The notes beneath the pieces are model-generated. The model saw nothing but the letters and a program-made list of their open reading frames with translations, had not been told where the DNA came from and made no database searches. The position numbers and the translations under genes were made by a program. This document shows, piece after piece, positions 1 through 33,607 of a DNA stretch of 33,607 bases. Numbering within the stretch: the first letter of the stretch is position 1; each line of letters opens with the position of its first letter. Origin of the DNA: a virus (taxonomy: Duplodnaviria > Caudoviricetes); IMG/VR virus record IMGVR_UViG_3300027744_000063, positions 1 through 33,607 of that record. One strand, 5' to 3'.

Positions 1-2
1 GC

Positions 3-1697
3 GTTAACGCCTCGACCTCTACAACATTAACTGCTACCACGCTGGCTACGTTTTTAAATTCTAGGATGTCCGGCCAACTTGTTGCCACGGCTTATGGGGG
101 CTGCGTTGTTGTAACTCCCGGTAGCGAAGGCGCTACGGATTCCGCAACTCTGTTCTATCGCCGATACGTTGGCGGCAGTGAGGCTAAAGTAGTTGAGTCA
201 GTAGGGTCTGAAGCTGCTGCTCCAGCAAGGTTATTTATTACTCAAGCTGACATTGACAGCGTGGAATCTCGCTACCTGTCTGTACTGGTAAACGGCACAG
301 AATTTTTTGCTCCGATCATTAACCCCTCAACAGTTAATAGTCTAGCCACGTTTAGGGCGTACGGGATTTCCTCGACCGTGTATGGCGTTGCCGATCCAAT
401 TGCTGTTCTTGAAACTATTTCTGTCGGCTCTAGCGTCTCTATGCGACTGCGCGGTGGCGACTACCCATCAGCAGCTCAGTTTTCTGAACTAACAGGCGCA
501 GGTTACGCTGATACACCAGCGGCTACCGAGACCCGAGTTTATGCGTGGACGTGGGTTAATAAAGAGTCAGGCTATGAGTTTGAGTCTGCGCCTTCTCCTG
601 CAAGTACTTCAGTTAACGTTTACCCTACCCAAGCGGTGTCTATTTCTGGACGAGCCTCTGTTCCTACGGGTTACATTGTTACTCACTGGAGGCTTTACCG
701 TTCTGTTTCGGGCGTGTATTTGTTTGTAGGCGAACTACCTATTTCTCAAATTTCTTTTACAGACGAAGTTCTTGCAGAAAGTCTTGGCGAAGAATTACCT
801 TCTCTAACATGGGAGCAACCACCTGCAACGCTGCAAGGCTTAACCAATTTACCTAACGGGGTAATGGCGGGCTTTGTGGGACGCGATGTGTATTTCTGTG
901 ATCCCTACCACCCGCATGCATGGCCGCCTAACTATACGCAGTCGCTTGACTACCCCGTTGTTGGTTTAGGCCGCATGGATACTACGTTAGCAGTGCTTAC
1001 TACTGGCACGCCGTACTTCTTGCAGGGCAGTCACCCTGACTCTATTGTCGTTGTTAAGTCAGACCTTGAGCAGGCTTGCGCATCTAAACGCAGTATTGTT
1101 AGCACCAACGGAGTTGTGATGTACGCAAGTCCTGACGGGCTTGTTCTGCTGTCTCCCGGCGGTTCTAAGCTAGTCACCGAGCAGTATTTTACGAGAGCTC
1201 AATGGCAAACATACTTTAAGCCAGACTCGATTCACGGCTACTCCCACGATTTAAAGTACATTGGTTTTTACAACAACGGTACAACCACTGGTGGTTTTAT
1301 TTACGATCCAACCTCTGGCCAATTTATTTTGCACGATATCTATGTCACGGCGGCTTATGCTGATTTGCAACGAGATAAATTGTTTATTGCACTAGCAGAT
1401 CGTTCGGTCAAAGTGTGGCTTGCTGGAGCCAATAAAACTTATACGTGGAAGTCTAAGAAGTTTACACTGCCGCAAGTTACAGGTTTTTCTTGCGCTCAAC
1501 TTGAAGCAGAAACTTATCCTGTGACAGCTAAGTTTTACTCTGGCGGAACTTTAATTAGGACGCAGACAGTTGCAAACCGCAATCCGTTTAGGTTGCCTGT
1601 TGCCCCCGGGCGTGATTGGGAAGTGCAGATTGAAGGAACATCTGAAGTCTTCTCGTTAGCTATCGCACAATCTATCGAGGAATTAGCTGGTGTCTAA
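3..1697 (+). CDS. Tail stabilization / tail tubular-type virion protein (5'-truncated)
   Basis: The frame is open from position 3, so the true start lies outside the window. Motifs ETRVYAWTWV..ESAPSPAS and LQGLTNLPNGVMAGF..YFCDPYHPHAWP resemble, from memory, the protein preceding the tail-tip gene in 933W-like short-tailed phages. Confidence 0.7.
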   Translation, partial: VNASTSTTLTATTLATFLNSRMSGQLVATAYGGCVVVTPGSEGATDSATLFYRRYVGGSEAKVVESVGSEAAAPARLFITQADIDSVESRYLSVLVNGTEFFAPIINPSTVNSLATFRAYGISSTVYGVADPIAVLETISVGSSVSMRLRGGDYPSAAQFSELTGAGYADTPAATETRVYAWTWVNKESGYEFESAPSPASTSVNVYPTQAVSISGRASVPTGYIVTHWRLYRSVSGVYLFVGELPISQISFTDEVLAESLGEELPSLTWEQPPATLQGLTNLPNGVMAGFVGRDVYFCDPYHPHAWPPNYTQSLDYPVVGLGRMDTTLAVLTTGTPYFLQGSHPDSIVVVKSDLEQACASKRSIVSTNGVVMYASPDGLVLLSPGGSKLVTEQYFTRAQWQTYFKPDSIHGYSHDLKYIGFYNNGTTTGGFIYDPTSGQFILHDIYVTAAYADLQRDKLFIALADRSVKVWLAGANKTYTWKSKKFTLPQVTGFSCAQLEAETYPVTAKFYSGGTLIRTQTVANRNPFRLPVAPGRDWEVQIEGTSEVFSLAIAQSIEELAGV

Positions 1698-3576
1698 CAA
1701 ACTTCCATCAGTCACATCCGACATTCCGCGTGATCTACGCACGTTCATAGATCGCCTACGAGAAATTATTTCGGGTAAGGGAACTGATCGTCTTGTCAGT
1801 GTTCAGGACTTAATTACTGGTGGTATTGCAGGCCCCGGAAGTAACGGCACGATAACTCCGCCGACTGCCTTAAACATAGGCACACCGCCAGCTCCGCAGA
1901 ATGTAACGGCTACTGGTGCAATCTACAACGTCCTTATTGAGTGGGACAGCCCTACGTACTTTGGCCATGACTACAGTGAGATTTATGGCGGGTCGACAAA
2001 CGTCATTGGTGATGCTGTCCAGCTAGCGTTTGTTCCCGGTGTTAACTACGCAGACCCAATTGGCCCATCACAGTCAAGATACTACTGGGTTCGGTTTGTA
2101 AATACACTAGGTGTCAAAGGCCCGTTTAATAGCGTGTCTGGAACTCTTGGAACAACTGGCCCTGAAGTTCAACACCTACTGGACACACTGACTGGTGCAA
2201 TTACTGAGACAGAATTATTTAGTGAACTGGGCGAACGAATTGATTTGGTAGACACTACCAACGGCGGTTTGATTAATAAGTACACTGTAAAAATAGACAA
2301 CAACGGTTATGTCTCTGGCTTTGGCTTGGCAAGCACGTCAAACACTGCTACTCCATACAGTGACTTTATTATTAGGGCTGACCGATTTTCTATTGCCAGT
2401 CCTAGCGGCCCGGGCATTGTGCCTGTTATTCCGTTTATTGTTACGACTACTACGACGACCATCAACGGCGTTACGGTTAATCCGGGTGTGTACATTAACG
2501 GTGCGTTTATTCAAGGCGGTTCAATCCAAGGTTCAAATATCGCCGGAGGCACGATTGAAAACTCCAAACTTATTAATGTATCTGCCAACAAGATTACCGG
2601 TGCTGCACTGGAAGCCACGAGTTACATTGAGAGTGCGGCGTACATTGCAGGGTCTCAAGGCTGGAAGATTCACGCTAACGGTACAGCCGAGTTTGGCGCA
2701 GCGTCGATTCGTGGGCAGGTAACTGCGGCGCAGATTGACTCTCGAGGGCTAAGCATAAAAGATTCTTCTGGCAATATTATTCTGGCTGCGGGTACTCCGC
2801 TATCTACGTCAAACATTACAGGCTTGGGAGCGTTAGCTACACAGAACACCGTATCAGGCACTACGCAGGTAACGGGGCTTGGTAACTTCTCCTACCTCAA
2901 TACCATTACAGACGCCAACATTAGCACGTACATTGCAGGAGCGGCCATTGGGAACGCTTATATTAGCAGTTTAAGTGCTACTAAAATTACAGCAGGTTCT
3001 ATTGCTGTGAACAGCTATATCCGCTCATCTACCTATTCTGCTGGTGTTTCAGGCTGGGAGATAGATGGGAATGGCGATGCTGAATTTAATACGTTAACGC
3101 TTCGATCAGGTCAGATTAGCGGTCTTTTGATAACGGCGTATAAAATTAATCTGTACTCTGGTTTGTTTGTTCGGATTAACGCATCTACTCCTATTTCTAC
3201 GACAAATGGCCCTTACTATTTAAACGGGGATACAAACGTCCCTCAGTATTTAGTCTACAACGCTAATATGCCTGCGCCAGCTACAGCGCCGCATAAAATT
3301 TTTATGTCTGTAAATGTGCAAGCGATAGGGGTTAGCGCCACTCGCGACTTGGCTGTTTTAGTGTTAATCAACGCCTCTATTTCTGGAACAACTATTACCG
3401 CTTCTGAGCAACTTGCGTATAACACTAACTCTGGTACTTTTGGTATTTGTACAAACGCAACAGGAGTAACAACCAACACCTACGCTACCGCCGTTCCAGT
3501 TATGATATTTGTCGGCGGTTTCAATGCAGAGTACACAATTCAAACCATTGATGGTATGGCAATGGGGGTTCGATAA
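1690..3576 (+). CDS. Tail tip / tail fibre (host-specificity) protein with Fn3-like and DUF1983-like regions
   Basis: GTG start with GAGGA SD. Fn3-like PPAPQNVTATG..IEWDSP and YYWVRFVN. KYTVKIDNNGYVSGFGL..FIIRADRFSI resembles DUF1983 of lambda J-like proteins. Two GWxIxxNGxAEF motifs. G/T/S-rich. Confidence 0.8.
   Translation: MSNKLPSVTSDIPRDLRTFIDRLREIISGKGTDRLVSVQDLITGGIAGPGSNGTITPPTALNIGTPPAPQNVTATGAIYNVLIEWDSPTYFGHDYSEIYGGSTNVIGDAVQLAFVPGVNYADPIGPSQSRYYWVRFVNTLGVKGPFNSVSGTLGTTGPEVQHLLDTLTGAITETELFSELGERIDLVDTTNGGLINKYTVKIDNNGYVSGFGLASTSNTATPYSDFIIRADRFSIASPSGPGIVPVIPFIVTTTTTTINGVTVNPGVYINGAFIQGGSIQGSNIAGGTIENSKLINVSANKITGAALEATSYIESAAYIAGSQGWKIHANGTAEFGAASIRGQVTAAQIDSRGLSIKDSSGNIILAAGTPLSTSNITGLGALATQNTVSGTTQVTGLGNFSYLNTITDANISTYIAGAAIGNAYISSLSATKITAGSIAVNSYIRSSTYSAGVSGWEIDGNGDAEFNTLTLRSGQISGLLITAYKINLYSGLFVRINASTPISTTNGPYYLNGDTNVPQYLVYNANMPAPATAPHKIFMSVNVQAIGVSATRDLAVLVLINASISGTTITASEQLAYNTNSGTFGICTNATGVTTNTYATAVPVMIFVGGFNAEYTIQTIDGMAMGVR
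2554..3108 (+). repeat. Duplicated 54-aa module in the tail fibre (2554-2715 and 2947-3108)
   Basis: Ungapped manual alignment gives 23/54 identical residues (SAxKIT...SYIxSxxYxAGxxGWxIxxNGxAEF). Confidence 0.8.
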
Positions 3577-3896
3577 TGGAAACACAATGGGTTAAGTTTG
3601 AAGATGGGCAAATTCTTGCCGGCCCGATGACTCACAAGTTTGATGACACGTACGTGGAATACGTAGAAATCCTTAACCTGACGCTCCCGTATTCCCGTGT
3701 TACTGTAGATATTGCCATGGTAGACGGCAAGTGCGTAAAGACTGTTACCAGCGTTTCTGACTACCGTGCCCAACGGGAAGCCGAGTATCCTTCTATGGCG
3801 GACTACCTAGATGGAATTGTCAAGGGAGACCAAGCTCAAATTGATACCTACATTGCTGCTTGTTTAGCTGTAAAAGCAAAGTATCCAAAACCTTAA
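3576..3896 (+). CDS. Small tail-fibre-associated protein
   Basis: TAATG coupling to the fibre gene. The C-terminal YRAQREAEYPSMADYLD..VKAKYPKP is typical of small proteins following phage fibre genes. Confidence 0.65.
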   Translation: METQWVKFEDGQILAGPMTHKFDDTYVEYVEILNLTLPYSRVTVDIAMVDGKCVKTVTSVSDYRAQREAEYPSMADYLDGIVKGDQAQIDTYIAACLAVKAKYPKP

Positions 3897-3916
3897 CAAT
3901 AAGACATAATACGCAG

Positions 3917-4333
3917 ATGGCAGAACTTGTCTTTGACCAAAAAGAATGTATTGGCGCTTGGGTTGCTGAGCGTGTTGGACAGAACGCTGACTGGGGAAAT
4001 TTCTACGCGATTGGTGTTATGCAGGGTGACGAAGTGATAGCCGGAGTAGTCATAAACAATTACAATGGCGCAAACGCTACATGTCATATCGCAATTGCAA
4101 GGCAGACAAAACAGCTTATTCCTCTCTTTGAGCATGTGTGCAACTACGCATTTAACCACTGCCAGTTGAAAAGACTGACTGGAATGGTGCCAACAAATGA
4201 GCCACATATTATAGAATTTGATAAGCATCTTGGGTTTGAAGAAGAGTTTGTAATGAAAGATGGCGCACCCGGCGCTGATATGCAGATTTTGGTAATGCGG
4301 CCTGACAACTGTCGTTGGCTGCGCAAGGAGTAA
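3917..4333 (+). CDS. GNAT-fold acetyltransferase-like virion assembly protein
   Basis: ATG 3917 chosen to avoid overlap. YAFNHCQLKRLTGMVPTNE..FDKHLGFEEE is GNAT-like. Canonical position before podovirus internal virion genes. Confidence 0.75.
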   Translation: MAELVFDQKECIGAWVAERVGQNADWGNFYAIGVMQGDEVIAGVVINNYNGANATCHIAIARQTKQLIPLFEHVCNYAFNHCQLKRLTGMVPTNEPHIIEFDKHLGFEEEFVMKDGAPGADMQILVMRPDNCRWLRKE

Positions 4334-4335
4334 AT

Positions 4336-5073
4336 ATGGGCGGAAAATCGCAACCAGCACCAGACTACGGACCAATGCAACAACTTGGGCGTGAGCAGTT
4401 AGACTTTGCTAAACAGCAATATGCAGAGATGGCCCCGCTTGCTCGTCAAGTAGCCGCTCAACAAATGGCCGCGCAGCAGCAACAAATGCGGCAAGCGCAA
4501 GATTACTACGACTATCAGCAGCAGACGTTTAGGCCGCTAGAGCAAGGTCTTGTCCGAGATGCTGAACGATTTAATACCGAGGACTACCGAGAGGGGGTGG
4601 CTCGTGAAGCCGCTGCAGCCGCAGGCCGAGCGTTCGGTACAACTCAAGCTGCTTCTCAGCGAGCTCAAGCGTCTATGGGGGTAAACCCTGCCTCAGGCCG
4701 TGCAATGTCGATGGCTAATCAGACTAATCTGGGCCTTGCTGCTCAACGTGCCAATGCCATGACAGGCGCTCGTACTCAGGCAGAACAGCTTGGATTTGCT
4801 CGTCGTTTAGACGTTACAGGTCTTGGCCGTAATCTGCCTGGTGCTTCTACCGCTGCTTACCAAGGTGCAAATGCTGCAGGCTCTGCTGGTATCAATACAT
4901 CCATGGCTCCCGGTTCACAGTATGGCCAAGGTATGCAGCAAGCTGGTCAAACCTACGGCAACATTCTTACTAACCAGACCAGCCAGTTTAATACCGGCCT
5001 TAATGCAGAAGGTCAGGTTATTGGCGCATTGGTAGGTGCGGGTACAACTTACGGCCTTTCAAGGCCAAGATGA
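4336..5073 (+). CDS. Putative internal virion (ejection) protein
   Basis: AAGGAG SD. MGGKSQPAPDY N-terminus. A/Q/G-rich helical composition. Synteny after the GNAT gene. Confidence 0.7.
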   Translation: MGGKSQPAPDYGPMQQLGREQLDFAKQQYAEMAPLARQVAAQQMAAQQQQMRQAQDYYDYQQQTFRPLEQGLVRDAERFNTEDYREGVAREAAAAAGRAFGTTQAASQRAQASMGVNPASGRAMSMANQTNLGLAAQRANAMTGARTQAEQLGFARRLDVTGLGRNLPGASTAAYQGANAAGSAGINTSMAPGSQYGQGMQQAGQTYGNILTNQTSQFNTGLNAEGQVIGALVGAGTTYGLSRPR

Positions 5074-5085
5074 TGGAGGTTTGAT

Positions 5086-6813
5086 ATGGGTTTTGCAGCA
5101 GGATTCCAAGTAGGCGCACAAGCAGTTGAGCGTGGCCTCAAGATGCGCGATGAAAATGAATTGAAAAAGCAGTTAGCGCAAGCTTACGCGCAACCTGAGT
5201 CTTTTACTGACTACACCCCCGAGCAAGTAAAGGAAATCCAACGTTTGCAAGCTACAGGAGCTTATGACGTAAATGCTCTGCCCGGCGCAGAAGGACAAGT
5301 TCCCACACTTCGTTACACTCCAAGACAGGGGCTTGAACTTGGGCAAGGCGACATGCCTGCCCCTCCTACAGACTTTACCCCTCAACAAGTTCAGCGCTAC
5401 GGCGGACAAACTGTAGCTGGTCAATTTGATGCCACTAAACTGCAAGGTTTGCAGATGCGCGAAGCTGCTCGCGTTATTGGCGCTAGTGGCGATCCTGTTC
5501 GTGCGTCACAGCTTTTAGCCGAAGCTAACCGGTTAGACCGTGAAGCTATTGAAGCGCCTTTGCGCCTACAAAATTTACAGCAACAAACTAAATTAGGCGG
5601 CTTACAGCTTACTTCTGCAGAGCGGGCTGAAAATAAAATTGTCAGTTTTGACGATGGCCTTGCCAACATTTACAAGCAAAAATTTGAAAAGCCTGAAGAC
5701 CGTACTACCGCTATTCTTAGCCTTGTTGAGCAAACACAAGGGCCTAAAGCTCGCATGGAATTGGAAGCTAGTTATACATCTAGCGAACTTAACAAAATGA
5801 ATTTGGATGCGGCTAAGTTTCAAAAGGGTTTTCAGACTTCGTTTACCAAAGGCGTTGACGCTACCATGGCGTGGCTGGACGAACAAAATCCCGGCTTTAC
5901 TTTAGAGCGCAGGGGCAATCAGATTATTCAGACTAACACAGATGGCACAAAACGTACATTTGCTCAAGGTAGTGAAAACGCTATCATGGAACAATTTGCT
6001 GGTATGGCTAGCCCTGCCAACTTTTTGACGTTGGCTAAAAATATTGCTGATCGTCAGAAAACAGAAGAGTTGCTTAAGATTGAGCGCGACAAGGCTCAGA
6101 CAACCAAAAACTATTACGAAAGTAAAACTGGTTTAGACCGCATGGGTGCGGCTACGTACTTTACTGGACAGGATGGCAATACATACGCCACAATTCCTAA
6201 GATGAGTAAAGACGGTCTGACCTTTGAAACCGTAAAAGTTAACCCTGACAACGTTAAACTTCAGAAGGCTGGTACTGAAGGTAGGGATATGAAACCTACC
6301 AAAGTTGATGACGAAGGTACCAAAATGAATATAGGCGGTAAGGTAAAGATTGCTGATGGAAATGGCAACTGGATACCTACTGACGGAAACGGAAAGCCTA
6401 TTGGTATATTACCATCCGACCGAACTAAGTTTTTAGAAAAAGCAAACATTCCTACAAACGCAATTCCGCAGTTACCTTGGAACACCAATGGCACTGAAGT
6501 AATGTTTGGCGGTAAAGCCTACGATGTTAAAAATCCAGATGACATTAAAGAACTTAAAGCTGACTACAAACGCCTTGGCGCAAATACCATTGCAGTAGAA
6601 GAAGAACAAAGAAATATTCCCGGTAGAAACACAGGTTTGTTTGCAGTAGGACAACCATATGATCCATATGGAGCCAGCCAGCGCCCACGTATGGGAGCAA
6701 CTCAAGCTGAAATTGATGCATTCAATGCACAAAAAGCACTGCAAGCCCGCAACCGAGCAATTGCTCAACGACAAACTGACCTATACAACGCGCAGCAACT
6801 CGGGTTAGAATAA
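5086..6813 (+). CDS. Putative internal virion (ejection) protein
   Basis: GGAGGT SD. MGFAAGFQVG N-terminus. Q/E/K-rich. Lies between the small and giant ejection-type genes. Confidence 0.65.
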   Translation: MGFAAGFQVGAQAVERGLKMRDENELKKQLAQAYAQPESFTDYTPEQVKEIQRLQATGAYDVNALPGAEGQVPTLRYTPRQGLELGQGDMPAPPTDFTPQQVQRYGGQTVAGQFDATKLQGLQMREAARVIGASGDPVRASQLLAEANRLDREAIEAPLRLQNLQQQTKLGGLQLTSAERAENKIVSFDDGLANIYKQKFEKPEDRTTAILSLVEQTQGPKARMELEASYTSSELNKMNLDAAKFQKGFQTSFTKGVDATMAWLDEQNPGFTLERRGNQIIQTNTDGTKRTFAQGSENAIMEQFAGMASPANFLTLAKNIADRQKTEELLKIERDKAQTTKNYYESKTGLDRMGAATYFTGQDGNTYATIPKMSKDGLTFETVKVNPDNVKLQKAGTEGRDMKPTKVDDEGTKMNIGGKVKIADGNGNWIPTDGNGKPIGILPSDRTKFLEKANIPTNAIPQLPWNTNGTEVMFGGKAYDVKNPDDIKELKADYKRLGANTIAVEEEQRNIPGRNTGLFAVGQPYDPYGASQRPRMGATQAEIDAFNAQKALQARNRAIAQRQTDLYNAQQLGLE

Positions 6814-6835
6814 GTAATATTATTGAGGGTTTGCT

Positions 6836-9800
6836 ATGGCACGGATTCTTTCGCAAGAAGAGATTGACGCACAATTTGGAGGCGGCTTCCGTGCTGAAAT
6901 AGCACCTGCTGGGTTAGGCACTAGGTTTGGTGCAGCTATTGATCGTTCGCAAGCCGGTCTTCTTGGCATTGGTGAAGCCGCTGGATTGCCTTTAGGTGAT
7001 CTTCGCCGCCAAAACCAATTTGAACAAGAAGAATCAATGCAGCGGTATTTTAGGGATAACCCTAATGACCCGCAATCTTACAAAGATGTTGAAGGCGTTG
7101 GTTCGGCACTGCGTTATGCCCGTGGTTTAGCCATTGACTCATCCCCCGAACTTATAACAAGTTTAGCTACTGGCGGTACTGGCGCTTTAATGGGTCTTGG
7201 CACTGCTGGTCGTATTGGCTTAGCTGCTGCTGCAAATTACCCATCTGCTGTAGGCGACATTCTTCAAAACCAACGTCAAGAAGCCGGTCAAACTGCCTTA
7301 GGCGTAGCTGGTTTATTAGGTGTTCCTTACGCCGCTGCCGATTTAGTCGGTCTTGATGCTGCTTTAGCCAGTGGCAAAATGATGCGCACGGGTATCAAAC
7401 GTCTTGACGAAATGCAGGGTGTTCGCGGTGGCTTAGCTCGTACTGGTGCCAACGTTGCTCTAAACGCACCTATTGAAGGCGCAAGCGAAACATTCCAAGA
7501 GCTGGTAAACCAAGCCGGTCGCATGGCGGTAAACCCACGTCAGACCATGTTTAACCCAGAAGCCAACGAGCGCTATCTGGAATCATTCATTGGCGGTGCC
7601 ACGTTAGGTGGTGCCGCTTCTGGCGTTTTAGGTGGTTGGCGTCGTAGTGAGCAGTACCAGCCCCCAGAACAAGAAACCGATCTTTTAAGCGGGCAAAAAC
7701 CGCAAGCACCAGCGCCACAACAATATGGTTTGGTTACACAACCAGCGCCATTGCAGCAGCGAATTGACCAGCAACTCGGTATTGGCGCTCGCACTACACC
7801 TAAAGATTACGCAAAGCAATTTGCAGCTGCCTATGATGAACCTAGTGGCCAGTATGCCACCGACCCCGTAACAGGTCTTGAAAAACAATTGTCTGTTGGT
7901 GAATATCAGCAGATGACAAACGCATCTTTGGATTTAACTGAATCAAAACCAGCTATTGCAGCTGCGGCTACAGCAGTTAACGCAAAAATAGAACGTGACC
8001 CTAAAGATTTATTTATCAGGGATACGTTAAAAGTAATCCCGAATCAGTACAGCCGACAGTTATTTGACATTATGGCTGAGAGCGGAGTTGATCCTCAGTC
8101 TGACTTGATGGCTCCTATTTGGAACTACGCCGCACAGAAGTACATGGGAAAAGGCCGGTACGAAAAAGCTGTTCAGTTGATGGACGAAGCCATCATAAAC
8201 GCACGCAAGGGAGCACCAAGTGGCATACCAACTTCAACTGGACTGGGAACTGCAGGAGGCGTGGGAGTCGGGGGCGCTGTCGTTCCGGGAGCTGTGGGAG
8301 CTGCAGGATCAGCTCCTTCTATCCAAGGCGCAGTTGGTGGAACTGCCGCCGGAACTGGAGCCCCACTTCAACAAGCTGGTATTCTTCCAGACACCAGCGG
8401 TCAACCATCTACCACTGTAACAACTGCGCCTACTGATCTAACAACCCCTGCTGCGACTACATCTAAATTCAGACGTGCTCCTAAACCCATGACTGTGTTG
8501 GAAGCCGCTGAAGCTGCTAAAGCCCAACAAACGGGAACTCGCAAGCAAGCCACCTTAGCTCGTGGTGAAGTTACACCTGATGTTGTTAGTAAATTGTCCG
8601 ATGACCAGTTGGCTACTGAGCTGACTAACGTCAACATTAGCGATGCAGAATATGCTTTGCTGCAGCAAGAACAGGCGCGGCGTAGCCAGAAAGACGCCGT
8701 TGATGAACGTCAAGTTGTATTGCGACAAATCTTTGGTGATCGTAATGGCGACATTATTTTTGATGTTGTTGGTATGGGCATGTCTGAGCCAGAAGCTGCG
8801 GCCAAGTACAACACTAGCCGCCAGAACATCCAGAAAATTGCTGGTGCAACAGGACAGAAGACATGGCCTGAACGGATTCTTAGAGCAAAAACTAAATTTG
8901 GTTTAACCGATGCTCAAATTGCTGACGCCTTTAACACTACCGCGCCCGATAGTTTAGAAAGCCAAGTGCAGACTGATGTGTTTGGTCAGAGCCAAGAGCG
9001 CATGGATGAAGGCGAAGCCATTGAAGCCGGCCTTGAAAATATCGTCAAAACCGCAGGTGCTAGCACTGCCGCAGTCGAAGGTTTTACTGATCTACAAAAC
9101 GAAATTGATGCTACGTTGGAAGCTCTGGCTGCTGAGACTGACGAAGCTGTTCTTAAAGAACTCAACGAAAAGCTGGCTGAACAACTTGTTAAAGTTCGCG
9201 CCGTTGAAAAACGCGCTCAAGCAGAAGTTAGAGCTAATGCTGGTCGCAAATCTAAAAAGGATGAGGCTGACGAAGCTGTCGCGGAAACCGTTAAACCTGT
9301 AGGAGAACCAGATGCCGTTCAAGTCACAAGCACAGCAGTCGTACCTGTTCAGCCAAAAACCGAAGCTGGCAAAGGAGTGGGCGGCCAAGTACGGCGTACC
9401 GAAAAACCTGCCAGCAAAGGCCAAGTCACCGTCCAAGGTCAAGCCAAAGAGCAAGTAAATAAAGGTCAAGTCCTGTGGAATAACCTTGTTGCTAAGACTC
9501 CCGGGTTAGTACCCTACGAGCAGTTAACCAAGTTAGAGCAGGACTACCTGACCGACTTGGCTGTTCGTACCAATGGCAAACCTGTGGTTGCCAAAGAGAT
9601 GGGCTTGCAGCAGTTGCTGACTAAAGAGCCAATCACCATTGAAGGTGAGACTCGGATTATTGATGAGCAAGTCACTACACAAGTAGCTGCTTTGCCTGCA
9701 CCCCAAGTTGAACGCCTTGAACAGCACTATGGCGCTAAACGTGGCAGTGCCGAGTTCTTGGAAAAAGTCCAAGCTGACATTACAAAGTACGTTACGCAAG

Positions 9801-12800
9801 GTGCAGAAGCCGTTGCCGGTGCTATTCGCAGCATTATTAAAGCGATGGCCGAAGGCGTCCTTGCCATGGGTATTGTGTTCAACCCGAACATTACCAAAGA
9901 TGCATTCACTTTAAATGTTGCTAAGACGTTTGAGCAGACCATTGAAGTAACCCAAGCAGTACCCGCTGTAGCCAAAGCCCAAATGTCGCCTACTGCACAA
10001 GCAGTTTACGAAGCCATGGCTCCCGTTGCAATGAAGTCTGGTAAGTGGTTCATGGTTGCTGACAAGCCTAACGGCATGTTGCACATCTTTAAAGAAGACG
10101 GCTCACACGCATTGTCCGATCCAACGCTGTACGGCAAAGATACCGGCGACGTTCTTGCAGCGGTTTCCTCGCTTGAAGGCGGAGCAAAAGTTACTCCTGC
10201 CGGTAAATTTACTCTCAAAGCTAGAGCATCCACGTACGCTGGCGGCCAAGAGCTCATCTTGGTTGAGTCAAAAGATTACACAGGCTACATTGCCATTCAC
10301 GCTGCAGACACCAGCACACCTTCTGAAAACCGTTTAGGTCGATTAGATACGCCTACCGCAGCAGACAACCGAGTTAGCTACGGCTGTATCAATACCAAGC
10401 ATGATACGTTTATCAACGAGATTGCTCCCAACATTGCCAATCTTGATGGCGGTATGGTGTTTGTTGTGCCAGATGCCCAAGAGCAAGCAGCTCAGATGTT
10501 TGCTGCCGAGACTCGTACAGAGACCCGCACCGAAGGTGGCCAAGGAGCTAAAGGCGTTGCAGCTGCTTCTGTCGTGGGCAAAGAAGAGAACATGCTGTTT
10601 GGTAAAGACTTACCCACAGTACAAGCACCAAAGCTTGTAAACAATGGCCGCACTCTTGATTTGGTTATTGATGGCAAAGTTACCAAAACGTACGACTTGG
10701 TAAGCCAAGGATTGTGGGATGCGTACAAAGGTAGACCTGAAGCGCAAGAAAATATGTTGCAAAACCAAGGCCCGCGACAAATAAGATCAGAAGCAATTGA
10801 AGCTTTAGAAGATGCGCAACGAGTTTATTCGGAGCAAGCCCCTCTGTCCCGAGTTGAGAATGACGCTATCCAAGCGTTGGCTAACAATGATACGTCACTG
10901 ATGAAACGTATTGTGACTAATCTAACAATTAGAGATTCAGTTTTGCGGATGCTGTCTTCGGCTTTGTCGTATCCCGGACAGCCTTATAGTGATTTTAGCG
11001 GTCTTGCAGCCATGAGTGAATATGACTCTCGCGCTAAATTAACTGCGGAAAACATTTTGCGTTACGCCCCTGAGTACATGCTCAAAAATGCAAACATTCC
11101 AGCAGAGTTTAAAGACATTCAGTTCGGTAAAGACCGTGTGGCAAACCAACCTTATACAGCTGTTGGACTAGCCGCTGAAATTAAAAACTTTATTCGCGCT
11201 GACATTACAGACCGCAAATTAGTTATTGTTGACAGTATTGATGATTTGTTAAATTCAGGTACGCCTGAAGTCCAAGCTCTTGGTGAAGCTATTCAAGCTA
11301 AAGGTGCTTACGGTGTTGCTCAAGGCGGAGTTGCTTATCTTATTGCCAACCGCATTCAACAAGGTCAAGGCCGTGCTAAATTTATGCACGAGGTTGGAGC
11401 TCACCTTGGTTTAGAAAACTTGTTGCCTACTGCGGTCTACGACAGATTAGTTGATCAAATTGCGACGTGGGCTGGCTCAAACAGAGATTCTCTTGAAGCT
11501 CAACTAGCAGCTAAAGCTAAAGCCCGTGTTGGTTACGCAAAAACACCTACTGCCGACGAACGTGAAGAACTGCTTGCGTATTTTATTGAAGAAGCCATGC
11601 TTGCCGGCGTTGACCCAACAGCAGCAGGTAAAGAATCTGGCCCGTTGATGGCTTGGTTCCGTACATTGTGGGCTGCATTTAAAGTTGCAGTGCGCAAACT
11701 TGGCTTTAAGCCAGAAAATCTAAAAGCACAAGACGTTGTCAACTTGGCGTTTGGCGCTGCTCGTTTAGAGATGAACGGTTCTTGGCACGGCACTGCTGCC
11801 ACGTTTCGCCGGTTTAACCATGAGTTTATGAGTTCGGGCGAAGGCGCTCAAGCGTACGGTTGGGGCAGTTATATTGCTCAAGCTGTTGGTATTGGTAAAG
11901 GTTATTGGTGGAATGACGTTAAGCGTAAAGAAACATCTACTGTTGAAAATACACTTAAACAATACGTCGGATGGCGTTTTGCCGAATCAGTTTTGCACCC
12001 AGTAGACAGAGAAGAAATTGCTTACGCTGGCTCGCAAATAAAAGTAGCTAAGGACTTAGCAGAAGCAGTTTATATGAATCCGGCTGAGTTTGCGACGCCC
12101 GGCTATTTAGCGCGCCGTTTCCTTGAAGCCGGATTGGACTATATTAAATTAGTTTCGCCAACAGGGGAAAAGAAAACTGTCCGAATTGGTGGCCCAGCCG
12201 GCAACTTAATGCGCGTAGACATGGCGGTGTCTAACGATGAAATGATTAACTGGGATTCGCCTTTTGCGTACCAACCAGAAATTGTTCGGGACTTTGTTAA
12301 AGGCGAAGCTGCTACTATTAAAGACCTGAACGACAATAAAGGCGCTAATATCCGCATTAAAACTGGCGAAGATATTTACAAATATTTAGTTGCTCGTTTT
12401 TGGAACGAGTCTAAAGGCACTGGGCCGTGGAAAGACGCAAGCCCAGAAGTAAGAATGGCCGTCAAAGAAAAAGCCTCTAAATATTTAGAATCCAAAGGCA
12501 TTCAAGGTATTCGATATCTCGACGCTGAAAGCCGAGACAATACTTTAGACAATATCACTTTTAGTAAAAATGGCAAAGTAATAAAAAGCCGCGCCGGTAT
12601 TTTGCAAGCGTACTTTACCCCCGGAGCAATTGTGCAAGGGTATGGCGGCCCCGATAAAGTCATTCGTTTTGACCCTGCCAAAGAACTGATTACAGTCATT
12701 GCTGTTGATAACGACGGAAATCCTCGTCGCGGCGAACGTGAAAGAACGCACTTCACAATACCTAGCGTTAAAGACGTTAGCTTTGCTATGAAAGAGCGGG

Positions 12801-15676
12801 GGTATATTACTAACACAACAAATCGCACGCGCAATTTTGTTATCTTTAATGAAAAGAACATCCAACGTGTTGGTTCTCAAACAGCTGCCGATAAACAACG
12901 CATAAAGTTTGGTGTAAATGCGCCAAACCAAGGAACTATCCAACGCAACATTGCCAAGTTGCCTAGAGCTGCACAGCAACCTGCGCGTTTGTCTTTGGGT
13001 GCTATCGGTGATGCAGTCAATAAAGGCTTAGACTACGTTGTCTTTACCAGCGATTTGGTTGACCGTGCTACTAAGTCAGGCGTTAGTTCTGCTAAAAAGT
13101 TTGTGGACTTAGTTGGCAAAAGCAAATCCGAAGCCCGCGAAAATGAGATTGCCGTTGAGAAAATCTCTGACATGTATGCCCTTGTCCCTGAAAAAGACCG
13201 TGGCACTGGCGATGAAAGCGTAAACCGTTTCTTGTTTGACTCTACACGCGAAGGCAAGTGGGGTTACGGCAAGTACCGCAATGATGACATGGGAGCACGC
13301 TTTGATGCGTTGGCTCCAGAATCACAAGCATATGTAGAAGCTGTCTTTGCCCATGGCAGTGACATGTTGGCTAAGAAAAAGAAACTTGTGTTGGATTCAA
13401 CCAACAGTGAGTATGACGCCATGATTGCTGCTGCTAAGGCCGACGGCGATACAGCCAATGAAGTTAAACTGACAAAAGAAAAAGAAGCTACCCTCAAACG
13501 TTTCCAAACTTTGTTCAAGATTCGTGACGGTATTCCTTACGCTCCAATCAAACGCAATGGTAGCCATGTAGTTATTGCCAAGTCTAAAGAATACTTGGAT
13601 GCCGAAGCTGCAAACGACAAAAAGAAAATTGCTGAGTTGGAAAGCAATAGTGACCACTACCACGTCAGCTTTACAGACGGCAAGTGGGAGGCACGCACTC
13701 TCCAACAGGACTTAAACGACCAAGGTTTCTTTGACGACGTGCAGATTGCCGAGCGCGATACCGTTATTGACGAGATGTTTAGCGGCCACTCTGCTTTGCG
13801 TGAACTGACTAAGATGCGTTCGCGTGTTGATGCGCAAGCCAAGGATGGCGATAAATCTTCGTCTAAGATGCTAAGCCTAATTAGTCAGATGTACTTGGAG
13901 GCGTTGGCAGAGGGTAGTGCTCGCAAATCTGAGATGCGTCGTCGTGGCGTGGCTGGTGAAGTGGACATGATTCGCTCGTTTGCCCAGCAGGGTCGTGCTG
14001 ATGCCAACTTTATGGCGTCTATTAAGTACAACCCACAAGTTCAAGACGCATTGCAAGAGATGCGCAACCAAGTCAAAAAAGGCGACCGCGAACGCAAGTC
14101 AGAAATCTTTAATGAATTGGCTAAGCGTTATGTCCAGTCTTTGGATTATGTTGAGCGCCCATGGTTAAACAAGTTGACTCGCATGTCGTCCTTGTACTTC
14201 TTGGCGACTAGCCCTGCGTATTACTTACAGAACTTGACACAGCCATGGATGATGTCGGTTCCCGCAATGGCCGGCAAGCATAACTACAGCCAAGCATCGA
14301 CAGCATTATTTAAAGCTTACACCGAACTTGGTGGAGTAATGAAGTCTGCCAAGTTGCTAAAACAACAGTTTGACTTTAACAAAGTGCCAGCTGATGTGCG
14401 CGATGCCATTAAAGAATTGGTCAACCGTGGCAAGATTGATATCGGTTTAGATACCGAGATGGGTGAATTTAAAGTCGAAGGTGACGGATACTTCGCTGGC
14501 AAGATTAGCGCTGCTGATAAAGCTCTGCGTTTAGCCGTACAAAAAGTTGAATCTATCAACCGCTTGTCTACTGCCATGGCTGCGTATCGTTTAGAACTAG
14601 CTAAAACTGGTAACAAACAAGATGCTATTAACTACGCTGACCGCATCCTGACAGAGACGCACGGTGACTACACCAGCTTCAATGCCCCTCGTGCGTTTAA
14701 CACTGGCGTGGGTAAAGTAGCATTGCAATTCCGCAAGTTTCAATTAATTCAGTTATCGTTCTACGCCAAACTAATTAAAGACGCTTTGCAGGGTGCTGAT
14801 CGCGCTGCGGCTTTGAAGACTTTAGCTTATTCGCTAGGCCACACAGGTTTGCTTGCAGGAGCTATGGGCATGCCGGGTTACGCAGCTATAGCATGGGCAA
14901 TTAACGCTCTACTTGGTGACGAAGACGAACCATATGACATTACCAACGAAATTCGCAAAGCCATTGGTGACGAACAAGTTGCAAACTTAATTTTGCGCGG
15001 AGCTCCTACACTGGTAGGTGCTGATATTTCCGGCAAGGTTGGTGCGGGCAACATGCTGTCTATCATGCCGTTTAGTCAGGCTGACTTAAGTACAACTGCC
15101 GGTAGAGCCGAAGCTTTTGGTACGCTAATTGGCGGCGCTTCTCTTGGCATGGTCTCAAGAATGATTGATGGTTTGGGTTTGATGATGAGTGGTGATTGGC
15201 ATCGCGGCTTAGAACAAACAATGCCTAAGGGCGTGTCTGATGCTATGAAAGCGTACCGTATTGCCAATGAGGGGATGACTCGCCGTAACGGTGATATTAT
15301 CTTGCCGCCTGACGAAGTATCAGCTATGGATACACTATTCCAAGCTATTGGGGTTCAACCAGTTAAACAAACTGTCACTTACGAACGCCAAACTCTGATG
15401 AAAGAAACAACTCAGAACTTTACTGAGCGCACAACAAAAATCAAAAATGATTATGTCAAGGCAGCTCGTGCTGGTGATTCTGAAGCCCAAGGGGAAGCGC
15501 GGGCCGCTTGGCAGAAACTGCAAGCGGTTAAACGAGAAAACGGCGTAAACACAACGCCTTTGTCTGAGTTACTTAGAGCTCCAGCTGAGCAGAAAAAACG
15601 TGAAAAAATGACAGTTGGTGGTGTACAGTACACTAAAGGAACCCGTAAACTAGCTGAAGAAATCGCAGGAGAATAG
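6836..15676 (+). CDS. Giant polyvalent internal virion protein (2946 aa): HTH, L,D-transpeptidase-like, zincin-like, ART-like and C-terminal LPD/PLxRFG-like regions
   Basis: Uninterrupted ORF with GAGG SD. G/A-rich hydrophobic N-terminus. Motifs IH..SYGCIN, HEVGAH, WHGT..GEGAQAYGWGSY and THGDY..QFRKFQ. Confidence 0.85.
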   Translation: MARILSQEEIDAQFGGGFRAEIAPAGLGTRFGAAIDRSQAGLLGIGEAAGLPLGDLRRQNQFEQEESMQRYFRDNPNDPQSYKDVEGVGSALRYARGLAIDSSPELITSLATGGTGALMGLGTAGRIGLAAAANYPSAVGDILQNQRQEAGQTALGVAGLLGVPYAAADLVGLDAALASGKMMRTGIKRLDEMQGVRGGLARTGANVALNAPIEGASETFQELVNQAGRMAVNPRQTMFNPEANERYLESFIGGATLGGAASGVLGGWRRSEQYQPPEQETDLLSGQKPQAPAPQQYGLVTQPAPLQQRIDQQLGIGARTTPKDYAKQFAAAYDEPSGQYATDPVTGLEKQLSVGEYQQMTNASLDLTESKPAIAAAATAVNAKIERDPKDLFIRDTLKVIPNQYSRQLFDIMAESGVDPQSDLMAPIWNYAAQKYMGKGRYEKAVQLMDEAIINARKGAPSGIPTSTGLGTAGGVGVGGAVVPGAVGAAGSAPSIQGAVGGTAAGTGAPLQQAGILPDTSGQPSTTVTTAPTDLTTPAATTSKFRRAPKPMTVLEAAEAAKAQQTGTRKQATLARGEVTPDVVSKLSDDQLATELTNVNISDAEYALLQQEQARRSQKDAVDERQVVLRQIFGDRNGDIIFDVVGMGMSEPEAAAKYNTSRQNIQKIAGATGQKTWPERILRAKTKFGLTDAQIADAFNTTAPDSLESQVQTDVFGQSQERMDEGEAIEAGLENIVKTAGASTAAVEGFTDLQNEIDATLEALAAETDEAVLKELNEKLAEQLVKVRAVEKRAQAEVRANAGRKSKKDEADEAVAETVKPVGEPDAVQVTSTAVVPVQPKTEAGKGVGGQVRRTEKPASKGQVTVQGQAKEQVNKGQVLWNNLVAKTPGLVPYEQLTKLEQDYLTDLAVRTNGKPVVAKEMGLQQLLTKEPITIEGETRIIDEQVTTQVAALPAPQVERLEQHYGAKRGSAEFLEKVQADITKYVTQGAEAVAGAIRSIIKAMAEGVLAMGIVFNPNITKDAFTLNVAKTFEQTIEVTQAVPAVAKAQMSPTAQAVYEAMAPVAMKSGKWFMVADKPNGMLHIFKEDGSHALSDPTLYGKDTGDVLAAVSSLEGGAKVTPAGKFTLKARASTYAGGQELILVESKDYTGYIAIHAADTSTPSENRLGRLDTPTAADNRVSYGCINTKHDTFINEIAPNIANLDGGMVFVVPDAQEQAAQMFAAETRTETRTEGGQGAKGVAAASVVGKEENMLFGKDLPTVQAPKLVNNGRTLDLVIDGKVTKTYDLVSQGLWDAYKGRPEAQENMLQNQGPRQIRSEAIEALEDAQRVYSEQAPLSRVENDAIQALANNDTSLMKRIVTNLTIRDSVLRMLSSALSYPGQPYSDFSGLAAMSEYDSRAKLTAENILRYAPEYMLKNANIPAEFKDIQFGKDRVANQPYTAVGLAAEIKNFIRADITDRKLVIVDSIDDLLNSGTPEVQALGEAIQAKGAYGVAQGGVAYLIANRIQQGQGRAKFMHEVGAHLGLENLLPTAVYDRLVDQIATWAGSNRDSLEAQLAAKAKARVGYAKTPTADEREELLAYFIEEAMLAGVDPTAAGKESGPLMAWFRTLWAAFKVAVRKLGFKPENLKAQDVVNLAFGAARLEMNGSWHGTAATFRRFNHEFMSSGEGAQAYGWGSYIAQAVGIGKGYWWNDVKRKETSTVENTLKQYVGWRFAESVLHPVDREEIAYAGSQIKVAKDLAEAVYMNPAEFATPGYLARRFLEAGLDYIKLVSPTGEKKTVRIGGPAGNLMRVDMAVSNDEMINWDSPFAYQPEIVRDFVKGEAATIKDLNDNKGANIRIKTGEDIYKYLVARFWNESKGTGPWKDASPEVRMAVKEKASKYLESKGIQGIRYLDAESRDNTLDNITFSKNGKVIKSRAGILQAYFTPGAIVQGYGGPDKVIRFDPAKELITVIAVDNDGNPRRGERERTHFTIPSVKDVSFAMKERGYITNTTNRTRNFVIFNEKNIQRVGSQTAADKQRIKFGVNAPNQGTIQRNIAKLPRAAQQPARLSLGAIGDAVNKGLDYVVFTSDLVDRATKSGVSSAKKFVDLVGKSKSEARENEIAVEKISDMYALVPEKDRGTGDESVNRFLFDSTREGKWGYGKYRNDDMGARFDALAPESQAYVEAVFAHGSDMLAKKKKLVLDSTNSEYDAMIAAAKADGDTANEVKLTKEKEATLKRFQTLFKIRDGIPYAPIKRNGSHVVIAKSKEYLDAEAANDKKKIAELESNSDHYHVSFTDGKWEARTLQQDLNDQGFFDDVQIAERDTVIDEMFSGHSALRELTKMRSRVDAQAKDGDKSSSKMLSLISQMYLEALAEGSARKSEMRRRGVAGEVDMIRSFAQQGRADANFMASIKYNPQVQDALQEMRNQVKKGDRERKSEIFNELAKRYVQSLDYVERPWLNKLTRMSSLYFLATSPAYYLQNLTQPWMMSVPAMAGKHNYSQASTALFKAYTELGGVMKSAKLLKQQFDFNKVPADVRDAIKELVNRGKIDIGLDTEMGEFKVEGDGYFAGKISAADKALRLAVQKVESINRLSTAMAAYRLELAKTGNKQDAINYADRILTETHGDYTSFNAPRAFNTGVGKVALQFRKFQLIQLSFYAKLIKDALQGADRAAALKTLAYSLGHTGLLAGAMGMPGYAAIAWAINALLGDEDEPYDITNEIRKAIGDEQVANLILRGAPTLVGADISGKVGAGNMLSIMPFSQADLSTTAGRAEAFGTLIGGASLGMVSRMIDGLGLMMSGDWHRGLEQTMPKGVSDAMKAYRIANEGMTRRNGDIILPPDEVSAMDTLFQAIGVQPVKQTVTYERQTLMKETTQNFTERTTKIKNDYVKAARAGDSEAQGEARAAWQKLQAVKRENGVNTTPLSELLRAPAEQKKREKMTVGGVQYTKGTRKLAEEIAGE
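8220..8420 (+). CDS. Putative overprinted gene (66 aa, acidic, W/L/E-rich) in the +1 frame of the giant gene
   Basis: AAGGGAG (8207-8213) lies 6 nt before GTG. The host frame becomes low-complexity G/A/V/T with many GGA codons over this interval. Confidence 0.6.
   Translation: MAYQLQLDWELQEAWESGALSFRELWELQDQLLLSKAQLVELPPELEPHFNKLVFFQTPAVNHLPL
9312..9458 (+). CDS. Putative overprinted gene (48 aa, basic) MPFKSQAQQSYLFSQKPKLAKEWAAKYGVPKNLPAKAKSPSKVKPKSK in the +1 frame of the giant gene
   Basis: AGGAGA (9301-9306) before ATG 9312. In-frame TAG just upstream (9300-9302). TAA at 9456-9458. Below the ORF-track size cutoff. Confidence 0.7.
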   Translation: MPFKSQAQQSYLFSQKPKLAKEWAAKYGVPKNLPAKAKSPSKVKPKSK

Positions 15677-15677
15677 T

Positions 15678-15932
15678 ATGGCTAAGTCACCAGCATGGCA
15701 ACGCAAAGAGGGGAAGTCCGAGAAGGGCGGCTTGAACGCCAAAGGCCGAGCCTCTTACAATGCAGCCAATCCGGGCAAACCGGGACTCAAGGCTCCACAG
15801 CCAGAGGGCGGCCCACGCCGAGACTCTTTCTGTGCCCGCATGGAGGGCATGAAGAAGAAACTAACAAGCGAGAAGACGGCCAAAGACCCGAACTCGCGGA
15901 TCAATAAATCATTGCGCGCATGGAATTGCTAA
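15678..15932 (+). CDS. Small basic conserved phage protein (DUF6321-like)
   Basis: AGGAG SD. AWQRKEGK..GGLNAKGRASYN..RRDSFCARM..SLRAWNC pattern recalled from environmental phages. Confidence 0.75.
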   Translation: MAKSPAWQRKEGKSEKGGLNAKGRASYNAANPGKPGLKAPQPEGGPRRDSFCARMEGMKKKLTSEKTAKDPNSRINKSLRAWNC

Positions 15933-15933
15933 C

Positions 15934-16116
15934 ATGGCTACCAAGTCTAAAGTAAACGCTGCGGGCAACTATACTAAACCTGAGTTGCGCAAACGAATTG
16001 TGTCGCAGGTAAAGTCTGCTGCTACCCAAGGGACTGGTGCAGGCCAATGGTCTGCTCGTAAAGCACAACTTGTAGCCAAGAAATACAAAGCCGCAGGCGG
16101 GGGGTACAGAGATTGA
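15934..16116 (+). CDS. Small basic protein, N-terminal half of a DUF5872-like family
   Basis: YTKPELRKRI..GQWSARKAQL..YKAAGGGY motif. Confidence 0.75.
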   Translation: MATKSKVNAAGNYTKPELRKRIVSQVKSAATQGTGAGQWSARKAQLVAKKYKAAGGGYRD

Positions 16117-16346
16117 AAGCCCCTCAACAATCCCTGAAAGACTGGGGTGACCAAAAATGGAGAACCAAAAGTGGTAAAAAATCATCTGATACGGGCGAAA
16201 GGTATTTACCTGAGTCTGCAATTAAAAGTCTTAGCCCTGCTGAATACGCTGCGACAACGCGTGCAAAACGCGCTGGCAAAGCTCAGGGGAAACAGTTTGT
16301 AGCTCAACCAAAAAAGATTGCTGCAAAAACCGCGAAGTACCGTTAA
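16113..16346 (+). CDS. Small basic protein, C-terminal half of a DUF5872-like family
   Basis: TTGA overlap with the previous gene. QQSLKDWGDQKWRTKSG..GERYLP..GKQFV motif. Confidence 0.75.
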   Translation: MKAPQQSLKDWGDQKWRTKSGKKSSDTGERYLPESAIKSLSPAEYAATTRAKRAGKAQGKQFVAQPKKIAAKTAKYR

Positions 16347-16367
16347 CTTTTTTTATTGGAGAATATT

Positions 16368-16505
16368 ATGTACGGAAAAATGATGATGCCTAAAGCTACT
16401 GCAAAAGCTGGTAAAAAAGCTGCGCCTTTTAAGCCCTGTGCGGGTTGCCCAAACAAAGCTAAATGCTCTGCAATGGGTAAATGCATGAAGGCTAAGAGCA
16501 AATAA
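16368..16505 (+). CDS. 45-aa basic four-Cys protein MYGKMMMPKATAKAGKKAAPFKPCAGCPNKAKCSAMGKCMKAKSK
   Basis: GGAG SD 5 nt before ATG. Codon use resembles neighbours (GCT/AAA). Ends directly at the terminator. Not in the ORF track. Confidence 0.75.
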   Translation: MYGKMMMPKATAKAGKKAAPFKPCAGCPNKAKCSAMGKCMKAKSK

Positions 16506-16540
16506 AAAAACCCCTCGGTTGTTACGCCGAGGGGGGATCT
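16504..16540. terminator. Intrinsic terminator between the convergent arms (clear for - strand, possibly bidirectional)
   Basis: A7-CCCCTCGG-(8-nt loop)-CCGAGGGG. On the - strand the stem is followed by T7. Confidence 0.85.
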
Positions 16541-16582
16541 TTCAACCACGAAAGGAGCTAGTCATGGCAACCAGCGTGGTAA

Positions 16583-19500
16583 TCATACATCTCCAACAGC
16601 CTCTCCGTCAAACTGATTAGAAACTAATGTCAGCGCAGGGGCTATTGAGTCTTTGTCGAGCTTGAGCGTATCCACAAAAATGCATCGTTGTTGCACGATG
16701 GGATAGTCAGTTCCCCGAGTCAGGGTAAACTTCTCACCCTGCTTAAGCAATGCGCCCTCTTTTTGTAAGGTCGTCATCATTGCATGGAAGTCAATGCGGT
16801 TCTTCATGCACCAGTCGCGGACTTCTTTCTGCGACAACATCAAGTGTCCGGCCTGATCTTTATGGCTGTTTGACCCGAGAACATACCGCCCTGCCACATC
16901 TCCCATTACACGAGTACGTGGGGACTCCGGGCCCCTGCCATCGCGCTTGTCTCGGTATTCACTGGTAACAATGATACGAGGGCCAAGGTGACTGACCATG
17001 CGGTGAAATGCATCTTCTGCAGAAATGGTATTTGTTTCCATGACTGACTCAGATAATTCAACAATCAACTTCACTGTAAATGCATACAGTTCTTGAAGAT
17101 CAAACTCGATGATGCCGAGCTTCTTTGCTATCTGAGCAATAACCATCGTGCATGCACTGTGAGCACGGTAAAACCGATACTTGGGACTTGGCAGGATTTG
17201 AGTAAACCTAGCCAAAAACTCTTCCATGGCTTTAGTTACTGTTGCCTCGTTGTCTAGCATGTACTTGATGATGGCCGCACCAGCATGACCACTGTTCTGC
17301 GTCATCTGCTTAATGTTCTCCGCCGCCACAATAGCTGATGCTGCGTTCCAAGCGTCGTCGCCCTCTTTGCCTTCGGGGTATTCAGAGCGATCCGTTAATA
17401 CAAGCGGGGGGTAGCGGTCTACGTTAACTTGAATGAGACGAACAGCTTCAGCTTGCGAGTTGGCTTGGTTGGCCGCAAGCAATCCATGGAAGTCTTTGTT
17501 GCCAGTTACATAAACATTAAGCCGCCATTCAGATGACTTGGCAAAAACTACATTACCGCCTTTGGAGGTCATGCGAATCTTGTCTTGGCCATTCGATACG
17601 CCATACGCTACATCACTAAAAGTGGCAGGGTCTACACCGGTCAACTCGTCCACCAACACAGGGATATTGTTAAATACACCAAGGGTTGCCCACAGTGCGT
17701 TTGTTGTAAAACCATCCTTGGAGTTCAGTGTCATCTTTGCAGGATTACCAAACGCAGCAAGTGCTGCATGGCAGACAGTTGTTTTGCCTCGGGCAGTATC
17801 TCCGCCTTGCAATGCCAAGATCAAACCTTTGTACAAGTCTTCGCAGTGGTGCGCCAGTAAAGAGCCCCAGCCTGCACAGATGGTGTACTGCCAGTGGACA
17901 GCGCCTTCTCGGTTATACAAAAAGTTTAGGGCTTCAGCGTAGCTTTCTAGCGATCCCTTGTTGGCCGTAAACGTACTTGCTCGTTCTTTGGCGTTGCCGC
18001 CAATCAGCACTTCGCTAGGTTCTGCACCCTTGGTGTACAGCTTGTCACCAAGCAAAAAGGCTTTGTGTTCATCTCGCCAACCAAATGCTGTGAGGGTATT
18101 GGTTTCAGTGATTCTTCGCTTTAGCGCCTGCAATTGGTCTAGCAAATAAGCAGACATGTGATCCCCTGCATTTTTGTGGTTACTCTTTGTTAGTTCGTAT
18201 CGAGCTAGTGCGCGTAGCAAATCGGTTGATGAGGCAACAGATTCTCCCAAGATGTCAAAGTCCCGAATGCGTTTGTCAGGTAGATGGAATCTAATGCCGT
18301 ACTTGAATGTGCCATCTTCGCTGCGGATACGGCTTGTTGGATAGAACAGGTTCTCACAGAAAGGCAGAGGCTGTAATACACCTTCCTTGTCTTGAATCAA
18401 GCGACTTAGTAACTTACCATCCCATATGTAGCCATAGGGCAGCGCTGGTATGGCGGCTTCTTGAACTACACCTTCATCAGTTACGATTTCCGCAGTTGAT
18501 TCTTCTACTATAGGGATTACCCTACCAAGGACTAGGGGCGTATTGATCTTGCCTTTAAACTCGCAGCCAGTGCAACCATTGCAGTTATGCTGCTCAAAAA
18601 ATGAGCAGGTTGTAGGGCCGGCTTCCCATGTGTCGTACTTGTTTTGCCAGTCTATCTGGTCATGGCCTGTTGCTTCACGTTCGGCGCTCCACTCTTCGGA
18701 TAACTTCTCACCATCTTCGCAGTGCTTTAAAAGACCGATAACGCCACGCCAAGGCTCGTACCCTACATCCCCTTTAGAATCCCGCATAGCGCCTACCTGA
18801 AGGCATTTACTGGCCATCTCGTTGGCATCTACAGGCACGTCAGGATACTGGGTAAGGTGACCCGTTAAGTCAGAGTTCAAGTCAGTGTTGTAGGCGCGTT
18901 TGACGGACTCTTTAATGAGCTTAACGTCATTGTCTGCCACGAAGGTTTGAAGTGCTAGTGCAAATGCCCCGGGCTCGATAGGCTCGCACGTTGATCTAAC
19001 TTTGATTGGCTTGGGTTCACCCTTACGGTTTGCTGACCCGACAGGGCGTAAGATGCTTGCAAAGTCAGCAGTTCGTGACGAATCTGCAAGGACATTCTCG
19101 TGCGCAAGGCATGACTTCAACCACTTAGCAACCATGACCCACTTTGTGTGGCTAATATCTTTGGTCAGAGGCCAGTAAGCATGGACGCCATTGCCCGAGT
19201 CCACAATCATGGGGCGGGGTAAACCTACCTTCTTAGCAAAGATTGCAATAGCTTTTACGCCATCCATCTGCGTCAAGTAGCCCTGCCCTGCATCGTGTTT
19301 CTTTTGCCCACAATCAATGTCAATCCAAAAAGATTTGGCGCGATCCCAGTTTTCTTCAACGCGATATTTCTTGCGGGTCTCCCCGTCTTTCTCAACTTCA
19401 ATGAATGGCTTTAGATACGATGCGCATGCATGGTAGGTTGCCACAAACTTGGGATTGTTTTCCCAGTAAGGTATAGCGTCAGCCATCTCCTCCAAGCTTA

Positions 19501-19621
19501 GGTAGTACTTGTGGTAGGTGTACGGCTTGTTCGTCTTTGGATTGACCTCTTTGGTAAAGAGCGTCAAGTAATGTATGCCGTATTCGGGCAGGATTGTGCG
19601 GAGGAACTCAAGGGTATCCAT
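16583..19621 (-). CDS. DNA primase-helicase (AEP-like primase, Cys cluster, DUF927 helicase)
   Basis: FWIDID and VDSGNGVHAYW primase motifs. Cys cluster CSFF..CNGCTGC. Walker A GDTARGKTT, Walker B VLVDE. GGAG SD. Confidence 0.85.
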   Translation of the reverse strand: MDTLEFLRTILPEYGIHYLTLFTKEVNPKTNKPYTYHKYYLSLEEMADAIPYWENNPKFVATYHACASYLKPFIEVEKDGETRKKYRVEENWDRAKSFWIDIDCGQKKHDAGQGYLTQMDGVKAIAIFAKKVGLPRPMIVDSGNGVHAYWPLTKDISHTKWVMVAKWLKSCLAHENVLADSSRTADFASILRPVGSANRKGEPKPIKVRSTCEPIEPGAFALALQTFVADNDVKLIKESVKRAYNTDLNSDLTGHLTQYPDVPVDANEMASKCLQVGAMRDSKGDVGYEPWRGVIGLLKHCEDGEKLSEEWSAEREATGHDQIDWQNKYDTWEAGPTTCSFFEQHNCNGCTGCEFKGKINTPLVLGRVIPIVEESTAEIVTDEGVVQEAAIPALPYGYIWDGKLLSRLIQDKEGVLQPLPFCENLFYPTSRIRSEDGTFKYGIRFHLPDKRIRDFDILGESVASSTDLLRALARYELTKSNHKNAGDHMSAYLLDQLQALKRRITETNTLTAFGWRDEHKAFLLGDKLYTKGAEPSEVLIGGNAKERASTFTANKGSLESYAEALNFLYNREGAVHWQYTICAGWGSLLAHHCEDLYKGLILALQGGDTARGKTTVCHAALAAFGNPAKMTLNSKDGFTTNALWATLGVFNNIPVLVDELTGVDPATFSDVAYGVSNGQDKIRMTSKGGNVVFAKSSEWRLNVYVTGNKDFHGLLAANQANSQAEAVRLIQVNVDRYPPLVLTDRSEYPEGKEGDDAWNAASAIVAAENIKQMTQNSGHAGAAIIKYMLDNEATVTKAMEEFLARFTQILPSPKYRFYRAHSACTMVIAQIAKKLGIIEFDLQELYAFTVKLIVELSESVMETNTISAEDAFHRMVSHLGPRIIVTSEYRDKRDGRGPESPRTRVMGDVAGRYVLGSNSHKDQAGHLMLSQKEVRDWCMKNRIDFHAMMTTLQKEGALLKQGEKFTLTRGTDYPIVQQRCIFVDTLKLDKDSIAPALTLVSNQFDGEAVGDV

Positions 19622-19667
19622 TGTGATCTCCAGCTGTTGTAAATATGCAACTCATGACTACTCCAGT

Positions 19668-19694
19668 GAAACAGAAGAAGCCCCCGAAGGGGCT
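19668..19694 (-). terminator. UUCG-tetraloop intrinsic terminator/attenuator after ssb
   Basis: - strand reads AGCCCC-TTCG-GGGGCT followed by TCTTCTGTTTC. Confidence 0.75.
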
Positions 19695-19713
19695 CCCTTG
19701 GGGGTGGAGCTAT

Positions 19714-20601
19714 TTAGTCGTCAAAACTAATGCCGTCGAGGTCGAGTTCTAACTCTTCTTCAACAGGGGCAGGTTTGGCTTTGGCGGCTGGCTTAGCTTT
19801 AGCTTCGGGCTTTGGCTCGGGAGCCTCTGCTTTAGCAACTGGAGGTGCCTCGATTGCTTCTGCAACAAACTCTACTGCTACGGGGTTAGCGCCCAAGATG
19901 GTTGCAACAATATCTGATTTAGCGATCTCTTGGACTTCAGCAAAGCCCTCGTCGTCTAGTAAACCAACGGCGCTGAATGTCAGCTTGGGTGATTCTGCTT
20001 GCAAGTCAAAGCCTACCTTGGTAACAACCATGCTGTACCCTACACCGCGCTTAGCCAACATCTGACCGTACTCACCCAGTGCCTTGATGGAAGCAGGAGG
20101 TACACGCAACAGCATCGCGTCATTAATCTGACCGGCTGGCGCTACGGCCATACGAACGGTATCGGAACATGCCTTGCCCTTGGTTGCACCGCGCTCGCTG
20201 ATACGAGAGCCCCACTGATTGTGGGCACAAGTTGCGCACTTCTTGGCTTGTTTGTTCTGTGCGTCTGCTGCCGGCTCAATGCCATCGCTTGAATAGCAAT
20301 CAGGCTTCTGACCTTCGCTTGTGTCTTTGTCGTAGCCCTTGAGATAAAACACCTTGCTTGTACCTTTGTTGGCTTTTAACAACACCACGTTCAGGCTGGT
20401 AGCTGCGCTGTCAGGGTCTTTAGGGTTCATCTGCAACTCACGCTCACCGTCGCGAACGACTGCAAACACTTTGCCTTTGATGGAGATCACTGGGAACCCA
20501 CCGCCTGCATGAGCAGTCAAGTCAGAGTTCAGAGCTGCGATGTCAACTTTTTTCAAGAATGATGGCAGGTTGGAGCCGGAGTCAAATGGAATGATGTTCA
20601 T
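19714..20601 (-). CDS. Putative single-stranded DNA-binding protein
   Basis: Position in the replication module. Cys motifs (PDCYS, CATC, GKAC). A/P/K linker and acidic-aromatic tail ELELDLDGISFDD. Confidence 0.7.
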   Translation of the reverse strand: MNIIPFDSGSNLPSFLKKVDIAALNSDLTAHAGGGFPVISIKGKVFAVVRDGERELQMNPKDPDSAATSLNVVLLKANKGTSKVFYLKGYDKDTSEGQKPDCYSSDGIEPAADAQNKQAKKCATCAHNQWGSRISERGATKGKACSDTVRMAVAPAGQINDAMLLRVPPASIKALGEYGQMLAKRGVGYSMVVTKVGFDLQAESPKLTFSAVGLLDDEGFAEVQEIAKSDIVATILGANPVAVEFVAEAIEAPPVAKAEAPEPKPEAKAKPAAKAKPAPVEEELELDLDGISFDD

Positions 20602-20628
20602 AATTTTTCAGTGGTTGGGGGAAAGAGT

Positions 20629-21012
20629 TTACGACGAACGGCGCACGTTGACTACACGTTCTTCACGAGTAGATACGCCCGGGGGTAGGTCGTTGTTGGT
20701 TTCGCGGTATTGTTCTACCGCTGTTTTGGAAGCGCGTACTTCTAAAAGCGCCCAGTCGTCATTTTCTCTGACGTGAGTCATAAATATTTCTCGGTCTGCT
20801 ACGCTGGCAGTGACTCTAGTTGTGGTATACGCAGTTCCAAATTCTGTTTTGACAGAATCAATACCGGTCTTGTTGAAAACATCTAGTAGCTTGGCTTCTA
20901 GCTTTTCCATCTTCTCATTGAGAGGAGCAACACTGGCATCAAACTCTGCTTTCATTTGTGCTTTTTTATCTCGCATCTTGATGTAGATGCTTACAGCTTC
21001 TGAGAGTTTCAT
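20629..21012 (-). CDS. Conserved phage replication-module protein (coiled coil plus SVKTEFGT beta region)
   Basis: AGGA SD. N-terminal coiled coil then GIDSVKTEFGTAY. Commonly found between helicase and ssb. Function unknown. Confidence 0.7.
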   Translation of the reverse strand: MKLSEAVSIYIKMRDKKAQMKAEFDASVAPLNEKMEKLEAKLLDVFNKTGIDSVKTEFGTAYTTTRVTASVADREIFMTHVRENDDWALLEVRASKTAVEQYRETNNDLPPGVSTREERVVNVRRSS

Positions 21013-21069
21013 TTTTGTATCCTAATTTGTGGTTGATTGGGGTAAAGATTTGGTAGTCGATAACGCCTC

Positions 21070-22638
21070 CTATTCCGGTTGTTCTTTCATCATGTCAAGC
21101 AATAAACCCTGCATGGACTGCTTGTCTTGCAGCCTCTTGTACACACGTCTTTCGACGTCTGAGCCTGCGATATGCACAATCACAGTAGTTTTAGTCTGGC
21201 CGGGGCGTCTAACCCTAGCACAAGCCTGTTCGTAAATCTCATTGCTATGCACCGGTGCGTACCATACGATGGTAGTTGCCGCTGTTAGCGTTAGTCCGTG
21301 TGACATGGTAGCTGCATTTGCTACTAATACTCTCGGGTCTAACCCTCGTTGGAAGTCAGAAAATATCTGATCTCGTTGGTTTTTGCTAGTCTCGCCGTGC
21401 ACAATTTCTACAGACCAGTCCTTGCGCAGCTCTGTGGCTACGTGTTCAAGAGCGCCAGTCAACGGCACAAACACAATTACTTTACCTTCAGATTCTTCAA
21501 TGATTTCTTTGAGGACATCCATTCTAGGCTTAGATGGTAGGACTACCTCCACCCCATCTGTCCCGTATGCGACACCGCAGCCAATTTGAATTAGTTTGTT
21601 TGCTTTTACAGCTTCATTCACAGCAAGAATCTGACCGCCAGCGTACTCAGTTGCAAGTTTAGACAACATGTCTTTGTAAGCTTTCTTCTGCTCTACAGTC
21701 ATCTCAACTTCGCGAGTCATAAATATCTGTTCAGGCAAGTCAGTGCAGTCGTCAAGTGAGAACCGAATTGCAGGCTGCATCATCTGATAGATCACATCGT
21801 TTGCTTCGGGTCTTGATATCCATTTGAACTGTGTCAACTGGCGCATTACACGATCACGAAACGCACCAAAGTATTTAGGCACACTGGTGTTATCAGGCGT
21901 AATAAGTTTGCATTGAGCCCACGCATCTGTAGGTGCATTGGGTGTAGGTGAACCTGTCATACCCCACACACGGCGACTACTTTGTTTGTTGCAAATTGTG
22001 TTGAGCGTTTTCCATCTATCAGTGCTGGAGTTACGCGCAAGTGCTAACTCATCCACAACAATCAAATCAATGTCCGGTCGCTTTGCTAATTCATCTTTGA
22101 TCGTGGCAAGGCCGTCAATGTTGATGATGTAGATGTGCACATCTTCTTTGAGTAACTTAATTCGTTTCTCTCTTGTTCCATGCAAGACTACTGCATCGAG
22201 ATGTGAGAATGTATTAAAGACTGAATCTGCCCATGTGCGCTCCATTGTTGATAGCGGACACACGACAAGAACTTTGTTAACGATCTTTGTGCGACGCATG
22301 TAGTCATACGCCCACAGTGCGCTGTTGGTCTTGCCAGTGCCCATACCGTTAAGACAAAACGCCCTACTGTGCATGGATAAAAAAGATGCAGTTTCGATCT
22401 GCGCAGCAAATGGATTGTGTCGCCCACTTACTTTTGGAAACGCATAGTGCATAGGCATTGGGTCAGGGACTTCAAAGCCTAAGTTTCGTAACACCCGAGT
22501 TTCGTCGGGGCGGTGTGGAACGGCTACAAGCCGTTGTCCTTTGTGGTCTACTTCGATAGCTGTCGGTATTACTGTTGTTATCCGACTTGGGTTTTTTAAG
22601 CGGAAGATAACCGCTTTTTTTTCTTTATGTATTTGCAT
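21070..22638 (-). CDS. SNF2-like superfamily 2 helicase
   Basis: Motif I GMGTGKT, Ia VVCPLS, II IVVDELA, III MTGSP, V HGLTLT, VI QACARVRRPGQ. Confidence 0.9.
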   Translation of the reverse strand: MQIHKEKKAVIFRLKNPSRITTVIPTAIEVDHKGQRLVAVPHRPDETRVLRNLGFEVPDPMPMHYAFPKVSGRHNPFAAQIETASFLSMHSRAFCLNGMGTGKTNSALWAYDYMRRTKIVNKVLVVCPLSTMERTWADSVFNTFSHLDAVVLHGTREKRIKLLKEDVHIYIINIDGLATIKDELAKRPDIDLIVVDELALARNSSTDRWKTLNTICNKQSSRRVWGMTGSPTPNAPTDAWAQCKLITPDNTSVPKYFGAFRDRVMRQLTQFKWISRPEANDVIYQMMQPAIRFSLDDCTDLPEQIFMTREVEMTVEQKKAYKDMLSKLATEYAGGQILAVNEAVKANKLIQIGCGVAYGTDGVEVVLPSKPRMDVLKEIIEESEGKVIVFVPLTGALEHVATELRKDWSVEIVHGETSKNQRDQIFSDFQRGLDPRVLVANAATMSHGLTLTAATTIVWYAPVHSNEIYEQACARVRRPGQTKTTVIVHIAGSDVERRVYKRLQDKQSMQGLLLDMMKEQPE

Positions 22639-22904
22639 TACTTATCGGGGTTGTAAGAGCCGCTTCCCTTCCTCCATCCTCTGTTGGTTGCTCGAGCTTG
22701 CACAGCGGTATTACCTTTACCATTACCGCCACCATTTTCTAATGACTTCTTGTGTGCAACATCTTTACCATCACCGACACGCGCTTTGCCATCCTTCATA
22801 GCTTCACGGCGTGCAGCGTTATTCTTCACTCGCTTGGCCACTTCTTCAGGGCGTGCGTTGTATGCTTTTTGGTATTCAAGTTTCTGTTTAGTTGATGTAA
22901 CCAT
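22638..22904 (-). CDS. Small HNH-like (His-Me finger) protein
   Basis: GGAG SD 6 nt before ATG 22904. GDGKDVAHKKSL..GGGN..N..TNRG resembles the beta-beta-alpha-Me core. Confidence 0.6.
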   Translation of the reverse strand: MVTSTKQKLEYQKAYNARPEEVAKRVKNNAARREAMKDGKARVGDGKDVAHKKSLENGGGNGKGNTAVQARATNRGWRKGSGSYNPDK

Positions 22905-23200
22905 CATGCTCTCCATGCAATGTTTTCTAAAAAATCATGCAGTTGATTTATGTCGTCAACCACAATAGTTTGACCACCATGACTAACGATCTCTGCTAAC
23001 ACTCTGTCTTGATTGGCAGTCGTGTCTTTGCGCTTTCCGGGGGCTTTAGTTTCGATACCGATAAACCTTCCGTTCCAACAACAGATAAAGTCCGGTATAC
23101 CCACTTGCCCCATGCCGTTCTGCATAGGCTGGTAGAACCAAATAGTACGCGCTTTTAAGGCTTTGCGCACTGCATCTTTTACCTTGCCTTCGGGTGTCAT
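22904..23200 (-). CDS. VRR-NUC domain nuclease (putative Holliday junction resolvase)
   Basis: TPEGKVK..GIPDFICC..FIGIETKAPGK..TANQ. Confidence 0.88.
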   Translation of the reverse strand: MTPEGKVKDAVRKALKARTIWFYQPMQNGMGQVGIPDFICCWNGRFIGIETKAPGKRKDTTANQDRVLAEIVSHGGQTIVVDDINQLHDFLENIAWRA

Positions 23201-23850
23201 GATTTTCTTCCGTTGAAGTCACACGACGTAACAGGACACCACGCCTTGCACAGTCCTGATGTTTTGGCTGGCCATGAATCACGCTCGTAGGCCGATTCGA
23301 GTTTGCGCACTCGTGGCAGTAGGTCTTGCCATATGGTTGCAAGGTCAGCACGTTCACGTACTTGCCAGTCAATCTTTTTATCTTTCAACCACACAAAGCC
23401 AGTCGTTACTTTCTGCACTTCGGGGTGATGGTGAAACACATACGCAGCATACAAATCTAATTGTTCTGTTGGTTTGCGTTTGCCTGTTTTGTAATCCATG
23501 ACAGCAGCGTTTGCGCCTTGAATAACAACCAGGTCAGCAATGCCTCGTGTCCATGCTTTATCCCAATCGCAAGGTGTAAAGTCTCTGTCTACAGCGTACT
23601 GTCTTTCAGGAAACTTCTCGCCTTTGAGTGCGGCTAATCGGTTTGCTAATGGTTGCCACTGCGTCATGCCTTCAGGCAGTAACTCACCGTTCAAGATGAA
23701 GTTCTCAAACGCTGTGTGTACCTTGGTTCCCCACTCAGTGTAAATGGTTGGGGGCTCGACAATATCGCGGACTACTTTAAGGTGATAGAACTTCTTCGGG
23801 CACGTTTCAAACGTGTCTAATTGCGAATAAGTCCAAGCTGGGTTGGCCAT
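23197..23850 (-). CDS. PD-(D/E)XK (RecB/Cas4-like) exonuclease
   Basis: GGAG SD before ATG 23850. WTYSQLDTFETCP, GTKVH, GIADL, DYKTGK, QLDLYA and C-terminal CKAWCPVTSC. Confidence 0.88.
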   Translation of the reverse strand: MANPAWTYSQLDTFETCPKKFYHLKVVRDIVEPPTIYTEWGTKVHTAFENFILNGELLPEGMTQWQPLANRLAALKGEKFPERQYAVDRDFTPCDWDKAWTRGIADLVVIQGANAAVMDYKTGKRKPTEQLDLYAAYVFHHHPEVQKVTTGFVWLKDKKIDWQVRERADLATIWQDLLPRVRKLESAYERDSWPAKTSGLCKAWCPVTSCDFNGRKS

Positions 23851-23918
23851 GCTTGCTCCATAGGTTTTGGCCCCCAATGCGTCATTTGTCGCTTGGAGGC
23901 TCGTGGTTGTTAGCCCCC

Positions 23919-23946
23919 ACTTTAGCAGGTTTCTACGACTAGTCAA
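23919..23946 (-). promoter_or_regulatory. Candidate sigma70 promoter upstream of the exonuclease
   Basis: - strand TTGACT-N16-TAAAGT with a TGn extended -10, in a ~100-nt intergenic gap. Confidence 0.5.
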
Positions 23947-23948
23947 CA

Positions 23949-25901
23949 CTATTTTGCTTCGCCATAACAGCTTGCAATATCACCTTCAGACCATGTTATC
24001 AACTCGGGCCACCATGACACACCTTGACGCATGATGGCTTGTAATTGTTCTAAGGATTGCTCGGCAGAATCTTCCGGAACTACGTACACAAGCTCGTCAT
24101 GCACAGTGAGTGCTGGCCGCATCCCAGTAGCCTTAAAGAACTTAACTGCGTGCTCTGCAATGACGTCGCGTGCAAGGGCTTGAACTATATTCTCTACACC
24201 TTTCCCTGCGTAAATACGAGCCCGAGTGCGACCATTGCCGTACCACCATTCCATTTTGCCGTTGTCATCACGTTCTTGTTTGAGATCGGGGTAGTAGATG
24301 CGACGGCCCGATGGTAGGCGCACTGCGTTTTGTTCGGTAACGCACATACCCCACGGGTCAATGGCCGACTCCACGCCTTGCTTGATGTTGGTAAGTTTAT
24401 TTTGAAACGTTTTCCACCCTGTAGCAATTTCTGCATGGGCTGAACGGTAAGCGTCTACCACCTTTGTTGCTTCATCTAGGCTCATGTCCACGCCACCCAT
24501 GAGCTTGGCAACCTTTTGGAACGTAGCACCCCCAGCTCCAAAACCTAGGCCGAGGTGAGCAACTTTACCCACTTGACGCTGGGTCTTGGTGACTTGTATC
24601 TCATCGATGTTGTACAGATTATGGGCAGCAAAGTACCTGTAAAGATCAGCTTTGTCAGGGCTTGCCTCAAACAATGCCATCGCATACGGGACTTTCCACA
24701 AGAACATGTTGACCCGCAACTCAATGCCGGATAGGTCAGACACGATCACCTTGTGCCCGGGAGGGGCGAGTAACGACATACGCAAGGCATCTGAGGGCTT
24801 AGGTGACGCACCAATGCGAGGTAAATTCTGCATGTTGTACTGCTCACCTGACCAACGCCCAGTTGTGTCTGCGCCGGCGTATTTAAGAGGTACAGGTATC
24901 TTGCCTCCACATACCGCTGCGGTCTGCAAGAAAGCCTCTAAGCGCGTTTCTAACAGGGTAGACTTAACTTCTAGCCTAGCCATTGCAGCGGCGGCTACAA
25001 GCGGGTTCTTGTGCGTTTGTAAGGCTATAAATGCCTCGTCTGTTTTAGCCAGTGCGGGTGTCATCTTGGCAGGGTTGCTAGGCGATACCTTCATGGGTAC
25101 TGGCACACCAAGCTTCTCAAGCAACGCACCAAACTTGGCGGCTGACGCTAACTCAGTACGTACAGTCTCCTCGATGCTAGTGCCGTTTAGTCGGTTAGCT
25201 ACAAACGTGCCAATATCCAAGGCTTTGGCTAACTGAAGCAATGAATCGCGCTTCTCTTCCTTTACAAGCTTAAGCGCTTGATGCACCTTCGGGGCGTCCA
25301 GTAACAGTTTCGGCTCGACAAGCATGCGTGTAGTCATGTCTATCAAAACCAACTCCTGTTTAGGGAAGCCTTTGGCTAGCTTCTTGAACAACTTAGCGCA
25401 CAGGTCAGTGTCTACCTTGTTGTATTCCTCCATCGAGGCGATCTCATCTTCGCTAAAGTTAGCTAGGTGTTTACCCTTAGTATTAGTAGCTTCGAGGTCT
25501 AACTTTGCGCCTACACCAAACTCATACGCTAGCTTCTTAAGCGATACACCTGTAAGGGATTTACCGCCAAAGAACACTGACGTTTTGGAATACTGCGACC
25601 TTGCCATGGCTGCTGTACATCCGTACATCTTAGGGTTTATCCCTAGTCGCCAAGCTAAGATCATTGAGTCAAAGCCGGACATGTTGTGGCCGATTGCCAT
25701 TGCATCTGACCAGTCCATTGCCTGCATGTGGGTGCGTATGTTGTCCTCGCCAAACAATACGTATGTAGGCTCATCGCCTTCCTTGATAGATACCGAAATG
25801 ATTTCTGTATCAGGATGTTGTATGTACTCTGTTGGAGACATGCGCGAGAGCGTGTGGGTTGTATCCCAGTACGTCTCAAAGTCCAAGTAAATTGGTTTCA
25901 T
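23949..25901 (-). CDS. Family A DNA polymerase with 3'-5' exonuclease
   Basis: ExoI LDFET, ExoII HNMSGFD, ExoIII YNKVD, TTGRWS, NMQNLPR, motif A DLSGIELR, motif B RQVGKVAHLGLGFG, motif C VHDE. Confidence 0.95.
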   Translation of the reverse strand: MKPIYLDFETYWDTTHTLSRMSPTEYIQHPDTEIISVSIKEGDEPTYVLFGEDNIRTHMQAMDWSDAMAIGHNMSGFDSMILAWRLGINPKMYGCTAAMARSQYSKTSVFFGGKSLTGVSLKKLAYEFGVGAKLDLEATNTKGKHLANFSEDEIASMEEYNKVDTDLCAKLFKKLAKGFPKQELVLIDMTTRMLVEPKLLLDAPKVHQALKLVKEEKRDSLLQLAKALDIGTFVANRLNGTSIEETVRTELASAAKFGALLEKLGVPVPMKVSPSNPAKMTPALAKTDEAFIALQTHKNPLVAAAAMARLEVKSTLLETRLEAFLQTAAVCGGKIPVPLKYAGADTTGRWSGEQYNMQNLPRIGASPKPSDALRMSLLAPPGHKVIVSDLSGIELRVNMFLWKVPYAMALFEASPDKADLYRYFAAHNLYNIDEIQVTKTQRQVGKVAHLGLGFGAGGATFQKVAKLMGGVDMSLDEATKVVDAYRSAHAEIATGWKTFQNKLTNIKQGVESAIDPWGMCVTEQNAVRLPSGRRIYYPDLKQERDDNGKMEWWYGNGRTRARIYAGKGVENIVQALARDVIAEHAVKFFKATGMRPALTVHDELVYVVPEDSAEQSLEQLQAIMRQGVSWWPELITWSEGDIASCYGEAK

Positions 25902-26173
25902 TTACCCTCCAACTGAAACGCAACAATCGCTGTTGAAATTAACTCGTTGACTTCCTTGATGTTGGCAGCTATGTGCGAGTCAAACTCGTAGCCCTCTCGG
26001 GATGCAATGTGTACGATGTAACCGTTACATACTTGCTGTACTTCAATCCTGCCACTGAAGATAGTCTTGTTCTTCATGCGTGGCTTTTCCATGTAATCAC
26101 GCATCACACTTGATTGTTGAGCAGGGTTGGTAACTGTTGTAATCGCATGCAGCATGCTGCTTAGAACTCCCAT
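25898..26173 (-). CDS. Hypothetical protein
   Basis: Tiles the operon and has an ATGA overlap with the polymerase gene. Confidence 0.65.
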   Translation of the reverse strand: MGVLSSMLHAITTVTNPAQQSSVMRDYMEKPRMKNKTIFSGRIEVQQVCNGYIVHIASREGYEFDSHIAANIKEVNELISTAIVAFQLEGK

Positions 26174-26391
26174 GACTGCACCTGTTTTAGTTTAGCCATG
26201 TAGTGTTGTAATTTACCAACGTCATCGCTATCTTCTTTCTTGCCTTGGCGCATTGAGTATTTGATGATGTTGCCCTTGAGAAACCCGATAAATTCTTCAC
26301 GAGTCATGACTGCTTCCATGACTTCCCATGGCTGTACTGCCATAGATACGTAGTGTGTACCGCCTACTTGCATGATGTTTGGGTCTTCCAT
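26161..26391 (-). CDS. DUF3310 family protein (T7 gp1.7-like)
   Basis: QVGGTHY..FLKGNIIKYSMR.GKK..D..K..HY motif. Confidence 0.8.
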   Translation of the reverse strand: MEDPNIMQVGGTHYVSMAVQPWEVMEAVMTREEFIGFLKGNIIKYSMRQGKKEDSDDVGKLQHYMAKLKQVQSWEF

Positions 26392-26407
26392 GACTTGTCC
26401 TGTGTGG

Positions 26408-26587
26408 TTATTTAAGATTTCTAACTGTTACTTTTTTTGCCCAGCATGAGGCGCAATACCATTTGCTTTGGCTCATTTGTATGCCGCCTTCGGGCGGTCT
26501 TTTCTCTTCGCATTTATTACAAAGTTGTAATTGATGGATTGGTTGTCTACTTCCAATATCAAGCTGTCGTTTCACAAAGCCGTTCAC
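26408..26587 (-). CDS. Small zinc-ribbon-like protein (59 aa)
   Basis: AAGGAG SD before GTG 26587. CNKC..CASC pairs. Confidence 0.65.
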   Translation of the reverse strand: MNGFVKRQLDIGSRQPIHQLQLCNKCEEKRPPEGGIQMSQSKWYCASCWAKKVTVRNLK

Positions 26588-26834
26588 GCGATCTCCTTCC
26601 AGTGTTCTCAGGTTTGGGACAGTTCTCGGGTACGTCAACGACAACCCAAATAGCTGCCAACGTATTTCGATAGCTTGCTTTCTCCCATCGATCGATGTAC
26701 ACACCAAACACACTCTCCAATGATTTGTTGACAGAACGATTGTCTATGCCAGTGAGCTTAGATATATCGCTTGACTTCAAACCATCGGGGTGTCGTTTGA
26801 GTAGCTCACGAATAATGTTGTGGTTACTTTTCAA
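26559..26834 (-). CDS. Winged-HTH-like DNA-binding protein
   Basis: IIRELLKRHPDGLKSSDISKLTGIDNRSVNKSL HTH pattern. Start codon uncertain. Confidence 0.6.
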   Translation of the reverse strand: MKSNHNIIRELLKRHPDGLKSSDISKLTGIDNRSVNKSLESVFGVYIDRWEKASYRNTLAAIWVVVDVPENCPKPENTGRRSRERLCETTA

Positions 26835-27024
26835 TCTTCATGTCCCTGACATATCGCGCAAAGCTGTCGGCTGTATCACCAAACGCAATGCGCATGGCAT
26901 CGAACTCTCGAGCAACTTCTTCCAGTACATCGTTGCGTTGTACAACATCGACAGTATCAAACTTGTCTCTGTCATCGTGGCAAGCACAGCCACGTTCCCA
27001 ACATGCTCTGTCTATTAGTGTCAT
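26824..27024 (-). CDS. Hypothetical protein
   Basis: AGGAG SD. ATGA-coupled to the upstream gene. Confidence 0.65.
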   Translation of the reverse strand: MTLIDRACWERGCACHDDRDKFDTVDVVQRNDVLEEVAREFDAMRIAFGDTADSFARYVRDMKIEK

Positions 27025-27188
27025 GTGTTCTTCTCCTGTATAGCACGTTCGACGGCTCTACCAAACTCCTCGACATTGCCAAACTTTTCTGAGTTGGTAT
27101 CCCACAAGTGGTAAATCTCTTCTTTGGTTAGGCTGATCCATTCACGTTCTTTGCGTATATTAAACAGAAAAGAAAATATATTGTTCAT
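27021..27188 (-). CDS. Hypothetical protein (55 aa; REWISLTKEEI..FGRAVERAIQEKN)
   Basis: GAGGA SD. ATGA overlaps at both ends. Not in the ORF track. Confidence 0.65.
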   Translation of the reverse strand: MNNIFSFLFNIRKEREWISLTKEEIYHLWDTNSEKFGNVEEFGRAVERAIQEKNT

Positions 27189-27280
27189 ACTGGTGCGTCC
27201 TCATGGTTATCAGGGTTGAACTTGGGCACTCGGTTGCCCTTGTCTTTTGGATTGGGGAATGGCGGAAATGGCCATACCAC
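27185..27280 (-). CDS. Hypothetical micro-protein (31 aa; MVWPFPPFPNPKDK..)
   Basis: GTG start 1 nt after the upstream stop. ATGA overlap downstream. Fills the gap exactly. Confidence 0.55.
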   Translation of the reverse strand: MVWPFPPFPNPKDKGNRVPKFNPDNHEDAPV

Positions 27281-27281
27281 G

Positions 27282-27791
27282 TTATGCCCCAAAGATTTTC
27301 TTAAGTTCATCGTACACGCTACGCGCTTGAACAATAGACATACTTGCCAATAGTTCTTGTGCTGATTGTGTGTTCACGCCACTAATATAAATCGTTTGCG
27401 CAGGAGATGCTGTCACCTTTGCGACTGACTTTTGCGGCTTGGGCAATACATCTTTGCTTGGCTTCTTAGCCTTAGTCGCTTTGAGCGGTGAATAACTGTC
27501 TTGTGTTACAAACAAACCATGGTTAGCGCTACGCACCATGCCTTGCCTAATGAACTGTGTTGCCAATGAAATAGTAGAGCTTTTCTTAAAGCCTTTCTTC
27601 TCCATTGCTGCGCCCATTGCTGAGCGTGTCACACCGGGATGTTCTTTGATGTAGTTGAATGTTTCTCGACTTACATTGTTGGTTGGTTTGAATGCATGAG
27701 GTAGCATATTTCTTCCGTTTGGTTGAGTCTTTCCTTCGTCGTCAAACGAAAGGTTTTCTAATTTCTTAAGTTCTAATTGAAGTGTAGGCAC
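27282..27791 (-). CDS. Hypothetical HTH-like DNA-binding protein
   Basis: AAGGAG SD before GTG 27791. TFNYIKEHPGVTR..SSTISLATQFIRQG is winged-helix-like. Basic. Confidence 0.6.
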   Translation of the reverse strand: MPTLQLELKKLENLSFDDEGKTQPNGRNMLPHAFKPTNNVSRETFNYIKEHPGVTRSAMGAAMEKKGFKKSSTISLATQFIRQGMVRSANHGLFVTQDSYSPLKATKAKKPSKDVLPKPQKSVAKVTASPAQTIYISGVNTQSAQELLASMSIVQARSVYDELKKIFGA

Positions 27792-27820
27792 TTGGTTGCT
27801 CCTTGGTTGATGAGTGCTGA

Positions 27821-28012
27821 TTACTTGATACGCCATAAATTGTTTGGAGGGTCATACTCCAACACCTTCTCAGGTGGTGGCGGTGTCATAGATTCAGAGG
27901 GCGGAACCCATCCAAACCTACGCCATACTGCTTGCACGTCGCCATGTGAAGTCCATTTGTAATCGGGATGCCCGACTGGAATGGATGGATACGCTTTCGA
28001 CATTACTTTCAT
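27821..28012 (-). CDS. Hypothetical protein (Pro/Trp-rich)
   Basis: ATGA overlap with the upstream gene. DVQAVWRRFGWVPPSE. Confidence 0.6.
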   Translation of the reverse strand: MKVMSKAYPSIPVGHPDYKWTSHGDVQAVWRRFGWVPPSESMTPPPPEKVLEYDPPNNLWRIK

Positions 28013-28677
28013 ATTGCCCCCGCAAGTCTCGCAGCGATGGCGGCTGCGGTTAGTTCATCGGTTGCCATCTCTTCCACAATCTTCTTACGCTCAGTAAAGC
28101 GCTCGACCTTACGATCTAAACGCTCTAAGTCATCTCGATTGACATACAGCCGTACAGTGGGAAACAGTCTAACTGCTTCGTTAAGTGTCTTACACTTGCC
28201 AAGGAACTCAAGAATGTCGCTCTCTACTTTCTTCCATTTGGCATCGAGTACAACAACTTGCTTGTTCTCCTCCCATGCTTGAAGCGCCTCGGCTCTGCCC
28301 AGTACCGTATCAGGCAATGCCACTAAGTCATCATAAGTGATCTCAGATTCTGACTTCATGTAGTAACTATCACGAGGGCGTTTATACGCATTGACACCAG
28401 TGAACCTAATGGTGCATGCAGTCTTCTTACCTTCATCAGTCTCACCCTTGATAACGATCTGCACATCGTCAATCTTACCTAACCAATCCTTAGGTATCTC
28501 ATGCACAAGGTGCATATGATCCTTACCCCAGCATCCGAAATGATACAAGTAGTGAGCATCTAACTGTTGTGGCTTGTTGAGGTGCGGTAGCTCAGCTTCT
28601 AATTCTTTGTGATGCATCTTGCGAATGCGAGATTCAACTCGCTCTTTGAACTCTTTTGTAATGTTTACTGTAGCCAT
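28009..28677 (-). CDS. Hypothetical protein, possibly Nmad5-like
   Basis: GGAG SD. C-terminal L..CKTLNEAVRLFP resembles the Nmad5 end motif from memory. Tentative. Confidence 0.55.
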   Translation of the reverse strand: MATVNITKEFKERVESRIRKMHHKELEAELPHLNKPQQLDAHYLYHFGCWGKDHMHLVHEIPKDWLGKIDDVQIVIKGETDEGKKTACTIRFTGVNAYKRPRDSYYMKSESEITYDDLVALPDTVLGRAEALQAWEENKQVVVLDAKWKKVESDILEFLGKCKTLNEAVRLFPTVRLYVNRDDLERLDRKVERFTERKKIVEEMATDELTAAAIAARLAGAI

Positions 28678-28694
28678 AATAATCTCCGTGGTTG

Positions 28695-28716
28695 AAAAGA
28701 ATGGGGCTTGCGCCCC
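28695..28716 (-). terminator. GNRA-tetraloop hairpin, terminator-like
   Basis: - strand reads GGGGC-GCAA-GCCCC followed by ATTCTTTT. Confidence 0.6.
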
Positions 28717-28720
28717 TTGG

Positions 28721-28873
28721 TTAATCGTTGCTCTCTGATACGAAAGCCTCTATTGATTTTCTAAGTGCATCACGTTCTTGTTGTGATGCACCTGCATCGA
28801 GGGCGTCGTAGCATAGCTTCAGAATGTTTTGATACGAGTCAAGCAAACTGTTCAGTTGATCCATTGCGTCCAT
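28721..28873 (-). CDS. Hypothetical protein (50 aa; MDAMDQLNSLLDSYQNILKLCYDAL..)
   Basis: GGAG SD. Fills the gap between the vWA gene and the hairpin. Not in the ORF track. Confidence 0.65.
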   Translation of the reverse strand: MDAMDQLNSLLDSYQNILKLCYDALDAGASQQERDALRKSIEAFVSESND

Positions 28874-28875
28874 AA

Positions 28876-29982
28876 TTACTCCAGTGAAAAATGGATATTT
28901 TCACCGTAAGGAGCGTTAATGTCACTAGAAATACACCACAAAACAGGGTAGTTAGGTGCTTTATCTACATTAAAGTCTGTGTAACCATCTGTCAGACAGA
29001 CAAATACCTCGGGCTCAATGCCCTCCTTGGCAAGGAACTCGAAGCCTGCTTCCATGTCAGTGCCTCCGCCTGAGTAGAACTCTAGTGCTACTTCCTCGCC
29101 TTGCTCGAATACTTCATGCTTGCATACACCAGTGTCAACATACAAGACGTGTACTCGCTCGGGGTTGCACTGCGCAATGATGCGAGCCATGTGACCGTTG
29201 TAATAAGCCAACTCTGTCTTACTAATAGAGCCTGATACGTCAACTTGGATGACAACCTCGCCCATCTCAGCTACCTTGCCTGCGCTTGGGAGATACGCAA
29301 TGTCAGCGAACCTGCGGTTAGGGCGTGACCATGAATAGTCTCCACGTACATAGCTTGTCATGTAACGCTCGAGAATCTCGTGCCATGGTGTTCCGGGATC
29401 GATGAGGTCTGCAATGATCTTAGCCAATGCAGGGGGCATCTTGCCTTGAGCCTTAGCTGCCTGTGCTGCTTGTGCAATCTCGACACGAGTCTCAGCATCG
29501 ATGCGCGTAGCTTCTTCTGGGGTCAGTGGTGAGCCACGCTCAATGATGTCGTCGCCTGTACCTCCGGGCCCATCACCATTAGGATCATCGGGGAGCTTGT
29601 TGTAAATCTCATCGACTGTCTCATCCTTAGAGCCATCCATCTGTACGCATCCCTTGATGGGTGTGCCAATGTCTGCTGCCTTGAGCATGTCATTGATCCA
29701 AGCATCGCCTGCAATGTTCCACTTCTTAGGAGTGCGTGCACCTCGACGAGTCGCATGCTGACCGATCACATGGCCGATCTCGTGTGCTAGTACGAACACA
29801 ACCTCTTCAACAGATAGTGTGTTGAACCATGTAGGGTTGATGTAGATTTGATTGCGCTGATCTACTGCTGCTGTTGGGATAGTCTCATCCTCGATGAGCT
29901 GGCGCTTCATAAGGATAGAGGCAAAGAAAGGATGCTGTGTTACGAGCGATACCTTTGCCTTGTCTAGGGTAGTTACTTTCAT
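28876..29982 (-). CDS. DUF2201-type metallopeptidase plus vWA domain protein
   Basis: HEIGH zincin motif, WNIAGDAWIN, WSRPNRR, MIDAS DVSGS, GGGTD and LTDG. Confidence 0.88.
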   Translation of the reverse strand: MKVTTLDKAKVSLVTQHPFFASILMKRQLIEDETIPTAAVDQRNQIYINPTWFNTLSVEEVVFVLAHEIGHVIGQHATRRGARTPKKWNIAGDAWINDMLKAADIGTPIKGCVQMDGSKDETVDEIYNKLPDDPNGDGPGGTGDDIIERGSPLTPEEATRIDAETRVEIAQAAQAAKAQGKMPPALAKIIADLIDPGTPWHEILERYMTSYVRGDYSWSRPNRRFADIAYLPSAGKVAEMGEVVIQVDVSGSISKTELAYYNGHMARIIAQCNPERVHVLYVDTGVCKHEVFEQGEEVALEFYSGGGTDMEAGFEFLAKEGIEPEVFVCLTDGYTDFNVDKAPNYPVLWCISSDINAPYGENIHFSLE

Positions 29983-29984
29983 GA

Positions 29985-30536
29985 TTACTCCTTGATGTTG
30001 TACTGGTTGATAACGATTGGGATACCTGCGTCAAGCATTGCTGCTACTTGATTAGCTTTCTCTAACTCTTCGGGGGTGCGCGTTTCTAAAATAAGCGCTT
30101 GCAACTTCTTCTGAAACATACTGCTGTGCGTTCTTACATCAGCATCTATACCCATTCTGATTTTCTTGATGCTACCTTCGGCATTGTCTTTATCCCATCG
30201 CCCGCCGTTGTGATGGTCGCCGTCTAGCAAGTAAGCTGCAAGGTCTGCTTGAATTAACTCAACAAACTTCTCGCGGTATTCGACGGGCACAGTCGGTACA
30301 CGAACACCGTACCAACTATTGTCTGAATATCGCAAATCGAACTGCTTACACAGATACTTAGCAAGACGCGATGCGTGCGATGAATAGCCACCAGTAATCA
30401 CACCGCTTTCTATTTGCCGTTGAATAGACTTACGCAAACGATTTGTAATCTGCGTTGGGTCGAACTTGATCTCTGCTGATACACCTGCAGTTGTTAGCAT
30501 CCTAGATGCTTGATAGAGCGTTGGTCGCATTGTCAT
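29985..30536 (-). CDS. Hypothetical protein
   Basis: AAGGA SD. Tiles the operon. Confidence 0.7.
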   Translation of the reverse strand: MTMRPTLYQASRMLTTAGVSAEIKFDPTQITNRLRKSIQRQIESGVITGGYSSHASRLAKYLCKQFDLRYSDNSWYGVRVPTVPVEYREKFVELIQADLAAYLLDGDHHNGGRWDKDNAEGSIKKIRMGIDADVRTHSSMFQKKLQALILETRTPEELEKANQVAAMLDAGIPIVINQYNIKE

Positions 30537-30545
30537 AACCTTTCC

Positions 30546-31421
30546 TTAGATGTTAAATGCCGCCATGCGAGCGGCTACTGCTTCGAGCTTAGCTTTGGCG
30601 TCGTGCCTAGCATTGGCTGAACCTTTGATGACTTCGACTGTATTGAGACAGCCAGTCGCTGTTGCTTTGAGAATGTTGATCTCATCGATTAACTCTTGCG
30701 TTGGATTGATTGCCAACTTAAGCGCTACGTCACAACCTTCAATGACGTTCTCGACAAGACTATTGTGGAAGCGTTCACCCTTCTGACCCTGATACTCCTG
30801 CAAGCGCTGAGTGAGTGCTGACAGTGGCTTGAGCATACGAGCGATGGTGTCCATGTTCATAGCTTCTGCTGCTTCTTGCTCTGACTGCTCGAACGACTTC
30901 AAGTCCTCCTCACTTAAGTCAAACAGGAAGTGCCTTGAGTCAGGCATGGGCTGAAACTTAATGTCGATAGACATAGACTGATCGAACTGGGATGCCGTTG
31001 GATAGTCATCCACATGAGCCCTACCTGCCGCGTGTCCACTGTTACGATACGCTACATCTTCAAGCACTAGCTGATCGTAGTGTGGCATGTAGTTGCGCTT
31101 GAGATTCTCCATCATGGCAATGCGATGCTTAGTCTCTTGCGTGTACTCAAAGTACAGATCGTTAGGTAGGATACGTGGGCCTGCATCCACATAGGGAAGC
31201 GTGTGCTTCTTGTGATACGCATACACCTCTGTGTACTTAGACATGATCTGCGCAATCGGATTGTCCTTAGACTTGAACAACTTAGTCAGCACAGTGAGCG
31301 ATGTATCACCCTCTTGCCGTTGTATCTTGTCTGATAGATATGCATCACGTTTAGTCAGTGAAGCACGACGCATTGTTAGCTTGACAAGTATTACCTTATC
31401 TGCCAGTTTGGTTGGTTGCAT
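30546..31421 (-). CDS. Conserved hypothetical protein of the MoxR/vWA module (DUF3150-like, tentative)
   Basis: HTLPYVDAGPRILP and DDYPT motifs with a helical C-terminus. Lies between the AAA and vWA genes. Confidence 0.6.
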   Translation of the reverse strand: MQPTKLADKVILVKLTMRRASLTKRDAYLSDKIQRQEGDTSLTVLTKLFKSKDNPIAQIMSKYTEVYAYHKKHTLPYVDAGPRILPNDLYFEYTQETKHRIAMMENLKRNYMPHYDQLVLEDVAYRNSGHAAGRAHVDDYPTASQFDQSMSIDIKFQPMPDSRHFLFDLSEEDLKSFEQSEQEAAEAMNMDTIARMLKPLSALTQRLQEYQGQKGERFHNSLVENVIEGCDVALKLAINPTQELIDEINILKATATGCLNTVEVIKGSANARHDAKAKLEAVAARMAAFNI

Positions 31422-31430
31422 ATAGGTCTT

Positions 31431-31664
31431 TCATTGGTTGAGAAGAACGACTGCTTGAGCCCAGTCTTTGGCTTGTTGCTCTGTATCGAACATATTTAAT
31501 TCGCTTGTCCCGACAATTCGGGCTTTCCAAAACTTCTTGTACCCTTGAGCTGTGCTGTACGCACAAGCGACCCACGCCATACGCTGTGGCGTTTTATCAT
31601 TAGGGTCTTGCTTGTACAAAAGTGTTGCTGTGTAGTTGCTGTCTTGCATCCACACATATGTCAC
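31431..31664 (-). CDS. Hypothetical protein
   Basis: GAGGT SD. GTGA overlap with the ATPase stop. Confidence 0.6.
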   Translation of the reverse strand: MTYVWMQDSNYTATLLYKQDPNDKTPQRMAWVACAYSTAQGYKKFWKARIVGTSELNMFDTEQQAKDWAQAVVLLNQ

Positions 31665-32659
31665 ATCAGCACCTCAGCATTTTTGCTAGCCCACTCTACG
31701 AATGAACGTGTTGACTTAATCGCTGGGCACAACTTGATTGCATCCTTAGTTGCCATCACATTGAACTCGGGGCTCATGCGTGACAGATACTTGGATACAC
31801 GATCGAAGTTGTCTTTGGTAGACTTGCGAGCCAATGCACCAGTCAGTGCATACAGAGTCGCTGGGTCAGCAGGTAAGTCAGCACCAGCAGGATCAAGCAA
31901 GATACTCTCGATGTTAGGCAGTGCTAAGTAGATACGTCTAAAGCCTGTGTACTCAGCAGCAGCGCCTTCACCCACCTCACCGGCACAGTTGTCGAAGAAC
32001 AGTGCGTTCTCTAACGATGCAGGGATCATGTTGACACGCTCCCACGATCTAGGCGTAGGGTTGGCGAATCGGTTGGGATCGAAGTCAGACAACAACGCAG
32101 GTCTGAACCTAATGAACTGAATCAATACAGGATCAATGTCATTGTCTAGCGCCCACTCAGTCCAGTCGTCGACATTCTCTTGGAAGTCAAAGCGTCTAGT
32201 ACGATTCGCTAGCTTAGACGTGATGCGATTAGCACCTGACTTGTCCTCGGTACGATTGCCTGTGGCGATCATGTACAACTGATCTGATAGATTAAGCTGA
32301 CCCGCACGAAAGTCATAGACTACACCGCACAGGGCATTCTGCATGGGCACTGGGGCATCTGATAACTCTTCCAAGATCAGACCTACACGACCAACGCCTT
32401 GACGCAACATGTAGAACTCTTCAGGCGGAACCCAACGGGTGTACGCACCTGTGTTGTTAGGTGTGCCAAGCACATCGACTGGATCACGGAGTGACGCAGT
32501 GAACTCCACGACATGATCGAGATTGAGCTCTTTCATGATCTCGCGGGCACAAGCTGACTTGCCACCTCCAGGCGCACCGAGTATGAACGGCACGATCTTG
32601 TTGCCATTGGGCGCTTTGAACTGTTCTAGGATTGATGTTTTGATATTGCTATAACGCAT
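31661..32659 (-). CDS. MoxR-like AAA+ ATPase
   Basis: AAGGA SD before ATG 32659. Walker A GAPGGGKS, Walker B LILEE, ATGNR, Arg finger LANR, PTPRSW. Confidence 0.88.
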   Translation of the reverse strand: MRYSNIKTSILEQFKAPNGNKIVPFILGAPGGGKSACAREIMKELNLDHVVEFTASLRDPVDVLGTPNNTGAYTRWVPPEEFYMLRQGVGRVGLILEELSDAPVPMQNALCGVVYDFRAGQLNLSDQLYMIATGNRTEDKSGANRITSKLANRTRRFDFQENVDDWTEWALDNDIDPVLIQFIRFRPALLSDFDPNRFANPTPRSWERVNMIPASLENALFFDNCAGEVGEGAAAEYTGFRRIYLALPNIESILLDPAGADLPADPATLYALTGALARKSTKDNFDRVSKYLSRMSPEFNVMATKDAIKLCPAIKSTRSFVEWASKNAEVLM

Positions 32660-32775
32660 GATTTTCCTTGTGGTTGAAAAGGTTTTCGCGTACTCGATGC
32701 TTGCCCCAATGCGTGTACGCATTAACGATTGGGTAGCCAGTGAATTCTAAATTGTGTGTATGTACAGCCCTGTCA

Positions 32776-33069
32776 CTAGTGCGACAGCTTCTTGGCTATG
32801 AGTGCTGCAATGGCGAACCTTTCAGCGCATTCCATTGCATCTTCTTTGGTATCGAACTGACACCGCTCGATTGGGTGTGCTCCGCTATACACTGAGCCAT
32901 AGAATCTAACCATGAACTTGTCACCTACCTTGCATACATAACCTATGTCACGCAAGTCGCCATCGTGATAAGTCCCATCGAATAGTCTTAACGCTATGTT
33001 GACGGGTGTTTCAAGCGAGCCTGTCCAAAAGTTATTGGCCTTGGGCTTCCATATAACTTTCGTTTTCAT
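32776..33069 (-). CDS. Hypothetical protein
   Basis: GAGGT SD. ATGA overlap. Confidence 0.65.
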   Translation of the reverse strand: MKTKVIWKPKANNFWTGSLETPVNIALRLFDGTYHDGDLRDIGYVCKVGDKFMVRFYGSVYSGAHPIERCQFDTKEDAMECAERFAIAALIAKKLSH

Positions 33070-33242
33070 TTGATGACCTCTATCTTGTATGTCCTGTCAT
33101 CTTCATTGACCTCGATGCGTACAGCGCCTACACCGATTGCTAACATTACACCTTTGTAATGATCTCCACGCCTGACCGCATTGCGATATGCCCACAGTAG
33201 TACGACTACTGCGATTGATAAGACTATTTCTAATTCAGTCAT
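33066..33242 (-). CDS. Small membrane-anchored hypothetical protein
   Basis: GGAG SD before ATG 33242. N-terminal hydrophobic IVLSIAVVVLLWAY. Confidence 0.6.
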   Translation of the reverse strand: MTELEIVLSIAVVVLLWAYRNAVRRGDHYKGVMLAIGVGAVRIEVNEDDRTYKIEVIK

Positions 33243-33328
33243 TAGGGTCTCCATACAAGTACGTCTAACATGACGATGATGATTCCTGCAAGGAATACTA
33301 TACGCTCTGTCTTTTCCCATTTAGTCAT
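33242..33328 (-). CDS. 28-aa single-TM micro-protein MTKWEKTERIVFLAGIIIVMLDVLVWRP
   Basis: GGAGG SD. ATGA overlap upstream and TAATG overlap downstream. Not in the ORF track. Confidence 0.6.
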   Translation of the reverse strand: MTKWEKTERIVFLAGIIIVMLDVLVWRP

Positions 33329-33582
33329 TTGAACCCCTCCAGTTGGTTGGCTATTTCTGCAAACTTAGCAGCATCGCTTAACTCTTTAATGCCTTGGTTG
33401 CGTTGCTCTTCAAGGCGGTTGAACTCTGCTTCCTCAGGTGCTGCTTGGCGTAACTCAAACAAACGCCACTCTTCGTATGAGTAGGGGAAGCGTTGCATCG
33501 TCTTGCGAAACAAGACTGCGTTACATACAGGACACCATGGGCTATACGACCTACAAGGTTTCTCTTTGTTGATGTACCACAT
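33325..33582 (-). CDS. Hypothetical protein with Cys motif (C..CPVC)
   Basis: Coupled to the downstream gene. Start may be uncertain near the window edge. Confidence 0.55.
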   Translation of the reverse strand: MWYINKEKPCRSYSPWCPVCNAVLFRKTMQRFPYSYEEWRLFELRQAAPEEAEFNRLEEQRNQGIKELSDAAKFAEIANQLEGFK

Positions 33583-33607
33583 CTTGTCGGATACATCGAG
33601 CCACGAT

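Follow-up and report, generated by a model that had tools for sequence, protein, structure and literature searches.

A 66-codon reading frame lying in the +1 frame of a giant phage gene very probably represents a genuine hidden gene, as judged from its own sequence and those of its relatives, and its translation is likewise very probable. The reading that we prefer, with a probability of roughly 0.4, is that of a nested gene with its own ribosome-binding site (RBS) on the late mRNA of the giant gene, whose predicted three-helix product would be a non-essential helper binding the N-terminal part of the giant protein. The stretch analysed here (the window) is a 33.6 kb virus record of 58% completeness, in which the virion genes are found on the + strand and the replication genes on the - strand. 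The features referred to below are as follows:

Positions 6836 to 15676, + strand: giant gene, 2946 aa (PHROG 10089, tblastn matches, virion-gene neighbours).
Positions 7250 to 7642, + strand: Gly/Ala-rich N-terminal domain, giant aa 139-269 (hhalign and iterated HMM).
Positions 8207 to 8213, + strand: Shine-Dalgarno-like AAGGGAG, 6 nt upstream of a GTG.
Positions 8219 to 8422, + strand: host-frame segment, giant aa 462-529, rich in Gly/Ala/Val/Pro/Thr and in Ser, with no aromatic residues.
Positions 8220 to 8420, + strand: nested gene 1 (66 aa, 7.8 kDa, pI 4.4), in the +1 frame of the giant gene.
Positions 9312 to 9458, + strand: nested gene 2, a 48-aa basic protein (MPFKS...) in the +1 frame, with AGGAG at 9301-9305.
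Positions 13364 to 15658, + strand: DarB-like/PLxRFG C-terminal region of the giant (PHROG and tblastn matches).

The giant gene likely encodes an internal virion (ejection, polyvalent) protein. Residues 2177-2941 matched PHROG 10089 ('DarB-like antirestriction') with E 3.6e-62, tblastn returned the DarB-like/PLxRFG giants of PBC5, Atu_ph08, PEp14 and others (~26%), and internal-virion, tail-fibre and structural genes precede it. Its kinship with these giants and its virion-gene surroundings both assign it to the polyvalent/DarB-like class, and it is on these family matches and neighbours that the 'ejection gene' label of the original prediction is to be understood. The N-terminal domain is shared with marine BA3-type giants (hhalign probability 91.7, E 7.8e-7; BA3 giant at E ~1e-37 in an iterated HMM search); between the window's clade and a distant freshwater clade, N-terminal homology was not detected (hhalign probability 1.5). 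Nested gene 1 occupies the first linker past this domain. Further downstream, the region at window ~10050-10390 (giant aa ~1070-1185) resembles an L,D-transpeptidase (YkuD-type) module ending in SYGCIN; it matched a PHROG without a name only, and is found in some relatives and not in all. We also take HEVGAH at aa 1518 (within window ~11380-11860) to be a metallopeptidase-like motif, and WHGT...GEGAQAYG at aa 1650-1675 to resemble the ADP-ribosyltransferase domains of polyvalent proteins.

The proposed AAGGGAG, 6-nt spacer and GTG do open a +1 ORF, with the GTG at 8220 and a TAA ending at 8420, and this RBS ranks third among 333 out-of-frame start triplets of the giant gene. The product had been described as acidic and Trp-rich; it is indeed acidic (10 D+E, 3 K+R, pI 4.4), while its Trp content is only modestly high (3/66). 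The description of the host frame as a G/A/V/T/P linker rich in GGA was borne out over aa 462-529, GGA accounting for 10 of 18 Gly codons inside the interval vs 28 of 239 elsewhere in the giant (Fisher p = 3e-5). The open +1 frame, taken alone, is at chance level and weak evidence, as 22.7% of the 20,000 synonymous variants generated for the host segment leave it free of stops. No promoter-like site was found near nested gene 1, suggesting that its product comes from the giant's late mRNA. Apart from the RBS, inspection by eye showed no DNA motif that is conserved upstream.

The comparison of related copies is decisive. Among 16 close sequences, host-frame four-fold synonymous divergence dropped to 0.07 inside the interval, from 0.46-0.66 in 12 windows upstream of it. 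Differences by nested codon position were 0.138/0.115/0.269 in 26 distinct sequences, a set that leaves out locus L028 and its 13-codon deletion. Protein identity among close copies was 0.82 for the nested frame vs 0.65 for the host frame; between clades the corresponding values were 0.36 vs 0.24, and 0.19 vs 0.10. This drop in divergence, together with the conservation in homologues described below, strongly supports the proposal that the +1 frame is a hidden gene under selection. The deletion in L028 (3001-3162) is in frame and drops the second helix with both frames kept; this copy is possibly decaying.

Judging by the aligned copies, the host frame over the nested gene is constrained in composition only, and not in sequence. 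At nested four-fold third positions where T carries no risk of a host stop, G amounts to 55-75% and T to 2-4% in all three clades, vs 15-31% and 15-44%, respectively, at the giants' own four-fold sites; F/W/Y/C make up 0-0.4% of the host segment, these base and residue counts coming from related copies and hence not being independent. The third-position G bias and the near absence of F/W/Y/C suggest that the giant is likely read through, with selection favouring small or polar residues in the linker. Wherever this host-frame segment occurred, the nested gene was there too, so that a de novo origin on a pre-existing linker, as the term 'overprinted' implies, is not established.

A first scan for homologues, seeded with the nested peptide, yielded 28 loci from 47 candidates, and in all 28 a start was retained, the stop kept its position and the host frame was open. 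As this set was selected by the peptide itself, a second scan took its seed from the C-terminal part of the giant (aa 2181-2380), at a distance of 5 kb; its seed alignment consisted of the window and two peptide-found loci, and leans to the window's clade. Thirty loci were recovered, four of them ending before the region, and 24 of the other 26 carried an intact +1 ORF. The attempt to refute the gene by +1 stops or a lost start in homologues thus failed, neither being seen in these 24; in the two exceptions the linker sequence itself was absent, rather than present with a broken +1 frame. A search with the giant's N-terminus in the host frame gave only 2 loci.

A profile search of 1.84 billion proteins found 41, including one unrelated 540-aa match, one chimeric-looking protein and a few partial ones. 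All 127 profile matches (loci L001-L136) were +1-frame ORFs nested in a reading frame that is open over at least 500 aa, and nine metagenome loci, two of them cut by contig ends, embed the gene likewise. No free-standing copy was found among the 127 matches or the nine metagenome loci, pattern-seeded searches for such homologues being liable to miss distant relatives. The slot lies at about aa 420-660 of ORFs of 2,000-3,600 aa, in freshwater and marine carriers with differing C-terminal modules. The matches are redundant and reduce to 63 distinct DNAs, the window included, which start with ATG (37), GTG (23) or TTG (3), end with TAA (35), TAG (19) or TGA (9), and encode 66-69 aa in 60 cases. 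GGAG or GAGG precedes the start in 54 of the 63, vs 8 of the 333 out-of-frame start triplets that served as background in the giant gene. A whole inner ORF, its own start and RBS motif, and purifying selection are what is expected of an embedded same-strand overlapping gene. Two further leads were set aside: the only GTDB match, on a 60-kb contig that was binned into a Phycisphaerales MAG and is probably of phage origin, was not used to assign a host, and contigs from RNA runs, which in three of four runs span the nested gene but hardly anything more, were not taken as evidence of expression, since the shares are small, the holders cover their own search target, and DNA contigs also break at 8421.

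The AlphaFold model of the 66-aa product shows three helices (residues 7-17, 22-34 and 44-57; pLDDT 76.7, pTM 0.58), and the positions conserved in the family are hydrophobic ones and those of an EAWxxQD motif. No Pfam, PHROG or PDB-sequence family was matched; the family is without a Pfam or PHROG model and has been called mostly on short contigs, presumably because gene callers suppress nested ORFs. A Foldseek search of the model against the PDB returned nothing at E <= 0.001, and VIA-align was uninformative (the top match had Z 4.3 with rmsd 3.8 over 62 aligned residues, and Z >= 5 was not reached). In the ESM Atlas, clusters of 62-71 aa without names matched the window's protein, a result of low value for recognition, and family member P0053 had no match.

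The family extends to the cultured phages BA3, VvAW1 and vB_ValP_FGH, where the gene is nested in the same manner. The top match of the product among predicted viral structures was the 110-aa A8HNW3 (probability 1.00, TM 0.75, E 0.14), an entry without a name whose accession range is presumably that of phage BA3, a tentative link by this range and by length only. The homology to BA3 holds independently of it: BA3_0004 (YP_001552273.1), the only 110-aa CDS of Thalassomonas phage BA3, lies in the +1 frame inside the 2631-aa BA3_0002 and is homologous to the nested family over residues 48-107 (hhalign probability 95, E 3.8e-8). With a profile built without marine members, VvAW1, BA3, two IMG/VR relatives and vB_ValP_FGH came top of 6,803 ORFs (E 2e-10 to 8e-8; next best 0.029). 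Scores of 34.8 and 39.8 bits also lay above the shuffle maxima of 9.5 and 12.4 (~1,000 shuffles each). As in the window, the BA3 gene follows a homologous N-terminal domain. It differs in being ~19% identical and in its annotation from an upstream ATG, the homologous part starting at Met47/48; its giant differs in a host frame rich in Glu/Ala/Val/Pro rather than Gly, and in its matches to DNA-methyltransferase families. The N-terminal Gly/Ala-rich domain is common to BA3-type giants and that of the window, and the C-terminal parts are different. The copies in VvAW1 and vB_ValP_FGH are unannotated. A tree of 37 copies, built on few columns and with long branches, gave supports of 96/89 for the window's clade and 97/91 for the marine clade; when three freshwater members were run by tblastn on cultured phages, nothing usable came out. 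A candidate in Erwinia phage PEp14 (L159:5784-6092) showed a weak likeness (hhalign probability 33) and was not counted; it is a 76-aa +1 ORF with GGAGG-ATG, 70-73% identical in Pavtok and Stean.

The relatives that lack nested gene 1 indicate that it is dispensable and replaceable. The L088 genome (97% complete) has a homologous N-terminal domain, lacks the Gly-rich segment and gave no nested-family match under a first-look filter. The gene is also absent from Shewanella phage X14, a BA3 relative, whose giant (L154) has at BA3's nested-gene site (aa ~510-600) a folded-looking stretch that we take to be ParB-like. In L088, X14 and L092 (three cases only) the inner gene and its outer-frame segment are both missing, and there was no family match in PBC5, Mwe-JY07, douglas 12A4, Skulduggery, POI1126, X14 or P26218, some of them checked in part. 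In L092 the same slot holds an unrelated 86-aa +1 ORF, and the family to which this ORF belongs (MENCNC..., ~80 aa), always nested, fills it in 21 sister loci, of which 19 have the homologous N-terminal domain; nested gene 1 is absent from the available DNA of all 21 (best E 0.17).

L092, positions 7224-7481 and 7485-7613: unrelated cassette, with AAGGAG-ATG, and following ORF; family loci L160-L180.

Absence in relatives and replacement by an unrelated cassette argue against an essential, dedicated partner of the giant. The ~80-aa ORF is often directly trailed by a basic +1 ORF of 43-60 aa. Nested gene 2, whose motif occurs in 22 of the 30 host-seeded loci, matched PHROG 1375 weakly (E 0.011). 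A further unannotated +1 ORF of ~110 aa (MNLQNWISQA.../MNLNNWVSQA...) was seen in the giants of VvAW1 (L153, aa ~742-851) and PEp14 (L159:8097-8417).

That there is no gene, and that the +1 frame is a shadow of a Gly/Ala/Val linker or reflects a constraint at the RNA or DNA level, is highly improbable. A stop-free frame does arise in 23% of recodings, but the changes pile up at the nested third position, the +1 protein of the marine phages is recognisable at the E values given above in a region whose host frame retains 10% identity and has lost its Gly richness, and both frames survive the L028 deletion. Ribosomal frameshifting into the +1 frame, yielding a short form of the giant with the nested sequence as its C-terminal domain, is scarcely more probable. 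It could account for P0066, a single 2,098-base contig in which the host frame is fused to the nested frame, and the only such longer form among 8,000 candidates scored; the junction of this one record, however, lies beside a G run and is more simply explained by an indel. The conserved RBS motif and the interchanging start codons point to internal initiation rather than frameshifting, and in L060 and L061 a +1 stop lies immediately before the ATG.

As to function, our leading guess, a tentative one, is that the small protein is a helper or binder of the giant's N-terminal part. Translation would be initiated at the gene's own RBS inside the late mRNA, and the three-helix product would bind the N-terminal part during synthesis or packaging, in a role that would not be essential. 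The fixed position of the slot may reflect simple inertia of a dual-coded segment, which is a point against this helper role. Nearly as likely is an independent cargo, a real gene housed in spare linker space of the late transcript and acting not on the giant but on a protein of the host or on some other one of the phage. Both comS in srfA and gene E in gene D of phiX174 are nested genes whose products are not known to bind the outer product; the slot is exchangeable, being empty in L088 and X14 and taken by the unrelated cassette in 21 loci, and a second, unrelated nested gene sits in the next linker. Yet none of the 127 matches lies outside the slot, although other modules of the giant are swapped, and a host-targeting product would need to work in marine Gammaproteobacteria and freshwater hosts alike. 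The original prediction named a chaperone, inhibitor or antidote; an antidote, which would hold an enzymatic or toxic domain of the giant in check up to the moment of ejection, is unlikely. Acidity and expected co-expression with the giant would suit it, as would the peptidase and ADP-ribosyltransferase domains that polyvalent phage proteins carry, according to the available part of PMC5512222. However, no downstream module is common to the three carrier clades, and those between aa 900 and 2000 come and go among close relatives while the gene is always kept. The upstream N-terminal domain is common to two of the three clades, and also occurs where the nested gene is missing or an unrelated one takes its place; both counts weaken the case for a dedicated antidote.

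A broader and rather doubtful extension of the helper reading is that the linkers in the giant ejection genes of podophages serve as interchangeable sites for a hidden operon of small +1 genes, nested gene 1 being an old member that encodes, in cis, a dedicated chaperone of the ejection protein. If so, a layer of phage genes, with a helper of an ejection protein among them, would have been missed by annotation and by proteomic databases, and the family would have been kept from freshwater to marine phages and swapped for unrelated cassettes in sister lineages. The 'low-complexity linkers' of giant phage proteins can be dual-coding, with sequence under selection in one frame and composition in the other, and such slots can swap their cargo. 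Since BA3, VvAW1 and vB_ValP_FGH are cultured carriers, translation and function are directly testable.

The outer gene matches the polyvalent/DarB-like internal virion proteins, giant and modular, which are proposed to be packaged and ejected (available parts of PMC5512222 and of bioRxiv 10.64898/2026.04.10.717836); the latter provides an example in phi24B gp47. The terms tried for nested or overlapping genes had no match in the available text of PMC5512222 or of the phi24B preprint, and the literature compared was not found to describe nested genes in giants of this kind, which includes parts of PMC3558961, PMC9011153 and PMC8954989; the BA3 genome paper or its supplements may mention BA3_0004. 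Embedded +1 genes over flexible linkers are already known, as described in the available part of PMC6139136 for lambda Rz1 of the two-component spanins. Its gene runs in the +1 frame through the part of Rz that encodes a flexible linker, and the two products are partners, which makes the pair a precedent for a nested partner of the helper type. The two systems share full embedding, the same strand, the +1 frame, a flexible outer linker and a tendency to be missed by annotation. They differ in that the window's 66-aa protein has no Cys, and hence no lipobox, and its outer gene encodes a 2946-aa likely virion protein with DarB-like matches rather than an i-spanin, so that the product is not identified as an o-spanin (Rz1); and the slot in the window, unlike that in Rz, accepts unrelated genes.

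Follow-up and report, generated by a model that had tools for sequence, protein, structure and literature searches.

A small gene nested in the +1 frame of a giant virion gene belongs to a very large family of free, fused and nested phage genes

Introduction

In tailed phages, the nested genes known so far are mainly those of spanins, apart from a few single examples, and overprinting is the usual explanation. In lambda, Rz1 is nested in the +1 frame of Rz, and the DNA for its periplasmic domain also encodes a flexible linker of Rz (PMC6139136). According to the available text of that spanin survey, o-spanins are often overlooked by annotation, stop-codon readthrough is discussed as a route to embedding, and no family has both embedded and separated members (PMC6139136). 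The gene described here, which starts at position 9312 of the DNA analysed, resembles Rz1 in being fully nested on the same strand, in the +1 frame and with its own start. However, Rz and Rz1 are obligate partners, whereas the 9312 family occurs free, fused and nested in unrelated host genes (the genes that enclose the nested copies), with no known partnership. An o-spanin (Rz1) identity was considered and rejected, since the nested peptide has neither Cys nor a hydrophobic leader and its host is a 2946-aa protein in a run of virion genes.

Viral overprinting, such as that of E in D of phiX174, likewise involves internal overlap, dual constraint and biased composition, as set out in the available part of a review (PMC8227390). 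Overprinting creates the nested protein de novo, whereas in the present case the older frame appears to be the nested one, with the host linker as the later reading; the 9312 overlap is closer to what the same text describes as a de novo overlapping extension or spacer (PMC8227390). For genes 91 and 20 of the mycobacteriophage Patience, out-of-frame embedded open reading frames (ORFs) were detected by proteomics, which shows that same-strand ORFs lying wholly inside other genes are translated in tailed phages from internal ribosome-binding sites (PMC4324244). In the available sections of that paper the Patience ORFs have no database relatives and ambiguous conservation, whereas the 9312 gene belongs to a very large family and is clearly under selection. 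Polyvalent and DarB-like giant virion proteins provide a further comparison, as the host gene is likewise giant and modular, lies in an operon of virion genes and matches a DarB-like family at its C-terminus; the available main text on polyvalent proteins uses neither 'overlap' nor 'linker' and mentions no nested genes (PMC5512222). Nested +1 genes are known from spanins, phiX174 and the embedded ORFs of Patience; the present family is both free and nested.

The nested gene and its giant host gene

The window (33,607 nucleotides) is an entire 33.6-kb virus record, with virion genes on the + strand and replication genes on the - strand. A run of virion genes is closed by a giant gene of 2946 aa (6836..15676, + strand), the C-terminal ~760 aa of which (residues 2177-2941) match the DarB-like family PHROG 10089 with an E-value of 3.6e-62. 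The genes upstream of it have their matches among families of internal virion, tail fibre and virion structural proteins, and the giant product is probably an ejected internal protein. A Pfam scan of the host protein returned no domain above the cut-off, polyvalent domains included.

Within this gene, the nested gene occupies 9312..9458 (+ strand, +1 frame) and runs for 48 codons from an ATG at 9312 to a TAA at 9456-9458. It is preceded by the Shine-Dalgarno (SD) sequence AGGAGA (9301..9306), a 5-nt spacer (ACCAG) and an in-frame TAG (9300..9302) three codons 5' of the ATG, which closes the nested frame upstream in the window. All of these elements, as well as the 48-aa product and the host-frame reading, were found exactly where the original prediction had placed them. 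The upstream TAG is not conserved, and nested relatives have 1 to 192 open codons before the start. The architecture is that of Rz1, namely a same-strand gene lying wholly inside a larger ORF, in a shifted frame, with its own start and ribosome-binding site. The product (48 aa, 5.4 kDa, pI 10.4) is strongly basic, with 12 K/R vs a single D/E, and contains no Cys and no hydrophobic leader. In the host frame the same DNA (9311..9460) encodes residues 826-875, a low-complexity linker that starts DAVQVTST and is the frame-shifted reading of the small gene. The length of the nested ORF alone is unremarkable, because, among 3383 other ATGs in the +1 frame of related giant genes, 9% open at least 48 codons; it is the combination of the strongest SD, the lowest host synonymous variability and free-standing homologs that places it beyond chance.

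A second nested gene, also foreseen in the original prediction, proved to be conserved within the same host gene. This gene 1 (8220..8420, + strand, 66 aa) lies in the +1 frame, has a GTG start and a strong SD, and is unrelated in sequence to the 9312-9458 gene. It coincides with the second synonymous trough of the host gene (residues 476-525, fraction 0.21-0.26), and the host frame is open across it in 28/28 relatives. A possible third trough at host residues 901-925 was set aside, as the +1 ORF there has just 15 codons.

Selection on both frames

Synonymous variability of the host gene, defined as the fraction of conserved host residues using another codon, was lowest at residues 826-850 across 43 aligned loci (0.09 vs about 0.4-0.7 in most well-covered bins). 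Because most of these 43 loci had been found via the peptide, the test was redone with 28 loci found through gene 1, of which 3 were too short and 25 informative. The nested gene was present with an ATG, a purine-rich SD and an intact core in 25/25 informative loci, one copy being cut off by the contig end, so the predicted +1-frame conservation among relatives held in loci found without the peptide sequence. In this sample, the host synonymous fraction was 0.022 in the overlap vs 0.482 in the flank, and the nested-frame synonymous fraction was 0.263. Differences per host codon position 1/2/3 were 0.26/0.09/0.07 in the overlap and 0.37/0.30/0.59 in the flank, meaning that variation within the overlap shifts to host position 1, the wobble position of the nested frame. 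Invariant residues numbered 17/33 in the nested frame and 7/33 in the host frame. The group of nested copies in a short host (~400 aa) showed the same, weaker shift, position 3 falling from 0.49 to 0.20. Pair counts and p-values, as well as the copy counts given below, take no account of relatedness among the sequences.

The nested frame is thus under purifying selection while the host frame stays open. Among copies sampled by a nucleotide motif (see below), 47/47 nested copies run for at least 39 codons and none is broken, compared with a background openness of 22% over 25 codons. Moreover, codon 3 is TTC in 69/69 nested vs 31/57 free copies of the first set of loci and in 47/47 nested vs 46/103 non-nested copies of the motif-only sample. 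TTT at this codon would create a stop in the host frame, and the uniform use of TTC by nested copies therefore indicates that the host frame is protected as well. It is very probable, close to certain, that 9312-9458 is a protein-coding gene under selection.

Family size, forms and host genes

The original prediction spoke of free-standing homologs of the MPFKS peptide, and these do exist, including in cultured phages. A profile built from 49 relatives defines a family of 4545 clusters at 50% identity, whose members are free, form the N-terminal module of longer proteins, or are nested; the gene at 9312-9458 is a real, selected nested gene of this old and very large phage family, with putative expression and function in the nested form. 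Among 135 distinct copies in the first loci, a sample biased towards the query, 53 were nested in giant ORFs, 16 were nested in an acidic ORF of ~400 aa, 57 were free and 9 were N-terminal parts. In the motif-only sample (match to the first 26 nt; 160 of 240 loci with flanks classified, 150 distinct), 47 copies were nested, 88 free and 15 long, so that 103/150 were not nested. Every nested copy of this sample lies in the +1 frame and none in +2, two of the nested calls (L378 and L426) having doubtful host ORFs.

Giant genes are not the only hosts, as nested copies also occur in the ~400-aa gene. This short host, which has no family match of its own, follows the terminase and lies between the portal and the next virion structural gene (capsid), that is, in the scaffold position. 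A homolog of it is annotated as 'structural protein' in Flavobacterium elemo phages, which do not carry the nested gene. With the overlap removed, the hosts fall into six BLAST components (28, 22, 16, 1, 1 and 1), a count that partial sequences may inflate, with giant genes in five of them and the portal-capsid gene as the other. Free and fused copies occur in myo-, sipho- and podovirus-like contexts and in actinophages, and two free copies in cultured phages (C75C1 and S-CBS2) carry no annotation.

Pfam contains no family for the nested peptide. DUF3008 (PF11450), a language-model lead (0.84 and 0.87), was rejected, as 0/49 members match it at E-values up to 1. No description of the family or of its nesting was found in the freely accessible literature searched, and the available parts of PMC8903798 and PMC4351075 contain nothing specific to the nested family.

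Predicted translation initiation

The SD of ATG 9312 is the strongest among the 76 +1-frame ATGs of the host gene (-7.3 kcal/mol). In the clade of the window, an SD motif precedes 25/28 nested starts vs 9% of 1412 other +1 ATGs. Other nested groups mostly have no SD motif (3/25 and 0/16), which is not contrary evidence because the ordinary long genes of those loci mostly lack it too (6/55 and 1/72, vs 33/62). A search for sigma-70-like promoters in 7900-9900 found none, 1.5 being expected, and the simplest route would therefore be internal initiation on the structural mRNA. From these sequence features, the nested gene is likely translated by internal initiation on a late structural mRNA.

Probable origin by engulfment of an existing gene

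Over 69 nested copies, the host-frame reading is rich in E (18%), A (12%), V (12%) and Q (10%) and has almost no aromatics. The DA[IV]Q linkers pointed out in the original prediction are the shadow of MPFKS read in the shifted frame. The same prediction termed the gene overprinted, which is likely the wrong way round; the nested frame looks like the old one, and the host 'DAVQ' linker like a new reading that shadows it. The accompanying suggestion, that giant genes engulf existing small genes, fits best, given the free homologs and the more conserved and widespread nested frame. The nested frame, unlike that of a de novo overprinted gene, does not look younger than the host frame and is not less widespread, and it is fairly likely that the gene was engulfed as a pre-existing gene.

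In such an engulfment, a Lys-rich gene read one base back would yield a Glu/Ala/Val/Gln-rich spacer, and the main barrier would be one host stop, made by TTT at codon 3. A TTC copy could then be absorbed by a neighbouring structural gene through readthrough fusion or in-frame recombination, with both products kept, and the cassette, which adds only about 40-60 codons to the host gene, would afterwards act as a removable block. Engulfment would be mechanically easy because 21/31 free TTC copies already have a host frame open over 34 codons (21/57 of all free copies; 0.235 for other genes). Homology to the window by blastn begins at 9302-9303, within the SD, in 8/18 relatives tested, even where the upstream host domain differs.

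The host block over the nested gene is missing in two relatives (L165 and L166), the flanks of which still align. Both sit within the gene-bearing clade on a tree of the host C-terminal domain, so the absence of the block represents a loss. This is the sole polarised event; no gain was dated, and nesting is ancestral in the clade of the window. In L165, L166, L170, L174 and L175, the gene is absent from the giant ORF and from the whole records, which are 44-78% complete, and the nested gene may be dispensable given these five relatives. On the peptide tree, nested and free copies interleave and a single nested clade is rejected (p-AU 0.016), although this tree (36 columns, 60/118 branches unresolved, unrooted) is too weak to count origins. 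The pattern may reflect either repeated engulfment or recombinational spread of a ready-made dual-frame cassette.

De novo overprinting, in which a +1-frame reading of the linker gave rise to the peptide and free copies came out of the host gene afterwards, would accommodate ancestral nesting in the clade of the window followed by loss, as well as the correspondence of K-rich and E-rich frames, which works both ways. It is nonetheless very improbable: of the two frames, the nested one is the better conserved and by far the more widely distributed (4545 clusters, free and fused), the host reading occurs nowhere but in the overlap and is deletable, and 103/150 motif-sampled copies are not nested. 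Still less probable is a product that starts at MPFKS and enters the host frame by a -1 frameshift, giving a tagged C-terminal protein of ~2100 aa. The module is often an N-terminal fusion elsewhere, but the window copy has no X XXY YYZ heptamer, and heptamers occur in 6/69 nested vs 22/57 free copies, at scattered positions. It is hardest to credit that the +1 ORF is a silent relic or shadow, an untranslated ORF that a conserved host motif or a DNA/RNA element happens to leave open; +1-frame ORFs of such length are common, yet the nested wobble is free and the host wobble frozen, the SD and ATG are kept, and 0/47 motif-sampled copies are truncated.

With engulfment as the preferred origin, a single very large family, with free and fused members as well as nested ones in two or more host types that are unrelated, provides a natural series for the origin of overlaps from an existing gene. 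The recurring 'DAIQ/NAVQ' motif of phage structural proteins is then the shadow of a nested gene, and annotation of one gene per stretch misses a sizeable share of the family (47/150 motif-sampled copies). Whether engulfment is a general and repeated route in tailed phages, with small Lys-rich head-protein genes swallowed by unrelated structural genes while keeping their own start, is an evenly balanced question. If it is, the swallowing hosts would be giant ejected proteins and scaffold-position proteins, in which the shifted frame makes a harmless acidic spacer; many 'linkers' of phage structural proteins would conceal genes, annotation would overlook about a third of the motif-sampled copies, and the frozen dual-coding DNA would also serve as a crossover point at which giant proteins shuffle their domains.

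Predicted structure and function of the nested product

An AlphaFold model of the nested product shows a two-helix hairpin (residues 6-15 and 17-27; mean pLDDT 82) followed by a disordered basic tail rich in Lys, Pro and Ser. The hairpin had no Foldseek match in the PDB at E-values up to 0.001 and no VIA-align match at Z 2 or more, and a PDB sequence search with the peptide gave repeat-driven or weak matches only. Every group of the family has a median net charge between +12 and +14, and the tails are uniformly basic. Among 36 non-redundant free or fused loci, the neighbours (the two nearest large ORFs on either side) included head or packaging genes in 19, tail genes in 4 and non-structural genes only in 4, and 9 had none annotated. 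Being small, basic and encoded among head genes, the members have the features of an internal head protein. Other DNA-associated virion proteins, among them the internal proteins of T4, are likewise small, basic, late and plausibly packaged; no sequence or fold similarity between such proteins and the nested peptide was found, and the likeness is one of analogy only.

A closer relative is PHROG 1375 (Patience gp10, Barnyard gp9, PBI1 gp10), which shares the core F-[KR]-S-x-x-Q...A-x-x-W/K and a basic tail. Its genes are often in head-gene clusters; they are free and have an N-terminal basic extension, and a nested form is no part of the family description. In total, 44/49 family members match PHROG 1375 at E-values up to 1 (best 9.5e-7), the window peptide matching weakly over residues 3-26, with an E-value of 0.011. 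Against the family profile, Barnyard gp9 scored 25.9 bits (shuffle maximum 8.0) and Patience gp10, a distant relative, 10.8 bits (shuffle maximum 6.4), whereas Chah gp78 and PBI1 gp10 did not score above their shuffles. The best reading of these scores is that the nested family and PHROG 1375 would be related subfamilies. PHROGs assigns PHROG 1375 no function.

Barnyard gp9 in turn leads to Patience gp10 (PHROG 1375, E 1e-31), whose gene lies between portal and protease, among Arg/Lys-rich genes for very basic particle proteins. In the available part of the Patience study, gp10 is a virion protein by mass spectrometry, with 1 spectrum from particles and 4 and 2 from infected cells (PMC4324244 Table S1), while its neighbours gp111, gp11 and gp12 have 33, 30 and 33 spectra (PMC4324244). 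These data show that a distant free member is expressed and weakly support packaging. Based on the head-gene neighbours, the basic charge and Patience gp10, a packaged, DNA-binding role is therefore favoured: tentatively, with slightly less than an even chance, the nested product would be packaged as an internal head protein that neutralises charge or organises DNA. Because its aromatic hairpin is conserved, however, a specific partner is suggested more than charge neutralisation alone.

The hairpin might instead serve to bind particular proteins, as an assembly factor or a head-targeting tag docking on the scaffold, the portal or the inner capsid wall, and nesting in virion genes would tie its timing and amount to the partner. 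Such a targeting or docking role deserves consideration because the module is N-terminal on unrelated cargo: among the best 150 family matches, 79 are at least 90 aa, nearly all with the N-terminal module, and the remainders form 64 BLAST clusters. Pfam matches are few among these long members (9/73 scanned, 6 of them DUF5661), the residues M1, P2, F3, K4, S5, A7, Q8, P17 and A20 are invariant (about the first five being biased by the search pattern), and nested copies occur in the gene between portal and capsid. Most copies, however, carry no cargo, including all nested ones but one of 98 codons, tails are uniformly basic and no partner gene is constant across loci, which leaves docking an unlikely reading. 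An intracellular rather than a virion role (host takeover, translation or nucleoid binding, or late regulation) is more doubtful again, and is kept in view because cluster B mycobacteriophages carry their homologs in the right arm. It would agree with the larger number of Patience gp10 spectra in infected cells than in particles and with gene 48 of Streptomyces phage FlowerPower, a family member that adjoins the holin; Chah gp78, at 60 kb, is surrounded by hypothetical genes and not visibly part of a head cluster. The strong enrichment beside head genes argues against such a role, as does the finding that, in very small numbers, Patience gp10 is commoner at 30 min than at 2.5 h, like the particle-borne gp11 and gp12 and unlike the late non-particle gp32. 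Taken as a whole, the account of a selected, internally initiated nested gene for a packaged DNA-binding hairpin protein, engulfed as an existing gene, is somewhat better than evenly probable.

Occurrence in genomes and metatranscriptomes

Peptide tblastn of 50,697 phage records found no nested copy in cultured phages, and blastn gave chance matches only. Five giant-gene regions, taken from 72 matched records of cultured relatives, and the head region of Flavobacterium phage elemo had none either. A GTDB scan yielded 35 loci, 12 of them nested, with 34 on contigs of metagenome-assembled genomes (MAGs), which cannot assign hosts. Among metatranscriptome contigs of six runs, the nested gene was not covered in five, save for a 34-nt piece at 9450-9483; the remaining run contained a contig of a relative over 9291-9409, with 10 differences in 119 nt, for which strand and level are not given and which may be DNA. 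Freshwater metagenomes contain DNA near-identical to the window.

A second nested reading frame in the giant gene

In addition to gene 2, the 48-aa basic reading frame nested at 9312-9458, the giant gene harbored a second nested reading frame (gene 1; window 8220-8420, plus strand, 66 aa), which lies in the +1 frame behind a strong Shine-Dalgarno (SD) sequence. The host frame was open across gene 1 in all relatives compared (28/28), and two relatives (L165 and L166) retained gene 1 and lacked gene 2. A search of gene 1 against PHROG returned no match. RNA contigs from five of the six metatranscriptome runs, two of the runs being from one study, overlapped gene 1, with starts at 8108-8235 and ends at 8344-8493, providing a weak hint for this reading frame.

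Possible domain exchange at the start of gene 2

Comparison of window 9302-9416 with loci L003 and L176 revealed that gene 2 and its L003 counterpart begin with an identical stretch of 105 nt, and that the host domain upstream of the nested gene differed between L003 and the window despite this identity. Contigs of one metatranscriptome run (X13) likewise diverged exactly at 9312. DNA that encodes both frames could be a site at which crossovers swap domains. In many relatives, among them L163, L168, and L169, a domain of ~60 aa without counterpart in the window precedes the SD of the nested gene.

Other nested reading frames and free-standing copies

Further +1-frame ATG reading frames, all on the plus strand, were detected in the giant genes of L163 (8910), L168 (8886), and L169 (6708 and 8883). 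They span 45-87 codons, have an SD of the GGAG/GAGG type, and are distinct from genes 1 and 2; one of those in L169 lies roughly where other relatives have gene 1. In L093, L097, L104, and L106, the scaffold-position gene (a short host gene between the portal and the next structural gene) harbored a second short, Lys-rich +1-frame reading frame ~20-30 nt past the nested stop, similar in sequence to the first and possibly another engulfed basic peptide. Nested copies in the scaffold-position genes of L392, L394, L410, L414, L433, L435, L441, and L457 form a subfamily marked by a conserved pair of Cys, e.g., ...AC(Y)...W(D/N)C..W. Among cultured phages, free copies of gene 2, unannotated in the records, were found in phage C75C1 (L081:5001) and Synechococcus phage S-CBS2 (L082:4001).

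Within the giant protein, residues 1030-1213 (window about 9920-10480, plus strand) are common to only some relatives and had no Pfam match. This region carries a His-x-x-Asp...Ser-Tyr-Gly-Cys-Ile-Asn motif, which we take to be reminiscent of L,D-transpeptidase-like domains.
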